NCBI GenBank assembly: GCA_013152315.1 | Contig: JAADGP010000043.1 | Coordinates: forward strand, 1 to 61,028 | DNA length: 61,028 nt | Origin: FCB group bacterium | GTDB taxonomy: Bacteria; Fidelibacterota; Marinisomatia; Marinisomatales; JAADGP01 | Reading direction: 5' to 3' | Shown here: positions 1 through 61,028 of the stretch, piece after piece | How the letters are laid out: each line of letters opens with the position of its first letter | Position numbering within the stretch: the first letter of the stretch is position 1 | Notes under the pieces: model-generated | What the model was told of the DNA's origin: nothing | Database searches by the model: none | Seen by the model: only the letters and a program-made list of their open reading frames with translations | Program-made: the position numbers and the translations under genes

Positions 1-37
1 TCTTGATGAAGGAGAATTTGCTTCGCGAGGGCGGAGA

Positions 38-1915
38 TTATTTCAGCAGTGTTACCTTTTTCCAGAATTGGAGTTGTTTACCTTCGGCGATGATGAGATA
101 GATGCCCGCCGGGACGCGTTGTCCGATGTCATTCCGGCCCGTCCAGGTAAACTGGTACGGGGTGTATTTGGTAGGGAGATATCCATTGAAAATGTTCGCG
201 ACTTTTCTCCCGCTCAGGTTCACGATGTAGATTTTTATCCGCTGCGGAACGGACACGGTTACATCAATATTGGTGAACCGATGATATTGTGATTTGGACA
301 GATTGAAGGGATTCGGATAGGGGTTGGCAAGGGAAAAATCCTCGGGGCGATCGGTGGTAAACGAATCATAAACTCCGTCATCCAGACTTAATTGATAATC
401 CCAATCGGTGCCGTCAGCTTTCTGGCTGACGACGGCTAAATAAATCCATCTGTAGCCGTGGGCGGGATCGATATTAACCGGGGAGGAAGTCTTAACGACA
501 TAATCCCCCGTGGTTGTTTCCATGATGGCGTGCAGCATTAAATCGTTTTCCGGTCCGGAGGTGTTGGTCAGGGTTACCTGGACAGGGGTGTTCGCAATTA
601 TGCGGGTGTATTGACTGGCATATTTTTGCAGGTTGGAACTGTTAATAGTCATGGTTTTGCCGGCCGTAAAGGCAACGGTTTGAAAAGTGGCCGGTCCGAT
701 GACGGGATAGTCCTCGGCTTCTTCGTACGCGAATATCCCGGCCTGCGAACTCGACGACAGGATCCGGTTCGCAATCACCATTTTGTTCAGCGCGTCGCTG
801 AAATCCGAAAGTTCCGGGGCCAATCCCGACGTAATCGCCAGATGACTGTAGTCGTCGTTTTTACTGTTTAGTACAATGCTTTTGTCCCAAATTCGCTGGA
901 TGGTATTCGGTCCGCCCAGATGTTCGGAAATGTATTCGAAATAGATAAAGGAACCATACCAGTGGTTATCGCCATTGGCGTCCAGGGAAATATGGGGAGA
1001 TTGGAACCAGGAGGGCATATATTGATAACAATCGTTGATATCATCGAAAATGACCTCTTCCATCCACACTGCGGTGGCTTCCTTCAACCATGGCATTTCG
1101 TAAGAGTCATACCCAAACTGTACGGCATGGAAAAATTCATGGGCGGCTGTTACCTGAATATTTTCCAACTCGTTGTTAGGAAATCCGGTATAGTAGTCGT
1201 TCCTGATTACGATATAGCTGGTAATGGAGTTATTTTCCTTTACGGAAGAATATTCGTTGTCCCCGTTGTCTTCGGCGAAATATTCGCTTTGGGTGTAACC
1301 ATAATAGCTGGCGTTCAGGGAATCGATATAAATATCGTAGTGGTTGGAACCGCCGTTATCATAGTCTGCCGGGAACCAGCCATCGCCCGGGGGGCGATAA
1401 TACCCCATCCGGTTAATAATTTGATCGGCCACGGCGTTGAAGGTCGCGGAAACCCGATCGATATAGTCGGGTATCGAATTGGCATTGTTGTCGGTGGAAT
1501 CGACGGCCTGTGATCCCGATAAGGTGTAATGGAAGCGAAAAATCCCCTGATCATAGAACCGGTCAAGCCCTTCGGCCTCCGGCCTGGTTCCCCAAGAGCG
1601 GGAAACCAGTTCGTTCGAAAAATTAAATCCCAGTTGCTGTAACGCGAATTTCTGGTCTTCCGGCAGAGAATGCCCGTATAGGGCAATATCCAGTAAGTAG
1701 GGGGTTAGATGCTGAATTGTGGTTTGGTCCGTGAAAGCCTCAATCACGATCTCGGCGGACTGTGACGTAGTCCATTCCTTGCCCATCAACAGGCCGGTGA
1801 TGGCGTACACGATCAGCAAAGTTTTCCGGGGCGCCAGGCGGCGCCGGCGAGTACTATTATGGTTTCCGGTCACGTAATTGTTTCGTTTTTCGCTTACGGA
1901 GATAAATTCTCGCAA
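38..1915 (-). CDS. secreted HExxH metallopeptidase-like protein with T9SS-type C-terminal sorting domain
   Basis: 625-aa ORF with an HExxH zinc motif (AAHEFFHAVQFGY). N-terminal RRRR plus a hydrophobic segment. The last ~90 aa (NPYPNPFN...AGIYLIIAEG...KKVTLLK) resemble a Por/T9SS CTD. The start codon appears to be TTG. Confidence 0.75.
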   Translation of the reverse strand: MREFISVSEKRNNYVTGNHNSTRRRRLAPRKTLLIVYAITGLLMGKEWTTSQSAEIVIEAFTDQTTIQHLTPYLLDIALYGHSLPEDQKFALQQLGFNFSNELVSRSWGTRPEAEGLDRFYDQGIFRFHYTLSGSQAVDSTDNNANSIPDYIDRVSATFNAVADQIINRMGYYRPPGDGWFPADYDNGGSNHYDIYIDSLNASYYGYTQSEYFAEDNGDNEYSSVKENNSITSYIVIRNDYYTGFPNNELENIQVTAAHEFFHAVQFGYDSYEMPWLKEATAVWMEEVIFDDINDCYQYMPSWFQSPHISLDANGDNHWYGSFIYFEYISEHLGGPNTIQRIWDKSIVLNSKNDDYSHLAITSGLAPELSDFSDALNKMVIANRILSSSSQAGIFAYEEAEDYPVIGPATFQTVAFTAGKTMTINSSNLQKYASQYTRIIANTPVQVTLTNTSGPENDLMLHAIMETTTGDYVVKTSSPVNIDPAHGYRWIYLAVVSQKADGTDWDYQLSLDDGVYDSFTTDRPEDFSLANPYPNPFNLSKSQYHRFTNIDVTVSVPQRIKIYIVNLSGRKVANIFNGYLPTKYTPYQFTWTGRNDIGQRVPAGIYLIIAEGKQLQFWKKVTLLK

Positions 1916-1975
1916 AAAGGCCCATCAGAATTAATCCAAGGGCATAAAATATGGCGTAATAGACGGCGAGTTTAC

Positions 1976-2650
1976 TCATTTTTTCCTATGGGGATGAATA
2001 TACTTGTCATACAGGTAAGTTCCGGATAAAATCAGCAATCCGGTAGGCAATTCCCAGGCAATGCCGGTTTCCGAAGCGTCCTGGGATATGATCCCCGTAA
2101 CCGTCAAGGTCGTGCCCGCCAGATACAGCGCGTTGCGAACGCGACCGTAAATTTTTTCTTCGTTTGAAATTTCCGGTTCCATGTCACTTCCCTGGGCATT
2201 AAACGAGTCCTGTTTTTCTTCCATCAGGGCGGTGACAACTTCTTCGATCGGGAAGCGCAGGTTAAACAGGATTTCGGGAGGCGTATCGGAACGGTAAAAA
2301 TCGAAGCTTTCGATCGGCTTGGCGATCCGAAAAGCCAACTGGGTGGTATTGGCGGTGTTGGTGGCCTGGATTTCCGTGACCGGGTAAAGGGGCTTGGTGG
2401 ACATGATCTTTGCCGTGTCGGAAACCGCTCCCAGGATGGTTATATAGAACCAATTGGTCGGCGTGGCCCAGGCGGTGATATTCCGCTCGGCAATGGCTTC
2501 GGAAGTGTGCAATTGGAAATATAACCCGTTACGCTTGACTTCAATTTTTAAGTCTGTCACGCGCGGGTGGTCCTGGGCCGGAATCGCGTTCCCCAGGCAT
2601 AGACCGATAACCAGGAAAAGAATCCATCGTAATTTGTTGTTTTCAGCCAT
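1976..2650 (-). CDS. hypothetical exported or membrane-anchored protein
   Basis: ORF 1976..2692. The second Met (2650) precedes a signal-like segment (LRWILFLVIGLCLGNAIPAQ). C-terminal hydrophobic helices are present. No family recognised. Confidence 0.5.
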   Translation of the reverse strand: MAENNKLRWILFLVIGLCLGNAIPAQDHPRVTDLKIEVKRNGLYFQLHTSEAIAERNITAWATPTNWFYITILGAVSDTAKIMSTKPLYPVTEIQATNTANTTQLAFRIAKPIESFDFYRSDTPPEILFNLRFPIEEVVTALMEEKQDSFNAQGSDMEPEISNEEKIYGRVRNALYLAGTTLTVTGIISQDASETGIAWELPTGLLILSGTYLYDKYIHPHRKK

Positions 2651-2753
2651 TGAAATTCCCGTGAAACTACACCGGATCGGAAATAGTTTCATCAGGATAT
2701 TCCGAAAGGTCCAATGGTATTAAGAATCAAGAACAAATCCGCCAGCCAGCGGA

Positions 2754-2788
2754 CAAGAACCAAGAACCAAATATCAAGAGCCAAATAA
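2754..2788 (+). repeat. CAAGARCCAAA short tandem module next to a family-2 copy
   Basis: CAAGAAC CAAGAACCAAATAT CAAGAGCCAAATAA. A related module occurs in reverse orientation at 7671-7704. Confidence 0.6.
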
Positions 2789-2790
2789 GC

Positions 2791-2932
2791 ACGTTTTACG
2801 TTTCCCCGACATGCGCTGTGCTTTGTCGGGGTCTCCGCTACGCTCCGACACGCATCACGTTTCACGTCCCCTGTTTTCCCGACAGTCGCTGCGCTCCGTC
2901 GGGATCTCCACTCCGTTCCGACACGCACCACA
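2791..2932 (+). repeat. family-2 intergenic hairpin element, two tandem copies
   Basis: Copy 1 at 2791-2867 (ACGTTTTACGTTTCCCCGACATGCGCTGTGCTTTGTCGGGGTCTCCGCTACGCTCCGACACGCATCACGTTTCACGT). Copy 2 at 2868-2932. Confidence 0.85.
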
Positions 2933-2972
2933 TTAAAAATGTTTAAATCGATATTAGACAGTAAATTACAAC

Positions 2973-3971
2973 ATGATTAAATCCGACCAGGGCATTAATG
3001 ACATGAATTACCGGCAGGAAAACAATTCCGTAAATCCGGGCGATCGGAAAAGACCCCTCGCGCGGGGAATCCGTAACGTCTTCCTGTCGTCCGTAATATT
3101 ATTGCTGGTTGTTCCCGTCCAGTCCCAAACCCGGGTTAAAATCACGGACCTGGTTGATCGAATGGACGAAAACGGCATTAACCGAAAGTACCTGCCCGAC
3201 GCAAAGGAACCCTATTCGGGAGTCGTATATAATCTTTACGACAACGACCAGAAAGAATTCGAAGGGGTCTTAACCGGGGGAATCCAGGATAGTTTATGGA
3301 CCTGGTGGTACCCCAATGGTCAGAAAAAATGGCAATTAACTTTTAAGAATTATCAAAAACACGGTCCCTGGCGCGAGTGGTACGAGTCCGGACAAATCAA
3401 ACAGGAGGGAACGTATCGGAATAATCAGAAAGTGGGGCTATGGACCCTGTGGTATGAAAACGGGCGTAAATCTTCCGAAGAACGGTACGAGGAAGATCGC
3501 CTGAACGGGAAAATCGTATTATGGTATTCCAACGGACAAAAGGAAGGCGAAGCAAAGTATATTTACGGCTACAAGGAAGGCCCTGATTTGGGGTGGTATC
3601 CTAGCGGAGAAAAGAAATGGGAGTTCTTTTGGAAAAACGGCAAGGAACACGGCCTTCAGGTTGAGTGGTATGCGAACGGAAATAAAAAGTATGAACACAA
3701 TTTCCGTAATGGTCAATGGACCGGCAAATTATATGAATGGTATGAAAACGGGCAACCACGGGTCGAGGGCGGCTTCAAAGTAGGTGTCCAGGATGGGCCC
3801 TGGACCTGGTGGTGGAACAACGGGGAAATTGCCTTAAAAGGGAATTACTCGTTCGGCTTCCCGACCGGCGCCTGGACCTGGATTTCCAAGCAGGGAAAAG
3901 AAACCGTAAAAGCGAACCCCGAGGCGGAGTGGGTCATAAGCAAAATTGAATTTTTTGAAAAAAAACGGTGA
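2973..3971 (+). CDS. MORN-variant repeat protein (YwqK-like), N-terminally anchored
   Basis: 332 aa with many tandem ~23-aa repeats (WYPNGQKK, WYESGQIK, WYENGRKS, WYSNGQKE, WYANGNKK, WYENGQPR). N-terminal hydrophobic segment VFLSSVILLLVVPV. Confidence 0.8.
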   Translation: MIKSDQGINDMNYRQENNSVNPGDRKRPLARGIRNVFLSSVILLLVVPVQSQTRVKITDLVDRMDENGINRKYLPDAKEPYSGVVYNLYDNDQKEFEGVLTGGIQDSLWTWWYPNGQKKWQLTFKNYQKHGPWREWYESGQIKQEGTYRNNQKVGLWTLWYENGRKSSEERYEEDRLNGKIVLWYSNGQKEGEAKYIYGYKEGPDLGWYPSGEKKWEFFWKNGKEHGLQVEWYANGNKKYEHNFRNGQWTGKLYEWYENGQPRVEGGFKVGVQDGPWTWWWNNGEIALKGNYSFGFPTGAWTWISKQGKETVKANPEAEWVISKIEFFEKKR

Positions 3972-4116
3972 CGGTTTTTTTGAAAAAAATAACAGCCTGC
4001 TCTGATAGTGGAATGGGGAGGAGTGTATTGGGGAAGTGAGTTGGTTGGGGAATTAAACGAAAGTGAAGTATCAAACTATTTTTTCATTTTTGGATAAAGG
4101 CTAAAACACAGTATCT

Positions 4117-4159
4117 GAAACGTAAAACGTGTCGTAGCGAATGTCGGGAACGCATGATA
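4117..4159 (-). repeat. family-2 element, short (internally deleted) copy
   Basis: The reverse complement reads ...GCGTTCCCGACATTCGCTACGACACGTTTTACGTTTC. It lacks the 3' stem half. Confidence 0.6.
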
Positions 4160-4629
4160 TTCCACTCACAGGTTTATGCCCGGCTTTAAGAATTTTAAGA
4201 ATAAACGCACTCTAACGAATATGATTTATCTGTAATGCTCACTCTGTGGTCTGCCCTTGAGAAATAATGTTGAGAGCATTGAAGATAAAATCGGGTTGGG
4301 CAGAACCGGACTGTTATTGAACACCTCACAGCCCGAATTTATAATTACCTATGCGGGTTGTAAATCCAATAATGAACTATAGCACCTACCCCGTATTCAA
4401 GATATTTTTGAAAAAATATGGTTTCCCGGGTGGTAAATTACCGGTCTGCCAAAGAAGCGCGGAATACAAAGACATGATGTGCCTGGATAAATAATTCCCG
4501 ATATTTTAATCACCTTCGCCCCGGGAAAACTCCTTTTATCCCCTGACATTTCCACCGGTTCGCTGGAAATAAGATAACCAACTCAGCCTTAGCGGATTGT
4601 TCGATTTTGATAAGAAAGAAAATTACTTA

Positions 4630-6441
4630 ATGGATATTAGAAATATTGCAATTATTGCCCATGTTGACCATGGGAAAACGACGATGGTGGATCGGATTCT
4701 CCATCAGGTGAAACTGTTCCGGGATAATCAGGAAGTGCGGGATTTGATCCTGGATTCAAGTGACCTGGAACGGGAGCGCGGGATAACCATTTTGTCCAAG
4801 AATGTGTCAGTGCGATATAAGGGAGTGAAGATTAATATTATCGATACTCCCGGCCACTCGGATTTCGGAGGGGAAGTAGAGCGCGTCCTGAATATGGCCG
4901 ACGGTGTGCTGTTGCTGGTTGACGCTTTTGAAGGACCCATGCCGCAAACGCGATTTGTTTTGCAGAAAGCATTGGAACTGGGTTTGAAACCGATCGTCGT
5001 GATCAATAAAGTCGATAAACCGAATTGCAATCCGGGAGAAGTAAACGAACTTGTTTTCGAACTGATGTATTCTCTGGATGCCACGGACGAGCAATTGGAT
5101 TTTCCCACGGTTTACGGTTCCTCAAAACAGGGCTGGATGGGAGCCGACTGGAAAACACCGACGAACGATGTTACCTATTTGCTGGACACGATTATTGAAT
5201 ATATTGATCCGCCAAAGGATAACCAGGGGACTTTACAATTGCAGATTAATTCCCTGGACTATTCGTCATATACCGGGAAGATTGCCGTTGGGAGGGTGCA
5301 CAAGGGAAGTATTAGAATGGGTGACCAGGTTTCCGTTATTCAGAGAGACGGTCAAATCAATAAATCGGTCATTAAGGAACTTTATCTTTTTGAAGGACTG
5401 GGGAAAGTAAAAACCAAGGAAGAGGTTAAGTCCGGCGAAATAGTAGCCATAATGGGACTTGAAAAATTTGACATCGGGGATACCATTGCCGATTTTGATG
5501 AACCGGAAGCTTTAAAGCCGATCGCCGTCGATGAGCCGGCGATGAGTATGCTTTTCACCATTAACAACTCCCCGTTTTTTGGGAGAGAGGGGAAGTATGT
5601 TACCTCACGGCATATCCGGCAAAGATTATTTAAGGAAATCGAGAAGAATCTGGCGTTAAGGGTCGAGGAAACGGATTCACCCGATAAATTACTGGTTTAC
5701 GGCCGGGGTATTCTTCATTTATCCATTTTGGTGGAAACGATGAGGAGAGAGGGGTACGAAATTCAATTGGGTCAGCCCAAAGTGGTGATTAAGGAAATCG
5801 ATGGTTTTAAACATGAGCCGATCGAACTGCTGAATGTAAATGTGCCCAAAGAGTTTTCCGGAAAAGTAATAGAGATCGTTACCAGGCGCAAAGGCGATAT
5901 TCTGAATATCGAGACCAGGAATGACAGGATATTCCTTGAATTCAAAATATCGGCCAGGGGGTTAATCGGACTTACCAAGCCGATCCTGACGGCTACCGAA
6001 GGTGAGGCCGTGATTTCGCACCGGTTCAAGGGTTATGAGCCGTGGAAAGGCGAAATCCAAAGCAAGAGAAATGGCGCGTTGATAGCTATGAAAACCGGAA
6101 CGGCCATCGCGTATTCAATTGACAAACTGCAGGACCGGGGTAAATTTTTCATTGAACCCAATGAAAAAGTGTATGCGGGACAAGTGATCGGTGAGGGCAC
6201 AAGGCAGGATGATATATTAATAAATGTAATCAAGACGAAAAAACTATCCAATATGCGGGCTGCCGGTTCCGATGAAAAAACGTCCATTGCTCCGGCAATA
6301 AAGTTCTCCCTGGAAGAAGCCATGGAATATGTCGGCGAAGATGAATACGTTGAAGTAACCCCCAAATCCATTCGCCTGAGAAAGATAGTGTTAGATGAAC
6401 AGGAAAGGAAGAGGCAAAGGAACCGGAAGGGGAATGGATAG
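4630..6441 (+). CDS. typA: translational GTPase TypA/BipA
   Basis: G motifs AHVDHGKTT, DTPGH and NKVD, with EF-G-like domain order over ~600 aa. ATG at 4630 (MDIRNIAII...) is preferred over the TTG at 4597. Confidence 0.95.
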   Translation: MDIRNIAIIAHVDHGKTTMVDRILHQVKLFRDNQEVRDLILDSSDLERERGITILSKNVSVRYKGVKINIIDTPGHSDFGGEVERVLNMADGVLLLVDAFEGPMPQTRFVLQKALELGLKPIVVINKVDKPNCNPGEVNELVFELMYSLDATDEQLDFPTVYGSSKQGWMGADWKTPTNDVTYLLDTIIEYIDPPKDNQGTLQLQINSLDYSSYTGKIAVGRVHKGSIRMGDQVSVIQRDGQINKSVIKELYLFEGLGKVKTKEEVKSGEIVAIMGLEKFDIGDTIADFDEPEALKPIAVDEPAMSMLFTINNSPFFGREGKYVTSRHIRQRLFKEIEKNLALRVEETDSPDKLLVYGRGILHLSILVETMRREGYEIQLGQPKVVIKEIDGFKHEPIELLNVNVPKEFSGKVIEIVTRRKGDILNIETRNDRIFLEFKISARGLIGLTKPILTATEGEAVISHRFKGYEPWKGEIQSKRNGALIAMKTGTAIAYSIDKLQDRGKFFIEPNEKVYAGQVIGEGTRQDDILINVIKTKKLSNMRAAGSDEKTSIAPAIKFSLEEAMEYVGEDEYVEVTPKSIRLRKIVLDEQERKRQRNRKGNG

Positions 6442-6526
6442 CGTAGACAACTTTTAATTTGTGTGGGCGTGTTGACCAGGGCACTGTAAAATGTTAGTGA
6501 TTTATAACCGTTGGGATCAATAAAAA

Positions 6527-6610
6527 TAAGGCTATAACCTTAAAAACAATTTGCATATATCAGGTTATAGCCTTAATATTGCTTTGTAAAATTAAGGGTG
6601 TAGCCTTATG
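6527..6610 (+). promoter_or_regulatory. candidate promoter/operator of the mobile-mystery A/B operon
   Basis: Perfect 14-bp inverted repeat TAAGGCTATAACCT (6527-6540) / AGGTTATAGCCTTA (6562-6575). TTGCAT (6551-6556)-N17-TAATAT (6574-6579) lies between and over the arms. A third half-site, TAGCCTTA (6601-6608), abuts the ATG. Confidence 0.6.
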
Positions 6611-7066
6611 AAAGAACGTAAATTAATAATAGATCAGCTTGACAGAAAGATTATCAAATACAAGAATCTTGCTGATGTCATCATTCCTCCCAAGGGTTGG
6701 ATCTATTCAATCAGGAAGGCATTGAACATGTCCTTAAGACAGCTTGGTAACAGGATGTCCATTACTCCACAAAGTGTACGGGAGATTGAAGAGCGGGAAA
6801 GAAATGGAACTGTCTCCATAAACGTACTCAGACAAGTAGGGGAGGCTCTAAATATGAAATTTGTTTATGGGTTTATTCCGAAAAACTATACACTAAAAAA
6901 AATGATTGAAGAAAGAGCCCATGAATTAGCAAAAGAAATCGTCCAAAGGACCTCCGTAAGTATGAGCCTGGAGGATCAAAAAACCTCCGATGAAAGAATC
7001 GCACAGGCGATACGGGAAAAAGCGGAGGAAATCCAAGCCAGCATACCAAAGTATTTATGGGATTAG
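6608..7066 (+). CDS. mobile mystery protein A (XRE-type HTH protein)
   Basis: 152 aa with an HTH segment LRQLGNRMSITPQSVREIEERERNGTVSINVLRQVGEAL. Overlaps the downstream Fic gene by 10 nt. This architecture matches the TIGRFAMs mob_myst_A/B pair. Confidence 0.75.
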   Translation: MKERKLIIDQLDRKIIKYKNLADVIIPPKGWIYSIRKALNMSLRQLGNRMSITPQSVREIEERERNGTVSINVLRQVGEALNMKFVYGFIPKNYTLKKMIEERAHELAKEIVQRTSVSMSLEDQKTSDERIAQAIREKAEEIQASIPKYLWD

Positions 7067-7653
7067 AATTAAGTTATATTTATGGTCAAACACCAATCTC
7101 CGAAGAGGAGAAGGATGGATTACTTATTGAAACCATTGCTACCAGAGGTGAACTTAATGAATTCGAACAACAGAATATTGAATCAGCTGTCGAGTGGACA
7201 CTTAGACAAAATTTTAACGCCGACAAAATCCTTACCATTGATTTTATTACCGAAGTTCATAGACGAATGTTTAACAGAGTTTGGAAGTGGGCCGGCACTT
7301 TTAGGAGAACGAACAAGAACATTGGTGTTGATAAGTTTCAAATATCTCAGGAATTGAAAGTTTTACTGGATGATTGTAAATATTGGATTGAGAATAAAAC
7401 ATATTCACATGATGAAATTGCGGTCAGGTTTAAACACAGACTTGTAAAGATACACCCTTTCCCAAATGGGAATGGAAGACATTCACGGTTATGCGCTGAT
7501 ATCCTTATATCTCATGTGTTTAGGAAAAAAGTGTTTTCTTGGGGTGGGGCTGATTTGATACAGCCAAGCGAATCGAGAAAGAAATATTTGAAAGCAATTT
7601 ACAAAGCCGATCAAGGAGAGATTGAGCCTCTGATTAGCTTTGCAAGATCCTAA
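7057..7653 (+). CDS. mobile mystery protein B (Fic/DOC family)
   Basis: 198 aa. Fic active-site motif HPFPNGNGRHSR at nt 7453-7488. Translationally coupled to the upstream HTH gene. Confidence 0.85.
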   Translation: MGLELSYIYGQTPISEEEKDGLLIETIATRGELNEFEQQNIESAVEWTLRQNFNADKILTIDFITEVHRRMFNRVWKWAGTFRRTNKNIGVDKFQISQELKVLLDDCKYWIENKTYSHDEIAVRFKHRLVKIHPFPNGNGRHSRLCADILISHVFRKKVFSWGGADLIQPSESRKKYLKAIYKADQGEIEPLISFARS

Positions 7654-7670
7654 GTCAGATTAGCCCTTGG

Positions 7671-7704
7671 AGTTTGGTTCTTGGCTCTTGATCTTTGGCT
7701 CTTC
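7671..7704 (-). repeat. CAAGARCCAAA short tandem module (reverse orientation) next to a family-2 copy
   Basis: The reverse complement reads GAAGAGCCAAAGAT CAAGAGCCAAGAACCAAACT. Confidence 0.6.
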
Positions 7705-7774
7705 CACGTTTCCCCGACATCCGCTGCGCTTCGCCGGGATCTACGTATCACGCATCACGTTTCACGCATCACGT
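7705..7774 (+). repeat. family-2 element
   Basis: CACGTTTCCCCGACATCCGCTGCGCTTCGCCGGGATCTACG followed by four tandem heptamers (TATCACG CATCACG TTTCACG CATCACG) at 7746-7773. Confidence 0.85.
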
Positions 7775-7913
7775 AAGATTTCGCCCGGCAGGTCAAGTTA
7801 CATAGACCCTATTTGCCTATTAAATTATTTCGGACAGCAGTGGTATGGCGAAATGGAAAGCTCTAAATTTCGGCCCTTTTGGGGCAAAATTTTATTAGGA
7901 TGAATTCATAAAA

Positions 7914-8399
7914 ATGCAAACACCATCAATTTCCGAATGTATTCCGATTCTTCAAACAGCCATCGGGCCGATGATTTTTATTTCGGGCGTTGGCTTGCTG
8001 CTTTTGTCAATGACCAACCGCTTGGGCCGGGCCATCGATCGTACCCGGAGTCTGAGTCGTCATATTCCGGAGGCCACCGGTAATAAACGGGCCCGGATTC
8101 AGGTACAACTCCAAATCCTGTGGAAACGGGCCTGCATGATCCGACTGGCAATTACCTTGGCGTCAATCAGTCTACTGGCGGCAGCCGTGTTAATTATCAG
8201 CCTGTTTATTACCGCGCTGTGTCAGATTGAATCGTCCTGGATCATTGTCGCTTTGTTTATTATCAGTATGCTCTGTTTAATCGGTTCGCTGGTGGTCTTT
8301 ATCCATGATATTTACCGGTCGTTAGCCGCCCTGAAACTGGGTCTTCTCGCCGCCGAGGAAGAATACAACATGGCGGCCATCGTGACGGAGTCCGACTAA
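7914..8399 (+). CDS. DUF2721-like membrane protein
   Basis: 161 aa. An N-terminal TM (GPMIFISGVGLLLLSMTNRLGRAIDRTRSL) and two more TM helices around a charged loop are typical of DUF2721. The family call is from memory. Confidence 0.55.
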   Translation: MQTPSISECIPILQTAIGPMIFISGVGLLLLSMTNRLGRAIDRTRSLSRHIPEATGNKRARIQVQLQILWKRACMIRLAITLASISLLAAAVLIISLFITALCQIESSWIIVALFIISMLCLIGSLVVFIHDIYRSLAALKLGLLAAEEEYNMAAIVTESD

Positions 8400-8409
8400 C
8401 GGTTTCATT

Positions 8410-8607
8410 GTACGACAACCGTCCTGCCGCTGCGGGACAAGTTCCTCGGTTGTCGAGTATGGACTATTAGTTAAACCCTCAACAAGGAACGTCAGGTATA
8501 AATGTTCGACGCACTCTTTTCCTGGTTGTCGAGCGTAATCTATCAATGGGACCCGTCAACCAAGCTTGCCTGGCGTAACGCAGTGTAGCCAGGGATGCTT
8601 GACGTAC
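8410..8607. repeat. REP/BIME-like cluster (family 1), inverted relative to the RAYT locus
   Basis: A-long(+) 8410-8456 (GTACGACAACCGTCCTGCCGCTGCGGGACAAGTTCCTCGGTTGTCGAG), degenerate A ~8504-8533, B-long(-) 8553-8607 ending ...GCTTGACGTAC. Confidence 0.9.
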
Positions 8608-8677
8608 TACATACAGGATTTACCGGTTGAATCGGGGGGAGTGGAACGGTAATTTCGCAGACGTTATCGCGTTGAAA

Positions 8678-10252
8678 ATGAAGCAAACATCAATCATCCT
8701 TATTTCGATAATCTTTTCGTGCGTTCTATTCTCCCAGGAAGCCAGGAGTGTCCAGGGGGCTTTTGGGGCCGTTACCATCGACGGCAAAATTTGGAACCAA
8801 ATTGCCCTGCGACCGGTCATTCCGATCTGGAAATTCGGGGTCGCGCTCGATTTGGTCCTGTACATCGACCAGGACGGGAATATCCACAAGGATGAATGGG
8901 ATTTCTCCAGTCCGTCGGCGATTAAAAACACATTGATCGATAAAATCTACTACGTGCGTTTCGGTTATAGAACGGATCCGGTTTATTTTAAAATAGGCGC
9001 TCTTGATCGCGTGTCCTTGGGGTATGGGATTCTGGTGAACGGTTATGCCAATACGGTTCTTTATCCTCAGGTGCGAAAAGTCGGTTTGGAATGGAGTGTG
9101 AAAAACAAGCTGCTGTCCGTGCAGGGATTCGTAAATGATTTTAAAGAAAACCTGGGTCTGGTTGGTTTGCGTGTCGAACGGCCGTTGATGCCCGGAACAC
9201 CGGTTGGTGTGTCGGTGATTCTGGACAGAAATCAATACCTGGGATTAAAGGATCAGGATGATGACGGCCGGCCGGATCTGGTTGATGATTTTCCCAATAA
9301 CAAATTTTACTGGGTCGATTCCGATGGCGATGGCATCGCGGATAACGATCCCCTGGAATGGGATATTGACGGAGATGGGATTACCGATACCTTGGATAGC
9401 CGGATTCCGGGTTGGACGCTGGACACGACAATCGTGTTGGACCGGGATATTCTGCGCCGGGACGAACCATTGAATATAAAGGAAGACCGCGACCCGGTCG
9501 GCGCCATAGCCCTGGATATCGGTTTCCCGATCGTTGTCGAATCCAACATGTCGGTGTCCATATACGCCCAGGCGGCCAAGATGATCGGGAAAACATGGGA
9601 CCCGGAGAAAAAGAAAAAAGTTTCCACCGGTTCGGGAATTATTCCCGTCGGCATCGCGACCCGTTTCGGTCCGGCCCGGTTTAACCTGGAATACCGGATG
9701 ATCCCCCGGGGCAGATTTGAATTCGGTTACTGGAACCAGTCGTACCAGATTGAACGGGCCTCCATTTCAACCAGTGGGGAAGGAACCGGTCAGGCGGGCA
9801 ACGTAACCGCGATCATTACCAAAGAAAGCAGTTTGGGCCGGTATGGCCCCCTTAAAGGCTTTTACGCGCTTTTAAGTCTGGACTTGGGGAAACTGATTAT
9901 GGCGGAAGCGGCCTACCAGAATTTATCCGGAGAAATTTGGGATGAGGATACCCAGGAATTTTCGTATTCACCCAACCAGAATTTTTACGCCAATCTGAAA
10001 TTGCAGAAAAGTATCAGTCGTATTAAAACAGCCAAATTATTTTACCAGCAAAGAAACGTTCCCAACCTGTTTTCATTTGAATTTACCGAAAGCACGATTA
10101 TGGGATATCGCCTGGGACTCGCATTGGGGTCCGGAATGGTGCTTACTTATACCTATCAGCGGACATTTCGCGATTTAAACGGCGACGGCGATGTGAAGGA
10201 TGAAAATGAAATGGTCAATCTCACCGCAATTGAAACCAGTTTCACCTTTTAA
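8678..10252 (+). CDS. outer-membrane beta-barrel-like protein with thrombospondin-type-3-like acidic Ca-binding repeats
   Basis: Signal peptide MKQTSIILISIIFSCVLFSQ at the internal ATG 8678. Central DQDDDGRPDLVDDF...DSDGDGIADNDPLEWDIDGDGITDTLD repeats. Alternating beta-strand pattern, with the C-terminus ending ...AIETSFTF. Confidence 0.65.
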   Translation: MKQTSIILISIIFSCVLFSQEARSVQGAFGAVTIDGKIWNQIALRPVIPIWKFGVALDLVLYIDQDGNIHKDEWDFSSPSAIKNTLIDKIYYVRFGYRTDPVYFKIGALDRVSLGYGILVNGYANTVLYPQVRKVGLEWSVKNKLLSVQGFVNDFKENLGLVGLRVERPLMPGTPVGVSVILDRNQYLGLKDQDDDGRPDLVDDFPNNKFYWVDSDGDGIADNDPLEWDIDGDGITDTLDSRIPGWTLDTTIVLDRDILRRDEPLNIKEDRDPVGAIALDIGFPIVVESNMSVSIYAQAAKMIGKTWDPEKKKKVSTGSGIIPVGIATRFGPARFNLEYRMIPRGRFEFGYWNQSYQIERASISTSGEGTGQAGNVTAIITKESSLGRYGPLKGFYALLSLDLGKLIMAEAAYQNLSGEIWDEDTQEFSYSPNQNFYANLKLQKSISRIKTAKLFYQQRNVPNLFSFEFTESTIMGYRLGLALGSGMVLTYTYQRTFRDLNGDGDVKDENEMVNLTAIETSFTF

Positions 10253-10419
10253 AAAATTTGATCGTTACGAGTTGATGAGGCAACCGAGGCCACTGTGGAT
10301 AAGCCCGTAATGCGCGGGACGGGGGCGAGTAAGCCTAAAAGAGCAGCATAGAGTAAATAATGGTATTAACCGAAAAATCGAAAGGTAGCGAGTTTTCCTA
10401 ATTCGTTGGTGATTATAAG

Positions 10420-13008
10420 ATGAAAAGTAAAGACGTACGCCAATCGTTTATTCAATTTTTCGAAGACCGGGACCACAAATTCGTTCGGAGTTCACCGGTG
10501 GTACCCATGGATGATCCGACATTGCTGTTTACGAATGCCGGAATGAATCAATTCAAATCGATATTCATCGGGGAACAGGAGCCGCGTTATCGCCGGGTCG
10601 TGAACAGTCAGAAGTGCATTCGTGTCAGCGGTAAACATAACGACCTGGAGGAAGTCGGTGTGGACACATTTCACCATACCTTTTTCGAAATGTTGGGGAA
10701 CTGGTCCTTTGCCGATTATTACAAGGCGGAGGCCATTCGCTGGGCCTGGGAGTTGTTTACGGAAGTTTGGGGTTTGGACAAGAACCGCCTGTGGGCAACC
10801 GTTTACCACGATGACGACGAAGCTTTCGACCTTTGGGCGAAGGTTACCGATATCGCGCCGGAACGTATCCTGCGATTCGGCGCCAAAGATAATTTTTGGG
10901 AGATGGGCGACACCGGTCCTTGCGGACCTTGTTCGGAAATTCACTATTTTGTGGGCGAAGATATCAATAAGCAATCGGCTTCCGGCGTGAATCAATCCGC
11001 TTTATACTGGGAACTTTGGAATCTGGTTTTTATTCAATTTGACCGTGACCGCACGGGCCGATTGAACGAACTGCCCGGTAAACATGTTGATACCGGCGCC
11101 GGATTGGAGCGGATAGTGACCGTTTTGCAAGGTAAAAACAGTAATTATGACACCGATTTGTTCCAACCGATTATCCGCAAAGTCGAGGAAATAACCGGAA
11201 TTTCGTATCGCGAAAATCCGACTCCCCATCGGGTGATTGCCGATCACATCCGGATGCTGAGTTTCTCTATCGCCGACGGCGCCCTGCCGTCCAATGAAGG
11301 CCGAGGATATGTGTTAAGACGAATCTTACGCCGGGCCGCCCGCTTCGGTCGAATCCTGGGAAAACACGAACCGTTCATTTATGAGCTTGTCGACACGGTA
11401 GGTGAAATAATGGGCGCGGTCTATCCTGAACTGATTGATAAACAAACCCATATCCGCAAGGTGATCAAGGCGGAGGAAATATCGTTTAACGATACCCTGG
11501 ATCGCGGTTTGACCCATTTCGAACGCATATTGAAAACCTTATCCGGAAACGTAATCCCCGGTGAAGAAGCCTTCCGCCTATACGATACGTACGGTTTTCC
11601 TTTGGATCTGACCCAGCTTATGGCCCGGGAAAAGGGACTTACCGTGGATGAAGCCACGTTCAGGAAAGAGATGGAGCGGCAAAGGGCGCGCGCCAAGGCG
11701 GCGGGGAAATTCAAAGCGACTGTCGGGACAGTTCAGTGGAAAACCGTTTCCGAAGGACCCGATTCGGAATTCGAAGGTTATGACACGTTGGAAACGGACT
11801 CCCATATTCGGCGTTGGGCTTTATCCGACACGGGAATGTTGATCGTGTTGGACCGGACTCCTTTTTACGCCGAGTCGGGAGGCCAAATCGGTGATACCGG
11901 CACCATTACCGGAGACGGAATAGATTTGCGAGTAGTGGACACGAAAAAAGAAGGGGAGATGATTGTTCATTACTGCGAAGGGGATTTTGAGGAACGAAAG
12001 GTGGGCGAAGTCGTGCGTTGTTCGGTGGACTCCGAACGCCGGCAGGCAATCCGGCTGAACCACACCGCGACCCACTTGCTCCACGCCGCTCTGAGAGAGG
12101 TCTTAGGAGACCATGTTCACCAGGCCGGTTCTCTGGTTTCACCGGATTATCTGCGGTTTGATTTAACCCATTTCGAAAAAATCACCCCGGAAGAAATCGA
12201 ACGTATTGAAAAAATTGTTAATCAGGAAATCCTGAAAAATATTCCCCTGGATATCGCCTACCGGAGTTTCGATGAGGCGCGGGCCGAAGGAGCGGAAGCG
12301 CTGTTCGGGGAAAAGTACGGCGATGAAGTACGGGTGGTTACGATAGGTAAATTTTCGAAGGAGTTATGCGGGGGTGTCCATGTTGATCGGACCGGGGACA
12401 TCGGCTTGTTTAAGATTGTCGAGGAGTCTTCGTTGGCGGCCGGTGTGCGCCGGATTGTCGCCGTAACCGGTCGACAGGCGGTCGAATACATTCAGAAACA
12501 AACGCGCCTGCTTTCGCAATTGCAACAGCAATTGAAGTGCTCCGTCGATGAATTACCCCAACGTCTGGAACATGTAATTCAGCAGCGGAAAGAGCTGGAA
12601 AAAGCTTTGAAACGACGGTCTTCTTCGCCGCAACAGGATATGAAAAGCCTGGTGACTCAGGGAACCAGGATCGGGGATCATACCATTGTCATAAAAGAAA
12701 TGAACGTATCCACCCTCGATGAGCTCAAGTCTCTGGGGGATGAGTTGTTGGAGGCTTTACATTCCGGGGTGGGTGTTTTAGGAATGCAAGGCGAAAAAAA
12801 GCCGGCTATTGTTGTTGTCGTTACCCGCGATCTTATTAAGAACGGAGTAAAAGCGGGTGATTTGGCAAAAACGATCGGCGCCCAAATGGAAGGTGGAGGC
12901 GGTGGAAAGCCGCACCTGGCAACCGCCGGGGGGAAAGACTCTTCCAAGTTGAAAAAGGCCCTCGAAGGCAGTATTGATGTGATTAAGGAAGCAATATCAA
13001 AAAAATAA
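10420..13008 (+). CDS. alaS: alanine--tRNA ligase
   Basis: 862 aa with FTNAGMNQFK and HHTFFEMLGNWSF. Editing-domain HTATHLLH motif and C-terminal GGGGGKPHLA (DHHA1). Confidence 0.97.
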   Translation: MKSKDVRQSFIQFFEDRDHKFVRSSPVVPMDDPTLLFTNAGMNQFKSIFIGEQEPRYRRVVNSQKCIRVSGKHNDLEEVGVDTFHHTFFEMLGNWSFADYYKAEAIRWAWELFTEVWGLDKNRLWATVYHDDDEAFDLWAKVTDIAPERILRFGAKDNFWEMGDTGPCGPCSEIHYFVGEDINKQSASGVNQSALYWELWNLVFIQFDRDRTGRLNELPGKHVDTGAGLERIVTVLQGKNSNYDTDLFQPIIRKVEEITGISYRENPTPHRVIADHIRMLSFSIADGALPSNEGRGYVLRRILRRAARFGRILGKHEPFIYELVDTVGEIMGAVYPELIDKQTHIRKVIKAEEISFNDTLDRGLTHFERILKTLSGNVIPGEEAFRLYDTYGFPLDLTQLMAREKGLTVDEATFRKEMERQRARAKAAGKFKATVGTVQWKTVSEGPDSEFEGYDTLETDSHIRRWALSDTGMLIVLDRTPFYAESGGQIGDTGTITGDGIDLRVVDTKKEGEMIVHYCEGDFEERKVGEVVRCSVDSERRQAIRLNHTATHLLHAALREVLGDHVHQAGSLVSPDYLRFDLTHFEKITPEEIERIEKIVNQEILKNIPLDIAYRSFDEARAEGAEALFGEKYGDEVRVVTIGKFSKELCGGVHVDRTGDIGLFKIVEESSLAAGVRRIVAVTGRQAVEYIQKQTRLLSQLQQQLKCSVDELPQRLEHVIQQRKELEKALKRRSSSPQQDMKSLVTQGTRIGDHTIVIKEMNVSTLDELKSLGDELLEALHSGVGVLGMQGEKKPAIVVVVTRDLIKNGVKAGDLAKTIGAQMEGGGGGKPHLATAGGKDSSKLKKALEGSIDVIKEAISKK

Positions 13009-13030
13009 CAGGATAACAGCGAGTACGAAA

Positions 13031-13456
13031 ATGCAATACAAACAGTTTGATTCCACGTTTTATATTTATGTCGAACAAAATGAGCCGGTAATGGCTACCT
13101 TAATAAAATTTTGTCAGGATCACGGCATCCAAAACGGGCAATTGTCCGGTATCGGTGCGGTGAAGGAAATTGAGATCGGGGCGTACGATGTTGAGTCACA
13201 GACGTACGTTAAAAAAACGATTCCTGGCACGCGGGAGTTGGTATCCTTTCAGGGGAATATTGCTCTGAAGGACGGGATTCCGTTCATCCATGCTCACATA
13301 ACCATCAGCAATCATGACCTTGAATTGATGGGCGGCCACCTTTTTGAAATGTCTGTCGCCGCGGTGGGTGAATTTGTTCTGCACAAATTGGAAGGCGATG
13401 CCTGGCGGGAACTTGATCCCAAAATCGGACTGGCCACCTGGTGCCTGGAAAATTGA
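13031..13456 (+). CDS. PPC (DUF296) domain protein
   Basis: 141 aa. GIGAVKEIEIGAYD...FIHAHITISNHDLELMGGHL pattern typical of PPC/DUF296 proteins. Confidence 0.7.
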   Translation: MQYKQFDSTFYIYVEQNEPVMATLIKFCQDHGIQNGQLSGIGAVKEIEIGAYDVESQTYVKKTIPGTRELVSFQGNIALKDGIPFIHAHITISNHDLELMGGHLFEMSVAAVGEFVLHKLEGDAWRELDPKIGLATWCLEN

Positions 13457-13546
13457 ATCCCCGTCGGTTAATGTTCCTTTGCAAGCCGGGCCTTTGGGTG
13501 CGTGATCCGGAGGTGTATAGGCAGGTAAAAAAACAGGAGGAGTAAT

Positions 13547-13930
13547 ATGGAACGGAGAATCATTCATACGCCCTTGGCCCCGGAAGCAATCGGTCCGTAC
13601 AATCAGGCTGTTGTTTCTGGCGGGCTGGTGTTTACGGCCGGGCAAATCCCGCTGGATCCCAAAACCGGGAAACTAATTAATGGTGATTTCAAGCGGCAGG
13701 TTGATCAGGTGTTGCATAATCTCAATGCCATTTTAAGCGCCGCCGGTTCCGATCTTTCCAAGGCAGTGAAATTGACCGTGTTTCTGACCGATCTCGGTCA
13801 ATTCGCGCTCCTGAACGAAGTGTTTTCGGAACGGTTTTCCGGGTCGGAATACCCCGCCAGATCGGTGGTGGAGGTGTCCGCCTTACCGCTGGGAGCCGCG
13901 GTCGAAATTGAATGTGTTGCCGCTCTGTGA
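13547..13930 (+). CDS. ridA: RidA/YjgF-family reactive-intermediate deaminase
   Basis: 127 aa with APEAIGPYNQAV...GQIPLDP...PARSVVEVSALPLGAAVEIE, a canonical YjgF/RidA signature. Confidence 0.9.
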   Translation: MERRIIHTPLAPEAIGPYNQAVVSGGLVFTAGQIPLDPKTGKLINGDFKRQVDQVLHNLNAILSAAGSDLSKAVKLTVFLTDLGQFALLNEVFSERFSGSEYPARSVVEVSALPLGAAVEIECVAAL

Positions 13931-13967
13931 ATCGGAACCGATAGGGTCGTAACGGTATTGATTCCCG

Positions 13968-14390
13968 GTGAAATTCGCCAAATTAATTATTGCGTCCGGA
14001 TTGATAATCGCGGTTTGTCACGGACAGGAACCCGACTCCCTTCTTCAAAATCATTCACCGAAAAAAGCGGCCATGTACGCCTTGCTGTTCCCGGGTGGAG
14101 GACAGGTCTATAACGGTCGGTATGCAAAAGCGGTTATGATCGTTGGCCTGGAAGTTTTGGCTTACTGGCGTTTTTCGGTGAATAGCGATAGTTACCGGAA
14201 TTATGACGACGGGTTTGCATTGCCGCGTCATCGCTATTTGGAGAAACGAAATAAATATGCATGGTGGGTAGGATTTATCTATATTTACGGCTTATTGGAT
14301 GCCGTGGTTGATGCTCATTTGCAATCATTCGATGCCATCATGAGTGAAGATTTGGAAAAACCACCCCCTGAGAAAGAAAAACAGGATTAA
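13968..14390 (+). CDS. DUF5683-like membrane protein
   Basis: 140 aa with a GTG start, signal-like N-terminus, LLFPGGGQVYNGRYAKA motif and WWVGFIYIYGLLDAVVDA. Confidence 0.6.
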   Translation: MKFAKLIIASGLIIAVCHGQEPDSLLQNHSPKKAAMYALLFPGGGQVYNGRYAKAVMIVGLEVLAYWRFSVNSDSYRNYDDGFALPRHRYLEKRNKYAWWVGFIYIYGLLDAVVDAHLQSFDAIMSEDLEKPPPEKEKQD

Positions 14391-14395
14391 AAAAA

Positions 14396-15760
14396 ATGGC
14401 TGAGAAACGTGAACATTGGGGTTCGAAGTTCGGGTTTATCCTGGCCGCCGCCGGTTCGGCGATCGGGTTGGGGAATATTTGGAAATTTCCCTATATCGCC
14501 GGTGAAAATGGTGGAGCGGCCTTTGTTTTTATCTATTTAATCTGTATCGCGATGATCGGATTGCCGGTTTTGATAGCCGAAATATTATTAGGCCGAACGA
14601 CCCAGAGAAATCCCGTGGGAGCGTTTAATAAATTAAATGGTCGTCCCTTCTGGACCATGGTGGGTGGCATAGGTGTATTGGCAGGGTTTATTATTTTGTC
14701 GTTTTACAGTGTTGTTGCCGGGTGGTCGATCGGTTATATCGTGGAAGCGGTAAAAGGCACTTTCTACAATTATCCCGATGCCGCCTCCGCCGGCGAACAT
14801 TTCGACGCATTGGTTCACAACGCGTGGTGGGTTATAGGGTATCACGGCCTGTTTTTTATTTTAACAATGATAGTGGTGTATTTCGGCGTGAAAGGTGGGA
14901 TTGAACGGGGCAGTAAAATCATGATGCCCGTCCTTTTCGTCATCCTGATCATCCTGGTGATCCGGGGAGTTACCCTCGAAGGGGCCGATAAGGGGTTGAC
15001 ATTTTTATGGAACCCTGACTGGAGCAAAATCACCAGTCAATCGGTATTGATTGCCTTAGGGCACGCCTTTTTTACCTTGAGCCTGGGAATGGGGGCCATG
15101 ATGACTTACGGGAGCTATTTATCGGAAAAAGATAATATTCCCGCCGCCGCTTTGGAGATCGTGATTCTGGACACGTTAATTGCCCTGTTGGCGGGCGTCG
15201 CGATATTCACCGCTGTTTTTGCCACCGCGCAAGATCCTGCCGTCGGTCCGGGATTGATATTCCGAACTTTACCGGTGGTGTTTACCAAGATGCCGGGCGG
15301 GTTTCTTTTCGCGATCCTGTTTTTCTTATTACTAACATTGGCGGCTTTAACATCGGCCATTTCATTACTGGAAGTCGTTGTTGCCTTTTTTGTGGACGAG
15401 ATGAACTGGACCCGGCACAGGGCCGTGCTGGTCTTTGGCTTTATAACTTTCCTGTTGGGTGTGCCCAGCGCCTTATCGTTTAATCTCCTGGCCGATTATA
15501 AATTGTTTGATCATACCTTCTTCGATGTCATGGATTTTCTGGCTTCAAATATCCTTTTACCGGTTGGTGGCTTTTTTATTTCCATCTTTGTGGCCTGGGT
15601 TTGGGGCCTGGATCGGGCCGTTGTGGAACTGAAAAAAGGTGCCGTAAACTTGTTTGAAAAACATGCGGGAATCATACGGTCATGGAAATGGTTTTTGAAA
15701 TATCTATCCCCGGTGATGATCCTGATTGTTTTTCTCTATTCCATAGGGCTTATTAAGTAA
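14396..15760 (+). CDS. sodium-dependent transporter, neurotransmitter:sodium symporter (SNF) family
   Basis: 454 aa and polytopic. GSAIGLGNIWKFPY motif near the N-terminus. Confidence 0.92.
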   Translation: MAEKREHWGSKFGFILAAAGSAIGLGNIWKFPYIAGENGGAAFVFIYLICIAMIGLPVLIAEILLGRTTQRNPVGAFNKLNGRPFWTMVGGIGVLAGFIILSFYSVVAGWSIGYIVEAVKGTFYNYPDAASAGEHFDALVHNAWWVIGYHGLFFILTMIVVYFGVKGGIERGSKIMMPVLFVILIILVIRGVTLEGADKGLTFLWNPDWSKITSQSVLIALGHAFFTLSLGMGAMMTYGSYLSEKDNIPAAALEIVILDTLIALLAGVAIFTAVFATAQDPAVGPGLIFRTLPVVFTKMPGGFLFAILFFLLLTLAALTSAISLLEVVVAFFVDEMNWTRHRAVLVFGFITFLLGVPSALSFNLLADYKLFDHTFFDVMDFLASNILLPVGGFFISIFVAWVWGLDRAVVELKKGAVNLFEKHAGIIRSWKWFLKYLSPVMILIVFLYSIGLIK

Positions 15761-15874
15761 CTTGTCCCTTGTGAAAAGACATGTCAATCCTGGAAAAGAC
15801 GCAACACGTTTTCCGCCAGCCGGCGGATTTCACACAGGGTTTGAAGAATAACTCAAAACGAAGAAAGGGTAATC

Positions 15875-16666
15875 ATGCTGATTGCCAAGATCATTCCCCC
15901 GGACTCGTCACTATATAAACGCCTTTCCGGTCTCGCGAAGTCCCTGGATGGCTTCATGGAGTACAGACCGTTGGATTGGTTCTGGATATGGACCATGTTC
16001 GTCGCCGGAATGGGCACGCACGCGGGGTACGTTGAGCGGCATTTTTTCTGGGAATTTACCCCCTGGCATATTGGAATTTTGTCGCTGGCGGTAGTTACGT
16101 ATATTGTGGCCGTTTTCGTTCTGAAACGAGGGATATTGAAGGCGACACCGACCGTGAAGGAAATCGGGGTTTATTCGCTTTTCGGTCTGGCGCTTTTTCT
16201 ATTGGGATGGGGTAGTAATCCCCTGGTGGGGATAAAATACAGTATTCCCTATCTCCTGTTTTTAATAGCGGTTATGTTTGTTTTTGCCATTCCTCTGAAT
16301 AAAGATGAAAAAAGCGGTGAGGTGACAATTGCTTCCCAATCCAAAAAACGAGTGTACGTGTTTGTCGCGTTATTATTAACCGTCGCGGCCACGGTGATTG
16401 GTTATTATCTTGACGATCCGGTTGCAAGTACGGCTTCTGTAGTCTATTTGCCGTTCCTGGTTGTCGCGTCCGTCACATCGCATGTTCGTCATGTTCAGCG
16501 GTCCAGGATATTTTCGATATTTATCATGGCCATGTTTGTTTCCGCCCGGGAAGCCTGGTTTTTAATACCGTTGGTAATTTTATTTTATGCCTTACGGTAC
16601 TATTATTATTTCCGGCACCAGATAGTCTATCCTACATTCAGCGTCCATATGGATGAGGAACAATAG
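15875..16666 (+). CDS. hypothetical polytopic membrane protein
   Basis: 263 aa with ~7 hydrophobic helices and no recognisable motifs. It lacks the Asp-rich motifs of UbiA prenyltransferases. Confidence 0.55.
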   Translation: MLIAKIIPPDSSLYKRLSGLAKSLDGFMEYRPLDWFWIWTMFVAGMGTHAGYVERHFFWEFTPWHIGILSLAVVTYIVAVFVLKRGILKATPTVKEIGVYSLFGLALFLLGWGSNPLVGIKYSIPYLLFLIAVMFVFAIPLNKDEKSGEVTIASQSKKRVYVFVALLLTVAATVIGYYLDDPVASTASVVYLPFLVVASVTSHVRHVQRSRIFSIFIMAMFVSAREAWFLIPLVILFYALRYYYYFRHQIVYPTFSVHMDEEQ

Positions 16667-16739
16667 ATTGATTGTAATGTTGAAATACGCTTGCTTCCGG
16701 GTTGATTCATCACCCCTGTAGTCGGGATTTTGTATTGAA

Positions 16740-16925
16740 ATGATTAGAATCGAAGAGAATAAATGTGATTTTTGCGGTTGCTGTGTAGGGCTTTGCCCCA
16801 CGGATTGTATTGAAGTCAAAGAGGCCGTCATTGAGATTGACGACGACGAGTGTGTGGACTGCGATTTATGTATTTTTATTTGTCCGATTGAAGTATTAAG
16901 TCATGTGGAAAAAACAGCAGTTTGA
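16740..16925 (+). CDS. 2x[4Fe-4S] ferredoxin
   Basis: 61 aa with two CxxCxxCxxxCP motifs (CDFCGCCVGLCP and CVDCDLCIFICP). Overlaps the next gene by 23 nt. Confidence 0.85.
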   Translation: MIRIEENKCDFCGCCVGLCPTDCIEVKEAVIEIDDDECVDCDLCIFICPIEVLSHVEKTAV

Positions 16926-18090
16926 TGTAGTGGTGGTGGGGGGAGGACCCGCCGGATCGACCTTTGCACGAATCGCCGCCCGGGGGGGCCTGTCGGTTCT
17001 TGTCCTGGAAAAAGATCGTGACATCGGTGTCCCGGTTCGTTGCGGGGAAGCCGTAAGTGACGCTGGTTTAAGAATTTTTCACGAACCCCGGGACAGGTGG
17101 ATTAAATCGACTATCACGAGGATAAAATTGGTCGCCCCGAATGAGTCCAGTGTGGAATTCGATATGAAAGAAAAGGGGTATATCCTGGACCGCCGGATCT
17201 TCGATTACGATCTGGCTGACATGGCCGTCGAAGAGGGGGCGATTGTCATCACCAAGGCCTATGTGGATGGGCTGCTGATTGACAATGATTACGCGGTCGG
17301 GGTGAAGGGGACATACCTGAATGAACCTTTCGAAGTCCGTGCAAAACTGGTAGTCGGAGCCGATGGGGTCGAAAGTCGTGTCGGTCGCTGGATGGGGATA
17401 CGTACCCAGTTGAAATTAAAGGATATGGAATCGGCCATTCAGAAAACGGTTTCGGGAATCGACGTGGAACCGGATCGATTTGAATTTTACCTGTCCAAAA
17501 AATGGGCGCCGGGAGGATATTTGTGGGTATTCCCCAAGGGGAGACATATGGCCAATATCGGCCTGGGGATTTCGGGAAATTATGCCCGGGAAGGTAAAGC
17601 CGCCTGTCGTTTCCTTGATGAATTCCTGGAATGGAAATATCCCCAGGCATCCGTTTTAACAACGGTGGCCGGCGGAGTCCCCGTAGCCAAAACACTTAAA
17701 CAAATCGTTGCCAATGGTCTGATGTTGGTTGGTGATGCCGCCCGTACCGTGAATCCGATGACGGGCGGGGGTATTATTTCAGCCATGCGGAGTGGCTTAT
17801 TGGCGGCGGAGACGGCCGTGGAATTAATCAAAAACCGTAAGGATCTGCACATGAAAAACCTGCGGGAGTATGAACACCGGTGGCATAAAATAGGCGGGCG
17901 CAACCATGAACGGTATTATCGCTTGAAAGAGGCCATCTTCCGGTTTTCGGATGACGATCTGAATCGTATCGCCAGCCGGATTGCCGCTGTTTCCGTTGAC
18001 GACCGGTCATTATTGAAATTATTTTCGATCGCCGTGGCCCAGAAACCCACGTTATTAATTGATGTGGTTCGTTTATTTGCAAGGCTGTAG
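16903..18090 (+). CDS. geranylgeranyl reductase family FAD-dependent oxidoreductase
   Basis: 395 aa with the dinucleotide fold VVVVGGGPAGS, a VRCGEAV motif (GGR catalytic Cys region) and VGDAARTVNPMTGGGI. Confidence 0.85.
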   Translation: MWKKQQFDVVVVGGGPAGSTFARIAARGGLSVLVLEKDRDIGVPVRCGEAVSDAGLRIFHEPRDRWIKSTITRIKLVAPNESSVEFDMKEKGYILDRRIFDYDLADMAVEEGAIVITKAYVDGLLIDNDYAVGVKGTYLNEPFEVRAKLVVGADGVESRVGRWMGIRTQLKLKDMESAIQKTVSGIDVEPDRFEFYLSKKWAPGGYLWVFPKGRHMANIGLGISGNYAREGKAACRFLDEFLEWKYPQASVLTTVAGGVPVAKTLKQIVANGLMLVGDAARTVNPMTGGGIISAMRSGLLAAETAVELIKNRKDLHMKNLREYEHRWHKIGGRNHERYYRLKEAIFRFSDDDLNRIASRIAAVSVDDRSLLKLFSIAVAQKPTLLIDVVRLFARL

Positions 18091-18179
18091 TGATCATCAG
18101 CGCTTTTCAAACCTATTCCGAACCCAATCAACAATTCAAATATTTTATAAACAATTGAATTATAAACCAGAGTAAACAC

Positions 18180-21002
18180 ATGGAAATATCAGCAATCTTA
18201 AAACAATTAAATTTATCCGAATTCGTTGCTTTCGATTTTGAAACCACCGGACTGGATCCGGTTGAAGACCGGATCATAGAAATTGCGGCCGTGCGGTTTG
18301 TTGACGGACAAATAACCGATCGGTTTGTTACCCTGGTTAATCCCGGGAAACAGATTTCGGAGGTAATAACCGATATTACCGGCATTTCAAATTCCATGGT
18401 GGAAGATGCCCCTCCCGAAAAAGAGGTTATTGCGGATTTCTTTGCCTTCCTGGGTAACGCTCCCTTGGTGGCCCATCATATTTCCTTTGACATCAGCTTC
18501 CTGAAAGCCTTGCATGACCGCCACGGGCGACCATATGTCGAGCACAAGCTTTACGACACACTGCAACTGGCGCGCTCCGTATTGTTCGATCGATCGGCCT
18601 ATAATTTGGGATCAATCGCCGATGAAATGGGACTGTCATCGAGCGGATCGCACCGCGCTGAAAAAGATGCGGAAAATTGCGGGCTGATTTTTCTCCGCCT
18701 GGTGGAAGAAACCGCCTCCCTCCCTTTGGAGGTCGTATCGAAAATCCTGGCCTTAATCAAATCGTCGACCATTCCGAATAAGGCGTTATTTGTGGATTTG
18801 GCGAATGTCTTAACCGCGCGTGGGGACTTGAAAAAGGGTTTGACCGAATCAAAGATCAGACGCCCGGTATACAAAAATATTTTTGAATATTCAGGTACCC
18901 GGGATATCCGGTCGATTTCAGCGGAGGATGTATTTGCGAAAGAGGGCCTGTTAAGTGGTGTACTGGAAAATTACGAAGAACGTGTCAATCAAATCCGGTA
19001 TGCCGAATTCGTGGAAAAAATCATTACCAATGATGCCAACATCGGAGTGGTCGAGGCGGGAACCGGTTTGGGAAAATCATTGGCGTATTTATTCCCGGCC
19101 TTGAAATGTTCCTTAATATCCGATTTCGAGGGCCCCACAATAATCTCCTGTCACACAAAACACCTGCAGGATCAATTATTCCATAAGGATTTACCACTCT
19201 TGGCCAAGGCGCTGGATGTTTCCTTACTGGCGGTGATCCTGAAAGGGCGGAATAATTATATTTGTTTGACGCGTTTGAATTGGGTGATTGCCGACGCCGC
19301 AAAAATCCTGAATGACAGTGAGGTGGAAAGCCTGATCCCGATTCTGATCTGGGTTCACCATACCCAAACGGGGGATATGTCGGAATGTACCGGCTTTTGG
19401 AGCAACCGTCCCACCAGGGTGGTAAGTTTAATCCAGAGTGATGCGGGGTTTTGTACCACCAACCTCTGCAATAAATACCATGGTTGTTTCTTCGGGAAGG
19501 TTCGCCGGGCGGTTTATGACGCTGATTTTATTATTGTTAATCATGCCCTCCTGTTATCCGAAATAGGAGCGCCGGGAATATTACCCCCCTATAATACGAT
19601 TATCATCGACGAAGCGCATAATTTAATCGGAACCGCCTACCGGCAATTAACCATCCATCTGGACCAGACATCGGTCATGGTACAATTGCAAACCCTCGAC
19701 CCGAAATACCAGGGGAATGTGCGCTGGAGCAGTGTCCTGAAATTGCTGTCGGGACATTATCCCGAATTTGAGAAATTGCGGAAAACGCTCGAACAGAATG
19801 TAAATGATGCCAAACAAGCGGCTAAAACCCTCTTTGAAATGTTGAACCTCAATTTCGCAAACCGGTACAATATTAACGATTTTTACCCCAGGAAGTACAT
19901 AATTGAAAACCTTGCGGAAGAGTTTAATGAAGTTTATGGTGAATTGGTCACACTGGGGAAAGCGCTTCAGGACCTTTTAGAAACGATAAAACAATTAGCC
20001 AGGGAATTGTTGGCGAAAGATGAAAGTAAGCTGGATTATCCCGCTTTACACCAGGTTTTTGAACAACAACAGGAAATATTGATTGAATTGACAACACGAT
20101 TGGCCACCCTTACGTCACAACAAGATACCGATTGGGTTTACTGGCAGGAGGGACAGTTTGTGCGTCGCGGTTATTCTTCCGGCCAGTTGAACATTTCGCT
20201 CCATTGCGCGCCGGTGGACGTGGCGAAAATATTGGCCGATAAATTCTTCGAAGCGGTGGAACATTGTGTGCTTACGTCAGCGACCCTTCAGGTCGATGAC
20301 AGTTTTGATTATTTCCTGAACCGTTCCGGACTGAACCAGATGGATCCCCAACAAGTAATTACCCGGACATACCCCAGCCCCTTTTATTATGAAGACCAGG
20401 TTACGTATCTTCAGTACGGCGGTTCCATAAGCATTACCAATAACCCATCGGCGTTGGCGGAGGCGATATATAATTGCCATAAGAAGTATAATAAAAGGAT
20501 AATGGCCCTGTTTACTTCATATAATACTTTAAATGGTGTGTACCGGGCGTTGCGCGCCAAATTCGAGGGTCGTGACCTCCCGATTTACGCTCAGGTGCAT
20601 GGTACTTCGCGCTACGCGATGATCCGCGGAATGCATCAATCATCCAATGGTATATTGTTGGGTACCAATGCTTTTTGGGAGGGGGTGGACTTACCCGGTG
20701 ACCTGTTAGAGGTATTGATCATTACCAAACTGCCTTTCGATGTACCCTCGGAACCGGTAATCAGAGCCTATTCCGCTAAAATCCATGAGCAGGGAGGCAA
20801 TTCGTTTGACGAATTTTCCGTGCCGGAATGCGTTATCAAGTTTCGACAGGGGTTTGGTCGTTTAATTCGCACAACCTCCGATGAAGGCGTTTTCATTGTG
20901 CTGGATGACCGGGTAGTGACGAAATCCTACGGGAAACATTTCAGCGCCGCAATCCCGGTCCGCATGCAGGTATTTACCCATCTCGAAGATTTGAAGTATT
21001 AA
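18180..21002 (+). CDS. dinG: DinG-family helicase fused to N-terminal DnaQ-like 3'-5' exonuclease
   Basis: 940 aa. Exo motifs DFETTGL, HHISFDISFL and HRAEKDAENC. Helicase Walker A AGTGLGKS and DEAH box IIIDEAHNL. A Cys cluster lies between them. Confidence 0.9.
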   Translation: MEISAILKQLNLSEFVAFDFETTGLDPVEDRIIEIAAVRFVDGQITDRFVTLVNPGKQISEVITDITGISNSMVEDAPPEKEVIADFFAFLGNAPLVAHHISFDISFLKALHDRHGRPYVEHKLYDTLQLARSVLFDRSAYNLGSIADEMGLSSSGSHRAEKDAENCGLIFLRLVEETASLPLEVVSKILALIKSSTIPNKALFVDLANVLTARGDLKKGLTESKIRRPVYKNIFEYSGTRDIRSISAEDVFAKEGLLSGVLENYEERVNQIRYAEFVEKIITNDANIGVVEAGTGLGKSLAYLFPALKCSLISDFEGPTIISCHTKHLQDQLFHKDLPLLAKALDVSLLAVILKGRNNYICLTRLNWVIADAAKILNDSEVESLIPILIWVHHTQTGDMSECTGFWSNRPTRVVSLIQSDAGFCTTNLCNKYHGCFFGKVRRAVYDADFIIVNHALLLSEIGAPGILPPYNTIIIDEAHNLIGTAYRQLTIHLDQTSVMVQLQTLDPKYQGNVRWSSVLKLLSGHYPEFEKLRKTLEQNVNDAKQAAKTLFEMLNLNFANRYNINDFYPRKYIIENLAEEFNEVYGELVTLGKALQDLLETIKQLARELLAKDESKLDYPALHQVFEQQQEILIELTTRLATLTSQQDTDWVYWQEGQFVRRGYSSGQLNISLHCAPVDVAKILADKFFEAVEHCVLTSATLQVDDSFDYFLNRSGLNQMDPQQVITRTYPSPFYYEDQVTYLQYGGSISITNNPSALAEAIYNCHKKYNKRIMALFTSYNTLNGVYRALRAKFEGRDLPIYAQVHGTSRYAMIRGMHQSSNGILLGTNAFWEGVDLPGDLLEVLIITKLPFDVPSEPVIRAYSAKIHEQGGNSFDEFSVPECVIKFRQGFGRLIRTTSDEGVFIVLDDRVVTKSYGKHFSAAIPVRMQVFTHLEDLKY

Positions 21003-21009
21003 TGTTAAA

Positions 21010-21196
21010 GTACGACAACCATCCCGCCGTTGCGGTACAGGTTCCCTGGTTGTCGAGTAGGATGCATCAACAGAAATCGTCAAGCAGGGATACAAAAGTA
21101 CGACAACCGTCCTCGGTTGTCGAGCGTGATCTCTCAGCAAAAACCGTCAAGCAGGCTTGCCTGGCGTAACGCAGTGTAGACAGGGATGCTTGACGG
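21010..21196. repeat. REP/BIME-like cluster (family 1), inverted relative to the RAYT locus
   Basis: A-long(+) 21010-21056, B half 21077-21094, A-short(+) 21098-21124 (GTACGACAACCGTCCTCGGTTGTCGAG), B-long(-) 21144-21196. Confidence 0.9.
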
Positions 21197-21256
21197 CATT
21201 TATTTTACCGGACGCTTCTTATTGTATTGAGACAGACAATCGCCCTAAATTACTTC

Positions 21257-22783
21257 ATGGCGATTGTTTCGGTTACACCCGATAGATATTCTTACCTGGA
21301 TTTTAAATCGTTTTTCACGACGCCTGTTAAAGTCCGCCTTTCCCGAGCAGCACAAAAAAATATCATTCAATCGCATGCACGATTGAAAGTATTGTTGAAT
21401 AAAGGCACCCGGATTTACGGTGTTAATACGGGGTTCGGGAATCTCAGTAAGATTTCGATTAGTAGGGAAGATCAGATGCAATTGCAATTGAATCTGGTCC
21501 GGAGCCACGCCGCCGGTGTGGGGAAACCGTTGGACAAGGGTTTGACGCGCCTGGTAATGTTTTTGAAACTACTGACGTTTGCCAAGGGAATAAGTGGTGT
21601 TCGATTGGAAGTGGCAAGACAAATCATTCGTTTTTTAAACCACGATATATTGCCCGTGATCCCCCGTAAAGGGTCCGTGGGCGCCAGTGGCGATTTGGCC
21701 CCCCTGGCGCATGTTGCCCTGTCACTAATCGGAGAAGGGGAAGCCCTTTTCCGGGATCGCGTCGTGCCCACTTTGTTGGCCTTGAAAGAAGTCGGAATAG
21801 AGCCCCTGTCTTTACAACCGAAAGAAGGTTTGAGCCTGATTAACGGGACCCAGGTTTCCACCGCGCTGGCTGTTAAAGCTCTTTTATCAGCAGATATGTT
21901 ATTAAAAACAGCGGATCTTGCGGGCGCGTTATCGGTCGAGGCGACTCTTTCGTCCCGTGACGTGTTTATAGCAGCCATCCATCAATTGAAATGTCATCCC
22001 GGCCAACAACAGTCAGCCCGAAATATCTGGAAAATCCTGGAGGGAAGTGAAATCGTATTGTCTCACAAGGATTGCAATCGGGTTCAGGATCCCTACAGCA
22101 TCCGGTGTATCCCCCATGTCCACGGCAGTAGCCGCGATGTATTCGCGGCGGCCCGGGTCATGATTGATCATGAAATTAACAGTGTCAGTGACAACCCTTT
22201 GATAATGAACACCGGTGAAGTGTATAGTTCCGGACATTTTCACGCTGAACCGGTTGCGCAGGCGTTGGACATGTTGGCGATTGCCATGAGTGAAATCGGC
22301 GCCATTTCCGAACGGCGGATTCACTTATTCATGAAGGGGATTGATAATAAGATTCCTCCCTTTCTCGCTCACAATCCGGGACTGGAATCGGGATACATGG
22401 TTGCCCAGGTAACCGCCGCGGCTTTGGCTTCCGAGAATAAGTCTTTAGCGCATCCCGCCAGTGTCGATTCCATTCCCACTTCGGCCGGACATGAGGATTT
22501 TGTCAGCATGGCGCCCTGGGCGGGACGCAAAGTCCTGCGGATCATTGAAAACGTGACGTTTATCCTTGCTATTGAAATCCTGATTGCCGTTAATTCGATT
22601 ATGGCCTATCATAAACGGTTAAAGCCCGGACATGGGACCCGGCTGATTATCGATAGTTTGAAGAAAGATGTTCATTTTACCCAGGGTGACCGCCCCTTAA
22701 GTAAAGATATCGGAATTGTATCCGAAATGATTAGAAATGGAAAAATAATTAATACTGTTCAAAAATATTTGGAATTGGAGTAA
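21257..22783 (+). CDS. hutH: histidine ammonia-lyase (MIO-dependent aromatic amino acid lyase family)
   Basis: MIO-forming GSVGASGDLAPLAH, TGFGNLS, and LVRSHAAGVG (the Ser-His pair is typical of HAL). ATG 21257 is preferred over TTG 21227. Confidence 0.88.
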   Translation: MAIVSVTPDRYSYLDFKSFFTTPVKVRLSRAAQKNIIQSHARLKVLLNKGTRIYGVNTGFGNLSKISISREDQMQLQLNLVRSHAAGVGKPLDKGLTRLVMFLKLLTFAKGISGVRLEVARQIIRFLNHDILPVIPRKGSVGASGDLAPLAHVALSLIGEGEALFRDRVVPTLLALKEVGIEPLSLQPKEGLSLINGTQVSTALAVKALLSADMLLKTADLAGALSVEATLSSRDVFIAAIHQLKCHPGQQQSARNIWKILEGSEIVLSHKDCNRVQDPYSIRCIPHVHGSSRDVFAAARVMIDHEINSVSDNPLIMNTGEVYSSGHFHAEPVAQALDMLAIAMSEIGAISERRIHLFMKGIDNKIPPFLAHNPGLESGYMVAQVTAAALASENKSLAHPASVDSIPTSAGHEDFVSMAPWAGRKVLRIIENVTFILAIEILIAVNSIMAYHKRLKPGHGTRLIIDSLKKDVHFTQGDRPLSKDIGIVSEMIRNGKIINTVQKYLELE

Positions 22784-22789
22784 ATAATC

Positions 22790-24259
22790 GTGTTAAATCG
22801 CCCCCCTTTTCGATATGCATTAACATTTGACGATGTTTTGTTGGTACCTCAGGAATCGCACGTACTTCCCAGGGAAGTGGATCTTACGACCCGACTAACT
22901 TCCCGGCTTTCGTTGAATATCCCCATTATCAGCGCTGCCATGGATACGGTGACGGAAAGTGAAATGGCCGTTGCCCTTGCGAGGGAAGGTGGAATCGGTG
23001 TGATTCACAAAAATTTGGAGATCGCGGAACAGGTACGGATGGTCGATCGGGTTAAACGGTCCGAAAGCGGGATGATCCGTAATCCGGTAACCTTGGATGC
23101 AAATAAAACCATCCGGGAGGCCAAACGTTTGATGTCTCATTTTCATATCAGTGGTTTACCGGTGGTCGAAAATGGGAAATTGGTGGGTATCCTGACCAAT
23201 CGTGACATTCGTTTCGAAACCAACCTGGATTTGCCCGTGAAGGCATGTATGACTTCCGAAAACCTGATTACCGTCCGGGAAGGAACAACCCTGGACAAGG
23301 CCAAGGAGATACTGCAAAAACATCGGATTGAGAAATTGTTGGTTGTCGACGCTTCCGGGAATTTGAAAGGTTTGATCACGGTTAAGGATATTCAGAAAAA
23401 AGAGCAGTTTCCGAACGCGTCCAAGGATAAAAATGGTCGTTTGTTGGTTGGCGCTGCCGTTGGAGTTGGGAAAGACGCCGTTGAGCGGGCCGAAGCGCTG
23501 GCCGGGGCCGAAGTGGATGTGGTGGTAATCGATACCGCCCATGGACATTCGGCCGGTGTATTACGGACGATTAAGGAAATAAAGTCCAAAATCGGAGACG
23601 TGGATCTGATCGCCGGCAATGTGGCCACCGGTGATGGTGTTAAGGCCTTAATCGAAGCCGGAGTGGATTGCGTGAAGGTGGGTATTGGCGCCGGGGCCAG
23701 TTGTACTACCCGCGTAATCGCGGGTGTGGGAGTACCCCAATTGTCAGCGATTATGGACAGCGTCGATGAAGCCCGAAGACACAACATTCCCGTAATTGCC
23801 GATGGGGGTATTCGTTACAGTGGCGACATAGCCAAAGCCCTGGCGGCCGGGGCCGATGCCGTGATGCTGGGTAGTTTGTTGGCCGGAATGGATGAAAGTC
23901 CCGGTGAAGCCATTTTATATGAAGGCCGGCAATATAAATCGTATCGTGGAATGGGCTCCCTGGGAGCCATGAAACAGGGCAGCGGCGACCGCTATTTTCA
24001 GGAGGGGGCGGAAGCGACTAAATTGGTTCCGGAAGGAATTGAAGGTATGGTTCCCTACCGGGGACCGGTACGGAAGACCATTCATCAACTGGTGGGGGGA
24101 GTACGGTCATCCATGGGATATTGTGGAGTAAGAACCATTCGCGAGTTCGGAGAAAGATCAAATTTCATCCAGATAACGATGGCCGGAATGAAAGAAAACC
24201 ATCCTCACGAAGTCAGGATTGTAAAGGAAGCCCCAAATTATCAGGTGTCCAAGCGATAA
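22790..24259 (+). CDS. guaB: IMP dehydrogenase
   Basis: 489 aa with a GTG start. [10 protein letters not shown], a CBS pair and the catalytic loop [12 protein letters not shown]-terminal ...[10 protein letters not shown]. Confidence 0.96.
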
Positions 24260-24353
24260 TTGGGGGGTAGATACTATTTTGGGGTGGATTATACCTGATT
24301 ATATTTTATAAGGCAAAAATATGGAACAAACCTAATCCGGCTAATTTATTGCC

Positions 24354-24614
24354 TCAGGTTTGTGTCAAAGAATTCAGATGACGCGTAATCTGAGCCTTTT
24401 TCCTTGCGGCAGTATTTTTATGGATTAATTTTTTATTGGCCATTTTGTCAATAAAACTTACTGCCTGCTTATAATATTTTTCCGCAACCCCGGCTTCGTC
24501 GGAGTTTAATACGTTTTTAATTAATGTCCGTAAACGGGACATATTTTGAATATTTCTCTCCCGGCGTGTTTCGTCCTGCCGGTTACGTTTTATCTGTTGT
24601 GGATGTCGATCCAT
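24354..24614 (-). CDS. rpsT: 30S ribosomal protein S20
   Basis: 86 aa and highly basic. KRNRQDETRRERN...LIHKNTAARKKAQITRHL is typical of S20. Confidence 0.9.
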   Translation of the reverse strand: MDRHPQQIKRNRQDETRRERNIQNMSRLRTLIKNVLNSDEAGVAEKYYKQAVSFIDKMANKKLIHKNTAARKKAQITRHLNSLTQT

Positions 24615-24978
24615 TCTGTTTTTATTCCTTTGAATATTGGGCGGAAAATTATCCTGAATTACTACAGGAAGTCAACCGAAAGTCAATATTTGTGTAATAC
24701 CTTAATAAAAGTACTATAAACCAATTTGCCGGCAGGTTAAATCGCCTTCCCGGCAAAAAGAAAATAATAGAGTGTTAAAGATGTATTATATCGTTTCCCC
24801 AAGCGTTAATCCATGTTTCTATAAGATCGATATAACATCCCGGAAGATTTCTACTCGTTTCTCGTTTGGTTTCTTAGGGCAAACCTACGAAATAAGGGAG
24901 AAAACCGACAATATAGGGTTGATATTTATTTGGGCTATAAAGATAAATAATTAAGGATATATTAATAATAAACAGAAT

Positions 24979-25012
24979 ATATTTAGGTATAATTAATATA
25001 AAACCTAAATAT
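24979..25012. promoter_or_regulatory. palindrome upstream of the porin-amt-glnK operon
   Basis: ATATTTAGGT (24979-24988) and ACCTAAATAT (25003-25012) are perfect reverse complements separated by an AT-only 14-nt spacer. The site is ~105 nt upstream of ATG 25116. Confidence 0.4.
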
Positions 25013-25115
25013 TTCTTGCTTTTAATGGTCGTTTTAATTTATTGTTCCACCCGTAAAAAGGATCGGATTTTGTCGAATTAACCGAATTCATGATAAAAGA
25101 AAGGTAAAAAGAAAG

Positions 25116-25766
25116 ATGAAAAGAAAGATGATACTTAGAACAGTATTGTTAGCGATGGTAGCGATTGTCAACATAACAGTAGCCTTTGGCCAGGTAGGCA
25201 TGGGGGCAAGTTTGGTAAGCCGTTATGTTTGGCGCGGAACTGACTACGGAAACTCTCCCAGTATTCAACCCGGACTAAGCTACGCCATTAAAAACATTGA
25301 GATAGGCGCATCAGCGGCCTGGTCGTTAACCGACAGCCCCGGTTGGAACGAAAATGATCTTTATATTACGGCTTCTTTCGGTTCTTTCGGATTGACGTTG
25401 ACGGATTACTTTTTCCCGGATTATGATGGGAATGATAATTTCTTCGATTATGGCGATGAAGCGGGAGTTCATACCCTTGAACTCAGTGCCTCTTACGGAT
25501 TAGGTGCCCTAAGTATAATGGGTGCTGTCGATGTCCGGGGAGATGCGGATAAATCCAAATATTTGGAAATTGGCTATGAATTACCTGCCAGCGACGGATA
25601 CAGCGCCGATCTGGTTGTAGGACTTGGAGACGGATTTTATACGACCGATGGCGCTTTTGATGCCGTTCACGTAGGGGTTAATGTGTCCAAGGATAGCTAT
25701 AGCGCGTCCTACATCATCAATCCTGACGGAGAAACTTCCTTTCTTGTTTTTGGAGTAAGTTTCTAA
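25116..25766 (+). CDS. small outer-membrane beta-barrel (TorF-like putative porin) upstream of amt
   Basis: 216 aa with a signal peptide (LLAMVAIVNITVAFGQ) and SRYVWRGTDYG. Alternating strands, with a C-terminal ...FLVFGVSF. Confidence 0.65.
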   Translation: MKRKMILRTVLLAMVAIVNITVAFGQVGMGASLVSRYVWRGTDYGNSPSIQPGLSYAIKNIEIGASAAWSLTDSPGWNENDLYITASFGSFGLTLTDYFFPDYDGNDNFFDYGDEAGVHTLELSASYGLGALSIMGAVDVRGDADKSKYLEIGYELPASDGYSADLVVGLGDGFYTTDGAFDAVHVGVNVSKDSYSASYIINPDGETSFLVFGVSF

Positions 25767-25796
25767 TAAAAGATAAATGAGACTGGAGAAATAAAA

Positions 25797-27089
25797 ATGA
25801 AAAAGATCTTTTTAATTATGGCTATGATTTTACTGTCACAGACAGTGCTGTTCGCCAGCTCGGAAACGGCAATAAATGCATATGCCATTGATAATATGTT
25901 CTTGTTCCTGGCGGCCGTATTGGTTCTCTTCATGCAATCCGGTTTTGCGATGCTGGAAGCCGGCCTGAACCGTTCCAAAAATGTTGTGAACATTCTGTTC
26001 AAGAATTTCATGGACATGAGTTTGGGAGTGATTCTATACTATGCAATAGGATATAGTTTAATGTATGGGAACTCATATTTAGGTGGTTGGTTCGGATTCG
26101 CCGGTTTCGGAATCAGTTCTGTTCCTCCCACACCAGCGGCTGGTGCTTTGAATCCCCAGGTGGACTGGTTATTCCAGGTTGCTTTTGCGGCCACGGCAGC
26201 AACCATTGTATCAGGTTCGGTTGCCGGTCGCATGCAGTTTAAATCGTACCTCATATACTCGATTATTATTACCGGACTCGTTTATCCCATAAGTGGTTTC
26301 TGGAAATGGGGTGGAGGATGGCTGGATGCCTTGGGTTTCTATGATTTTGCCGGATCGATTGTAGTCCATTCGGTAGGTGGGTTTGCCGGTTTAGCAGGCG
26401 CTTTGGTCCTCGGTCCGCGTATCGGTCGTTTCTCGCGGAATGGTCAGGTAAATGCGATCCCCGGTCACAATCTTGCCCTTGCTGCCTTGGGTGTATTCAT
26501 CCTATGGATCGGCTGGTATGGTTTTAACCCCGGAAGTCAGTTGGCTATCACCGGTGCGGATAACACCAACGCGGTTATGCTTATCGCCACTAATACAACT
26601 CTCGCGGCGGCCGCCGGTGCGGTATTTTCAATGTTGTTGGCCTGGTCTCTGTATAAGAAGCCGGATCTTACCATGGCTTTGAATGGTGCCTTGGCGGGTC
26701 TGGTCGGAATTACCGCGAATTGTGATTCCGTTACCAACAATGAAGCGATCATAATTGGCCTCGTTGCGGGAATTCTTGTGGTATTGGGGATTAAATTGCT
26801 TGATAATCTAAAGATTGATGACCCTGTCGGTGCCTGGCCGGTCCATGGTTTATGCGGTATCTGGGGCGGTATTGCCACGGGGATCTTCGGACCCTATTCC
26901 CTTACTTCCCAAATAATCGGTTCAGTAGTGATACCAATCTGGGCCTTCGGAACGATGTACGCCTTATTTACCTTCTTGAAAAGCCTCGGTATTCTCCGGG
27001 TCTCCGAAGAAGATGAATTGCGTGGGCTGGATATCAGCGAACATGGTGAAGAAGCTTACAGTGGTTTTCAGATTTTTACTGCTGAATAA
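25797..27089 (+). CDS. amt: ammonium transporter
   Basis: 430 aa with FMQSGFAMLEAG, DFAGSIVVHSVGG and WPVHGLCGIWGG, the canonical Amt/MEP motifs. Confidence 0.96.
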   Translation: MKKIFLIMAMILLSQTVLFASSETAINAYAIDNMFLFLAAVLVLFMQSGFAMLEAGLNRSKNVVNILFKNFMDMSLGVILYYAIGYSLMYGNSYLGGWFGFAGFGISSVPPTPAAGALNPQVDWLFQVAFAATAATIVSGSVAGRMQFKSYLIYSIIITGLVYPISGFWKWGGGWLDALGFYDFAGSIVVHSVGGFAGLAGALVLGPRIGRFSRNGQVNAIPGHNLALAALGVFILWIGWYGFNPGSQLAITGADNTNAVMLIATNTTLAAAAGAVFSMLLAWSLYKKPDLTMALNGALAGLVGITANCDSVTNNEAIIIGLVAGILVVLGIKLLDNLKIDDPVGAWPVHGLCGIWGGIATGIFGPYSLTSQIIGSVVIPIWAFGTMYALFTFLKSLGILRVSEEDELRGLDISEHGEEAYSGFQIFTAE

Positions 27090-27196
27090 GTGTGTCAATA
27101 TGGTTAATGTAATGCCCGGTGTTGTAAGTTGCTAAAGGTTGTATTAGGTTAACCATGAAATTGATAATGTCAATAATTATAAGAAGAGGATAGGTT

Positions 27197-27544
27197 ATGA
27201 AACTGATAATTGCAATCGTTCAGCCTCAGGAACTTCCCGCCATTAAGGAAGCATTATTGAGAAAAAAGATCCACAAGTTCACCGTCTCTAATGTGTTGGG
27301 AAGAGGTATGGAAACACCGATACATGAGATATATCGTGGAATCGCTCATGATATTAAATTGTTGAAGAAAGTGCGTATTGAAATTGCTGTCAACGATGAA
27401 TATGTGGATGCGGCCGTGGATGCCATTTGTAGTGTGGCTAAAGGGGTCGATGAAGAAGAAGGACGTGGTAAGATATTCGTGTTACCGATTGAGCAATGTA
27501 TCCGCATTCGAACCGGTGAAACCGGACCGACCGCTATCGGATAA
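27197..27544 (+). CDS. glnK: P-II nitrogen regulatory protein
   Basis: 115 aa with MKLIIAIVQP..., a T-loop bearing Tyr (HEIYRG) and a C-terminal IRIRTGETG. Directly downstream of amt. Confidence 0.92.
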   Translation: MKLIIAIVQPQELPAIKEALLRKKIHKFTVSNVLGRGMETPIHEIYRGIAHDIKLLKKVRIEIAVNDEYVDAAVDAICSVAKGVDEEEGRGKIFVLPIEQCIRIRTGETGPTAIG

Positions 27545-27558
27545 TCCATCAGAATGAG

Positions 27559-27592
27559 ATTTATTGCCGGATTATTACTCCCGGCAATAAAT
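27559..27592. terminator. perfect 12-bp hairpin immediately after the glnK stop
   Basis: ATTTATTGCCGG (27559-27570), loop ATTATTACTC, CCGGCAATAAAT (27581-27592). There is no T-tract, so the function is uncertain. Confidence 0.4.
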
Positions 27593-27603
27593 AAGTGAAC
27601 ACA

Positions 27604-27660
27604 ACACGAGGGTTTTTCAATGATACCTTATTGGAAAACCCTCGTGTCTTATTTGCTTTT
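27604..27660 (+). terminator. rho-independent terminator after glnK
   Basis: 13-bp perfect stem ACACGAGGGTTTT / AAAACCCTCGTGT (27604-27616 / 27635-27647) followed by the T-rich CTTATTTGCTTTT. Confidence 0.75.
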
Positions 27661-27935
27661 GAATGTCAGTTACTATTTAACTATTGTAAAAAGAATACGT
27701 AAACATATTGAAATTGAAAAAGGCTTAGGCTTAGGCGAAGACTGAGGAGAGAATATTTTCAGGGGGAAAGTATGAGGAATTATTTTTTTGTATACTTAAC
27801 TCGGTGGGGAATATGTTAATAATTGGTAAGTCGAAAAGTTGGGAAGTCCTAATCCGCCGGAAAGATAGGCAAGTGTCAGGGGAATATCGAACATGGTTTT
27901 TTCTTAAATCGGGGCATAAACATGCAAGGGGAATA

Positions 27936-27982
27936 TCATACGTTCCCGACAGTCGAAACGCTCCGACATGTTTCACGTTTCA
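27936..27982 (+). repeat. family-2 element, short copy
   Basis: ACGTTCCCGACAGTCGAAACGCTCCGACATGTTTCACGTTTCAG. It lacks the 3' stem half. Confidence 0.6.
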
Positions 27983-28121
27983 GACTCTTTTCCTCAACCT
28001 GTGTCTTTGCCTTCATGGATATCCAAAAATGAAGAATACAATAGAATTTGGATATAATTTATCAACCCACAAGTAATATTTTACAAACATATCACGTTTC
28101 GCATATCGGCAACTGGTGAAG

Positions 28122-28637
28122 TTAACCACCCAGTAAATTCATATAAATCCGATAATTCTCCCGATCGAAAGTAACAAATATCACTTTTTCAAGCCGATCG
28201 TGTTGGTTCAGAAACTCGGATACTTCCTTAATGGCGATTTCGGCCGCCAATTGTTTCGGAAAGCGATAGATACCGGTGCTGATATTCGGAAAGGCAATTG
28301 TGCGTACGTCGTGTTCGATTGCCAGTTCAAGGGAAGAGCGATAGCAACGGGCCAATAATTCCGCTTCATTGGAATCGCCCCCACGCCAGACCGGTCCTAC
28401 GGTGTGAATAACATATTTCGCCGGTAAATTGTATCCCTTGGTTATGCGCGCTTCTCCGGTGGGACAACCACCCAGGCGACGGCATTCTTCCAACAGTGCG
28501 GGACCGGCCGCCCGATGTATGGCGCCGTCCACACCGCCTCCGCCCAGCAGGGAAGTATTGGCGGCATTTACAATTGCATCGACCTGTTGCTGAGTGATGT
28601 CTCCCTGAACCACATATATCCTGGATGTATTTCCCAT
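28122..28637 (-). CDS. macro-domain protein (YmdB-type O-acetyl-ADP-ribose deacetylase)
   Basis: 171 aa with [31 protein letters not shown] and [10 protein letters not shown]. Lies 18 nt downstream of rtcB on the same strand. Confidence 0.9.
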
Positions 28638-28655
28638 CGCAAAAACCTTTTGATT

Positions 28656-30092
28656 CTATCCTTTAATAACTCCTATGGGACGGAACCGGGCCACTTTTTT
28701 ACTGATTCCGGCTCCATCCATGACGGCTACCACATCGGCTACATCTTTATAGGCATGGGGCATTTCTTCCGCAATTGTCCGCTTGCCCCGGGCCATTATT
28801 TCGACCCCACGGTGATGTAATTCCTCGATCATATTCATTGATTTACTGACCTTACTGGATTTTCTCCGGCTCATCATGCGACCCGCGCCGTGACAAGTGG
28901 AACCGAATGTTTCCGCCATGGCGCGATCCGTACCGACGCACAAAAAAGAATACCGACCCATATCACCGGGCACCAAGACCGGCTGGCCGATGGTTCGATA
29001 ATTATCAGGTAGATCAGGATGCCCCGGGTTAAAGGCCCGGGTCGCGCCTTTGCGGTGCACACAGACCGTGGTGACAGATCCATCAATATTATGCTCCTCG
29101 AATTTGGCGATGTTATGACAAATATCATAAATCGTCCGCAAGTTCAATTCCCGGGGAGAAATCGATAAAGCGCTCAGAAAGGCCTCCTCGGTTAAATGTT
29201 TGATTACCTGGCGATTGACAAAAGCAAAATTAGCGGCGGCACGCATGGCGCCTAAGTAAGCCTGTCCTTCCGGAGACTGAATGGGCGCGCAGGCAAGTTG
29301 CCGGTCGGGGAGGGCGAAGCCGTATTTGTCCGCGGCTTTTAAGGTGGTCTTTAAATAATCATCGCAGATCTGGTAACCCAGTCCCCGGGAACCGGTATGA
29401 ATGATAATTACGATTTGCCCTTTCTTTAAACCGAGTTGTCGGGCAATGGCGGGAGCGAAAATTTTATCGATATAGTCGACTTCAAGAAAATGATTTCCGG
29501 AACCTAAGGTTCCTAACTGCCTGGCACCCCTCTTTTTTGCGTATTCGCTGACATTCTCAGGGCGGGCATCGGCGATGCATCCTTGCTCCTCAATATAGGT
29601 CCGATCTTCACTCGAGCCGAACCCCATTGATATTGCCCGCGGAACACCATCGGTCAACAGACGATTCAAATCTTTTATTGATAAGTTCGGAATGGCGCCA
29701 TGGGAGCCGATCCCGGTCGGTATCTGCGTAAATAATTTAGCCAGAAGATGCTTAATCCGGGGCTGGAGCTCTTCACGCGTGAGATCGGTAGCAAGGAGCC
29801 GAACCCCGCAATTAATGTCATAGCCAACACCGCCGGGGGAAATTACACCTTCATGGATATCCATGGCAGCGACTCCTCCAATGGGAAAACCGTAACCCCA
29901 GTGGATATCGGGCATGGCCAGGGAATATCGCAAGATACCGGGCAGATGAGCCACGTTCCTGACCTGCTCAACGCAAGGATCATCGATGATGGAACGTAAC
30001 AAATAATCGTTGGCGTAGATTCGTCCCGGAACCCGCATTCCACCGGTTTGTGGTACTTCCCATAAAAAATCATGAATTTGTTTCAGCTTCAT
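28656..30092 (-). CDS. rtcB: RNA-splicing ligase RtcB
   Basis: HWGYGFPIGGV, GSGNHF, HTGSRGLG and CHGAGR motifs. ATG at 30092 (MKLKQIHDFLWEVP) lies 2 nt after the archease stop. An upstream in-frame ATG at 30125 is an alternative. Confidence 0.95.
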   Translation of the reverse strand: MKLKQIHDFLWEVPQTGGMRVPGRIYANDYLLRSIIDDPCVEQVRNVAHLPGILRYSLAMPDIHWGYGFPIGGVAAMDIHEGVISPGGVGYDINCGVRLLATDLTREELQPRIKHLLAKLFTQIPTGIGSHGAIPNLSIKDLNRLLTDGVPRAISMGFGSSEDRTYIEEQGCIADARPENVSEYAKKRGARQLGTLGSGNHFLEVDYIDKIFAPAIARQLGLKKGQIVIIIHTGSRGLGYQICDDYLKTTLKAADKYGFALPDRQLACAPIQSPEGQAYLGAMRAAANFAFVNRQVIKHLTEEAFLSALSISPRELNLRTIYDICHNIAKFEEHNIDGSVTTVCVHRKGATRAFNPGHPDLPDNYRTIGQPVLVPGDMGRYSFLCVGTDRAMAETFGSTCHGAGRMMSRRKSSKVSKSMNMIEELHHRGVEIMARGKRTIAEEMPHAYKDVADVVAVMDGAGISKKVARFRPIGVIKG

Positions 30093-30094
30093 TT

Positions 30095-30523
30095 TTACAC
30101 ATCCAGGATGAACCTGGCTATCCATTTTCGGTTATGTTGTTTGACCTCAAAACAATGATAGGTGATTCCCTTGATTTCCGTGTAAATATCATGCTTAGAG
30201 GGGTCATAATGTTCCCCCCGGGCTGTCCCTAAGCATTGTGTTCCGTTCTTCATATCGATCCTGAATCGGGAGAAAAGCCACGCTTCCATATTGAAATGCT
30301 GTAATAAGTTTTCCAGCCAGAAACGCAACATTTCTTCGGGGTCTTGCCTGGGAATTGTGATGCGGATCCGCTCTCTGGGTTGTACCTTTTCCACATCAGT
30401 AATAAGGGCGAAAAGACCGGTAGCCGCATTTTCAAAAAGTTTTGCCAATGATTCACCGGTAACTTCGATGCCGGTGTCGGCGGTATGGTGTAAAAGTGTG
30501 TATTTATCCGGGGCCTTCGTCAC
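30095..30523 (-). CDS. archease (RtcB activator)
   Basis: 142 aa with N-terminal HHTADTGIEV and C-terminal IKGITYHCFEV, both typical of archease. Confidence 0.88.
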   Translation of the reverse strand: MTKAPDKYTLLHHTADTGIEVTGESLAKLFENAATGLFALITDVEKVQPRERIRITIPRQDPEEMLRFWLENLLQHFNMEAWLFSRFRIDMKNGTQCLGTARGEHYDPSKHDIYTEIKGITYHCFEVKQHNRKWIARFILDV

Positions 30524-30752
30524 AACATAGTCAATTTACCAAGCGCGGGATTGCAGTTCAATGATTGGCTGAAAGAATTACAAAGGAGTTGACAGTGAGG
30601 TCGATTTGTTCTTCGGGAGAAAGATACTCCTGGCCGGTTTTTCTCCCCGTGGAGAGTCAAAATATCCCGGAACTTCCGGGTGTAAACATCTGTTCCTTTT
30701 GTCCTTGGTCTAACTCCTTCATAATATTCTCTTTTAAACCGTGTTTTTTGGA

Positions 30753-30766
30753 ATTTGAATTCAAAT
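30753..30766. promoter_or_regulatory. 14-nt perfect palindrome just upstream of the crp/fnr-family gene
   Basis: ATTTGAATTCAAAT ends 21 nt before ATG 30788, in the divergent region shared with the archease-rtcB-macro operon. Confidence 0.35.
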
Positions 30767-30787
30767 CGAAAAAGCTTATTTTTTGGC

Positions 30788-31468
30788 ATGGATAAAATTG
30801 AACTTTTACAGTCAGTTCCTCTTTTTTCCGATCTTAGCCAGTCTTCTTTAAAAAAGATTTCCGAACGAATGGTCACGCGTTCATACCATAAAGGCCAGAT
30901 AATTTTAATGGAAGAAAGCTTGGGCGAGACCTTTTTCGTTATTTCACGGGGAAGCGTAAAAGTTACGCGCATGAGCGATGACGGTCGTGAGGTGATCCTG
31001 GCTATGCTTGGGGAAGGTGATTTTTTTGGCGAAATGTCCTTATTGGATGGCGAAGGGCGATCGGCGAACATTGTGGCGATTGATGAAGCCGAAGCCTTAA
31101 CGATTAAACGCAGTGATTTTTTAGAGATATTGGAACAATTTCCGAAGATTGCCATCCATTTATTGGAGGAATTGACTCGTCGCTTGCGTCGCAGCGATCA
31201 ACAAATTGAAAGCCTGTCGTTAAGTGATGCGGAACAACGCATTGCCATAACTTTAATCCGTTTAGCCGAAGAATTAGGAACGATCAAAGGAGGAGCCGTT
31301 ACCGTACGGAACCTTCCTTATCAACAGGATATTGCCAACATGGCCGGAACATCGCGGGAAACGGTTTCCCGGACGTTGAAAATCCTCGAGGAAAAGGGAT
31401 ATATTGAACGCGACGGAAAAGCGTTGGTTATCCTCGATTTTATGACCTTTTGTAAGATATTCTCTTAG
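30788..31468 (+). CDS. Crp/Fnr-family transcriptional regulator (cNMP-binding + HTH)
   Basis: cNMP domain FGEMSLLDGEGRSANIVA and HTH QQDIANMAGTSRETVSRTLKILEEKGYI. ATG 30788 is preferred over the longer ORF start at 30755. Confidence 0.9.
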   Translation: MDKIELLQSVPLFSDLSQSSLKKISERMVTRSYHKGQIILMEESLGETFFVISRGSVKVTRMSDDGREVILAMLGEGDFFGEMSLLDGEGRSANIVAIDEAEALTIKRSDFLEILEQFPKIAIHLLEELTRRLRRSDQQIESLSLSDAEQRIAITLIRLAEELGTIKGGAVTVRNLPYQQDIANMAGTSRETVSRTLKILEEKGYIERDGKALVILDFMTFCKIFS

Positions 31469-31492
31469 TTCACCTTATCACCAGTTCCCGTA

Positions 31493-32437
31493 ATGGATAG
31501 CACGGTTCTGGAACGTATCCGTCAAAATGATCATCGCGTTCTATCCCGTGTGATCAGCCAAATCGAAAATAATGGAGACATTCCCGAGGATTTTTTCGTT
31601 GAATTATATCCTTATACCAATAAAGCCTTGCGGATAGGGATAACCGGCCCGCCCGGTGCCGGTAAAAGTACCCTGGTCGATAAATTAATCGATGAATTTC
31701 TGAAACATGATCAATCCGTCGGCGTTGTTGCCGTTGATCCGACCAGCCCGTTTACCGGCGGAGCATTATTGGGCGACCGCGTGCGCATGAACCGCTATTC
31801 CTGGAATGATGATGTGTTTATTCGCAGTATGGGTTCCCACGGTGAGTTGGGCGGATTGGCACGAAAAGCCCAGGATGTGGGCGATGTATTGGCGGCCAGC
31901 GGGAAACAGGTCGTGATTTTTGAAACGGTTGGCGTTGGTCAGGGGGAGCATGATATTATAAAAGCGGTGGATGTGACGGTGGTCGTTCTTACCCCGGAAT
32001 CCGGTGATGATATTCAATTAATGAAAGCCGGACTGATAGAAATAGCGGATATTTTCGTCATTAATAAATCCGACCGGGAAGGAGCCGGTCGTTTATCGCA
32101 AGTACTGCGGAACTTATTGCATACTTTTAGCAAAGAAGATAAACCGGAACCTCCGGTGATTAATACGGTGGCCACTACCGGGGAGGGGATCCCCGAATTT
32201 TACGGCGGCCTGATGGAACATGTGGATCGAATGAAGGAATCGGGAGTATTGGCGAAGAAATATTTGCAAAGACACCGCAATCGTATCTTAACGTTAATCC
32301 AGGATAAACTGCTGTCGGAATTTTGGACCTCGAACCGCCTCCGACAACTGGAAGAAGCCACTCGCAATGTGGATTCGGTGAAGGCGTCACCCCATGAGAT
32401 TGCCTGGGCCTTAGTGAATACAACTTCCCATGACTGA
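31493..32437 (+). CDS. meaB: MeaB/ArgK-type G3E-family GTPase
   Basis: 314 aa with P-loop GITGPPGAGKST, ETVGVGQ and NKSD. Confidence 0.88.
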   Translation: MDSTVLERIRQNDHRVLSRVISQIENNGDIPEDFFVELYPYTNKALRIGITGPPGAGKSTLVDKLIDEFLKHDQSVGVVAVDPTSPFTGGALLGDRVRMNRYSWNDDVFIRSMGSHGELGGLARKAQDVGDVLAASGKQVVIFETVGVGQGEHDIIKAVDVTVVVLTPESGDDIQLMKAGLIEIADIFVINKSDREGAGRLSQVLRNLLHTFSKEDKPEPPVINTVATTGEGIPEFYGGLMEHVDRMKESGVLAKKYLQRHRNRILTLIQDKLLSEFWTSNRLRQLEEATRNVDSVKASPHEIAWALVNTTSHD

Positions 32438-33179
32438 ACCAGCCGCAAAGGAAATGACCTTCCTGGAACATCTGGAAGAGTTGCGCTGGCGATTGATAAA
32501 ATCGTTTGCGGCGGTATTCGTGGGCGCGGTGATTACCTTCTTCTTCGTGGACAAGATAATTGAAATACTGGTCCGTCCCACGCAATTGATTGATCACCCG
32601 TTCAGTCTGCAGGTCCTTACGGTACAGGGAATGTTTATGGTAAAGTGGGGATTGGCCTTTGTGGGGGGAGTGGTCCTGGCAATCCCCGTATTGACTTACC
32701 AGTTATGGAAGTTTATCGCGCCCGGTTTGTATGCCACCGAACGGCGGTACGTTTATCCGGTAATCATTTTTACCTACTTTTCCTTTGTTGTGGGAATAGT
32801 ATTCGCGTATTTTGTCATCATTCCGTTTTCGCTGAACTTCTTTTCTTCCATGGGTTACGGGGATATTCAAAATAATGTTTCTATTAAGTATTACCTTAGT
32901 TTTATGACCTGGATTATGCTGGGTACCGGATTAATCTTCGAATTACCAATCGCCTCCTATTTGCTTGCCGTTATTGGCTTGTTGACGCCCAAATTCATGC
33001 GTGAATACCGGCGTCACGCAATCGTTATTATTATGATTCTTTCGGCCATAATCACGCCACCCGATCCGGTAAGTATGATTGTAATGACCATTCCTTTAAT
33101 GTGTTTGTATGAAATAAGTATTGGTGTTACCTGGCTGGCTTCCAAACGGAAAACAGCCATTGGTGATGCGTCGCAATAA
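32430..33179 (+). CDS. tatC: twin-arginine translocase subunit TatC
   Basis: 249 aa with FLEHLEELRWRLIKS and six TM helices. Overlaps meaB by 8 nt. Confidence 0.93.
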   Translation: MTEPAAKEMTFLEHLEELRWRLIKSFAAVFVGAVITFFFVDKIIEILVRPTQLIDHPFSLQVLTVQGMFMVKWGLAFVGGVVLAIPVLTYQLWKFIAPGLYATERRYVYPVIIFTYFSFVVGIVFAYFVIIPFSLNFFSSMGYGDIQNNVSIKYYLSFMTWIMLGTGLIFELPIASYLLAVIGLLTPKFMREYRRHAIVIIMILSAIITPPDPVSMIVMTIPLMCLYEISIGVTWLASKRKTAIGDASQ

Positions 33180-33193
33180 GGGTAAATTTTACC

Positions 33194-34183
33194 ATGCGCC
33201 AGGATGTTAAATCCCTGAAACAGATTACCTCACCGATTTTCGAGGATATTAAATTATTTCAAAAGGAATTTGAAGACGCCCTTCATTCCGAAGTCCGTTT
33301 GATTAATACTATCGCAAAATATATTTTACGGCACAAGGGGAAACATATACGGCCGATTCTTACTATTTTGGCGGCGCGGGTTTGTGGACAGCCAACGCTA
33401 AACAGCTATCGCGCCGCGGCGATGATTGAGCTCCTGCATATCGCGACCCTTATTCATGATGACGTGGTGGATGAGGCCAAAAGCCGACGCGGATGGCCAT
33501 CGATCAACAGGGTGTGGAAGAATAAGGTTTCCGTGTTGATGGGGGATTTTATCCTCAGCAAAGCCCTGATTAATATGATCGGACTCAAGGATTTTGAAGC
33601 CCTGGAATTAATTTCCAAAACAGCGGAACAACTTAGCGCCGGTGAAATTCTGCAGATCGAAAAAAGCATCACCAAATCCATGACGGAAGATACGTATTAC
33701 CGGGTGATCTTTCAGAAAACGGCTTCGCTGGTTTCAACCAGTTGTGAATTGGGAGCCATTACCTCTTCCCGGCAGGAAAAAGATCGCGAAGCGATGCGCA
33801 CCTATGGTGCCCGTTTGGGAATGGCCTTTCAGATCAAAGACGACATGTTTGACCTTTTAGGCAGCGAAGCGGAAACCGGCAAGGATATGGCTTCGGACGT
33901 GCGAAAAAACATGCTCACGTTGCCGTTGATCCATAGCTTCAGCACCTTAACGAAAGCGGAAACCAGACAAATTAACGCGATTCTGAGAAAACGAAAAAAA
34001 TCTTCCCGGGTTTTGCAGGAATTGCGCGATATCATCGATAGCGCCGGGGGGTTCGAATATGCCCGGCACAAAATCGATGAATATTCCAATCAGGCTATGG
34101 AAGCCATCGCTCCCTATCCTGATTCTCCTTATAAACAATCGATGATCGATTTAATCGCTTTCAACGCCCAACGGACCAAGTAG
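33194..34183 (+). CDS. polyprenyl diphosphate synthase (trans-IPPS, long-chain type)
   Basis: 329 aa with a first DDxxD (LIHDDVVDE) and a second (FQIKDDMFD). Overall IspB-like layout. Confidence 0.9.
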   Translation: MRQDVKSLKQITSPIFEDIKLFQKEFEDALHSEVRLINTIAKYILRHKGKHIRPILTILAARVCGQPTLNSYRAAAMIELLHIATLIHDDVVDEAKSRRGWPSINRVWKNKVSVLMGDFILSKALINMIGLKDFEALELISKTAEQLSAGEILQIEKSITKSMTEDTYYRVIFQKTASLVSTSCELGAITSSRQEKDREAMRTYGARLGMAFQIKDDMFDLLGSEAETGKDMASDVRKNMLTLPLIHSFSTLTKAETRQINAILRKRKKSSRVLQELRDIIDSAGGFEYARHKIDEYSNQAMEAIAPYPDSPYKQSMIDLIAFNAQRTK

Positions 34184-34291
34184 ATTGTGTCTGAATAGAA
34201 CTGGAATGATAACCGGTAAACAATGTTTGGTAAAAATCGGTTATCATGGGATACATCAATATAGCTATTTTTTCTTCGGTTAATCATTTCA

Positions 34292-35305
34292 TTGAAGATC
34301 CTGTTAATCAGATTCAGTTCAATTGGTGATATTGTTCTAACTACCTCCCCCTTAGCTACGTTGCGTAAGGCTTTCCCCACCGTAAAAATTCATTTTCTAA
34401 CGTTGGAACCGTTCGTTCCCTTGTTGGAAGGTCAGCCGAATATTGATCAAATCATCAGTCTGGAAAAATCGGCGAAATATCGGCAATTAACAATAGTGGG
34501 CAATTTTTTAAATGATGCCGAATACGACTTGGTTATTGATTTGCACAATACCTTACGGTCTCAAATCATCCGACGGAGAATCCGTTCCACCGTTGTCCGG
34601 GTATTAAAGAAGCCACGCTGGCTGCGCTTTAAATTATTTTGGTTGCACCTGAATCATTTCCCCGATTGCTTTTCCCAGCGGTGGTTATTGCATCAGCCGC
34701 TGAAGGACCTTGTGGATGATTGGTCCCAACTTCCTCAAACGGAATTAAAAGTTTCGACAATTGAGCAACAACAAGCGGCGGATTATTTGCGCGCATGCGG
34801 GGTGTCCGGTGATTACCTTGTTTTGGTTCCCGGAGCGGCCTGGAAACAGAAAATATGGCGGTTGGATTATTACCGCGCATTGATTAAACAGCTGGAAGAA
34901 GCCGACCTCGGTGACATTGTTGTGGTGGGAGGGGCCAAAGATACTATTTGTGACAGCCTGGCGGCAACAATTCCCGAACTCATCAATCTCCGGGGGAAAA
35001 CGGATCTTCGGATGGCCATGGCGATACTGTCGAGGGCGAAATTAGTCATTGGCAGCGATACGGGACTGGTTCATGCCGCTGAAGCCCTGGGTGTGAGGGT
35101 CGCAATGATCTTAGGACCCACCTCCAGGGAAACCGGTGGAGGAGCTAATTTACCGGTTTCCAAAACCTATGAAGTTAGCGATCTTTGGTGCCGGCCGTGC
35201 TCTCAAAACGGCAAAAATCCATGTTATCGTAAAGAACAATTTTGTATGACCTTGCTGAAGCCGGATTTGGTCTGGAACGATTTAAGAAGGCAGTTTGCGG
35301 TATGA
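34292..35305 (+). CDS. glycosyltransferase family 9 (LPS heptosyltransferase-like)
   Basis: 337 aa with a TTG start. MKILLIRFSSIGDIVLT N-terminus and C-terminal GSDTGLVHAAEALG. Confidence 0.85.
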   Translation: MKILLIRFSSIGDIVLTTSPLATLRKAFPTVKIHFLTLEPFVPLLEGQPNIDQIISLEKSAKYRQLTIVGNFLNDAEYDLVIDLHNTLRSQIIRRRIRSTVVRVLKKPRWLRFKLFWLHLNHFPDCFSQRWLLHQPLKDLVDDWSQLPQTELKVSTIEQQQAADYLRACGVSGDYLVLVPGAAWKQKIWRLDYYRALIKQLEEADLGDIVVVGGAKDTICDSLAATIPELINLRGKTDLRMAMAILSRAKLVIGSDTGLVHAAEALGVRVAMILGPTSRETGGGANLPVSKTYEVSDLWCRPCSQNGKNPCYRKEQFCMTLLKPDLVWNDLRRQFAV

Positions 35306-36588
35306 CAATATTCTGGGCGACTTTGTATAATATCATTTTTTACCCCTTGTTGTTCCTGTTTGGGTCGGTAGGCTCCCTGTTCCACAATAAATTGCGTGAA
35401 GGGTTTAAAGGCCGATTGGGTACCATATCCCACCTGAAAAATGCTTTTTCTACCGGTGACAATCGTCCGCGAACCGTTTACTGGTTTCATGCCGCTTCTC
35501 ATGGCGAATATGAGCAGGTTCGTCCGGTAGTAGCCGGGCTGCGTGAAATCGAACCCAATTCGATGATTTTGGTAAGTTTTTTTTCGCCCTCGGGATACAA
35601 AAATGTGAAAGATGATAATATCGATTGTAAAATTTACCTCCCGTTTGATTTTATATGGAGCGTCCGTCGCGCCCTGAAAATTGTTAAACCCAAGAAGATT
35701 ATTTTTGCCGCTTATGATATCTGGCCCAATTTCATATGGGTTGCCTATCATCGGAAAATTCACACCACCATATTTGCCGCGCATTTTGCCAAAGGAACCA
35801 GTAAGCTGTATCCGGGGATTCGCAGTTTCTACCGATCAGTGTACCAGTCGTTCGCTTCGATTTATACCATCAATAAGGAAGATTATTTACGCCTGCAGAA
35901 AATAGTCAAACCGAAACATAGCCCCCTGATCCGGGTCCTTGGAAATCCCCGTTATGACCAGGTGAAAAAACGGGCCGACCAATTCACCAAGGAACGAACG
36001 ATTTCGGTATTACTGCGTGATAAACGGATCGTGGTCGGTAGCGTCTGGCCGGAAGATGAAACGGTGATTATCGATGCCATCATCACCTTATTGAAAGAAG
36101 ATGAGGAGATTTCGTTGCTCTGGGTTCCCCATGAACCGTCGCCGCGATACGTGGAATCTTCGGTTCGCCTGTTTAAGGACCAGGGCTTTTCCACAAGAAT
36201 ATTGCGATCAAAAACCAGGTTGAAGCTGAACGGAGTCCGGGTCGTGGTGGTCGGTGTGGTTGGCATTTTGTCAAAGTTATACTGGCAGGGACAAATTGCC
36301 TATGTCGGCGGTGGATTTTCCACCGGGGTGCATAATGTAATGGAACCGGCGATAGCCCGTCTGCCGGTCTTGTTCGGTCCCCGCTACGCGAATTCGCCGG
36401 AGGCGGAAGCATTGATTGGCGCCGGGGGAGGATATTCCATTTCCTCCGGAGAAGAAGTGTACAACCATATCAGGCACCTTTTTCATGATAAAAACGATTT
36501 TTTAAAAGCCAGCTATGCCGCCACCGATGTGATCCACCAAAACCTGGGGTCCGCAACCCGCGTGGTGCGTAGTATCATCCGTGATTAA
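35302..36588 (+). CDS. waaA: 3-deoxy-D-manno-octulosonic acid (Kdo) transferase
   Basis: WFHAASHGEYEQVRP motif and C-terminal GGFSTGVHNVMEPA. ATG 35302 forms an ATGA overlap with the upstream GT9 stop. The longer ORF from 35242 was rejected. Confidence 0.88.
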   Translation: MTIFWATLYNIIFYPLLFLFGSVGSLFHNKLREGFKGRLGTISHLKNAFSTGDNRPRTVYWFHAASHGEYEQVRPVVAGLREIEPNSMILVSFFSPSGYKNVKDDNIDCKIYLPFDFIWSVRRALKIVKPKKIIFAAYDIWPNFIWVAYHRKIHTTIFAAHFAKGTSKLYPGIRSFYRSVYQSFASIYTINKEDYLRLQKIVKPKHSPLIRVLGNPRYDQVKKRADQFTKERTISVLLRDKRIVVGSVWPEDETVIIDAIITLLKEDEEISLLWVPHEPSPRYVESSVRLFKDQGFSTRILRSKTRLKLNGVRVVVVGVVGILSKLYWQGQIAYVGGGFSTGVHNVMEPAIARLPVLFGPRYANSPEAEALIGAGGGYSISSGEEVYNHIRHLFHDKNDFLKASYAATDVIHQNLGSATRVVRSIIRD

Positions 36589-37894
36589 TACATTATCATT
36601 TTCGATTTATTTTCAAAAATTCTCCGAAAAAAAACAGTTTGTGGAGTTTACCCCCGGACTGCATGTCATCTATGGTGAAAGCGGTGTGGGGAAAACGAAT
36701 TTTATCCGGCAATTAATCGGCCTTCCGTTTGCCGGCAAAACCAATTTTACGCTTGATGTGCATGCCAAACCCGAACCGGTTCAAATGATTCTGCAAAACC
36801 CCGAGAATCAAATTGTCAGTCCGACCATCAAAGCGGAGCTGGCGTTTTCCCTGGAATGTTTCGAAAAGGATAACGAAACAATTCAGGCCCGCATAAAGGG
36901 ATTGAAGAAAAAATTGCTTTTTTCGACCGATTGGAATCGGCATCCGATCACCCTCAGTGGCGGCGAAAAGGAACTGCTCAATATCGTAACCGGCTTCAGC
37001 ACACCGGCCAAATTGATTGTCATTGACGATGGATTGTCGTTTTTAAACGAACGTTACAAACAGGAAATTGTGGATCAGATAAAAAAGGAAATTAATCAAA
37101 ACAATCTGATCGTTCTCTGGTTTACATCCGAATATTCCGATCTGCGGTTCGGTCATACGGCCAATGAGCTGACCCTTTCATCTTTTGCAAATATTGAATC
37201 TTACCGTTCCCTGCAATATCCGAAAAGTAAAATGAAACCGGGACGAATGTCCGTCACCTCTGAAAATTTAACGTTCGGTTACGATAATATTCCGCTCCTG
37301 AAAAAAGTCACTATGCGTGGAAAAAACATTCGCAGTTTGGGGCTTATCGGACTTAATGGTTCCGGTAAAACGACACTGGCGGCGATTATGCTGGGTCTGC
37401 TTAAGCCCTCGGAAGGGCGATTGAAAATAGACCTGGGGACAAATTCAGAACCGGCGATCGGATATCTGGACCAGTTCCCGGAACGATTACTGGGCGCCGA
37501 TACGCTTAGCAATTTTTTAGTCGATTTGGAAAAGGAAGGGAAATTAGTCCCCGCCAAGCGCGTACAGTGTCTGAAAACCTTATTGAATTACCAGGTAAAT
37601 TGGAACCTGATCAAGGATCGTTATGCCTTGGATATACCCTGGTCAGCGCTTAGATTGGCCTTGATTATCATTTTAACCCACTGTGAGTACGATATTTTAA
37701 TTCTGGATGAGCCAACATTTGGTTTAGGATGGGAACAGAGGTTAATTTTGTATCGTTATTTACATAAAATTTTGTTGAATAAACACCTGATCATTGTTTC
37801 CCACGATAATGAATTTGTTAATTATTGTTGCGATTTCATTTTTTCGTTGGATGATCAATCGTTAATCCGAAAAGAAAAAGTATACCTTGGGTGA
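36581..37894 (+). CDS. fused two-domain ABC-type ATPase (asymmetric NBDs), no adjacent permease
   Basis: 437 aa. NBD1 has GESGVGKT, LSGGEKE and Walker B VIDDG (no catalytic Glu). NBD2 has GLNGSGKTT and Walker B ILILDEPT, but no recognisable LSGGQ signature. Confidence 0.8.
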   Translation: MINTLSFSIYFQKFSEKKQFVEFTPGLHVIYGESGVGKTNFIRQLIGLPFAGKTNFTLDVHAKPEPVQMILQNPENQIVSPTIKAELAFSLECFEKDNETIQARIKGLKKKLLFSTDWNRHPITLSGGEKELLNIVTGFSTPAKLIVIDDGLSFLNERYKQEIVDQIKKEINQNNLIVLWFTSEYSDLRFGHTANELTLSSFANIESYRSLQYPKSKMKPGRMSVTSENLTFGYDNIPLLKKVTMRGKNIRSLGLIGLNGSGKTTLAAIMLGLLKPSEGRLKIDLGTNSEPAIGYLDQFPERLLGADTLSNFLVDLEKEGKLVPAKRVQCLKTLLNYQVNWNLIKDRYALDIPWSALRLALIIILTHCEYDILILDEPTFGLGWEQRLILYRYLHKILLNKHLIIVSHDNEFVNYCCDFIFSLDDQSLIRKEKVYLG

Positions 37895-38459
37895 CCATAC
37901 CAGCAAAGTAAAAATCACGGATCCGGAAAGGATTTTGACGGTAGCCAATTTTATCAGCCTGATGAGAGCTTTTATGGCGGTACCCATTATCTATTCACTG
38001 CGGGTACCCGAATGGAAAATGATCACGTTTATTTTGATCGTTATTGCCGTGGCTTCCGATGCGCTGGACGGTTTTTTCGCGCGTCGGGCGCATGAAGTAA
38101 CCCATATCGGAAAATGGTTGGATCCGATCGCTGATTTTATTGTGGTAATAACCGTTTCTTTTTACCTGGTGCTTTTCAACCGCTTCCCGGCTTGGTTTTT
38201 TATCGTCTATTTAATTCGATATTTAACCATTGCCATACCGGCGGTTTATTTGATAAATCACACGCAATTTGTTATGAGTTCCAATCGGTATGGTAAATGG
38301 GCGATAGGGTTTTCCGCCCTGACCATTACGTTGCATATTTTTCAGGTTCCGTACTTGGACTGGCTGCGGCTCCTCTCTCTGTGGGGGGCTTTTAGCTTAC
38401 TGGTAATCAGTTGGTTGGTTTATTTAAAAACCTTTTTTGATCAATTAAAACACCTCTGA
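37887..38459 (+). CDS. CDP-alcohol phosphatidyltransferase family protein
   Basis: 190 aa with the DALDGFFARRAHEVTHIGKWLDPIADF motif (DxxDGxxAR...GxxxDxxxD). Polytopic. Apparent TTG start. Confidence 0.88.
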   Translation: MGDHTSKVKITDPERILTVANFISLMRAFMAVPIIYSLRVPEWKMITFILIVIAVASDALDGFFARRAHEVTHIGKWLDPIADFIVVITVSFYLVLFNRFPAWFFIVYLIRYLTIAIPAVYLINHTQFVMSSNRYGKWAIGFSALTITLHIFQVPYLDWLRLLSLWGAFSLLVISWLVYLKTFFDQLKHL

Positions 38460-38465
38460 TTCCAT

Positions 38466-39359
38466 TTGAAATTCCTGGATAAGTTATTCCACGCGTTACG
38501 TCGCACCAGAGAATCTCTGTCCGATGCTTTCGCCGTATTGGCGCGAAAGCGAGTGGACGGTGAGTCATTGGAGGAATTGGAAGATTCTTTACTGGCGGCC
38601 GATTTGGGGTATAAGACCGTTGAATCCATAGTGGAGGTAGTCAGAAAGAATGCCGGGAAAGATTTCATTGCCGCTGTTAAGGAACATTTAATCTCCATTC
38701 TCCCCGGGGAATCGGATTCGAACCAGGAAAGTCCATGCCCGGTGGCGATAATGGTTGTGGGGGTGAACGGAACCGGTAAAACGACGACTACCGCCAAATT
38801 GGCGAATTATTATCGCAATCAGGGGAAAAAAGTTGTCCTGATCGGTACCGATACTTATCGGGCCGCGGCGGCGGAACAGTTAATGATCTGGTCGAACCGT
38901 TTGAATATTCGTTTGATATGTAACGAACAATCACGGGAACCGGCGGCTGTGCTTTTCGACGGTCTGACGGCGGCCAAGGCTATGCGGGCGGATGTGGCCC
39001 TTATCGATACCGCCGGTCGGTTGCATACGCATAAAAACCTGATGACGGAACTGAACAAAATGTATCGCGTAATTCGTGATCGTTTTCCGGAATTTGCCGT
39101 GCGGTCGTTCATCACGATCGATGCCAATCTGGGGCAGAATTCTCTGGTCCAGGCCCGAACATTTACCGAGCATTTACGCATCGACGGAGCGGTATTAACC
39201 AAGATGGATGGGACCGCAAAAGGGGGAATTGTTTTCGCTCTGAACAGTCAATTGCGCATTCCCGTGAAATTTGTGGGAATCGGGGAGCAATTGGAAGACC
39301 TTTATCCCTTTGTTTCTAAGGACTATGTGGAGTCCCTTTTCGGGCGTGATCATGAGTGA
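38466..39359 (+). CDS. ftsY: signal recognition particle receptor FtsY (NG domain only)
   Basis: 297 aa with GVNGTGKTTT, DTAGR and TKMDGTAKGG. Confidence 0.95.
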   Translation: MKFLDKLFHALRRTRESLSDAFAVLARKRVDGESLEELEDSLLAADLGYKTVESIVEVVRKNAGKDFIAAVKEHLISILPGESDSNQESPCPVAIMVVGVNGTGKTTTTAKLANYYRNQGKKVVLIGTDTYRAAAAEQLMIWSNRLNIRLICNEQSREPAAVLFDGLTAAKAMRADVALIDTAGRLHTHKNLMTELNKMYRVIRDRFPEFAVRSFITIDANLGQNSLVQARTFTEHLRIDGAVLTKMDGTAKGGIVFALNSQLRIPVKFVGIGEQLEDLYPFVSKDYVESLFGRDHE

Positions 39360-40653
39360 ATCGGAGCGACCGACAGTCAATATAATCAGTCTCGGATGCG
39401 CGAAAAACCTGGTTGATTCGGAAATCCTGTTAGGAGGCTTAAGGAAGTCCACGGTTGAGGTTGTTGACGATCCGGAGAAAGCGGAAACGATCGTGGTCAA
39501 TACCTGTGGTTTTCTGGATCAGGCCCGGGAAGAATCAATCGATGTTATTTTGCAGGCGGCTGAGCTCAAGAAACACGGCAGATTGAAGCAACTGGTTGTT
39601 ATGGGATGCCTGTCGGAAAGATATCGCGCCGCGTTGCAACGGGAATTACCCGAAGTTGACCGTTTTTTCGGCACCAATGATCACCGACAGGTCGTATCCT
39701 TTTTGACCGGTAAACCCCATGCTAAGGATGATCCCCTGTTTTTCCGGTCCCTGTTGACTCCCGGACATTACGCTTATCTGAAAATTGCCGAAGGGTGCGA
39801 TAACGGATGCTCTTTTTGCAGTATTCCGATCATGCGCGGACTGCAGAAAAGTCGAACGATTCCGGATATTCTTTCCGAAGCGAAAAGATTGGTTGAAGGG
39901 GGCGTAAAGGAACTGTTGGTTATCGCTCAGGATTCGACTTCTTACGGCTGGGATTTGACGGATAAAGTGTATTTAAGCGATCTGATTAAAGAGTTGGATA
40001 CGATTGATGACGACCTGCGATGGATTCGAATCCATTACGCCCATCCGGCTCATCTGTCGCAACGGATTATTGATGCCATGGCCACCGCCGCCAAGGTGTG
40101 CCGTTACCTGGATATTCCGGTGCAACATGCTTCCGACCGAATCCTGATGTCCATGCGTCGGGGGCTGGGGCGGGAAGGAATTCGCGATCGTATCCAACGG
40201 TTGCGCGAAGCGATTCCGGAGATCCGTTTGCGGACTTCCATCATCGTTGGATATCCGGGCGAGACCGAAGACGATTTTAAAATGTTATGCGATTTTCTTC
40301 GTGAAATTGAATTTGATCGTTTAGGGGTTTTTACCTATTCGGAGGAAGAGGGAACCCCGGCGGCTAATCTTCCTGATAATGTTCCGCGGGCATTAAAAGA
40401 CGAAAGAAAGGCCGTTGTGATGGACCTCCAGAACGAAATCAGCGCGGAAAAGAACGCCCGGTTGGTAGGACGGGAAATGGTGGTTGTAGTTGACGAGGTG
40501 AAGGATGGCGTTGCCTTGGGACGTACCGAATTCGATTCTCCGGAAGTTGATAACCTGGTCCGTATCAGCGGGATCGTACAGCCCGGTTCGTTTGTTAATG
40601 TCCTGATTACCGAATCCGACGCCTACGAATTAAAGGGTGTAACGGTACAATGA
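39352..40653 (+). CDS. rimO: ribosomal protein S12 methylthiotransferase RimO
   Basis: N-terminal MTTase domain (NIISLGCAKN), radical-SAM CDNGCSFC and a C-terminal TRAM domain. ATG 39352 overlaps the ftsY stop. The longer ORF from 39271 was rejected. Confidence 0.92.
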   Translation: MSESERPTVNIISLGCAKNLVDSEILLGGLRKSTVEVVDDPEKAETIVVNTCGFLDQAREESIDVILQAAELKKHGRLKQLVVMGCLSERYRAALQRELPEVDRFFGTNDHRQVVSFLTGKPHAKDDPLFFRSLLTPGHYAYLKIAEGCDNGCSFCSIPIMRGLQKSRTIPDILSEAKRLVEGGVKELLVIAQDSTSYGWDLTDKVYLSDLIKELDTIDDDLRWIRIHYAHPAHLSQRIIDAMATAAKVCRYLDIPVQHASDRILMSMRRGLGREGIRDRIQRLREAIPEIRLRTSIIVGYPGETEDDFKMLCDFLREIEFDRLGVFTYSEEEGTPAANLPDNVPRALKDERKAVVMDLQNEISAEKNARLVGREMVVVVDEVKDGVALGRTEFDSPEVDNLVRISGIVQPGSFVNVLITESDAYELKGVTVQ

Positions 40654-40726
40654 ATTCCTCCGAATACCATAATGACCCGGGAATCGGTAATTCTTAATGT
40701 TAATATTCAATGTTTGTTTGAAACAG

Positions 40727-40826
40727 TGATTACGTTTCACGTTTCACTCATTACGTTTAACGTTTCCCCGACAGTTGCTACGCTTCATCGGGGTCTCCAC
40801 GACGTTCCGACACGCACCACGTTTCA
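40727..40826 (+). repeat. family-2 element with extended 5' heptamer arm
   Basis: GATTACG TTTCACG TTTCACT CATTACG TTTAACG TTTCCCC (40728-40769), then GACAGTTGCTACGCTTCATCGGGGTCTCCACGACGTTCCGACACGCACCACGTTTCAA. Confidence 0.85.
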
Positions 40827-40899
40827 ATTCCATGATCCCTCTCATCTTTTATTCTCTGCCATTGCATCCATATAGGTTATCGACGTAATTTTGGTCAAT

Positions 40900-42906
40900 A
40901 TGGCAGAGTTTCGTATACATTCCGATTTTAAACCCAGTGGCGACCAACCGCGGGCGATCAAGGAGCTGGTTAATGGCTTAAATCGTGGTTTAAAACACCA
41001 GACGTTGTTGGGGGTTACCGGATCCGGTAAAACCTATACAATTGCAAAGGTCATCGAAACCGTTCGGCGTCCTACGCTGATTATCTCCCACAACAAGACT
41101 TTGGCGGCGCAGTTATTCGGGGAGTTTAAACAATTATTCCCGGAAAATGCCGTCGAATATTTTATCAGTTATTATGATTATTATCAGCCGGAAGCCTATC
41201 TGCCGGTTACCGATACTTTTATTGAAAAAGACTTCTCCATGAATGAGGAGATAGACAAACTGCGTTTGAAAACAACCAGTTCACTTATGCAGCGCAAGGA
41301 TGTGATTGTTGTCAGTTCGGTTTCCTGCATCTATGGAATCGGATCTCCCAGTGAGTATCGCGAACAGGTTATTCGTCTGCGACGGGGGGAACAGTTGGAC
41401 CGGAGAAAATTCCTGAAACAACTGATAAACATCCACTATTTACGCAACGATGCGGTGCTGGAACGGGGAAATTTCCGGGTTCGTGGCGATGTGATTGAAA
41501 TATTTCCGGCTTATGAGGACGTGGCCGTACGGTTGGAATTATTCGGCAGTGAGATTGACGCCATTACCACGTTCGATGTTTTGACCGGAGAAATCATCCG
41601 GGAATTGGATATTTTAAATATTTTCCCGGCCCGTCATTTCGTGACCGATCAGAAAACAATTGCCCGAATCGTTGTGGAAATACGAAAAGAATTAAACGCC
41701 CGCTTGGAAGAGTTGCGAAATCTGGGGAAACTGCTGGAAGCCCAGCGGTTGGAGCAACGCACCAATTTTGATTTGGAAATGATGCAGGAAGTGGGGTATT
41801 GTTCCGGAATTGAGAATTATTCCCGGTATTTCTCCGGCCGGAAACCGGGGGAACGTCCCTGGACCCTGATTGATTTTTTCCCTGATGATTTTATTACAAT
41901 TGTCGACGAATCCCATGTGACGTTGCCCCAGATTCAGGGAATGTATAACGGTGATCGCAAGCGTAAGGAAACCCTGGTGGAATATGGATTCCGTTTGCCC
42001 AGCGCTCTGGATAATCGGCCTTTAAAATTTGATGAATTTATGTCGTTACAACGTCAGATAATCTACGCATCGGCAACACCTTCGGACCGTGAGCTGGCGT
42101 TAAGCGGCGGGGTCGTGGTGGAACAGATCATTCGTCCCACGGGATTGATCGATCCGGAAGTGGAAATCCGTGAAACCCATGGGCAGATCGACGATTTAAT
42201 GGGCGAAATCCGCATGCGGGTAGAGAAAAAGGAACGCATTTTGGTTACCACGCTCACCAAACGAATGGCCGAGGATTTATGTGAATATTTAAACGGTTTA
42301 AATGTGCGCGTTCGCTATCTCCATTCGGATATAGGTTCGCTGGAACGGGTGAAAATTTTACGTGATCTGCGATTGGGTGAATTTGACGTATTGGTCGGCA
42401 TCAATCTTTTACGTGAGGGGCTGGATCTGCCGGAAGTATCACTGGTCGTGGTTTTGGATGCCGATAAGGAAGGGTTCTTGCGTTCCAAAAGCGCGCTGTT
42501 ACAGGTAGCGGGACGAGCGGCGCGGAATATCAACGGGAAAGTCATTCTCTATGCCAATCGCATATCGGAGGCAATGCAGTATTTGATCGACGAAACCAAT
42601 CGTCGACGGAAAATACAAAAAGAATATAATAAAAAACACGGCATCACGCCCAAAACCGTCTATAAATCCCTGGAAGACATTATGCGTTCCACTTCCGTGG
42701 CCGATTCGTTCCGCGAACCGGAATTCGAGTACCGGCGGTCACGCAGGGGGATTGATTTTGATAAAATGGATAAACAAATGGCCATCGAAATGATGCGGGA
42801 AGAAATGCTGGAAGCGGCGGATAGTCTGGAATTTGAACGCGCCGCCAGGTTACGTGATGAAATTGAAAAACTTGAAAAAGAAATAAAGGGGGTATTTAGT
42901 AAGTGA
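40900..42906 (+). CDS. uvrB: excinuclease ABC subunit B
   Basis: [22 protein letters not shown] and a C-terminal UVR domain ([12 protein letters not shown]). ATG at 40900. Confidence 0.97.
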
Positions 42907-43027
42907 AGGCACGAAAGAGAGACACCTGCGTTGTGTGGTTTAACGGTTGTTTCGGGTATTGTGATAAAACAGTTGTTACGAAACATTCCTCAACAATATG
43001 GTTATTGAGAAATGAAAGGAATTGCGA

Positions 43028-43999
43028 ATGAAGGTTCTGGTTACCGGAGGAGCAGGGTATATTGGTTCACACGCGGTTACGGATTTGTGTGACGGCGGGC
43101 ATGAAGTAACGATTTTCGACGATCTTTCTTTAGGACTGCCTGAAAACGTGGATGAACGGGCTACTTTTGTCCAGGGCTCCACTTTAAATCTTGATGATCT
43201 GGAAAATATTTTCAGGACTCCTTTTGATGCGGTAATGCACTTCGCGGCCTGGAAGGCGGCTGGTGAATCGATGATTAAGCCGGAGAAATACTCCCGTAAT
43301 AACCTGGTCGGGACCATCAATCTGTTAAACGCGATGGTTGGGCACGGGGTGAAAATGTTTGTTTTTTCATCTTCCGCCGCCGTCTACGGATACCCGAAAT
43401 ATTTGCCGATTGACGAAAACCATCCCCTGGACCCGATCAATTATTACGGTTTTACCAAGCTGGAAATCGAGCGGATTCTGAAGTGGTATTCGGCTTTGAA
43501 AGATGTCCGGTTTGCCGCTCTGAGATATTTCAACGCCGCCGGATATGATGTTCGCGGACGCATAAGGGGGAAAGAAAAGAATCCGGCGAATTTACTCCCG
43601 ATTGTAATGGAAGTGGCGGCCGGATCGCGGGAAAGGCTGGAAGTATACGGCGATGATTACGACACCCGCGACGGTACCGGAGTACGCGACTATATTCATG
43701 TGAATGATCTGGCTTCGGCCCATGTCCTGGCATTGGATTATCTGTCGGAGAAAAACAAGGATTTAACGGTGAATCTGGCAACCGGTATCGGTTTTTCGGT
43801 ACTGGAAGTAATCGCCAAAGCGCGTGAAGTAACCGGGAAAGAGATTCCCTACAAAATTGTTGACCGGCGACCGGGTGATCCCGCGGAATTGGTGGCGACG
43901 TCCAACATTGCCCAAAAACTATTGGGTTGGGAAGTGAAACATTCGGATCTGGAAACCATATTATCAAGCATGTGGAGTGTTTATCGCAGTCCCAATTAA
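43028..43999 (+). CDS. galE: UDP-glucose 4-epimerase
   Basis: MKVLVTGGAGYIGSH, catalytic YGFTK and RYFNAAG. Confidence 0.92.
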   Translation: MKVLVTGGAGYIGSHAVTDLCDGGHEVTIFDDLSLGLPENVDERATFVQGSTLNLDDLENIFRTPFDAVMHFAAWKAAGESMIKPEKYSRNNLVGTINLLNAMVGHGVKMFVFSSSAAVYGYPKYLPIDENHPLDPINYYGFTKLEIERILKWYSALKDVRFAALRYFNAAGYDVRGRIRGKEKNPANLLPIVMEVAAGSRERLEVYGDDYDTRDGTGVRDYIHVNDLASAHVLALDYLSEKNKDLTVNLATGIGFSVLEVIAKAREVTGKEIPYKIVDRRPGDPAELVATSNIAQKLLGWEVKHSDLETILSSMWSVYRSPN

Positions 44000-44085
44000 A
44001 AGAACCCGGAACATTGTTTAAGTGAGCGGTGAGAGATTTTGATATTCAGGATGCCGGATTCAAAGGGTAAAATCGGAGGAGAAAA

Positions 44086-45303
44086 ATGATTGATATTGAG
44101 AGGGTCCAGCGGGTATCGGGTATCGTAGGCAATTCCGATGCCATCCGGGAGGTACTGGATATGATTGTCCAGGTTGCTCCGGTCGATATTTCGGTACTGA
44201 TCACCGGTGAATCGGGAACCGGGAAAGAGATGGTCGCGAAAGCGATTCATAAGCTGAGTCGCCGGGCGCAATATCCGATGGTAACGGTGAATTGCGGAGC
44301 GATTCCGGCCGGGATCATCGAAAGCGAATTATTCGGTCATAAGAAAGGAGCCTATACCGGCGCTTCGGAGGACCGAAAGGGATATTTTGAAACCGCCCAC
44401 AAAGGTACTATTTTCCTGGACGAAATCGGCGAAACACCCCTTGAAACGCAGGTAAAATTGTTGCGTGTCCTGGAAAGTGGCGAATTCATGCGGGTGGGTG
44501 ACTCAAAGACGTTGTACACCGATGTTCGCGTGATCGCGGCCACCAACAAGGATCTTGGAGAAAAGGCCCATAAGGGAGAATTCCGACAGGACCTCTATTA
44601 CCGTCTTAAAACGGTGACCATTCACGTTCCGCCCCTGCGACATCGCGTCGAAGATATTGCTCCCCTGGTGGAAAGATTCGCATTGGAATTCACACGCAAC
44701 AACGATATGGTGTACCGGGGCTTCATGCCCGACGCCATTCGATTAATGAAACGGGCCGAATGGCCCGGAAACGTGCGGGAACTGAAAAATTTTGTGGAAA
44801 GTATTCTGGTGCTGGAGAAAGGGGAACGCATTACGGCCGAAATGGTGGAACGACAACTGGGGCGCAATATCCCTTCAACGTCGAAGAATCGTTTATTGCC
44901 GGTGGTGGTGGATCAGTCCGCCGAACAGGCCGAACGGGAACTGATATTACGACAACTGTTTTTGTTACGCCAGGACGTGGAAAGCATCAAGCAAATCCTG
45001 GTAGGTCAACCCGGTGTACCTATTGCTCATGACATTACCTATCTGCCCGATTCTCCGGTCGAACCGTTGCATCCCGCGCTTAAAATTGATGAACATGACC
45101 ATCGCCTGATCCGCGATGATGCCATCGGTGATATGACGCTGGAGGACCTGGAACGGGAAGCAATAACGCGAACGTTGCAATTCTATAATAACAACCGGCG
45201 GGCGGCGGCCCGTTCGCTGGGCATGAGTGAACGAACATTGTATCGTAAAATCAAGGAATACGGCCTGGAGCCAAAAATAAAAAGGGCGAATAGTGACCGC
45301 TAA
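44086..45303 (+). CDS. sigma-54-dependent transcriptional activator (AAA+ and Fis-type HTH only, no sensor domain)
   Basis: 405 aa. The AAA+ core starts by residue ~15. GESGTGKE and ESELFGH, with GAYTGA at the GAFTGA position. C-terminal HTH AARSLGMSERTLYRKIKEYGL. Confidence 0.92.
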   Translation: MIDIERVQRVSGIVGNSDAIREVLDMIVQVAPVDISVLITGESGTGKEMVAKAIHKLSRRAQYPMVTVNCGAIPAGIIESELFGHKKGAYTGASEDRKGYFETAHKGTIFLDEIGETPLETQVKLLRVLESGEFMRVGDSKTLYTDVRVIAATNKDLGEKAHKGEFRQDLYYRLKTVTIHVPPLRHRVEDIAPLVERFALEFTRNNDMVYRGFMPDAIRLMKRAEWPGNVRELKNFVESILVLEKGERITAEMVERQLGRNIPSTSKNRLLPVVVDQSAEQAERELILRQLFLLRQDVESIKQILVGQPGVPIAHDITYLPDSPVEPLHPALKIDEHDHRLIRDDAIGDMTLEDLEREAITRTLQFYNNNRRAAARSLGMSERTLYRKIKEYGLEPKIKRANSDR

Positions 45304-45859
45304 AATAATCAATTTATTGCTTTTCCCCGGGTTTCTGATCCTGGCCGCGGGCTGTGGTTTCTATTCCATGGCAGGTTCGATTCCCCCGCATATCAAAAGT
45401 ATCGCGATTCCCCTGCTGGTCAATCAAACCGCCGAATTTGGCATGGCGGAAAGCATAACGGATAATTTGCAGGAAGATTTTATCGAAGAAAATATATTGC
45501 GGGTAGTGGATGAGGACCAGGCCGATTCCATCCTGAGGGGGACGATTATTAAAGTCGAGGATTCCCCGTACACCTATAGCCAGGAAGAAGCCGTCAGTGA
45601 ATATCGTTTTACCATTACCTTGGAAATAGAATGGTACGATGTGAAGAACGATGAGGTATTAATGAAGAAAAGGTTCTCGGGTTGGGGGGCTTACGGGCTA
45701 AGCGGTGACTTAGCCACTGACGGAATCGATAATGATGGCGACGGATTGATTGACGGCGACGACAACGATGAATTCGGTGATCCGCGAACCTTCGCGACCA
45801 AGGTTGCCGTGCGTAAAATTGCCGAGGATATTTTGGACGAAATTGTGAGTTCCTGGTAG
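45293..45859 (+). CDS. lptE: LptE-like LPS-assembly lipoprotein with acidic Ca-binding-like C-terminal insert
   Basis: 188 aa with a GTG start overlapping the upstream gene by 11 nt. Lipobox LILAAGC. The LptE-like core is followed by DGIDNDGDGLIDGDDNDEFGD. Confidence 0.6.
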   Translation: MTAKIINLLLFPGFLILAAGCGFYSMAGSIPPHIKSIAIPLLVNQTAEFGMAESITDNLQEDFIEENILRVVDEDQADSILRGTIIKVEDSPYTYSQEEAVSEYRFTITLEIEWYDVKNDEVLMKKRFSGWGAYGLSGDLATDGIDNDGDGLIDGDDNDEFGDPRTFATKVAVRKIAEDILDEIVSSW

Positions 45860-45897
45860 GGGGTCGGAAATAATAAAGGGAAAGCGGACATAACAGT

Positions 45898-47190
45898 ATG
45901 AAAGAAGTTACAATTGCTGAAATAGGGAATTATGTGGGGCAGGAGGTAGCCCTCAATGGTTGGGTGTACAATATCCGGTCCATCGGGAAAATCTGGTTTT
46001 TGATATTCCGTGACGGCACCGGTCTTTTGCAATGTGTGGTTGTGAAATCCGAAGTGGATTCCGATACTTTTGAGATGGAGACGAAATTAACCCAGGAATC
46101 TTCAGTGAGGGTAACCGGAACGGTCCGGGCCGAACCCCGTGCGGTGGGGGGCTTTGAATTAGGGATCAAATCGATAGCGATATTCCAAATTGCCAAGGAT
46201 TACCCCATCTCACCAAAAGAACACGGCACCGCCTTTTTGATGGATCACCGCCATTTGTGGATCCGTTCGAAAAAACAACACGCGATTTTAAGGATCCGTC
46301 ATCAGGTAATTAAAGCCTGTCGTGATTTTTTTGATCAGAATGGATTTACCCTGGTGGATACGCCGATATTCACGGCCAATGCCGTGGAAGGGACCACGAA
46401 TTTATTTGCCGTTGATTATTTCGACCGGTCGGCTTACCTGACCCAGAGCGGTCAACTGTATGGTGAAGCCGGAGCCATGGCTTTCGGGAAAATATATTGT
46501 TTTGGCCCCACCTTCCGGGCCGAAAAATCGAAAACCCGTCGTCATTTAACCGAATTCTGGATGGTGGAACCGGAAATCGCGTTCTGTGATCTGGATAAGG
46601 ATATGGATTGGGCGGAGAAATTGGTGGCCTATATTGTGCAATGGTGCCTGGATCACTGCGGGACGGAATTAAAGACACTGGAGCGGGATATTTCCAAACT
46701 GGAAAAAGTGAAAGCGCCCTTTCCCCGGATCACTTATGCGGAAGCGGTGGAAATCCTCACGAAAAACGGTGTTGATTTCGAATTCGGCAATGATTTTGGC
46801 GGTAACGACGAGACCATCATTTCGGAGCAATTCGATTGCCCGGTCATGGTTCATCGCTGGCCCGCGGAAATCAAGGCTTTTTACATGAAACGCGACGCGG
46901 AGAATGATGACCTGGCGCTGGGTGTGGATATGCTGGCTCCGGAAGGGTATGGTGAAATCATCGGCGGGGGGCAACGTGAAGACGATTACGACATCCTGGT
47001 GAAGCGCATCGAGGAGGCCGGCCTGCCGTTGAAGCCTTTCCAGTGGTATCTTGATTTGCGGAGATACGGGTCGGTTCCCCATGCCGGTTTTGGTCTGGGA
47101 ATCGAGCGGACGGTAGCCTGGATCAGCGGTATCCGGCATATTCGGGAAACAATTCCGTTCCCCAGAACGATTTACCGGTTGGAGCCGTGA
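45898..47190 (+). CDS. asnS: asparagine--tRNA ligase
   Basis: 430 aa with an N-terminal OB fold and class II motifs ([21 protein letters not shown] and [10 protein letters not shown]). Confidence 0.95.
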
Positions 47191-47642
47191 TGAAATTCGC
47201 CGCGCGAATATCCATTTTCGGAGGAAGGGATATCGACGAACAAACCTACGCCGAAACGGTTGAATTGGGCCGCCTGATGGCGCGGGAGAACTGGTTGGTG
47301 TTTTGCGGCGGGGCCGAGGGCGTCATGGAAGCGATTGCCAAAGGGGTGTCTGAAGAAGGCGGGGTTTGCATCGGTATTCTGAAAGGTCAGGACCCGGGAA
47401 GCGGTAATATGTACCTGACCATTCCCATCGCGACCGCTTTGGGTGTGGGGCGCAACGCGCTTCTGGCTTACAATTGCGATGTGGCTGTGGCCGTCTCCGG
47501 GCAATACGGCACCTTGTCGGAAATCGCGTACGCCCTCCAACTTGGGAAACCGGTGGTAGGGTATAAATCGTGGCCCGTGGAAGGGGTAGTCAACGCCGGG
47601 TCGGTCAACGATATTATTAAACAGGTTAAATCAATATTGTAA
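47187..47642 (+). CDS. TIGR00725-type (LOG-like Rossmann) protein
   Basis: 151 aa with ISIFGGRD...[12 protein letters not shown]...[17 protein letters not shown] overlap with asnS. Confidence 0.75.
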
Positions 47643-47644
47643 AC

Positions 47645-47935
47645 ATGGTTGCCGAACAAACAAAAAAGGGAGCGAGAATCACCATCACAGGAAGGGTGCA
47701 GGGGGTTTGGTTTCGGGCTTTTGCGCGACGACAAGCCGCGCGGTTGGACCTTACCGGATGGGTACAGAATATGTTCGATGGTTCCGTCTACTGTGAGGTT
47801 GAAGGTGATAAGGATAAAATCGATATATTTATCGAAAAATTAAAGCGGGGCCCCGAATTTGCGCGGGTCGACGACGTACAGGTGGAATGGGTGCCATTTA
47901 AAGGCCAATTCGACTCTTTTGAGGTCCGTTATTAA
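47645..47935 (+). CDS. acyP: acylphosphatase
   Basis: 96 aa with ITGRVQGVWFRAFARRQA...GWVQNMFDGSV. Confidence 0.9.
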   Translation: MVAEQTKKGARITITGRVQGVWFRAFARRQAARLDLTGWVQNMFDGSVYCEVEGDKDKIDIFIEKLKRGPEFARVDDVQVEWVPFKGQFDSFEVRY

Positions 47936-47970
47936 ATGAATTTTTACTATGATCTGTTAGCGTACGGAAT

Positions 47971-49599
47971 GTGTTGATTGTGAAGATTGCTTTGTGCCAG
48001 ATAAATCCCACGGTTGGGCATTTCGAATATAATTCGAAAAAAATGCTGGAATACTACCGGAGGGCGGTTAAACAGGGGGCCGATCTGGTGGTTTTTCCGG
48101 AGCTTATTACAACCGGCTATCCCCCCCAGGATTTGCTCTGGGAGGCGGGGTTTGTCGAGAAAAATATTGAGTCGATGATTTCAATCGGTCGTCAGACGAC
48201 CGTGCCGATGATTTTCGGATATGTGCGCCAGGCGGGGCATCACCTTTTCAACAGCGCTGCCATCTGGCGGGATGGGGCGCAAGTTTATAATTACGACAAA
48301 ATTCTTCTGCCCACTTACGATGTCTTTGATGAGGACCGCTATTTTCGGCCCGGGAATAAACCCGGCGTCTGGTCCTGTGATCATAACGGTAAACCGTTAA
48401 AGATCGGGATACAGATTTGTGAAGACCTCTGGGATGAGAATTACGATTGCAAAGTGTCGCAATTACAGAGGGAGGCCGGAGCGGAATTGATTATTAACAT
48501 TTCCGCGTCGCCCTACCACGAAGGGAGGTTGCTGGACCGAATGCGTTTATTCGAGGAGAAAGTCTCAACGACCAAAGTACCGTTTTTGTATTGCAATCTG
48601 GTGGGAGCGCAGGATGAATTGATTTTCGACGGACAGTCGATGGCGATCAATGCCGACGGGGAATTGCTGGCTCAGGGCAAGGCGTTTGAAGAAGAAATTG
48701 TGTTGGTTGATCTGGATCAACCGGCGACCGCGCAACTGAAAACCGTACCGCGGGAGGAAGAATTGTACCGGGCCCTTTGCCTGGGAGTTCAGGATTATTT
48801 CCGGAAAACCGGACACCGGGAGGCGGTGATTGGTCTGAGCGGCGGGATTGATTCCAGTCTGGTGGCGTGTATCGCGACGGATGCCCTGGGGGCCCGGAAT
48901 GTGCACGGCATATCGCTTCCGTCGGTGTATTCCAGTGATCACAGTTTGTCGGACGCCGGCCGATTATCGAAAAACCTGGGGATTGATTACAAAGTAATCC
49001 CGATTCAGGAAATCGTGGAAGTATATGAATCCACTTTAAAACCTTATTTTGCCCGAATGGAACGGGATGTTACCGAGGAAAATATCCAGGCGCGCGTGCG
49101 TGGAAATTTGCTGATGGCCCTGTCAAATAAGTTTAACTGGCTGGTGTTATCCACGGGCAATAAAACCGAATTGGCACTGGGGTATTGTACCCTGTATGGT
49201 GATATGAGTGGCGGTTTGGCGGTAATCTCCGATTTATCGAAAGTGGATGTTTACGCGCTTTCGCGATGGGTGAACAAGGTCGCCGGTAAGGAGCGGATTC
49301 CGGAATCGTGTTTAACCAAGCCGCCATCGGCCGAATTGGCCCCGGATCAGGTTGATCCATTTGACTATGAAGTTGTGAGTCCCTTGGTGGATGCTTTGGT
49401 GGAGGAGAGAAAAGCGCCGCGCGAACTAATTGATCAGGGAGCCGATCCGGAAACGGTGTACCATCTTTACCATTTAATCCGGATTAATGAATATAAACGG
49501 CGACAGGCGGCGCTGGGATTACGGGTAAGTCCGAAAGCTTTTGGTGTGGGCCGACGAATCCCGATCGTGAACCATTTTAACGGAAAAAGGGATCGATGA
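47971..49599 (+). CDS. nadE: glutamine-dependent NAD+ synthetase
   Basis: 542 aa with an N-terminal CN-hydrolase domain (FPEL, CEDLW) and C-terminal PP-loop GLSGGIDSS. Confidence 0.94.
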   Translation: MLIVKIALCQINPTVGHFEYNSKKMLEYYRRAVKQGADLVVFPELITTGYPPQDLLWEAGFVEKNIESMISIGRQTTVPMIFGYVRQAGHHLFNSAAIWRDGAQVYNYDKILLPTYDVFDEDRYFRPGNKPGVWSCDHNGKPLKIGIQICEDLWDENYDCKVSQLQREAGAELIINISASPYHEGRLLDRMRLFEEKVSTTKVPFLYCNLVGAQDELIFDGQSMAINADGELLAQGKAFEEEIVLVDLDQPATAQLKTVPREEELYRALCLGVQDYFRKTGHREAVIGLSGGIDSSLVACIATDALGARNVHGISLPSVYSSDHSLSDAGRLSKNLGIDYKVIPIQEIVEVYESTLKPYFARMERDVTEENIQARVRGNLLMALSNKFNWLVLSTGNKTELALGYCTLYGDMSGGLAVISDLSKVDVYALSRWVNKVAGKERIPESCLTKPPSAELAPDQVDPFDYEVVSPLVDALVEERKAPRELIDQGADPETVYHLYHLIRINEYKRRQAALGLRVSPKAFGVGRRIPIVNHFNGKRDR

Positions 49600-49637
49600 G
49601 GGGGCGTTTTTTTAAAATCAACCGGGGAGGAAGTAGC

Positions 49638-50105
49638 ATGCGTATTTGTACAACCGGCAGGAAAAGAGGAAGAACCGGATTATGGTTGTTGGTAAGCATG
49701 ATGCTGATTGTGCCGGTTTCCGCCCAGAAAGCCAGTCCGGCTGAATATTGGAAATCGTTGTCGGAACCGGAAAAAGTGGCCTTTGTTAACGGAGCCTACG
49801 CAACCCTGGTTAAATTGAAAGCTCATCATCAGCACGAAGTAAAAAAACAATATGTTTACGATCCCAACTGGGTTGCGCCGTACTATATCGAGAGATTTTA
49901 TGAAATAATCGATGAACATTTATCGCAAAATGTCGGTTACAATCTGGACATTATTACCCAACACATGGACGCTTTATATGCCAATTACGATAACCGCAAT
50001 ATTCCCCTGATCGATATGCTCAGAATCGTTTCGGTCTCCCAGGATGGCGACCAGCAAAAAGCCAATCTGTTGTTATTGCAAGCGCAACGGAAATACCGGC
50101 CTTAG
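49638..50105 (+). CDS. hypothetical secreted protein
   Basis: ATG 49638 follows a GGAGG 8 nt upstream. Signal-like GLWLLVSMMLIVPVSAQ. No family recognised. Confidence 0.55.
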   Translation: MRICTTGRKRGRTGLWLLVSMMLIVPVSAQKASPAEYWKSLSEPEKVAFVNGAYATLVKLKAHHQHEVKKQYVYDPNWVAPYYIERFYEIIDEHLSQNVGYNLDIITQHMDALYANYDNRNIPLIDMLRIVSVSQDGDQQKANLLLLQAQRKYRP

Positions 50106-50170
50106 ATATTATTGCTCTATAAATAATACAAAGACACCAAGGACACGGAGGGGATAAGGGTATATGGTTT

Positions 50171-50217
50171 GTCAGCGCGTGTCACGTTTCCCCCGGCACA
50201 CGCTACACTTTTGTCAG
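50171..50217 (+). repeat. family-2 element, degenerate copy
   Basis: GTGTCACGTTTCCCCCGGCACACGCTACAC matches only the 5' half of the consensus. Confidence 0.4.
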
Positions 50218-51182
50218 TATTCAAAATATTCAAACGCGTCGACAATATCCAAGTAGACGCCGTCGAATCCGGCGGCGATAATCCGATCCAGATAGGCGGT
50301 GCTGTCTCCGTATATCAGCGCCTGCCACTGGGAGTTCCAATAGTGGACTTTGTAATTACCGGGCCAGTCGGGATTCTCTTCTCCTAACCAGGATGGTGGC
50401 GCCGTCGACCAGTCCGCCTGCCAATAATACCGGTAGTCTTCGGCCTCGCCGATACTCATATAGGCTATGACCAGCCGTTTGCCCCCGTTTTTCTTGGTTT
50501 TCAATGACAATACATCTTCGGGCGTCAGCATATCCTCATCGTAGAAAAGATCGATAATGATCAAATCGTAATTGGTGGCCTGGATTGCTTCCAAAAAACT
50601 GGTCTTGGAATTATAGGCGACGGGATTAATCAGATACAGGAAATTGCGTGCTTCCGAAAGGTTGGCAACGTCCAGATTGTTTTCCATATAGGGCGCGGAT
50701 GGATAATCGGGGATATTATCCAATTCCCGGTGATCGGCGGCGAAAGAGATGTAACCCCGGTTCGCGTTCTGGGAGTAAGAGTCGTCCATTTTGGAGGGCG
50801 TGGAGCAATAATCAATCGCCAGAACTTCAACGCCGTTGTTTTCCGCCAGATCAAGGAGCTTTAACATATCTTCGCGCTCGGAAAGGGGCGTGGGAGTATT
50901 GTCACCATCATAACCATAGAACAAATCTTCGCGGCCTTGTCCATCGATCGCGTAAACGTAGAAAGATACCAGAGGGGCCGTTGTGTCACCGTTTTCGGTT
51001 AACAATTCCTGCCCGTTTTGCGGAATAATGATAAAATCCGGATTGCCGGCCTTGGCGTAGTAACTGATATTCTGGATAAAAATACGCATCGACTGGCGGT
51101 AATCCAGGTTCAGATCGTTCGTGGATTCCACGCAACCGTTCAATGACCACAATACCGGAATCAGGTAGTTTAAATATTTCAT
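50214..51182 (-). CDS. putative glycoside hydrolase lipoprotein (GH114 / TM1410-like TIM barrel)
   Basis: Lipoprotein signal MKYLNYLIPVLWSLNGC at the internal ATG 51182. IAYMSIGEAEDYRYYW and GFDGVYLDIVD motifs recall the GH114/TM1410 family. The family call is from memory. Confidence 0.55.
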   Translation of the reverse strand: MKYLNYLIPVLWSLNGCVESTNDLNLDYRQSMRIFIQNISYYAKAGNPDFIIIPQNGQELLTENGDTTAPLVSFYVYAIDGQGREDLFYGYDGDNTPTPLSEREDMLKLLDLAENNGVEVLAIDYCSTPSKMDDSYSQNANRGYISFAADHRELDNIPDYPSAPYMENNLDVANLSEARNFLYLINPVAYNSKTSFLEAIQATNYDLIIIDLFYDEDMLTPEDVLSLKTKKNGGKRLVIAYMSIGEAEDYRYYWQADWSTAPPSWLGEENPDWPGNYKVHYWNSQWQALIYGDSTAYLDRIIAAGFDGVYLDIVDAFEYFEY

Positions 51183-51192
51183 GATCTTAAAA

Positions 51193-51645
51193 TTATACAT
51201 CCGGGTATTTCCGTTTTGTAAAATAAACGATGTCCTCAAATTCCGAATAACCCATCGCCTTAAAAGCATTAATGGAATCGTGATTCCATCCTTCCACCAG
51301 ACAGGCAATGATATCGATTCCCAGTTTATTCAAATCCTCTTCAACCCGGGTTACCAGTTTGCGGGCGATTCCCCGGCCGCGATATTCGGGGTGAACCGCC
51401 AGGCGGTTTATCCAGCCTTTGCGCCCGTCGTGGGTTCCGAAAATGGATCCGACGATTTGACCATCGCATTCGGCGACATAAAAAAGGGCCTTACCCGCTT
51501 GTAATTCCCGTTCGATCTTATCGCGTCGGTCACGGCCTTTGGGCTTGTATGGCAACCGGGATTTTTCCCAAAGTTCGATTAAGGTGTCGTAATCCCCGAT
51601 CCGGAATTTACGCAGTTTTACTTTTGCTTTACTTTCCCTGTTCAT
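51193..51645 (-). CDS. GNAT-family N-acetyltransferase
   Basis: 150 aa with the acetyl-CoA site LAVHPEYRGRGIARKL. Confidence 0.85.
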   Translation of the reverse strand: MNRESKAKVKLRKFRIGDYDTLIELWEKSRLPYKPKGRDRRDKIERELQAGKALFYVAECDGQIVGSIFGTHDGRKGWINRLAVHPEYRGRGIARKLVTRVEEDLNKLGIDIIACLVEGWNHDSINAFKAMGYSEFEDIVYFTKRKYPDV

Positions 51646-52168
51646 TGCTTATGGTGTCGACGGTTTGCAAAACGGTTATGGCGTTCTTAAAAAGCGTTGA
51701 ATTCGGGATCAGAATTACCTTATCGTTGGATTGAATGGTAGTGTACCGCAAATTAATTTCAACAACGGTGCCTTCATAGCCCGCCACGGATATTACGTCG
51801 TTCAAACGGAAAGGATTGTGGAGGAGGATCATCACCCCGGCAATTGAGTTGGAAAGGGTGTCCTTCAAGGCAAATCCCACGGCGAATCCGGTTAGTCCCA
51901 ATCCGGTAACCAGGGCGGAAACATCGATTCCCAAGGTTCCCAGCGCGGAAACGGCGCCGAAAATAATCATGCAGATTTTTGCCACCCGCCCGGCCAGGTT
52001 CAGCAGTTCCTGATTCAGTTTCCGTTCAATGCTGAGACGGTGGATAATTTTTTGCAGGATCAGCCCGCCAATCCAGAACGCAATAAATAATAATAAACTG
52101 ATAATGATGTTGGGCACTTTTGTGATCAATTGAGCCGTGTATCCGGCAAGTAATTGTTTTATTTCCAT
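51629..52168 (-). CDS. small MscS-family mechanosensitive channel protein
   Basis: 179 aa with three TM helices followed by an MscS beta-domain (PFRLNDVISVAGYEGTVVEINLRYTTI). Lacks the usual C-terminal alpha/beta domain. Confidence 0.75.
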   Translation of the reverse strand: MEIKQLLAGYTAQLITKVPNIIISLLLFIAFWIGGLILQKIIHRLSIERKLNQELLNLAGRVAKICMIIFGAVSALGTLGIDVSALVTGLGLTGFAVGFALKDTLSNSIAGVMILLHNPFRLNDVISVAGYEGTVVEINLRYTTIQSNDKVILIPNSTLFKNAITVLQTVDTISNEQGK

Positions 52169-52227
52169 AAAGGAAAGTTACTGTCAATTGGGGCATTTCT
52201 CAAGACAGCGCGAAATTTCTTATCAAG

Positions 52228-52603
52228 GTACGTCAACCATCCCTGTCTCCACTGCGTTATGCCAGACAAGCTTGCTTGACGATTCCCATTGAGGATTTAT
52301 ATTCGACAACCGAGGACGGAGTACGTCAACCATCCTTGGTTGACGGTTTCTGTTGATACATCATACTCGACAACCACGGAAGGAGTACTTCAAGTATCCC
52401 TGTCTAAACAGTGCTACGCCAGGCAAGCTTGGTTTACGGTTCTTGCTGAGGGTTCTTACTTATCATCCATGCTCGACAACCGAGGACGGTTGTCGCACTT
52501 GTACGTCAAGCATCTTTGCTTGACGAATACCGGAGTTTAATTTTATTAGCATCAAGTCGACAACCAAGGAACTTGTCCCGCAACGGCGGGATGGTTGTCG
52601 TAC
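52228..52603. repeat. REP/BIME-like array (family 1), upstream of RAYT
   Basis: Units: B-long 52228-52281, B-short 52321-52346, degenerate B-long 52385-52439, A-short(-) 52472-52498, B-short 52501-52525, A-long(-) 52556-52603. Degenerate A half-units lie at ~52301 and ~52367. Confidence 0.9.
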
Positions 52604-52653
52604 TCTTGGTTTGAAAGTTTTGAAAAAATTATAGTTGTGCGAAATTTACTATT

Positions 52654-53292
52654 ATGAAACAGGTCTATTATCGACATCTTCCTCACATTCAACCCCTTGG
52701 CGCAACAATATTTGTAACCTTTCGATTAGCTGGAAGTTTACCCCAGGAAGTAATAGACCAGTTAAAGGAAGAAAAAAACACATTAATAAAAATTATACGG
52801 AATTGCCCCGATAAGGCGAGGAGTATTGCTAAAAAAGAGCTGAAACAACTCTATTATCGATATGATGAATTTTTGCATAATTCGTCGGTCGGGCCTCATT
52901 ATTTACGAATTGGTAAGATTGCTGAATTAGTCTGTGATTCAATGAAATATTGGGATCAAAAGAAATACGATTTATTGGCATATTGTGTGATGTCGAACCA
53001 TGTGCATAAAGTAATTGTTCCTTTGTCGATAAAAGAAGATGAATATTATTCGTTAGCGGATATTATGCACAGTATCAAAAGTTATTCAGCAAGTGAAGCG
53101 AATAAGATATTAGATCGGAAAGGTCAGTTCTGGACACATGAAAGTTTCGATCATTATTGTCGTAGTGAGGGAGAAGAACTTGAAGTAATAAAATATGTTC
53201 TCAATAATCCTGTAAAAGCCGGTCTGGTTAAAAATGCAAAACACTGGAAATGGAGTTACGTGAAAGAAGAATTGAAGGACTATATTGGATAA
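52654..53292 (+). CDS. REP-associated tyrosine transposase (RAYT; IS200-like Y1 HUH enzyme)
   Basis: 212 aa with YRHLPHI, the HUH motif in CVMSNHVHKVIV and a Tyr motif IKYVLNNPVKAGLV. Flanked on both sides by palindromic repeat arrays. Confidence 0.88.
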   Translation: MKQVYYRHLPHIQPLGATIFVTFRLAGSLPQEVIDQLKEEKNTLIKIIRNCPDKARSIAKKELKQLYYRYDEFLHNSSVGPHYLRIGKIAELVCDSMKYWDQKKYDLLAYCVMSNHVHKVIVPLSIKEDEYYSLADIMHSIKSYSASEANKILDRKGQFWTHESFDHYCRSEGEELEVIKYVLNNPVKAGLVKNAKHWKWSYVKEELKDYIG

Positions 53293-53293
53293 T

Positions 53294-53591
53294 GTACGTC
53301 AAGCATCCTTGCTTGACGGTTCCTGTTATTGAATCATGCCTGACAACCGAGGACGCTTCCCATTGATGGGGCACTCGACAACCGGGGACGGTTGTCGTAC
53401 ATGTACGTCAAGCATCCCTGGTTACACTGCGTTACGCCAGGCAAGCCTGCTTGACGATTTCTGTTGAGGGATCATGCTCGACAACCAAGGATGGTTGTCG
53501 TACTTTTGTATCCCTGCTTGACGGTTCCTGCTGAGGGGTTACACCCGACAACCGAGGAACTTGTCCCGCAGCGGCGGGACGGTTGTCGTAC
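53294..53591. repeat. REP/BIME-like array (family 1), downstream of RAYT
   Basis: Units: B-short 53294-53319, A-short(-) 53374-53400, B-long 53403-53456, A-short(-) 53477-53503, B half 53508-53524, A-long(-) 53544-53591. Confidence 0.9.
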
Positions 53592-53646
53592 ATGGTTCTG
53601 TCAGCTGTGATTTTTAATAAAGGTCAGAAGAAGCTTGATTTGAATA

Positions 53647-53710
53647 TATACTATATTGTATAATGTGTACGATAATAGTATAATAAAACGGAAAACGTAA
53701 ACATAGTATA
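53647..53710. promoter_or_regulatory. candidate TetR operator/promoter
   Basis: TATACTAT (53647-53654) faces ATAGTATA (53675-53682), and a third ATAGTATA lies at 53703-53710 just before ATG 53716. A TATAAT is at 53659-53664. Confidence 0.45.
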
Positions 53711-53715
53711 GCAAT

Positions 53716-54321
53716 ATGAGTACCAAAGAAAAACGTAATTCTCCCAAGTATAATCAGGTCCTGAGAACAGCCGAAGAATTGTTTATGCGGTACGGCATCC
53801 GACGGGTTACGGTTGAGGAAATATGCAGAACCGCGAACGTCAGCAAAATGACCTTCTACAAATTTTTCAAAAACAAAGGCGATTTGGCTCATAAAATCAT
53901 TATTAGTCTTTATGATGAAGGGCAAGAGACATTTGACCGTATTATGCAACAGGACATTCCTTTTGCGGAAAAGATGAACCAGGTGATTCAATTTAAGCTT
54001 GAATACGGGAAACGTTTCAGTAAGGAGTTTTTCCAGGACATTTTCGGGTTTTCCCCGGAAATCAGGGCGATTGTTATGGAGCGCTCCCAACAGGGCATTC
54101 AACAGATTCTGGAAATATTTAAGCAGGCCCAGCAGCGGGGGGAGATCAGGAAAGATCTTAACCTGAAATTCGTGGCTTATATGCTGGATAATCTCCTGGA
54201 ATTACGAGAGGACCCCCGTATGCTGGCGCTTTTCCCGGATACCTATGAATTGGTTCGCGAATGGATGAATTATTTCTTTTATGGCATCATGGGTAAGAGC
54301 GATCAGGATAATGCGGGTTAA
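53716..54321 (+). CDS. TetR/AcrR-family transcriptional regulator
   Basis: 201 aa with N-terminal HTH VTVEEICRTANVSKMTFYKFFKNKGDL. Confidence 0.9.
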   Translation: MSTKEKRNSPKYNQVLRTAEELFMRYGIRRVTVEEICRTANVSKMTFYKFFKNKGDLAHKIIISLYDEGQETFDRIMQQDIPFAEKMNQVIQFKLEYGKRFSKEFFQDIFGFSPEIRAIVMERSQQGIQQILEIFKQAQQRGEIRKDLNLKFVAYMLDNLLELREDPRMLALFPDTYELVREWMNYFFYGIMGKSDQDNAG

Positions 54322-55453
54322 ATTATTGATCATTGTGATTATGGCAGCGACTGTTTCGCCGCAAATAATGGCGGAGACTTTACCATTCGACATCCAGGGG
54401 GAGCTTTCCGGTTGGAATTATTTTGTGGGCGATGGATTTGATTCCACAGAAACTCAACTAGGTCTTCGCTACATACCGAACGTCAGCGCGGAACTGTTTA
54501 CAATTGGTGAGGGGACAGTCGATATTGAACTTTCCGGTAATCTTTATTATTCAAAATGGATCGCCGGGAAACAAGGCGAAACATACGACTTGAAACCGTA
54601 TCGCTTGTGGATTCGCTACACCGACGACCGTTTTGAGGCGCGGCTGGGGCTGCAGAAGATTAATTTCGGTCCGGCGAAAGTTTTACGGACATTGATGTGG
54701 TTTGACCGCCTGGACCCCCGCGACCCGCTGCAGTTAACGGAAGGGGTCTATGGGATCAGAATGCGCTATGATTTCCCGAATAATGCGAATATCTGGGGGT
54801 GGGGATTGTTTGGGAATCGCGACCCGAAGGGATGGGAGTTTATCGGTACGGAAAAAGGAACCCCCGAATATGGCGGCCGGGTACAATATCCATTGGGGAA
54901 CGGTGAGGTTGCGTTTACCACGCATTACCGGGTGCTTAGTCCGACAGTTGCCCGGAGTGGAGATGTCGTGGTTGGTAAAAATACCCGCGAACACCGGGTC
55001 GCGCTTGACGGAATCTGGGATCTTGGCGTGGAGGTATGGTTCGAGTCGGCTTTGGTCAACAGCCCGTTTGTGAATAGCCCTGTGGACTGGCAATCGTTTC
55101 TTACCCTGGGAATGGACTATACGTTTCCGGTTGGGAATGGATTGCTGGTATTGGGAGAACATTTATCAGGAGGTATGGGCAGCGCGCCGTTCAACCGGGA
55201 TGAAAAGGTTGATTTAACCGGGTTCCTGATTTCTTACCCCCTGGGACTTACCGATCAAATCGCTTTCTTTCAGTTTTACAATTGGTATTTGAAAGCGCCG
55301 TATTACTATATGAGTTGGCAGCGAACATATGATTTCTGGAGATTTTACGTTGGTGGATATTGGAGTCCCAGAACCAACACGGTTAGTATCAATGAATCGC
55401 TGGCAACCCCGGGCAGAAGCGGTTTGCAGATTATCATTATTTTCAATCATTAA
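54311..55453 (+). CDS. hypothetical outer-membrane beta-barrel-like protein
   Basis: Signal peptide MRVKLLIIVIMAATVSPQIMA at ATG 54311, which overlaps the TetR stop. Alternating amphipathic strands rich in Y/W/G. No family recognised. Confidence 0.6.
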   Translation: MRVKLLIIVIMAATVSPQIMAETLPFDIQGELSGWNYFVGDGFDSTETQLGLRYIPNVSAELFTIGEGTVDIELSGNLYYSKWIAGKQGETYDLKPYRLWIRYTDDRFEARLGLQKINFGPAKVLRTLMWFDRLDPRDPLQLTEGVYGIRMRYDFPNNANIWGWGLFGNRDPKGWEFIGTEKGTPEYGGRVQYPLGNGEVAFTTHYRVLSPTVARSGDVVVGKNTREHRVALDGIWDLGVEVWFESALVNSPFVNSPVDWQSFLTLGMDYTFPVGNGLLVLGEHLSGGMGSAPFNRDEKVDLTGFLISYPLGLTDQIAFFQFYNWYLKAPYYYMSWQRTYDFWRFYVGGYWSPRTNTVSINESLATPGRSGLQIIIIFNH

Positions 55454-55480
55454 TGAATTGTTATCGAAAAGGACGACACG

Positions 55481-56182
55481 ATGGATAAGGCGGCTATTAT
55501 TACAGTGGAAAATGTGTACAAATCGTTTCCCATGGGAACGGGGGAATTCACGGCTTTGAAGGAAGTAAATTTGACTTTTGGTGAAGGGGAGTTCACGGGG
55601 ATCGTGGGACCCAGTGGTTCGGGTAAAACCACGTTATTGAATATTATCGGTTCCCTGGATGTCCCGACCAAGGGGAAGGCGATTGTCATGGGGCGCAATA
55701 TTAACGATCTGACCCAGAAAGAGGCGGCGGATTTACGAAACCGGTATCTGGGGTTTATTTTCCAGACCTACAATTTATTACCGGTTTATAATGTCTACGA
55801 AAATGTCGAGTTACCTTTATTGTTGTTGGGAATGCCATCGAAGGAGCGGGATACGGCAATCAGGCAGGCGTTGGACTGGGTTGGACTCAGCGATAAAATC
55901 GAGTCCCGACCGGCGCAACTATCCGGAGGGGAGTGCCAACGTGTCGCGATCGCGCGCGCGATGGTGAAAAAACCGAAAATCGTTCTGGCGGATGAACCCA
56001 CGGCTAATCTGGACGCGAAAAATTCCCACCATATCCTGCGAACAATGGAAGCGTTGAACCGGGAACTGGGCACCACCTTTATCTTCGCTACCCATGACGA
56101 AAAAGTAATCCGATATCTGCGCCGGAAAGTATCATTGGAGGATGGTAAGGTAGTGGCTGACCAGTCAATGAAAACGCAATAA
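55481..56182 (+). CDS. ABC transporter ATP-binding protein (LolD/MacB type)
   Basis: 233 aa with GPSGSGKTT, LSGGECQRVAIARA and LADEPTANLD. Confidence 0.93.
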   Translation: MDKAAIITVENVYKSFPMGTGEFTALKEVNLTFGEGEFTGIVGPSGSGKTTLLNIIGSLDVPTKGKAIVMGRNINDLTQKEAADLRNRYLGFIFQTYNLLPVYNVYENVELPLLLLGMPSKERDTAIRQALDWVGLSDKIESRPAQLSGGECQRVAIARAMVKKPKIVLADEPTANLDAKNSHHILRTMEALNRELGTTFIFATHDEKVIRYLRRKVSLEDGKVVADQSMKTQ

Positions 56183-56193
56183 AGGGAAACGAG

Positions 56194-57363
56194 ATGGTGA
56201 CTTTAAAACTTGCGTATAAAAATATTATCGGCGCCGGACTACGTACCTGGTTGAATGTGGTGGTGCTTTCGTTTTCCTTTGTTCTGATCATATGGACACA
56301 GGGGCTGTATAAAGGGATGAATCAACAGGCCTCCCGGGCAATGAAGGAAATGGAACTGGGGGGTGGACAATTCTGGCATCCTGAATACGATCCTTACGAT
56401 CCGTTGACATTGGAAGATAGCCACGGCCCCATTCCGGAAGAATTACAAGTGCTTATCGATAAGGGTGAAGCGGTACCGATTTTAATCACTTCGGCCACCA
56501 TTTATCCCGATGGTCGGTTCCAAACCGTTCAATTGAAGGGGATATTGCCGGAACAATCTATTTTGGGGTTACCAACCGGATCGCTAAGAAACGGACAGGA
56601 ACTCCCGGTATTGATCGGGACCCGGATGGCCAAGAGCGCCAATCTTGACATCGGGGATTACTTTACCATTCGTTGGCGGGATGCCCGGGGAGTTTTCGAT
56701 GCAATTGACGGCAAGGTGGTAAACATTTTTCGAACGACGGTGGGCGCTGTTGACAGGGGCCAGATTTGGGTTCCCATTGATCGTTTGCGGGAAATGTTGG
56801 GTATGCCCGGTGAGGGCACGATCGTGGTAATCGGCAAGGATACCGTCGTGCCCGAAAAGGCAGGGGATTGGGTATTCCGTAATCTGGATTATTTATTACG
56901 GGAGATTGCCGAGGTAATCCGAACGAAAAAAGTCGGAGCGAGTATTATGTACGCCTTACTGTTATCGATGGCCCTGTTGGCCATCTTTGACACCCAGGTA
57001 TTATCTCTTTTTCGGCGCAGGAAGGAAATGGGTACTTTAATGGCCTTGGGGATGACCAGGGGGATGCTGATTCGAATATTCACTTTGGAAGGCGCCTTCC
57101 ACGGTATACTGGCCGTTCTGGTGGGAGCGGTCTATGGTGTCCCGTTGCTTATATGGTTCGAAAAAAATGGTTGGCCCCTGCCGGATTATGCCGACGATTT
57201 CGGAATGGCGCTGGGGAATACCCTATATCCCATTTACGGTGCCTGGTTAGTGATCGGCACAACATTACTGATTTTATTGGCCGTTACTATTGTCAGTTTT
57301 CTCCCGACCCGCAGGATCGCGAAACTCAAACCGACCGATGCCTTGAGGGGGAAAATATCATGA
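56194..57363 (+). CDS. ABC transporter permease, FtsX/MacB-LolCE type
   Basis: 389 aa with TM1, a large periplasmic domain and three C-terminal TMs (the FtsX fold layout). Confidence 0.85.
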   Translation: MVTLKLAYKNIIGAGLRTWLNVVVLSFSFVLIIWTQGLYKGMNQQASRAMKEMELGGGQFWHPEYDPYDPLTLEDSHGPIPEELQVLIDKGEAVPILITSATIYPDGRFQTVQLKGILPEQSILGLPTGSLRNGQELPVLIGTRMAKSANLDIGDYFTIRWRDARGVFDAIDGKVVNIFRTTVGAVDRGQIWVPIDRLREMLGMPGEGTIVVIGKDTVVPEKAGDWVFRNLDYLLREIAEVIRTKKVGASIMYALLLSMALLAIFDTQVLSLFRRRKEMGTLMALGMTRGMLIRIFTLEGAFHGILAVLVGAVYGVPLLIWFEKNGWPLPDYADDFGMALGNTLYPIYGAWLVIGTTLLILLAVTIVSFLPTRRIAKLKPTDALRGKIS

Positions 57364-58634
57364 TGCGTTTTTTACTGAAAGGGCTGATCCGGGATCGTTC
57401 CCGTAGTTTATTCCCCTTGTTGATCGTTACGATGGGTGTTTCCATTACCGTTTTGGTTGTTTGTTGGGTTAACGGCGCGGGAGGGGATGTCATTCGCACG
57501 AACGCGCGCTTTTTTACCGGGCACGTGAAAATAATGACCCGGGCCTACGCTGAACAGGCCGATCAAATGCCGAATGATTTGGCGTTGCTTAAAGTAAACG
57601 AACTAATTGCCGGTTTGAAAAAACGCTATCCCCAGGTGCGTTGGGTACCAAGGATACGTTTTGGCGGGTTGCTTGATATCCCGGATGAGCAGGGCGAAAC
57701 AAGAACCCAGGGACCGGTTATGGGGTTGGCTGTTGATCTGATCAATGCGGAGAGCCGCGAAGTGAAAATGTTAAATCTGGAAAAAGCCCTTGTGCGGGGC
57801 CGGTTACCCCGGGCACCCATGGAAATCCTGATCAGCGATGAATTTGCCAAAAAACTTGGTGTTCCCCTCAATGAACCGGCCACGTTGATCGGATCGACCA
57901 TGTACGGCGGTCTTGCCATGCAGAATTTTATCGTGGTAGGAACGGTCCGGTTCGGTATCGCGCCCATGGATCGGGGAGCTATGATTGCCGATATTTCCGG
58001 CGTTCAATCGGCTTTGGCCATGGACGATGCCGCCGGGGAAGTGCTGGGATTCTTTAGAAATGATTTGTATGACCCTGCTACCGCCCATCGAATACAATCG
58101 GAATTCAATCGGCGATTTGAAGGTAACGACGACGAATTCACTCCCGTAATGCTTACCTTGGAAGATCAGAATGATCTGGGTACAGCGCTTCGCATATTCG
58201 AATCCGCTTCATCTATTATGATATTCATTTTTGTAATGGTAATGTCGATTGTTTTATGGAATACCGGTCTAATGGGGAGTCTTAGGCGCTATGGCGAAAT
58301 GGGCGTTCGCCTGGCGATAGGAGAAAGTAAAGGTCATATCTACGGTACTTTGATTCTGGAAGCATTGGTAATCGGATTTGTCGGCTCCGTCGCCGGGACG
58401 ATGCTTGGACTAAGCGCCGCTTATTACCTGCAGGTCCATGGGGTTGATATCAGCGGTATGGTGAAAAATTCGTCCGTTTTGATGTCCAACGTCATGCGTG
58501 CTAAAATATCGCCCTCCAGTTATTATATCGGGTTTATTCCGGGTTTTCTGGCAACAGTGTTGGGTAGCATGATATCCGGGATTGGGATATTTAAACGCCA
58601 AACAGCACAGCTTTTTAAGGAATTGGAGGTTTGA
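57360..58634 (+). CDS. ABC transporter permease, FtsX/MacB-LolCE type (paralog)
   Basis: ATG 57360 forms an ATGA overlap with the upstream stop (MMRFLLKGLIRDRSRS...). Same TM-periplasmic-3TM layout. The N-terminal extension from 57153 was rejected. Confidence 0.85.
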   Translation: MMRFLLKGLIRDRSRSLFPLLIVTMGVSITVLVVCWVNGAGGDVIRTNARFFTGHVKIMTRAYAEQADQMPNDLALLKVNELIAGLKKRYPQVRWVPRIRFGGLLDIPDEQGETRTQGPVMGLAVDLINAESREVKMLNLEKALVRGRLPRAPMEILISDEFAKKLGVPLNEPATLIGSTMYGGLAMQNFIVVGTVRFGIAPMDRGAMIADISGVQSALAMDDAAGEVLGFFRNDLYDPATAHRIQSEFNRRFEGNDDEFTPVMLTLEDQNDLGTALRIFESASSIMIFIFVMVMSIVLWNTGLMGSLRRYGEMGVRLAIGESKGHIYGTLILEALVIGFVGSVAGTMLGLSAAYYLQVHGVDISGMVKNSSVLMSNVMRAKISPSSYYIGFIPGFLATVLGSMISGIGIFKRQTAQLFKELEV

Positions 58635-58691
58635 CGTGGTTATGGAAAAAGAATTTATTTTACGTCGGTCTATACGAATAAGGGGCATTAT

Positions 58692-59429
58692 ATGAAGAAT
58701 GGTATTTTACCGTTATTGGGTTTGGTCCTGTCCATATTGCACGCTCAGTACCCTCCGGCGGAAGAAATATTAAAAAAAATCGATGCCAACCTGGTTTCGA
58801 AAAATCGTGTTGCCGTTACGACCATGATTATTCACGGACGGAGGGGCAGCAGATCGGTGTCGGCGAAATCCTGGATTCAGGGTGATGAAAAGTCGTTTAC
58901 CGAATATCTGGCTCCGCCCCGTGAGAAAGGGACTAAAATGTTAAAGATCGGTGACCGGTTGTGGATGTATTCTCCCGCCACCGACCGGATTATACGGATT
59001 GCCGGGCATATGTTGCGCCAGTCGCTCATGGGATCGGATTTGTCTTACGAAGATATGATGGAAGATCCGAAACTGAGCAATTTGTATAACGCGGAAATCG
59101 TGGGATCGGAAGAGTTGAATAACCGTGATTGCTGGGTACTGGAATTAACCGCCAGGACCACCGATGTGGCTTACTATTCTCGGAGGGTGTGGGTGGATAA
59201 GGAACGATCGCTCGTGCTGAAGGAAAATCGCTATGCCAAATCCGGTAAACTTTTGAAAACCACTGAGGTAAAGGAAGTATTTCCGGTTGACGGGCGATGG
59301 TATCCGAAAAAAATCCTGTTCAAAGATATGTTGTCCAAAGGGAAAGGAACGGAATTAATCATCGAGTCGATCGAATTCGATGTGCCGATTCCGGATTATA
59401 TTTTTTCCAAAGCGGCGCTCAGGAAATGA
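58692..59429 (+). CDS. LolA-like outer-membrane lipoprotein-sorting protein
   Basis: 245 aa with a signal peptide (LPLLGLVLSILHAQ). The pattern ...YSRRVWVDKERSLVLKENRYAKSGKLLK... is typical of LolA-like proteins encoded next to FtsX-type ABC systems. Confidence 0.7.
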   Translation: MKNGILPLLGLVLSILHAQYPPAEEILKKIDANLVSKNRVAVTTMIIHGRRGSRSVSAKSWIQGDEKSFTEYLAPPREKGTKMLKIGDRLWMYSPATDRIIRIAGHMLRQSLMGSDLSYEDMMEDPKLSNLYNAEIVGSEELNNRDCWVLELTARTTDVAYYSRRVWVDKERSLVLKENRYAKSGKLLKTTEVKEVFPVDGRWYPKKILFKDMLSKGKGTELIIESIEFDVPIPDYIFSKAALRK

Positions 59430-59520
59430 AAGAATCTATTGTCTTAATAATCGGACTGTAATTTTCCTATCGGAGCTATAAAGGGTCCAATCCTTTGTGT
59501 CCCACGTGGTAAATTAACTT

Positions 59521-59584
59521 CACGCTTCCCCGACAGTCGCTACGTTCCTTCGGGATCTCCACTACGTTCCGACACGTATCATGT
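59521..59584 (+). repeat. family-2 element
   Basis: CACGCTTCCCCGACAGTCGCTACGTTCCTTCGGGATCTCCACTACGTTCCGACACGTATCATG. Confidence 0.85.
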
Positions 59585-59655
59585 TTTAAATCCTGTTTTT
59601 CAGCCTTCGTCTGCACTTTATTAAGCAATAGTGGCTTTATATTTTATTTTTGATC

Positions 59656-59688
59656 ATTTCCCCGGCACTTTGAAAGTGCCGGGGAAAT
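59656..59688. terminator. bidirectional terminator hairpin between convergent genes
   Basis: 16-nt arms ATTTCCCCGGCACTTT / AAAGTGCCGGGGAAAT form a GC-rich core with A/T-rich flanks on both sides. It lies between the stops at 59429 (+) and 59704 (-). Confidence 0.7.
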
Positions 59689-59703
59689 AGGAAATAAGGC
59701 CGG

Positions 59704-60840
59704 TTAGGTTTCGTCAAATATTGTCGTAATCTTATAGACCACTCCTCTGTCCCTAAGGTAATTGAGCACGAAATTAAAATTTTCTGGATCGGAACCTACA
59801 TATTCCGGGGGACAGATTCCTTTCCGCTTTATTTTTCCTCTCAACAACAAACCGGCGACGGCCGTGCAGGTATAGCCCGTTGTACGTGCCATGGAAAGGG
59901 TTCGCGTGGTTTTATCATACCGGTCAAACAATTCATAGGTGTACGTTTTCTTTTCTCCTTTATGGGAACCGGTTATCGTGATCCTCATAACGGTCAGATC
60001 TTCCTCACCCGGGCTTAATTTCCATTTGGATGTCAATAATTTACCGGTAAGGTCAAGGGGTCTGACCGGATATCCGTTAATTTCAATCTCTTTGGTGCTG
60101 AAAAAGCCGCTTTCACGAAGGACTTTCACATATTCAATCGTGCCGGGATACCGCAGGGTCTTTTCGATCATATCGGGAATATCCATGGTACGAATTAAAG
60201 TGCGCAAGCCATCGGTATTCCACGCCTCCAAGGTACCAACCCGATCAAAATAAACCAGTTCGGGGTCGGTTAGAGGTTCCTTGATGACGATATTGCCGTT
60301 TTCGACGAAACGTGCCGGCCGGATGTATTCCTCGATTACATCGAGGGGAGAAAAGACCGCTTTGTATTCGAAAGGCCATTCCCGGATGACCGGCAAACCG
60401 CCCACCAAACATTTGAAGGAGGTTACCGTCATCTGTCCCTGATGATAACCAAGAATCAGATTTCCCATTCCCGGGGCTAAGCCGCAATCGACAACGGCGG
60501 TTACGTTTTGTTTTTTCGCCAACTCGTCCAGGGTGAACGGATCTTCCGGGAAAAATGATATGTCAACAATATCCTTTCCGGCCGTGATAACGTTTTTCAC
60601 CAGTTTATAACCCATGTGACCGGGGACCGCCCCGATGACGATATCGAAATCCTTAACAATTGATTTTACCGCTGTGGAATCCGACAAATCGGCCCGGATG
60701 GTTTTTATCTTATGCAAATCGTTCAGGGCGTTTAGGGCTTTCGCAGCGATGTCCACCACCGTCACGTCGTATTGTTTATGAAGATCAATGGCTATGGCTT
60801 TGCCAACCAATCCCGCGCCTAAAAGAATAACTTTTCGCAT
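59704..60840 (-). CDS. saccharopine dehydrogenase family oxidoreductase
   Basis: 378 aa with N-terminal Rossmann motif KVILLGAGLVGKAIA and a saccharopine-DH-like C-terminal domain. Confidence 0.8.
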   Translation of the reverse strand: MRKVILLGAGLVGKAIAIDLHKQYDVTVVDIAAKALNALNDLHKIKTIRADLSDSTAVKSIVKDFDIVIGAVPGHMGYKLVKNVITAGKDIVDISFFPEDPFTLDELAKKQNVTAVVDCGLAPGMGNLILGYHQGQMTVTSFKCLVGGLPVIREWPFEYKAVFSPLDVIEEYIRPARFVENGNIVIKEPLTDPELVYFDRVGTLEAWNTDGLRTLIRTMDIPDMIEKTLRYPGTIEYVKVLRESGFFSTKEIEINGYPVRPLDLTGKLLTSKWKLSPGEEDLTVMRITITGSHKGEKKTYTYELFDRYDKTTRTLSMARTTGYTCTAVAGLLLRGKIKRKGICPPEYVGSDPENFNFVLNYLRDRGVVYKITTIFDET

Positions 60841-60917
60841 CTTTTTATGAGATCATCATTGTTAATTACAGCGACAAGATAGAGTGAATTTTTGTTATTG
60901 CAAAAATAGTTTGTGAG

Positions 60918-60990
60918 ACGTGATGCGTGATGCGTGAAATGTGTCGTAGCGGAGATTCCGGCGAAGCGTGGCGACTGTCGGGGAAACGTA
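60918..60990 (-). repeat. family-2 element (reverse orientation)
   Basis: The plus strand reads ACGTGATGCGTGATGCGTGAAATGTGTCGTAGCGGAGATTCCGGCGAAGCGTGGCGACTGTCGGGGAAACGTAA, the reverse complement of the consensus including three heptamers. Confidence 0.85.
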
Positions 60991-61028
60991 ATTCGTGAGT
61001 GGTACGTTTTTTGGATTGTTTGACGTTC

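Follow-up and report, generated by a model that had tools for sequence, protein, structure and literature searches.

A dispersed family of intergenic repeats with a conserved core and heptamer tails in an uncultured Fidelibacterota bacterium

Copies of the family and their anatomy

The window analysed here, viz. the whole stretch of 61,028 nucleotides (61 kb), comes from an uncultured marine-type bacterium (Marinimicrobia/Fidelibacterota) and carries, between its housekeeping genes, a family of short non-coding dispersed repeats (family 2), which is a real family and not a product of chance. The copy groups are recovered by a direct and inverted repeat search of the window, a strict two-box pattern gives 4 matches in it versus 0 in 100 shuffles, and an nhmmer profile and a covariance model (CM), the latter run with filters off, recover 6 full copies with E<=1e-12 as well as 2 truncated copies, at 27940-27978 (plus strand, E=0.003) and 4120-4153 (minus strand, E=0.02). 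The original prediction of a dispersed family at these positions is thus borne out. Its count of about 9 copies stands for six full and two truncated ones, but not for the sequence at 50171-50217, which reaches only E=1.7 with nhmmer and E=1.1 with the CM and is not counted as a member. The copies (c1 to c8) and the modules associated with them are as follows, where a core hit is the full-copy match of both nhmmer and the CM.

2737..2754, no strand assigned: 'hairpin-2' module ATCCGCCAGCCAGCGGAC, immediately 5' of the composite c1/c2 array
2754..2787, plus strand: second heptamer type (CAAGAAC/CAAGAGC/CAAATAT), abutting the 5' end of c1
2791..2867, plus strand: c1, full core (core hit 2798-2860); CM E=4e-21, nhmmer E=5e-19
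2868..2932, plus strand: c2, full core (core hit 2871-2933); CM E=2e-20
4093..4192, minus strand: c7, subfamily 2b (~95 nt); CM E=0.022 for 4120-4153, and pairwise alignment with c8
7660..7703, minus strand: inverted CAAGAAC-type heptamer array, abutting the 5' end of c3
7705..7774, plus strand: c3 (core hit 7706-7760); CM E=5e-15, tandem-repeat finder (period 7/14) and alignment
15812..15827, no strand assigned: solitary 'hairpin-2' TCCGCCAGCCGGCGGA with CACGTTT and TTTCACA flanks and no core
27901..28005, plus strand: c8, subfamily 2b; CM E=0.0034 for 27940-27978, and alignment with c7
40727..40826, plus strand: c4, five 5' heptamers (40727-40759) and full core (core hit 40760-40822); CM E=9e-21
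50171..50217, plus strand: doubtful relic, CACGTTTCCCC...GCTAC only
59521..59584, plus strand: c5, full core (core hit 59522-59584); CM E=4e-20
60918..60990, minus strand: c6, core with 5 nt deleted in its second half (core hit 60932-60989); CM E=3e-16

The 8 copies occupy 7 loci, with 6 copies in plus and 2 in minus orientation, and all 7 loci are intergenic, as had been claimed, no copy being found inside a credible gene. As the coding fraction of the window is ~0.87, the crude chance of 7 out of 7 loci being intergenic is ~7e-7. A spurious 90-aa ORF overlaps the copy at 27936. The copies c1 and c2 form a direct tandem between divergent genes, with c2 located 41 nt upstream of the start (2973) of a MORN-repeat gene; c1 has the 5' heptamers ACGTTTT/ACGTTTC and the 3' tail CACGCAT-CACGTTT-CACGT. 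In c3, the core lacks the second GCTACG-CCGACA segment and is followed by 4-5 heptamers (7742-7773), while c4 is present between a MiaB-like gene and uvrB. The copy c5 is found between the convergent LolA-like and saccharopine dehydrogenase genes, past the conserved terminator hairpin of the latter, and c6, which is inverted relative to c5 and has a (CACGCAT)x2-3 tail, lies 78 nt upstream of the saccharopine dehydrogenase start. The two remaining copies are c8, between the convergent P-II and macro-domain genes, and c7, which lies within a 625-nt spacer and is antisense to both neighbouring genes. In c7, a 5' module (TTCTTAAA.C.GGGCATAAAC...) is followed by the TTCCCGACA box, one GCTACG, and ACACG with a heptamer tail. 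The alignment of c7 and c8 agrees with the earlier observation that the short copies are without the 3' stem arm. However, these two copies share an extra 5' module and constitute their own ~95-nt subfamily (2b), which rules out their interpretation as simple deletion derivatives.

The unit of the family is a ~63-nt core, TTYCCCGACA-(K)N(Y)GCYRYG-N5-YCGGRRTCTCC-GCTACG-TTCCGACACG, bracketed on both sides by short co-oriented arrays of the heptamer CACGYWT. The consensus, the doubled CCGACA and GCTACG words and the stem of 8 bp with a 12-nt loop in c1, which is the best hairpin of the family, are all as originally described. The heptamer tails, which the earlier description had missed, are an integral and co-oriented part of every full copy: 11 CACGYWT doublets are observed versus 0.47 expected, and all of them are attached to copies and co-oriented with them. 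Period-7 arrays of 2-5 units are seen at 7743-7773, 40732-40766 and 60919-60937. The lag-7 periodicity arises from the tails only, and a lag-17 self-similarity of the core is weak and of doubtful meaning. The ends of the element are direct rather than inverted (ACGTTYCCCGACA on the left and ACGTTCCGACA on the right), and its two CCGACA boxes are spaced ~42 nt apart. Mean column identity across the family is ~83%, and the paralogues are ~75-90% identical to the consensus, a closeness which could also reflect some constraint. Extra modules are sometimes joined to the core, viz. the TCCGCCNGGCGGA hairpin and CAAGAAC heptamers. The hairpin-2 module also occurs inside or beside family-2 copies in the loci L023 and L046 of other genomes or contigs, and its solitary occurrence in the window is in the spacer that separates an SNF-family symporter gene from its neighbour. 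On the minus strand, a terminator-like site is predicted at the hairpin-2 of 2737..2754.

Distribution and orthologous sites in related genomes

The family is not confined to the window, as members are present in two Neomarinimicrobiota MAGs and three metagenome contigs. When the strict pattern was searched in 185,579 species genomes (GTDB collection), 29 loci were found in genome contigs, of which 3 are genuine, and these genuine copies are limited to the two MAGs: JALUTR01, from a sister species, has two of them and SCKK01 (TS1B10-2), a third MAG, has one, which is ~84% identical. Of the 13 loci matching in 241 M metagenome records, the 2 genuine ones are from the sister MAG JALUTR01; the other 11, from high-GC genomes, match a coding motif rich in Cys (PD.CCGSAGIYN) and do not belong to family 2. 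The three small contigs with members are from run X1, and their flanks are not found in the window. Among the sequencing runs, only a single DNA run shares 14% of the words and there are no RNA runs; the run contigs that map to the window are low-depth fragments without usable polymorphism. These strict-pattern counts suggest that in the relatives at hand the density of the family is much lower than one copy per 7 kb. The family is not conserved beyond about the genus level and is missing from relatives whose UvrB is 79-83% identical, and a full-text literature search found no described extragenic repeats in Fidelibacterota. Partial tandem remnants are seen in L023 and L046. In the third MAG (L025), inverted heptamer arrays enclose a PF05635 (23S-rRNA-IVP/Avd-like) gene, to one side of which there is a family-2 core, an arrangement which hints at a cassette-like unit.

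The sister species is ~84.5% identical to the window in nucleotide sequence (10.6 kb compared) and has kept orthologues of c2 (L029) and c4 (L046, L053). The core of c2 is ~88% identical to that in L029, and the 40 nt from the element to the ATG are ~97% identical. The core of c4 is 80% identical to that in L046, a value below both the genome-wide 84.5% and the 93% of the neighbouring region upstream of uvrB, and because of this, no extra purifying selection on the core is detectable as judged from these alignments; orthologous copies diverge at about the genome-average rate, this average being based mostly on coding sequence. Over one element, the sequences from two samples of the sister species do not differ, and there is no sign of ongoing instability there. 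Other copies are lacking at the orthologous sites: c1 is absent in L029, and c6 is absent in L043, whose homology stops exactly at the heptamer tail of c6. For c5, the homology with L043 ends before the copy, and both this site and the spacer of c7 (in comparison with L029) are places where synteny breaks. BipA, at ~89% identity across phyla, is too conserved to lead to the orthologous sites of c3, c7 and c8, and the L050 contig to which it pointed proved unrelated. A clean pair of empty and filled sites with exact boundaries was not found among the sites compared, and the sister sites without a copy hold other sequence rather than a precise excision or insertion scar. One example of variation at a single site is provided by the MiaB/uvrB spacer, which is empty (88 nt) in L048 and L049, free of repeats in L051, and filled in L047 by an unrelated heptamer-plus-hairpin repeat, for which no second copy exists within the 22 kb of L047. 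The fact that the same spacer is empty, repeat-free or differently filled among relatives marks it as a hot spot of colonisation.

Folding tests and alternative explanations

The original prediction had considered either a MITE/REP-like or a structured-RNA family. The second of these, viz. a structured small RNA family or a hairpin-dependent REP proper acting as a stabiliser of mRNA 3' ends, is largely refuted and must be regarded as extremely improbable. The 'hairpin' consists of 5-8 bp of consensus complementarity with a loop of 12-14 nt. Its CCCGAC/GTCGGG arms are paired in 85.7% of cells, versus 17-66% when the partner is slid, the same 3' arm can pair alternatively with the downstream TCCGAC box (86.2% paired), and on the complementary strand most of the arm substitutions would be G-U wobbles, all of which speak for a structure. 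However, no copy clearly beats its shuffles in folding on either strand, whether as RNA (z-scores -1.3 to +1.8) or as DNA (-1.9 to +1.3), the nearest to significance being c1 as DNA (z=-1.87), and the RNA of c3 and c6 folds worse than shuffles. The imperfect hairpin that had been reported is thus present in copy 1, but it is weak, and it is absent from the minimum-energy fold of c3, c5 and c6. In the alignment of 10 sequences, covariation is 0.038 for stem A:B compared with 0.029 in shuffles (229 of 500 as high) and 0.079 for stem B:A' compared with 0.113; the covariation and the paired fraction are equalled by 229 and 115 of 500 shuffles, respectively, and only one pair changes on both sides. 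The stem therefore has no more support than shuffled controls. In addition, the 3' arm is wholly missing in the two truncated copies, consensus scans found neither promoter motifs nor an intrinsic terminator (a G+C-rich stem followed by a T/U run) within any copy, conservation stops at about the genus level, and Rfam gave no match at gathering scores and none on the elements even at E<=1. The sole Rfam match at E<=1 is a chance one elsewhere (59635-59686). Nor was a known IS match seen in the window or in the plasmid and phage collections. An origin from a tRNA or another gene fragment was also considered and rejected, as no tRNAs were found in the window and the elements have no blastn match in plasmid and phage collections. 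Family 2 behaves like selfish or neutral DNA of the REP/BIME type and not like a structured RNA.

The poor folding of the RNA would agree with a Rho-dependent terminator (rut-like) or insulating spacer, in which C-rich, G-poor and weakly structured RNA is placed downstream of genes, and the C/G ratio of the top strand (1.9 in the elements versus 0.81 for the window) and the position of c3, c4, c5 and c8 downstream of co-oriented genes point in the same direction. However, the plus strand carries 43 of the 52 genes and 6 of the 8 copies, and such co-orientation is expected by chance. Further, c1/c2 lie between divergent genes, c7 has the wrong orientation, and c5 is separated from the saccharopine dehydrogenase gene by a conserved, intrinsic-terminator-like hairpin that this gene already possesses. 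As rut sites need no conserved sequence, the similarity among the family members is left unexplained, and this reading is very unlikely. A further alternative is a cis-acting recognition array, operating at the RNA or single-strand level, which would tune the expression of adjacent genes, with the ACG triplets recurring every 7 nt in the tails and the invariant CCGACA boxes as putative sites for an oligomeric nucleic-acid-binding protein. Such an array would resemble the targets of TRAP/HutP-type proteins, which read triplets at fixed spacing. The tails belong to every full copy in a fixed orientation, ~42 nt separate the two CCGACA boxes, and four copies lie 41-140 nt upstream of a co-oriented gene start (c2/MORN-repeat gene, c3/DUF2721 gene, c4/uvrB and c6/saccharopine dehydrogenase). 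What is conserved is sequence and not structure: the TYCCCGACA box is invariant, with its CCCGACA left box present in 10 of 10 full copies, and since the complementary arm varies, this would fit sequence recognition better than structure. There is also a precedent, as a protein-binding or regulatory model has been proposed for intergenic TAACTGA heptamer repeats (PMC4679880). However, c5 and c8 have convergent genes on either side and c7 runs antisense to both of its neighbours, the flanked genes have no common functional theme, the sister species lacks copies at orthologous sites, relatives in which UvrB is 79-83% identical lack the family altogether, and the orthologous core diverges at a genome-average pace while the adjoining true upstream regions are much better conserved. 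A recognition array is therefore considered unlikely.

Relation to known repeat families and probable origin

Family 2 fails as a member of either the REPs or the MITEs. REPs, for which the definitions of REP/REPIN and RAYT are given in PMC3686654 and PMC3337134, have as their defining feature a 5'-terminal GT(A/G)G directly followed by a palindrome (PMC3686654). Similar to REP/REPIN sequences, family 2 is tens of nt long, multi-copy and strictly extragenic, has an imperfect palindrome and no terminal inverted repeats (TIRs) or target-site duplications (TSDs), occurs singly and in tandem and inverted pairs, and differs strongly in copy number between related genomes; a RAYT-like gene with its own REPs is also present in the same window. 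However, there is no conserved GT[AG]G head (the complementary strand has it in the loop position of 6 of 10 copies and in the 5' position of 5 of 9), the GTAG, at a distance of 6 nt from the stem, varies more than the CCCGACA arm, the palindrome is weak with its 12-14-nt loop, and the core is ~3x the typical REP length and has tandem heptamer tails. Additionally, family-2 copies do not flank the RAYT gene, and close inverted doublets as in REPINs are lacking, c1-c2 being direct and c5/c6 being 1.4 kb apart with a gene between them. A relationship to family 1, i.e. the REPs around the RAYT, can be rejected, in agreement with the original description, as the CGAC word is all that the two families have in common.

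A mosaic organisation, in which a core and short modules vary in number and orientation, is characteristic of the BIMEs of enterobacteria and of pneumococcal BOX elements, and BIMEs are built from bona fide REPs and have IHF, gyrase and Pol I as protein partners. The mosaic of core, hairpin-2, two heptamer types and subfamily-2b 5' module resembles these elements, but the module sequences are unrelated. Intergenic tandem repeats of heptamers are known as STRR in cyanobacteria. With these, as well as with the TAACTGA repeats, family 2 shares direct 7-nt units (x2-5), an intergenic location and a patchy phylogeny, whereas its unit is CACGYWT and not TAACTGA, CCCCAGT, TTGGTCA or CAACAGT, and its arrays in the window never stand alone, each being a tail of a 63-nt core that is not itself heptameric. 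The TAACTGA repeats are found in Beggiatoaceae, Cyanobacteria and Bacteroidetes, and in BOGUAY they abut start codons (PMC4679880), whereas the family-2 arrays are 41-140 nt away from them and not within a few nt. As for the MITEs, family 2 resembles them in being small, non-coding and dispersed, and it resembles the PATEs in having neither TIRs nor TSDs. Both MITEs (Correia/NEMIS, ERIC, RUP) and the IS200/IS605-derived PATEs are small, non-coding, dispersed and presumably trans-mobilised, and PATEs, which have no TIRs or TSDs, depend on subterminal hairpins. However, family 2 has one weak hairpin instead of two subterminal ones, and this central stem is its sole internal inverted repeat. No duplicated bases are seen in the flanks of nine full copies, where the variable heptamer tails blur the boundaries, and a parent IS with matching ends is present neither in the window nor, by matches to the elements, in the plasmid and phage collections.

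A MITE/REP-like dispersed intergenic family is the best available reading. This half of the original prediction is supported by the intergenic location, the presence in both orientations, the tandem and truncated forms, the patchy occurrence, with differences even between close relatives, and the roughly genome-average divergence of orthologous copies; its RNA half has no support from Rfam, folding or covariation. More specifically, there is about an even chance that family 2 is a lineage-specific, non-coding and non-autonomous mosaic extragenic element of the REP/BIME kind. It is probably selfish or neutral, and we infer that its copies owe their spread to a trans-acting activity, are for the most part decaying now and have no sequence-specific host function. 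The spread would most likely have involved single-strand DNA transposition by a HUH/Y1 (IS200/RAYT-type) enzyme encoded elsewhere, for which the invariant TYCCCGACA box and the imperfect stem beside it would be the recognition site, and whose chemistry would need no terminal inverted repeats and leave no target duplication; the heptamer tails could then lengthen or shorten by slippage. In a variant that fits the same observations, gene conversion or template switching would copy cores from one existing heptamer array to another, the arrays serving as short homology arms. However, no mobilising gene in the window is linked to family 2. The only Y1/RAYT-like gene there (52654-53292, PF01797) is flanked solely by the unrelated family-1 REPs, as is likewise the RAYT-like gene in the sister locus L043, and half of the copies have lost the stem on which such an enzyme would depend or retain it only in a weak form.

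A quite unlikely, though more novel, reading is that the CACGYWT arrays themselves are the primary feature. They might be (a) a recognition platform of a lineage-specific nucleic-acid-binding protein, defining a small post-transcriptional or transcriptional regulon, or (b) portable homology arms that let core 'cassettes' (the hairpin-1 core and hairpin-2) be copied between intergenic sites without a transposase, which, if true, would represent a transposase-independent spread of repeats.

Returning to the REP/BIME-like mosaic element, the scientific interest of the family would be modest unless a Y1 transposase could be tied to it or its tails proved to be protein-binding arrays; if one specific Y1 transposase were linked to it, the REP/RAYT paradigm would come to include elements that have no GTAG head. 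If the interpretation is correct, family 2 would be a repeat family not described before from Fidelibacterota (Marinimicrobia/SAR406), a phylum in which few genomes are closed, and it would combine a REP-like conserved core and STRR-like heptamer microsatellites, which are usually seen apart. It would also mark the sites of intergenic turnover and the synteny breaks between sister species, and the covariance model could serve to flag these elements in the annotation of MAGs, to explain contig breaks, and as a marker of strains or lineages.

Copies and composition of the family-2 repeats

The copies of family 2, a dispersed repeat with a core of ~63 nt, were grouped together by a repeat search of the window, in which a strict two-box pattern also gave 4 matches versus none in 100 shuffles. 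An nhmmer profile made from nine copies agrees with an unfiltered covariance-model search, and both identify six full copies; by all of these approaches, the dispersed family described in the original prediction is real. However, the ninth copy that it had listed (50171-50217) is below significance in both searches (E=1.1-1.7). Every copy is intergenic, as claimed (7 of 7 loci in a window that is ~87% coding; crude probability ~7e-7).

Family-2 copies (full copies, E≤1e-12) and adjoining modules in the window
2798-2860, plus strand: c1, full copy
2871-2933, plus strand: c2, full copy
7706-7760, plus strand: c3, full copy
40760-40822, plus strand: c4, full copy
59522-59584, plus strand: c5, full copy
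60932-60989, minus strand: c6, full copy
4120-4153, minus strand: c7, truncated copy (E=0.02)
27940-27978, plus strand: c8, truncated copy (E=0.003)
7743-7773, 40732-40766, 60919-60937: examples of tandem CACGYWT heptamer arrays beside cores
2737-2754, and alone at 15812-15827: hairpin-2 (TCCGCCAGCCGGCGGA)
2754-2787: second heptamer type, CAAGAAC, adjoining the c1 5' end
7660-7703: CAAGAAC heptamers adjoining c3, in opposite orientation

The consensus from the alignment is ACGTTTCCCCGACAKTCGCTACGCTTCGTCGGGATCTCCGCTACGTTCCGACACGCATCACGT, and its invariant positions concentrate in the left box T..CCCGACA, GC..CG.T, CGG..TCT.C and CAC. On its top strand C predominates over G (C/G of 1.9, versus 0.81 in the window), and ~70% of the Gs of this strand lie in CpG. 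Every full copy has on one or both sides direct tandem CACGYWT heptamers oriented like the core, which were absent from the first description; as their doublets (11 observed versus 0.47 expected) occur solely adjoining family-2 copies, these tails are part of the element. Hairpin-2 is also found within or beside family-2 copies of two other loci (L023 and L046). The short copies c7 and c8 lack the 3' stem arm, as was noted originally, but they are not mere deletion products, since both contain a common ~95-nt unit with an additional 5' module (TTCTTAAA.C.GGGCATAAAC...) and thus constitute their own subfamily. With its core, tails, extra modules and this subfamily, the element is a mosaic.

Pairing potential of the core

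The imperfect hairpin of the original prediction holds in so far as the consensus arms CCCGAC/GTCGGG are complementary (5-8 bp, 12-14-nt loop); pairing of the 3' arm with the TCCGAC box further downstream is an alternative. For either stem ~86% of alignment cells are paired, clearly above slid-partner controls; however, column shuffles attained equal values in 229/500 and 115/500 trials, and a single pair is altered at both of its positions. Folded as RNA, neither strand of any copy does better than its dinucleotide shuffles (z -1.3 to +1.8), in DNA folding c1 alone comes near significance (z=-1.87), and the stem is missing from the minimum-energy DNA fold of c3, c5 and c6. The left arm is invariant and the right arm variable, which points to a conserved sequence rather than a conserved structure. 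No family-2 copy matched Rfam, either at gathering scores or with the limit relaxed to E≤1, so that no known Rfam family, a possibility considered in the original prediction, is found, and a scan of the window placed no promoter-like or terminator-like site within any copy. Based on these results, the proposal of a structured-RNA family is unsupported, and this explanation of the repeats is less likely.

The saccharopine dehydrogenase gene is closely followed, on the minus strand at 59636-59675, by a perfect 12-bp hairpin (TATTTCCCCGGCAC..GTGCCGGGGAAATGA) that is kept in the sister locus L043 and is probably the intrinsic terminator of this gene. The same hairpin is the site of the sole sub-threshold Rfam match in the window, Sacc_telomerase (E=0.91), which was dismissed as chance.

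Distribution in the sister species, relatives and public data

The window is chromosomal and carries housekeeping genes (viz. BipA/TypA, AlaRS, UvrB, a MiaB-like radical-SAM enzyme, AmtB/P-II, a LolA-like protein and saccharopine dehydrogenase), with a G+C content of 47%, a G-over-C skew above zero nearly everywhere and 43 of 52 genes on the plus strand. The 25116 ORF and the amtB/P-II genes are preceded by an AT-rich spacer of 856 nt (24260-25115). Within it, positions 24936-25002 form a 31-nt tandem repeat, and a repeat of 12 nt (AAAAGAAAGATG x3, 25095-25131) reaches into the start of the ORF. Contigs of the MAG JALUTR01, labelled Candidatus Neomarinimicrobiota, share gene order and 83-85% nucleotide identity with the window (L029/L036, L043/L044, L046/L053), and hence its organism belongs to Neomarinimicrobiota, which in present NCBI naming is Fidelibacterota (formerly Marinimicrobia/SAR406).

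The sister species is 84.5% identical to the window over 10.6 kb, and two samples of it are identical across the element. The c2 orthologue in its locus L029 has a core ~88% identical, and the 40 nt from the element to the MORN-gene start are ~97% identical; c1 is absent from L029, where other sequence with small hairpins is found instead. One of these, at 5105-5120, is a perfect palindrome (CTCCCGACGAAGGTCGGGAAG), adjoined by two more small hairpins, that resembles the family-2 stem with its loop deleted, although profile searches for family 2 gave no match there. The c4 orthologue (L046/L053) has a core 80% identical beside a uvrB upstream region 93% identical, and additionally a partial further copy and hairpin-2. 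Copy c6 is absent from L043, homology ending precisely at its heptamer tail, and c5 and c7 are located at breaks of synteny. Synteny with L029 stops directly after the MORN-repeat gene (window 3972-4596; L029 3730-3940), where the window has a 625-nt non-coding spacer with c7 before bipA and the sister species a different gene.

The MiaB/uvrB spacer is empty (88 nt) in relatives with 79% identical UvrB and holds unrelated sequence in a 75% relative. In an 83% relative (L047, 9740-10000) it contains a different repeat, with GGTCTGA/AGGTCGA-type heptamers and a GCGGACG..CGTCCGC hairpin, which is not dispersed within 22 kb of that locus. This independent colonisation of one spacer suggests a clade-wide propensity for heptamer-plus-hairpin repeats. 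No family-2 copies were found in ~190 kb of these relatives' loci. Taken together, the comparisons show gains and losses confined to particular lineages at intergenic hot spots, and no purifying selection on the core detectable beyond the genome average.

Immediately upstream of uvrB, a block (40850-40899; TTCTCTGCCATTGCA...TCGACGTAATTTTGGTCAATATGGCAGAG) is strongly conserved in L046, L047 and L048, down to 79% UvrB identity. It contains, only ~8 nt before the ATG, TAATTTTG, which matches the Bacteroidetes-type -7 promoter motif TAnnTTTG, and an inverted repeat that extends across the start codon (CTCTGCCAT...ATGGCAGAG), an arrangement that suggests a near-leaderless mRNA or an operator.

Among 185,579 species, each represented by one genome, the strict pattern gave 29 loci, of which 3 are genuine, viz. 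L023 and L029 in JALUTR01 and L025 in the Neomarinimicrobiota MAG SCKK01 TS1B10-2. With only one or two strict matches in each MAG, the density of about one copy per 7 kb is not to be extrapolated from the window. A second pattern retrieved from 241 million metagenome records only JALUTR01 contigs and a high-GC coding motif; among these metagenome loci (L030-L042), those with the conserved motif (PD(I/M)CCGSAGIYN), from a Cys-rich oxidoreductase subunit of high-GC genomes, were rejected. The words CCCGACA...CCGGGATCTAC also occur outside family 2, which calls for caution in pattern searches. Three short contigs from the sole sequencing run in which part of the window is represented carry additional members with flanks absent from the window. 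The family is thus rare in public data, yet not confined to the window. In L025 (820-1650), a PF05635 gene (23S rRNA intervening-sequence protein/Avd-like four-helix bundle) has an inverted CACG-heptamer array directly upstream and, downstream, a family-2 core whose tail is (CACGTTT)x3; in this single example the gene may form a cassette with inverted heptamer arrays on both sides.

Classification and mode of spread

By their published definition, REP/REPIN sequences have a 5' GT(A/G)G head together with a palindrome, flank a RAYT as inverted copies and form REPIN doublets (PMC3686654, PMC3337134). Family 2 does not conserve such a head and lacks RAYT flanks and doublets; as to the palindrome, it has 5-8-bp arms with ~86% of alignment cells paired and fold energies within those of shuffles. 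Unlike MITEs, it has neither TIR nor TSD. Its mosaic build is like that of BIME/BOX elements, and its tails resemble the STRR/TAACTGA heptamer repeats, but the units differ and the heptamers here are appendages of a non-heptameric core. Based on these comparisons, we file family 2 among the small dispersed extragenic repeats, outside every named family compared. The family-1 REPs of the window, in contrast, show the textbook REP/RAYT arrangement, except that their head is GTAC and not GTAG. They are of two types (GTAC with CGTCAAGCA..TGCTTGACG, and GTAC with GACAACC..GGTTGTC), and the same repeats and RAYT-like gene are found in L043.

Family-1 REPs in the window
52228-52604 and 53295-53592: densely packed, on both sides of the Y1_Tnp (RAYT-like) gene 52654-53292
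8409-8608 and 21009-21195: two further intergenic sites

The best-supported interpretation is that family 2 is a REP/BIME-like mosaic extragenic repeat, non-coding and non-autonomous; the MITE/REP-like assignment of the original prediction stands in this broader sense, and not by the distinguishing features of REPs or MITEs. At some time in this lineage, the family would have spread within the genome, and it would now be largely decaying. As the mechanism, we favour mobilisation in trans, in single-stranded form, by an HUH/Y1 enzyme, which would recognise the box and imperfect stem, because this chemistry employs such a recognition and does not depend on inverted termini or on target duplications, both absent here, and because such genes exist in the host genome (e.g. 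the RAYT-like gene). However, the RAYT in view is flanked only by family-1 REPs, which are unrelated to family 2, and the compared loci yielded no clean filled-site/empty-site pair. Alternatively, gene conversion or template switching may have copied cores from one heptamer array to another, without a transposase. A protein-binding regulatory array, as proposed for the TAACTGA repeats (PMC4679880), and a rut-like terminator are both less likely than a REP/BIME-like repeat. Overall, the original observation was largely right, its emphasis on hairpin and RNA found no support, and family 2, although genuine, is a genomic feature of an ordinary kind, in a phylum that has been sampled sparsely.

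Follow-up and report, generated by a model that had tools for sequence, protein, structure and literature searches.

A mobile mystery A/B cassette beside typA as a candidate class-I-like Fic toxin-antitoxin module with an HTH-bearing partner

What does a Fic-domain gene do when it overlaps a gene for an XRE-type helix-turn-helix (HTH) protein, and what would hold such an enzyme in check? The question is raised by a small gene pair next to typA in the 61,028-nt stretch of DNA analyzed here (the window). On balance, we favor the view that the pair is a horizontally acquired cassette, some 1.14 kb long (roughly 6515-7653), encoding a class-I-like FicTA toxin-antitoxin (TA) module in which the antitoxin is fused to a repressor.

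A foreign two-gene cassette next to typA

The two open reading frames lie on the forward strand and overlap by 10 nt, with coordinates that agree with the preliminary description of an XRE-type HTH gene overlapping a Fic gene. Gene A (6608-7066) encodes a 152-residue protein, a putative antitoxin and predicted XRE-HTH repressor, and gene B (7057-7653) a 198-residue protein, a small enzyme with a Fic domain that is the putative toxin. Position 6442, where the earlier account began the feature, is the base directly after the typA stop codon. Assignment of the pair to the "mobile mystery" A/B family, previously made from the sequence alone, is upheld by the curated cut-offs of the two NCBIfam models, both of which are hypothetical equivalogs: with TIGR02612 (mobile mystery protein A; cut-off 122.6), A reaches 144.1 bits over model positions 2-149 of 150, and with TIGR02613 (mobile mystery protein B; cut-off 124.4), B reaches 240.4 bits (E 1.2e-71) over positions 2-186 of 186. 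B also exceeds the cut-off of 24 bits for the Pfam Fic model of the Fic/Doc superfamily (PF02661; 44.8 bits), and the family profile of B matches FICD (1.4e-17), NmFic (5.7e-13) and VbhT (9e-11).

The A/B pair is compositionally foreign to its host genome. Its GC content is 0.374 compared with 0.483 for the genome and a mean of 0.484 for genomic windows of equal length (z = -3.2; 0.2% of these windows have less GC), while the flanking genes typA and DUF2721 stand at 0.452 and 0.504. At third codon positions, GC falls to 0.414 in A (z -2.8) and 0.333 in B (z -4.4) relative to 0.558 for 997 long open reading frames, and the synonymous codon usage of the module deviates as well (z -2.5). The AT-richness judged by eye in the preliminary description thus withstands a windowed measurement. 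Its picture of housekeeping flanks needs to be qualified for DUF2721, which is no conserved housekeeping gene because it is missing from 40 related genomes.

Where the cassette begins and ends is indicated by comparison with its relatives. DNA similarity between cassettes is confined to the segment from about -90 of the ATG of A through the stop codon of B. In an upstream alignment of seven regions, other phyla included, conservation likewise spans only about -90 to the ATG, with no similarity further upstream. No empty insertion site was found among relatives, and these boundaries are therefore drawn from cassette-to-cassette DNA similarity. DUF2721 was absent from the 40 relatives searched; it is also missing from the one further genome of the genus, in which there were just weak typA-like matches (44% identity); exact-protein look-ups with TypA (two start choices) and DUF2721 returned no match. 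No tRNA was found within 20 kb of the cassette, no Rfam match in 6300-8000, and no direct or inverted repeats of the kind that mark a transposon on its flanks. The family-2 repeat noted earlier at 7705-7774 is indeed present, but it is no part of the module, since cassette similarity ends at the stop codon of B. Pieces of this dispersed repeat turn up on some 40 further contigs of the genome, and it is therefore host repeat DNA.

The distribution of the family is that of a mobile element. Clusters matching B number more than 8000 at 90% identity, with 256 representatives at 50% identity having E < 1e-30, and the nearest metagenomic copies are 80-86% identical to this locus. The order A then B, overlapping, is kept in 79 of 80 genome loci, and in one case (P0245) the C-terminus of A is naturally fused to B. 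The module is patchy within the order of the host (3 of 41 genomes). Plasmids that carry B homologs number 258, of which 101 are conjugative; they include plasmids from Agrobacterium, rhizobia, Vibrio and Coxiella, and the family also occurs in many genomes of Bacteroidota. On alpha-proteobacterial plasmids the pair is annotated as A plus B. A survey of 50,697 phage records found no B homolog. The surroundings of the loci are unrelated to one another, with 254 neighbor proteins falling into 235 clusters and only 23 of 2775 locus pairs having a neighbor in common; most copies, like the one here, stand by themselves between genes for metabolism or housekeeping. To judge from its sequence, the locus holds a complete example of a widespread, already known two-gene mobile cassette, and it is therefore ordinary in itself. 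Our literature search found no experimental report on members of TIGR02612 or TIGR02613, and no match to the motif string HPFPNGNGR.

The Fic enzyme and its HTH partner

B carries a near-canonical Fic active site, as had been proposed, at residues 133-144 (H133-P-F-P-N137-G-N-G-R141-H-S-R144, HPFPNGNGRHSR; 7453-7488, forward strand). Compared with HxFx(D/E)GNGRxxR, it has Asn instead of Asp or Glu at position 5 and agrees at every other position. This substitution, noted in the preliminary description, is not peculiar to the present copy and is a signature of the family, being present in 119 of 124 representatives obtained by clustering at 50% identity. The remaining motif residues are strongly conserved in the same set (His 116, Phe 114, Gly 122, Asn 121, Gly 120, R141 123 and R144 122). 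By this alignment, then, Asn at position 5 is a family hallmark and no lesion, and its location at the metal-binding position could mean that catalysis is changed or weakened. The Doc-type motif HxFx(D/N)(A/G)NKR does not describe B, which has the penultimate glycine of GNGR (G140) that most of the family shares.

How the activity of B might be restrained is less apparent from B itself. A regular-expression search for the strict inhibitory motif [ST]xxxE[GN] gave no match in A or in B, and the class II/III cis motif is strictly matched in 17 of the 124 representatives of the family at scattered positions. The last residue of B, 198, follows immediately on helices that align to the post-core helices of FICD, and B lacks a cis inhibitory helix, as do class I Fic proteins. 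We also considered the invariant E37 of B as a cis inhibitory residue and rejected it, since its counterpart in the alignment with FICD is a Glu about 28 residues downstream of the position of alpha-inh.

The partner protein offers a better candidate. An AF2 model of A alone (pLDDT 88.7) has an HTH DNA-binding core at residues 30-90 (6695-6877, forward strand; Pfam HTH_3 at 32-83) with helices at 31-38, 43-50, 54-66 and 71-80. This HTH resembles those of the antitoxins HigA and HipB; a Foldseek search with the model recovered the generic HTH part only (E 0.1-0.3). The core is followed by a helical C-terminal domain at residues 96-152 (6893-7063, forward strand; model helices 96-119 and 127-145), to which we assign a putative role in neutralizing B. 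In an alignment of 45 A sequences, the invariant residues are A108, V112, R114, M119, L121, E122, Q124, L150 and W151. When 76 homologs are considered, V112 is kept in 73 and R114 in 74, and M119, L121, E122 and Q124 remain invariant, marking the most conserved position of the C-terminal domain; this MxLExQ element persists down to 35% identity. It lies within S118-M-S-L-E122-D-Q (6959-6979, forward strand; family consensus (T/S/N)MxLE(D/N)Q), a candidate trans inhibitory motif that is one residue off (S/T)xxxE(G/N) because S118-M-S-L-E122-D ends in Asp and not in Gly or Asn.

This element bears directly on two earlier statements. The preliminary description was right that neither protein contains a strict inhibitory motif, but it overlooked the relaxed one in A, and its suggestion that control may be unlike that of class I-III Fic systems does not fit well with a Glu-bearing element of such constancy. 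E122 belongs to the sole [ST]xxxE site of A, and the strict motif stands at the same column in 8 of the 76 homologs; roughly one homolog in three has Asn at position 118. In the model of A alone, the S118-Q124 segment lies at a helix end and loop and has the lowest pLDDT, as might be expected of a partner-binding element. Given the conservation of this motif in the C-terminal domain of A, our leading hypothesis is therefore that A may supply a class-I-like inhibitor in trans. Homology of the domain to VbhA was looked for and not detected: hhalign returned probabilities of 0.9% and 0.1% with VbhA and with a 23-sequence VbhA family alignment, Pfam PF18495 (VbhA) gave no match at E up to 10 to any of 28 A C-terminal domains, and a PDB profile search with the domain yielded coiled-coil noise only.

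Candidate operators and a proposed working

The upstream region of the cassette (6515-6607, forward strand), where cross-phylum DNA similarity begins, contains three 14-bp palindromes of the form (A/C)AGGnTATAnCCTT at -80, -47 and -14 from the start of A, spaced by 33 nt. Candidate operator O1 (AAGGCTATAACCTT, 6528-6541) is found at a conserved position (-78 to -80) in 10 relatives, including loci L024, L025, L026, L063, L077, L090, L093 and L040. O2 (CAGGTTATAGCCTT, 6561-6574) falls between -35-like and -10-like hexamers, and O3 (AAGGGTGTAGCCTT, 6594-6607) abuts the start codon of A, where CCTTATG is invariant in all seven aligned loci. The motif occurs at 4.39 per kb upstream compared with 0.065 per kb in the background, a 68-fold enrichment; it is common to 23 of 76 loci across phyla, and every operator site found lies in the cassette's own promoter. 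Since the palindromes recur upstream of relatives in other phyla, they suggest that A autorepresses its own operon. A possible promoter, TTGCAT-17-TAATAT (6551-6579, forward strand), was not called by a sigma-70 consensus scan because TTGCAT matches TTGACA at only three of six positions. It is thus inferred from positional conservation only, the TTG and the TA-rich hexamer holding their positions in the alignment.

These features are the ones that characterize a type II TA system: a compact bicistronic operon, an HTH partner predicted to bind DNA, candidate operators in the operon's own promoter, and a mobile, patchy spread through unrelated neighborhoods and plasmids with a foreign composition. 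The addiction-like character suggested in the preliminary description is supported by the near-constant gene order, the rarity of common neighbors, the few genomes of the host order that carry the pair, its many plasmid copies and its conserved operators. We therefore propose the following working. B would be a small Fic-fold nucleotidyl transferase, probably an AMP transferase, that lacks an inhibitory helix of its own and whose catalytic motif is complete except for Asn in place of the metal-binding Asp or Glu. The XRE HTH domain of A would sit on the three palindromes over the promoter and start codon and thereby repress the operon, and its C-terminal helical domain would bind B and hold it inactive. 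According to this view, Glu122 of A may reach into the site of the ATP gamma-phosphate and pair with Arg144, in the manner of Glu24 of VbhA with VbhT. Loss or titration of A would then leave B able to modify an essential target, and growth would stop; by analogy, the target may be GyrB/ParE or EF-Tu. One tentative extension, which we hold to be somewhat less probable than not, is that the family represents a repressor-fused class I Fic arrangement in which MxLExQ arose independently of VbhA, inhibition is coupled to three operators, and an invariant Asn takes the place of the acidic metal ligand. If this is true, a single XRE protein would couple obstruction of the active site to the occupancy of three phased operators, and the Asn would point to a change in how B handles its metal or co-substrate and, perhaps, to a target not yet known for Fic enzymes.

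Other readings of the pair must be weighed against a TA module. The cassette could serve abortive infection or anti-phage defense, with infection removing or titrating A so that B can modify an essential factor of the host or the phage and bring the infection to an abortive end. Such a role would be compatible with the TA mechanism and differs from it in biological purpose only. It draws some credit from matches of B to the PADLOC candidate defense model PDC-S04 (best 1.6e-22, 78 bits) and to SoFic (5e-10), from an AbiEii gene and IS copies that adjoin the P0035 copies, and from SoFic itself, which is reported to AMPylate EF-Tu (bioRxiv 10.64898/2026.07.09.737422). However, PDC-S04 is only a candidate system and the 240 bits of B against TIGR02613 are far above its score with any PADLOC model; most copies of the cassette, the present one among them, have no such company, and the literature searched reports no defense phenotype for the family. 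The neighborhood survey called for earlier yields a weak defense-like context, with about 8 of 133 immediate neighbors of that kind (type I, IIG and III restriction-modification, AbiEi, a ZorD/DpdE-like helicase, PDC-S18 and SoFic) and no phage-borne copies in the phage records surveyed. We therefore regard a defense role as unlikely. A non-toxic regulatory or signaling pair seems to us more doubtful still. Here B would reversibly modify A or some other protein of the host, or de-AMPylation would be the main activity of the A:B complex, and the output would be transcriptional control or homeostasis in place of growth arrest. Fic enzymes with an inhibitory Glu in place, namely FICD and EfFic, are de-AMPylases, which lends this idea its appeal. 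The Fic-1-AntF TA complex is likewise described as a de-AMPylase (PMC13327609). A is in addition a predicted sequence-specific regulator with three phased operators, and the metal-site Asn of B may serve to tune its chemistry. Nevertheless, operator sites were found nowhere but in the cassette's own promoter, the motif otherwise occurring at background density, and a patchy, plasmid-borne, context-free spread is typical of selfish addiction modules and not of integrated regulators.

The least probable of the alternatives, and one to which we give very little weight, is that B is a catalytically dead Fic pseudoenzyme and that the pair acts by binding only. It is prompted by the Asn of B, since the canonical Fic Asp/Glu binds the ATP phosphates through Mg2+ (PMC5033356). 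Yet His, Phe, the Gly-Asn-Gly anion hole and both Arg are each at least 92% conserved among the 124 representatives, with Asn at 96%, and this conservation of the catalytic motif argues for selection on the active site. An Asn carbonyl is, moreover, able to ligate Mg2+, as it does in the catalytic loop of protein kinases. The Asp/Glu is also poorly conserved in some subgroups of class I FicT (PMC5033356). A class-I-like TA module thus remains our preferred reading. This locus adds to the already numerous copies of the cassette, and what is gained concerns the family: the invariant Asn of the Fic motif, the conserved triple operator and the invariant Glu-bearing element of the HTH protein are handles for assigning a function to the mobile mystery A/B proteins. 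For the host genome, the cassette appears to mark a recent horizontal acquisition beside typA.

Comparison with known systems

Within TIGR02612/TIGR02613, the locus is a typical member that shows no difference from the family, having full-length matches to both models and the same overlapping A-then-B order. The PADLOC models PDC-S04 and SoFic have the Fic domain in common with B, which scores far lower on them than on TIGR02613. SoFic, described by a 361-position model, is a class II Fic protein with further domains. TIGR02613 has been counted as a Fic/Doc TA toxin among the cargo of Tn7 elements (PMC8649781), and pairs of Fic/Doc and Xre genes were predicted to be type II TA systems by Makarova, Wolf and Koonin in 2009 (PMC2701414). 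The pairs in that survey resemble the present one in that a mobile operon of two genes sets an Xre-type HTH gene beside one of the Fic/Doc kind; the survey differs in listing adjacency only (22 occurrences), without an analysis of motifs or operators, and may include other Fic subfamilies. In Phd-Doc of phage P1, the antitoxin binds DNA, autorepresses the operon and neutralizes a Fic-fold toxin through a helical segment at its C-terminus (PMC10440598), but Doc has a kinase-type motif with Lys (..NKR) where B keeps GNGR, and Phd is not an XRE HTH protein.

The closest mechanistic parallel is with the class I FicTA systems, represented by VbhT-VbhA of Bartonella schoenbuchensis, EcFicT-EcFicA (YhfG) and Fic-1-AntF, in which, as proposed here, a small Fic toxin with no inhibitory helix of its own is encoded just downstream of a small partner. 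Class I toxins are inhibited by an upstream antitoxin with [S/T]xxxE[G/N], the Glu of which pairs with R2 (PMC5033356). The A-family motif differs in ending in D/N instead of G/N and in often having Asn at its first position, and B differs in its Asn, not Asp/Glu, at Fic position 5; the C-terminal helices of B align to FICD rather than to VbhT. VbhA has 62 residues and no HTH, in contrast to the 152 residues and N-terminal XRE HTH of A. Both nevertheless present a conserved Glu, within an element of the [S/T]xxxE type, at a helix end that is followed by a second helix, with ASQRLEG in VbhA corresponding to SMSLED in A and to TMKLED in the consensus of its family.

Family membership and immediate neighbours

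The two genes lie on the same strand and overlap by 10 nt, with A (the XRE HTH gene, 6608-7066, an ORF of 152 aa) preceding B (the Fic gene, 7057-7653, an ORF of 198 aa), and the cassette that they form occurs once in the genome. Both proteins score above the curated NCBIfam cut-offs for the TIGRFAMs pair to which the preliminary description had assigned them: A matches TIGR02612 "mobile mystery protein A" at 144.1 bits (cut-off 122.6) as well as Pfam HTH_3, and B matches TIGR02613 "mobile mystery protein B" at 240.4 bits (cut-off 124.4) as well as Pfam Fic. Fic/Doc-Xre gene pairs were predicted to be type II toxin-antitoxin (TA) systems in 2009 (PMC2701414), and among Tn7 cargo TIGR02613 has been classed as a Fic/Doc TA toxin (PMC8649781). 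In the literature searched, "mobile mystery protein" appeared only in annotation lists, and we found no functional study. The locus is a typical new member of this known, uncharacterised family, and the value added here is modest: family-level features make mobile mystery A/B function directly testable.

Upstream of the cassette is typA (TIGR01394, 866 bits). Of the two possible typA starts, ATG 4630 (MDIRNIAII...) is more likely than TTG 4597, because in the longer form the TIGR01394 match does not start until residue 14. The downstream DUF2721 gene (7914-8399), earlier taken for a housekeeping gene, is patchy instead, with orthologs in 0 of 40 related genomes of the order; the search of these genomes returned one weak match, which carries an internal stop.

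Foreign composition and mobility of the cassette

The AT-richness first judged by eye is confirmed quantitatively by GC, GC3 and codon usage. Module GC is 0.374 against a mean of 0.484 (sd 0.035; z -3.2) for equal-length genome windows, only 0.2% of which fall lower. Relative to 997 long ORFs (0.558 +/- 0.051), GC3 is 0.414 for A (z -2.8) and 0.333 for B (z -4.4), whereas typA (0.521) and DUF2721 (0.596) are host-like, and the synonymous codon usage of A+B lies within the lowest 1%. The family-2 dispersed repeat reported directly after the module is indeed present at 7705-7774, but it is host DNA outside the module, with pieces on ~40 other contigs of the same genome. Within it, a tandem 14-nt unit (ACGTATCACGCATC / ACGTTTCACGCATC, 7743-7770) has short matches on many contigs of the genome.

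Homologs of B form more than 8000 clusters at 90% identity (256 representatives with E below 1e-30 at 50% clustering), the nearest being 80-86% identical and the named relatives coming from Bacteroidales and Marinimicrobia. In the host's own order, true members occur in only 3 of 41 genomes, and the search of these 41 found no cassette in the only other representative of the genus. In 79 of 80 genome loci the gene immediately 5' of B is A, the exception being cut by a contig end; these loci span Bacteroidota, Neomarinimicrobiota, Ignavibacteriae, Chlorobiota, Leptospiraceae, Acidobacteriaceae, Novosphingobium and others. Their surroundings almost never recur from locus to locus: the 254 flanking proteins are spread over 235 clusters, and a shared neighbour family links just 23 of 2775 locus pairs. 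Most neighbours are housekeeping genes, with MnmE (5 loci), type I HsdR (2) and integrase (2) recurring, and ~8 of 133 were defence-like by PADLOC. Identical cassette proteins even occur in different contexts, beside IS elements and AbiEii in one population and pgk in another. Module GC stays at ~0.38 across homologs regardless of host GC. With contexts so rarely shared and a composition that is not host-like, the mobile, foreign character proposed for the module holds. B homologs also reside on 258 plasmids, 101 of them conjugative (hosts include Agrobacterium, Rhizobium, Sinorhizobium, Bradyrhizobium, Coxiella and Vibrio), where the copies are annotated as mobile mystery A+B; none was found in 50,697 phage records.

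Because DNA similarity among the closest cassettes begins ~90 nt upstream of the A ATG and ends at the B stop codon, the predicted transferable unit is ~6515-7653. No recombinase, tRNA or terminal repeats were found with the cassette, nor an empty site in the relatives compared.

Several neighbourhoods deserve separate mention. At L014-L016 (contexts of P0035 in a Marinimicrobia-type population) two identical rve_3 IS copies lie next to the cassette, one on each side of an AbiEi/AbiEii-like pair, an arrangement that suggests a composite-transposon-like defence or TA patch. In 19 Coxiella plasmid records and ~100 Agrobacterium plasmids, B homologs have ~45-50% identity, and a DUF3991/toprim gene adjoins some copies; their annotation goes no further than mobile mystery protein A/B. 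The GTPase gene mnmE/trmE, known as a hot spot for island integration at its 3' end, lies directly upstream of A in 5 of 76 loci (L032, L034, L035, L083 and L099, from Chryseobacterium, Saprospiraceae and Agriterribacter). The upstream gene here, typA, also encodes a GTPase, which may be coincidence or may reflect a hot spot or a functional link.

The Fic enzyme and the predicted operators

The near-canonical Fic motif of B, HPFPNGNGRHSR (7453-7488, residues 133-144), stands as described, and its Asn at position 5 turns out to be family-wide. Among 124 full-length representatives with identities as low as 37%, the counts are H(116)-P-F(114)-x-N(119)-G(122)-N(121)-G(120)-R(123)-H-x-R(122). Since 119 of 124 carry it, the Asn is a family signature, under selection along with the other active-site residues, and this conservation argues against a dead enzyme. 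An Asn carbonyl can ligate Mg2+, as in protein kinases. In canonical Fic proteins position 5 is Asp or Glu, which binds the ATP phosphates through Mg2+ (PMC5033356), so the B family may differ in its use of metal or co-substrate. An intact GNGR anion hole favours NMP transfer over phosphorylation of the Doc type, and the best matches to the family profile are FICD (1.4e-17), NmFic (5.7e-13), EfFic and VbhT (9e-11). As noted earlier, a motif search finds no strict (S/T)xxxE(G/N) in B. The single invariant Glu of B, E37 (123 of 124), is aligned to a Glu that in FICD lies ~28 residues downstream of the inhibitory helix, and B ends directly after the helices aligned with the FICD post-core helices. 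Together these features indicate that B lacks an inhibitory helix both where class II and where class III enzymes carry one.

Upstream of A are three 14-bp palindromes, the predicted operators O1 (AAGGCTATAACCTT, 6528, -80 from the A ATG), O2 (CAGGTTATAGCCTT, 6561, -47) and O3 (AAGGGTGTAGCCTT, 6594, -14), spaced by 33 nt, or about three helical turns. Among 76 loci, 23 from different phyla carry the motif (A/C)AGGnTATAnCCTT ahead of A, and 10 of these have it at all three positions seen here; the density is 4.39 sites/kb upstream of A versus 0.065/kb in the rest of these loci. In less closely related cassettes the palindromes are different ones, also centred on TATA, a pattern that co-evolution of operator and repressor would predict. 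Flanking O2 are a conserved TTG and a TA-rich hexamer, and the A start codon directly follows O3; a generic sigma-70 scan did not call the promoter placed around O2, so its assignment is inferred.

Partner A and class I Fic toxin-antitoxin systems

The AF2 model of A (pLDDT 88.7) comprises an N-terminal helix (residues 2-23), the XRE HTH core (31-80), an extended linker (81-95) and two long C-terminal helices (96-119 and 127-145) with a loop (120-126) between them, with the lowest confidence in blocks covering 111-130. Foldseek matched only the HTH part, with the antitoxins HigA and HipB on top at weak E values (0.1-0.3). Across 76 homologs the C-terminal consensus is R114-T-x-x-(T/S/N)118-M119-x-L121-E122-(D/N)123-Q124, in which M119, L121, E122 and Q124 are invariant, and kept even in alpha-proteobacterial plasmid copies at 35% identity; R114 (74/76) and T115 (72/76) are nearly so. 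The copy described here has no [ST]xxxE site in A other than S118-M-S-L-E122-D, and 8 of the 76 homologs have a strict Fic inhibitory motif at the E122 column (e.g. SMKLEN, TMKLEN).

Two natural single-ORF proteins among the family representatives, P0140 (315 aa) and P0245 (267 aa), join A or its C-terminal domain to B; P0245 starts ...RTDSSMKLENQ..., a strict SxxxEN motif, followed by the B domain. These may be genuine Rosetta-stone fusions, or else artefacts of frameshifts or gene calling.

The succession of helix, [S/T]xxLE, short loop and helix in A recalls VbhA (…ALASQRLEGLEPDPQVV…; verified against PDB 3SHG and 3ZC7), the antitoxin of the class I FicTA system VbhT-VbhA, in which a Fic toxin has a separate antitoxin. 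Because no homology of the C-terminal domain was detected by hhalign (against VbhA and an alignment of its family), with Pfam PF18495 or in a profile search of the PDB, we treat the resemblance as a motif-level analogy, possibly convergent. On this analogy we hypothesize a Glu122-Arg144 contact.

Overall, we lean towards a TA-like mechanism. Gene architecture, mobility and the conservation of motif and operators are observed directly; DNA binding by A, neutralisation through Glu122, the toxicity of B and its target belong to the proposed model. A dimers would bind the three operators and repress the operon, while the C-terminal domain would bind B. A more tentative step, which we hold to be possible but somewhat doubtful, is that, in the manner of class I FicTA systems, Glu122 obstructs the B active site by blocking its ATP gamma-phosphate site. 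Once A is lost, B would be free to NMPylate an essential target. By analogy, this might be GyrB/ParE, given as the target of VbhT and NmFic in PMC5033356, PMC7479194 and PMC13327609, or EF-Tu, on which Doc and SoFic are described as acting (SoFic: bioRxiv 10.64898/2026.07.09.737422). With Glu122 in place, the A:B complex might also de-AMPylate, an activity that PMC13327609 reports for the class I Fic-1-AntF complex.

Follow-up and report, generated by a model that had tools for sequence, protein, structure and literature searches.

A probable REPtron with GTAC-headed, dimorphic hairpin arrays in an uncultured Marinimicrobia bacterium

A RAYT gene and its product

The stretch of DNA analysed here (hereafter the window, 61,028 nucleotides) belongs to an uncultured Marinimicrobia (Fidelibacterota) bacterium. 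It carries an HUH-Tyr (Y1) gene of the RAYT or TnpAREP type at 52654..53292 on the forward strand, coding for a protein of 212 amino acids. An initial annotation made from the letters alone had assigned this gene to the RAYTs because of its HUH and Tyr motifs, and motif, profile and fold comparisons all confirm the assignment. The open reading frame contains MSNHVHKV and YVLNNPVKAGLV. The HUH motif corresponds to H116-V-H118 (within N115-H116-V117-H118), both histidines of which align to the HMH of the E. coli TnpAREP structure 4ER8, and the catalytic tyrosine is Y181 within YVLNNP (Y181-V-L-N-N185-P186). The resulting Y-x-x-x-N-P motif is a class 2 signature, as opposed to the Y...Q of IS200 (PMC6006769). 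On proper alignment the catalytic residues are intact, with H116, H118, Y181, N185 and P186 invariant among 35 homologs, and W160-T161 is the counterpart of W94-Q95 in the E. coli enzyme.

Profile searches place the protein close to known RAYTs. It matches Pfam Y1_Tnp with E = 6e-7, and by far its best NCBIfam model is the REP_Tyr_transpos equivalog (NF047646), for which the score of 73.7 bits covers residues 89-201 only and falls under the cut-off of 80, a result consistent with a divergent subclass. The NCBIfam IS200 model, whose cut-off is 55, gives just 18 bits. A search of the PDB with the single sequence recovered 4ER8 at only E = 0.25, and a profile of the 35 homologs was required to obtain 4ER8 as the only match at E = 2e-7. 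In this profile alignment, W94, E100, H101 and R104 of TnpAREP correspond to W160, D166, H167 and R170. The AlphaFold model of the protein (pLDDT 90.6) likewise has 4er8_A as its top Foldseek match (2e-7), followed by the TnpA proteins of ISDra2, IS200 and IS608 at 5e-4 or weaker. In both sequence and fold, the protein is nearer to TnpAREP than to IS200/IS605 transposases.

The gene is AT-richer than its neighbors, as had been judged by eye. It has 35.1% GC compared with 47.1% for the whole window, and its GC3 of 30.5% compares with 52-59% in seven genes, four of which are its immediate neighbors. No second RAYT copy was found by tblastn across the 61-kb window, and no tnpB gene was found nearby. 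A leader of 50 AT-rich nucleotides (52604..52653, +) separates the last hairpin unit of the upstream array from the RAYT start codon. The promoter and ribosome-binding site probably lie there.

An ortholog from a related metagenome (L001) encodes a protein that is 81% identical, and it adjoins MscS, GNAT and GH114 genes that match the left-hand neighbors of the RAYT gene in the window. Part of the leader recurs there as well, in the form GTTTTGAA...CGAAATTTA...ATG when the two are compared by eye. Between the two orthologs dN/dS is ~0.07, which shows strong purifying selection on the gene. The best match in one scan of genome contigs was only 57% identical, which indicates that the species is absent from the GTDB representative genomes, among which no close relative was found. 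The RAYT gene is low-copy and vertically inherited, without the hallmarks of an insertion sequence (IS).

Hairpin arrays and satellite clusters

Both flanks of the gene are built from two hairpin units, termed B(+) (GTACGTCAAGCA..TGCTTGACG) and A(-) (GTACGACAACC..GGTTGTCG), which are connected by conserved linkers. The order B(+), linker GRTTYCTGYTGAGGG..., A(-) is repeated three to four times in each flank and is seen also in the two satellite clusters considered below. The A and B units always face each other and thus form two subtypes in fixed relative orientation, with a junction of 2 nt where they meet head to head and a linker of ~22 nt (35 nt at most) where they meet tail to tail. Each unit comprises a 9-bp stem, a 4-nt loop and an unpaired 5' GTA (folding z = -6 to -7), and the C of the GTAC head is able to pair with a 3' G in the fold. 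The A and B stems differ at positions 2 and 6, and both changes are compensated on the opposite arm. Long forms carry a nested second hairpin inside the loop.

The left array (52228..52603) was delineated from its sequence, repeat families D1-D5, a unit list and folds. It runs from a B-long unit (52228-52281, +) through a truncated A (52304-52319, -), a B' with a CC/GG stem variant (52321-52345, +), a second truncated A (52368-52383, -), a degenerate B-long (52385-52438, +), an A-short whose head is GTGC (52474-52498, -) and a B-short (52501-52525, +) to an A-long (52558-52603, -). The right array (53294..53591), whose first base lies 1 nt past the RAYT stop codon, consists of a B-short (53294-53318, +), a degenerate A (53340-53355, -), an A-short (53376-53400, -), a B-long (53403-53456, +), another A-short (53479-53503, -), the sequence TTTT, a truncated B of which the 3' half is present (53508-53523, +) and an A-long (53546-53591, -). 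The two flanks consist almost wholly of A and B units, in agreement with the initial annotation. The head-to-head pair that had been offered as an example exists also, although it occupies 53390-53413 and does not begin at 53391.

Of the well-formed units counted near the gene, all nine carry the head GTAC, and there is one GTGC variant besides; the canonical GT[AG]G head is absent from the units near the RAYT gene. Units are over-represented. The pattern GTACGWCAAS with at most one mismatch occurs 21 times in the window versus 6.9 expected, and none of 100 shuffles reaches 21. The stem 8-mers CGACAACC, GGTTGTCG, CGTCAAGC and GCTTGACG are present in 10, 11, 5 and 8 copies, respectively, compared with 0.4-1.4 expected. 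Some matches were set aside. Those to GTACGWCAAS at 2003, 3236 and 18300 and the lone 8-mer matches at 4917, 16459, 23341, 55003 and 59285 were treated as chance, as were one-mismatch occurrences at 44.8-45.0 kb, in DNA judged by eye to be coding. Rfam models yielded zero matches across the window at gathering thresholds. A CRISPR-like array was ruled out by the palindromic nature of the units, their alternating orientation and the conservation of the would-be spacers.

Short sequences beside the hairpins were also recorded. Most B copies in the window are followed immediately by GT (TGCTTGACG-GT), and in head-to-head pairs the GT of the neighboring head falls at -6/-5. Across these copies, the spacing between the hairpins and a GT or GA is too irregular to name a cleavage site.

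Satellite clusters had been noticed at ~8.4 and 21 kb, and both are real. The first is an inverted composite (8410..8607) between a DUF2721 gene (7914-8399, +) and a 541-aa open reading frame (8627-10252, +). It contains an A-long (8410-8455, +), a degenerate A ending at 8531 (+) and a B-long (8554-8607, -), and it is colinear with the RAYT flanks, with 80.9% identity to 53403-53595. The second, likewise inverted (21010..21196), lies between genes for a DinG-like exonuclease-helicase (18180-21002, +) and an aromatic amino-acid lyase (21227-22783, +). Its units are an A-long (21010-21055, +), half of a B (21078-21093, -), an A-short (21098-21122, +) that is separated from the half unit by AAAA, and a B-long (21145-21195, -). 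This cluster aligns with 53403-53595 without gaps at 83.9% identity, and the two have the identical truncated B and TTTT junction. Both satellites occupy intergenic gaps of co-directional genes, in an orientation opposite to that of the RAYT flanks.

Comparison of the four clusters alters the view of what is repeated. The initial annotation had proposed a composite of 75-130 nt formed by one doublet, which is too small. The recurring entity is a colinear composite of four units spanning ~190-220 nt (B-long, A-short, B-short, A-long), and it is common to all four clusters with 70-84% identity. The copies are mutually 16-30% diverged and give no sign of recent mobility. Regularly spaced, alternating units with recurring linkers constitute a BIME layout, and the BIME-like alternation that had been described finds support in the fact that the units recur elsewhere in the window and also on other contigs from a sister organism.

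In that organism (sample Ga0256830), A/B units occur on at least seven further contigs. These were recovered in a metagenome scan for GTACGACAACC-N(4-34)-GGTTGTCG that returned at least 120 matches. Among the matches listed, most are due to chance in high-GC coding DNA or to another REP family, that of a high-GC soil lineage with GTACGACAACC-TCTCA-GGTTGTCG repeats, and only the seven Ga0256830 contigs concern the sister organism. The flanks of the ortholog L001 carry the same A/B units with polarity unchanged, and the gene-adjacent arrays of the two species differ in unit number. Orthologous intergenic clusters in L203 of the sister species differ in content from those of the window, evidence of turnover after the two species split.

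Function of the locus and competing explanations

We consider it very probable that the locus is a REPtron, in which a single-copy, vertically inherited gene for a RAYT, a TnpAREP-type HUH/Tyr endonuclease-ligase of single-stranded DNA, resides amid arrays of its cognate dimorphic REP hairpins organized as BIMEs. The layout is that of the E. coli rayT locus, which would make this one more instance of a known system and not a novel type of element. By analogy with the E. coli, Stenotrophomonas and Marinomonas systems (PMC3333891, PMC3479197, PMC8266576), the protein would bind A and B units that extrude as hairpins from single-stranded DNA, such as the lagging-strand template, and would read the 5' tetranucleotide as a guide sequence. 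Y181 would then cleave a nearby dinucleotide to create a covalent 5'-phosphotyrosine link, and rejoining of strands could cause REP/BIME modules to be copied, deleted or reshuffled. The REPs may also serve the host as RNA or DNA structure elements at 3' ends.

Under a stricter REPIN model, each doublet of ~100 nt, which is a repeated module, would fold into one long hairpin and move as a unit. The inverted B(+) and A(-) could indeed pair at 21 of 25 positions as read from the sequence. However, in all four doublets tested the minimum-energy and centroid DNA folds are two separate 9-bp hairpins, which ruled out a single long REPIN hairpin for them. Pairing between A and B is also disfavored by the two compensated stem differences, and the unit that is colinear between sites has four hairpins. 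Strict REPINs are therefore unlikely here.

Somewhat less probable still is that the enzyme is inactive on the repeats, that the host retains the A/B hairpins as transcript 3'-end stabilizers, terminators or protein-binding sites, and that the proximity of the gene is historical. The age of the copies implied by their divergence is compatible with such a domesticated relic, as are the placement of every cluster just past stop codons among co-directional genes and the drift of linkers while stems are kept. Precedent exists in E. coli, where REPs affect mRNA stability and bind IHF, gyrase and Pol I (as cited in PMC6006769). Against this explanation stand the strong purifying selection on a gene with all catalytic residues intact, the variation in unit number of the gene-adjacent arrays between the two species, and the turnover at orthologous intergenic clusters. 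Furthermore, across phyla each RAYT of the family adjoins its own repeat sequence, a pattern taken in the literature to mean that RAYTs and their cognate REPs have co-evolved (PMC6006769). The relic model can nonetheless be partly true alongside the REPtron explanation.

An autonomous IS200/IS605-type element, whose gene and flanking hairpins move together with the flanks as left and right ends, is highly improbable and already largely refuted: the name of the Pfam model ("Transposase IS200 like"), the structural neighborhood of IS200/IS605 transposases, the single polarity of hairpins on both sides (as in IS608-type ends) and the gene GC of 35% versus 47%, which could suggest foreign origin, are outweighed by a gene that is single-copy in the window and has its ortholog at the matching site, by the lack of a nearby tnpB, by multi-unit alternating arrays in place of single subterminal hairpins, by repeats found without the gene at other sites, by the poor IS200 model score and by a Tyr motif of the Y...NP kind.

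Within the REPtron explanation, the GTAC head deserves attention. At most of 80 related RAYT loci in other phyla, the gene is accompanied by hairpin repeats of its own, often of two types, whose heads are GTAN or GTGN. The initial annotation had contrasted GTAC with the GTAG of enterobacterial REPs. The head is indeed outside the canonical GT[AG]G, but it is not unique to this locus. Non-canonical GTAC, GTAA and GTAT heads lie beside RAYTs of the same family (e.g., L040, L058, L048 and L051), GTAC is found also in the soil lineage, and GTAG heads are present among members of the family too.

In an E. coli co-crystal, Q95 packs against base 4 of the head. Among 63 related loci with usable data, heads end in G at 30 of the 42 with Gln at the equivalent position and at 8 of the 21 with other residues (Fisher p = 0.015), and GTAC is dominant or co-dominant at 2 of 42 Gln loci versus 5 of 21 others (p = 0.036), with kinship ignored in these statistics. 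If the association is real, it would provide a readable residue-to-head specificity rule for RAYTs. The head is known to act as the guide sequence for cleavage (PMC8266576; PMC3479197), and when given an engineered GTAC head, the Marinomonas enzyme shifted to GT and GA sites (PMC8266576). In the TnpAREP head, only bases 3 and 4 remain available for pairing with the cleavage site. From these results, and given GTAC and Thr at the Q95 position, the present RAYT is predicted to cut at GT (or GA) and not at CT. Mutations of GTAG, GTAC included, abolish activity in two of the three studied systems, which means that the mechanism is not simply transferable. It is a tentative possibility, which we regard as doubtful, that a "re-programmed guide" RAYT has arisen naturally in this clade, with GTAG changed to GTAC along with Gln to Thr and with cleavage at GT instead of CT.

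To our knowledge, experiments on RAYT/REP systems have been confined to Proteobacteria. The combination of a single-copy gene, dimorphic REPs and BIME arrays, found at this locus and its roughly 80 relatives in uncultured lineages that include Marinimicrobia, Chloroflexota, Poribacteria and Bacteroidota, speaks for an old and widespread system. We know of no demonstration of the guide-sequence model of cleavage-site choice beyond the engineered substrates of one enzyme, and this locus, whose GTAC head is natural and for which a sister species is available for comparison, offers a testbed for it. Practical value is modest, although REP clusters can be flagged as sites of rearrangement or gene truncation when metagenome-assembled genomes are compared.

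Comparison with known REPtrons and IS elements

The IS608 and ISDra2 TnpA proteins share the HUH/Tyr fold and act on single-stranded DNA hairpins whose 5' guide tetranucleotide picks the cleavage site, a property that the present RAYT would share by analogy. IS200/IS605 elements are otherwise multi-copy mobile ISs whose hairpins are single and subterminal, whose enzymes are dimeric with a Y...Q motif, and which often carry tnpB; no such feature was seen here.

Group 3 REPIN-RAYT systems (Pseudomonas, Stenotrophomonas) and the Marinomonas REPtron Mb resemble the locus in their short, perfect palindromes with a 5' tetranucleotide, in the doublet as a common module and in vertical inheritance. 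Their enzymes belong to another RAYT subclass, with a DH[LF]H motif and ~150 aa, and their doublets consist of identical REPs that are able to form one long hairpin and have GTAG as the natural head.

By motifs only, the protein resembles TnpAY1 subclass 2.7, together with 2.4 (Bertels group 4; Quentin et al. 2018), given NHVH, Y[IV]xNNP and a length of ~213 aa. Subclass 2.7 also has Asp at the position of E. coli E100 (here D166), as well as long canonical REPs. Its motifs are [ND]HVH, WQ and YI[LR][NQ]NP, compared with NHVH, WT and YVLNNP here. Two traits of subclass 2.4, double-foot REPs and REP insertions within the gene, were seen in the relatives L021, L054 and L029. RAYTs of these subclasses occur in Cyanobacteria and scattered other phyla (PMC6006769). 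Both subclasses have been described with GT[AG]G heads and WQ, whereas this clade has GTAC and WT.

The closest parallel in layout is the E. coli K-12 REPtron, in which rayT (yafM, TnpAREP; PDB 4ER8) is flanked by BIME-2 of Y and Z2 units. Identity to TnpAREP in the structural alignment is ~17%, and the protein is longer (212 versus 165 aa), with a helical insertion of ~50 aa after strand 1. GTAC and Thr at the Q95 position replace GTAG and Gln. Stems are short, perfect and 9 bp long rather than long and bulged, the head-to-head junction is 2 nt instead of 17 nt, the tail-to-tail linker is ~22 nt instead of 12-13 nt, and the nested hairpin of the long forms sets the locus further apart from E. 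coli. Nevertheless, both systems have a single-copy HUH/Tyr gene whose product shares the HUH and Y...NP motifs and the W94, H101 and R104 positions, and both have two related REP subtypes of alternating orientation, with units also present in other intergenic regions, here in two further gaps of the window. More than one REP subfamily is present in nearly half of REPtrons, and BIMEs directly adjoin one-third of RAYTs (PMC6006769; PMC2817692). The same polarity on both flanks, which the initial annotation had regarded as unusual, is found at E. coli rayT and at the relatives L001, L075 and L081. In E. coli the order is Y(+) Z2(-) upstream and Z2(-) Y(+) Z2(-) Y(+) downstream, such that on both flanks one subtype lies on the gene strand and the other on the opposite strand, just as B and A do here.

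The RAYT gene and its product

The gene for the REP-associated tyrosine transposase (RAYT) lies at 52654-53292 (+ strand) and encodes a protein of 212 aa in which both motifs reported in the initial annotation, the HUH motif (MSNHVHKV) and the Tyr motif (YVLNNPVKAGLV), are present. Pfam assigns this protein to Y1_Tnp (E = 6e-7). Its best NCBIfam model is the REP-associated tyrosine transposase, at 73.7 bits over residues 89-201 only, which is under the cut-off of 80, and the IS200 model scores 18 bits (cut-off 55). A database search returned 1606 homologs, several of which are called RayT or transposase in their source records. The catalytic residues are present on proper alignment, as H116, H118, Y181, N185, and P186 are invariant across 35 aligned homologs.

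The sole PDB sequence matched by the profile of these 35 homologs is that of E. coli TnpAREP (4ER8, E = 2e-7), whose residues W94, E100, H101, and R104 align with W160, D166, H167, and R170. At the position equivalent to Q95, the window protein has Thr and the family consensus has Gln. An AlphaFold model of high confidence (pLDDT 90.6) is closest in the PDB to 4er8_A (E = 2e-7), with the ISDra2, IS200, and IS608 transposases next. Compared with the 165-aa E. coli enzyme, the window protein carries an extra two-helix insertion of ~50 aa after the first strand. Judged by its motifs (NHVH, YVLNNP, a length of 212 aa, and an Asp where E. coli has E100), the protein appears to fit best in the subclass that Quentin et al. 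(2018) number 2.7, with 2.4 as the other candidate.

The gene is indeed AT-richer than its neighbors. Its GC content is 35.1% (window 47.1%) and its GC3 is 30.5%, compared with 52-59% in seven other window genes, four of which are its immediate neighbors. Low expression, a transfer in the past, or the avoidance of structure may account for this low GC. The ortholog in a sister organism has a GC3 of 44% on a contig with an overall GC of 44%.

Hairpin units, arrays, and composites

Both flanks of the gene, as first described, are built of two hairpin units, A and B, which form a left array at 52228-52603 and a right array at 53294-53591. Unit B reads GTACGTCAAGCA-loop-TGCTTGACG on the + strand, and unit A, which lies on the - strand, appears on the + strand as CGACAACC-loop-GGTTGTCGTAC. 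The tail-to-tail linker of a B(+)/A(-) doublet is ~22 nt long (maximum 35 nt) and starts with G/A-TT-Y-C-T-G-Y-T-G-A-G-G-G, and the head-to-head gap is only 2 nt (e.g., CGTAC-AT-GTACG at 53396-53407). With at most one mismatch, GTACGWCAAS occurs 21 times in the window versus 6.9 expected, a count reached by 0 of 100 shuffles, and for each of the four stem 8-mers the count is 5-11 versus 0.4-1.4 expected.

Two stem positions distinguish A from B, and each difference is compensated on the opposite arm. The variant B' at 52321-52345 (GTACGTCAACC...GGTTGACG) carries just one of these changes, also compensated, and therefore base pairing is what is conserved. Short units are predicted to fold as single-stranded DNA with a 9-bp stem, a 4-nt loop, and an unpaired GTA (approximately -10 to -11 kcal/mol; z scores of roughly -6 to -7), and the long forms of A and B to nest a second hairpin in the loop. 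In both arrays and at 21010-21196, B-long pairs with A-short and B-short with A-long, so that doublets stay at ~93-103 nt; this rule fails in some copies from the sister organism (e.g., L149). It is rather unlikely that the doublets are strict REPINs, because they are predicted to form two separate hairpins.

The satellite clusters, which consist of REPs without a RAYT gene, are also real (8410-8607 and 21010-21196). Both are oriented opposite to the RAYT arrays, and each is intergenic, directly 3' of a stop codon and flanked by co-directional genes. The first lies in the gap between a DUF2721 gene and a 541-aa ORF, and the second in that between genes for a DinG-like exonuclease-helicase and an aromatic amino-acid lyase. 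Pfam gives no match at E <= 1e-5 for either of two long ORFs beside REP clusters, namely the 541-aa ORF (8627-10252), whose conserved counterpart in the sister organism encodes 543 aa, and a 390-aa ORF (54281-55453).

A composite unit of ~75-130 nt had been proposed, which is too small. Alignment shows a four-hairpin composite, in the order B-long, linker, A-short, junction, B-short, linker, A-long, in four segments that are colinear for ~190-220 nt, namely the two satellites, the part of the left array next to the gene, and the part of the right array farthest from it. Hairpin arms are kept across composites and linkers drift. The 21-kb satellite matches 53403-53595 at 83.9% identity with zero gaps, and an idiosyncratic half-B with its TTTT junction is common to both. 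Hence either one was copied from the other or both derive from a common source. The remaining pairs are 70-81% identical, and identities of 70-84% among composites indicate that the copies are old.

The sister organism and alternative readings

By sequence, the host is a member of the Marinimicrobia (Neomarinimicrobiota, Fidelibacterota). Its alanyl-tRNA synthetase shares 65-67% identity with those of named Marinimicrobia and 91% with that of the sister organism. The sister RAYT (P0002) is 81% identical to the window protein, and genes for an MscS-type channel, a GNAT acetyltransferase, and GH114 adjoin it as they do in the window. Its flanks (L001) likewise carry A and B units with B(+)/A(-) polarity on both sides, in arrays that are longer than those of the window and mostly have a different, 34-nt linker. 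This linker (L001 9348-9381 and repeats; L085 4709-4742) contains a near-perfect 14-nt palindrome, TTCAGTGTACTGAA, that is absent from the window's linkers and could be a protein-binding site, comparable to the IHF site that E. coli has in its BIME-1 linkers. On at least seven further contigs of the sister's metagenome there are A and B units, most of them in doublets, and six of seven such matches look intergenic when judged by eye.

Downstream from the sister RAYT gene, only residues 94-153 are left of a TetR gene (L001 10990-11205; cf. window 53716-54321). The fragment starts right where the right-hand REP array ends, and the genes beyond differ from those of the window. This remnant looks like a deletion or rearrangement with its breakpoint at the REP array.

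At the counterpart of the 8.4-kb satellite (L203 2588-2963), the sister organism has only a B-long remnant, beside the counterpart of the 541-aa ORF. Gene order breaks exactly at this cluster, with DUF2721 upstream in the window and groES-groEL in the sister. The 21-kb counterpart holds a different, degenerate unit. Cluster content therefore differs at both orthologous sites, which indicates turnover since the species split. For the RAYT gene itself, dN/dS is 0.07, a qualitative result because dS (~1.4) is saturated.

Such purifying selection and array turnover fit poorly with a relic enzyme whose hairpins are maintained by the host, an explanation that we consider improbable, but that may be partly true beside the main reading. 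An autonomous IS200/IS605 element is scarcely credible, given that the RAYT gene is single-copy in the window, shares its left-hand neighbors with its ortholog, has no tnpB at the locus, is flanked by arrays rather than single ends, and encodes the motif Y...NP. The core of the initial annotation, a RAYT gene in BIME-like arrays of two palindromic units, is right.

GTAC heads, guide specificity, and known REPtrons

At most of 80 related RAYT loci in other phyla, the gene is accompanied by hairpin repeats of its own, and two repeat types in alternating orientation are frequent (e.g., L081, L075, L017, L004). The GTAC head, previously considered unusual, does depart from the canonical GT[AG]G, but it is not unique. 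It is the dominant or co-dominant head at loci L040, L058, L048, and L051 and a minor form at L036, L057, and L073; GTAA and GTAT heads are also present. Units of the form GTACGACAACC-TCTCA-GGTTGTCG, whose head and stem are the same as in window unit A but whose loop and partner unit are different, are numerous in a high-GC soil lineage, where they pair with GTAGGACAAGC units. On the metagenome contigs of this lineage (GC ~0.64; L098, L113, L140, L165, L170, L180-L182, L192, L198), the former often adjoins GTAGGACAAGC-TCTCA-GCTTGTCC.

Contig L124 (JACKQG010003529.1, GC 0.41), probably from another relative of the window's organism, has at 7080-7290 a tandem array with an 81-nt period; its components are unit A (GTACGACAACCATCTTGGTTGTCGAG) plus a B-like unit whose last copy ends GACCTAC (head GTAG). 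The MAG contig L077 (144-1783) has a tandem duplication of gene and doublet. Its two RAYT copies (242-940 and 1033-1731) gave identical tblastn statistics, and the same REP doublet precedes both, at a period of 791 nt. In a Bacteroidota relative (L029, 3001-3922), the RAYT match is split and lengthened, and double-foot GTAG hairpins lie within the gene span (3138-3166 and 3697-3733), which is the "REP inserted in tnpAREP" feature that has been reported for subclass 2.4.

Of the four GTAG bases in the 4ER8 co-crystal, A3 and G4 alone remain available for pairing with the CT cleavage site, and Q95 and R21 are wedged between G4 and G5 (PMC3479197). When the Marinomonas REP was given a GTAC head, cleavage shifted to GT and GA, and the E. 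coli and Stenotrophomonas enzymes were intolerant of this change (Corneloup et al. 2021, PMC8266576). Taken with the Thr at the Q95 position, these precedents lead us to expect that the window enzyme would recognize single-stranded A and B hairpins and, with A3 and C4 of the GTAC head serving as the guide, cut at GT (or GA) via Y181. Strand rejoining would then generate and reshuffle composites. Heads ending in G are found at 30 of 42 loci with Gln at the Q95 position versus eight of 21 with other residues (Fisher p = 0.015), an association that is only a lead because the test ignores relatedness. The locus leaves a modest lead on guide specificity.

The GTAC head is unmentioned in Nunvar et al. 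(2010) and Di Nocera et al. (2013), and the searched literature links RAYTs and Marinimicrobia only by incidental co-mention. The architecture of the locus is that of a REPtron. In E. coli, yafM is delimited by Y and Z2 units with BIME-2 on both sides, and a third of RAYTs are directly associated with BIMEs (Nunvar et al. 2010, PMC2817692). Nearly half of REPtrons have more than one REP subfamily (Quentin et al. 2018, PMC6006769). The equal polarity of the two flanks had been singled out as unusual, but the E. coli K-12 rayT locus, read directly, has Y(+) Z2(-) upstream and Z2(-) Y(+) Z2(-) Y(+) downstream. This like arrangement on either side makes equal polarity the paradigm and not a departure from it, and the traits that had been called unusual are ordinary within the family of the window RAYT.
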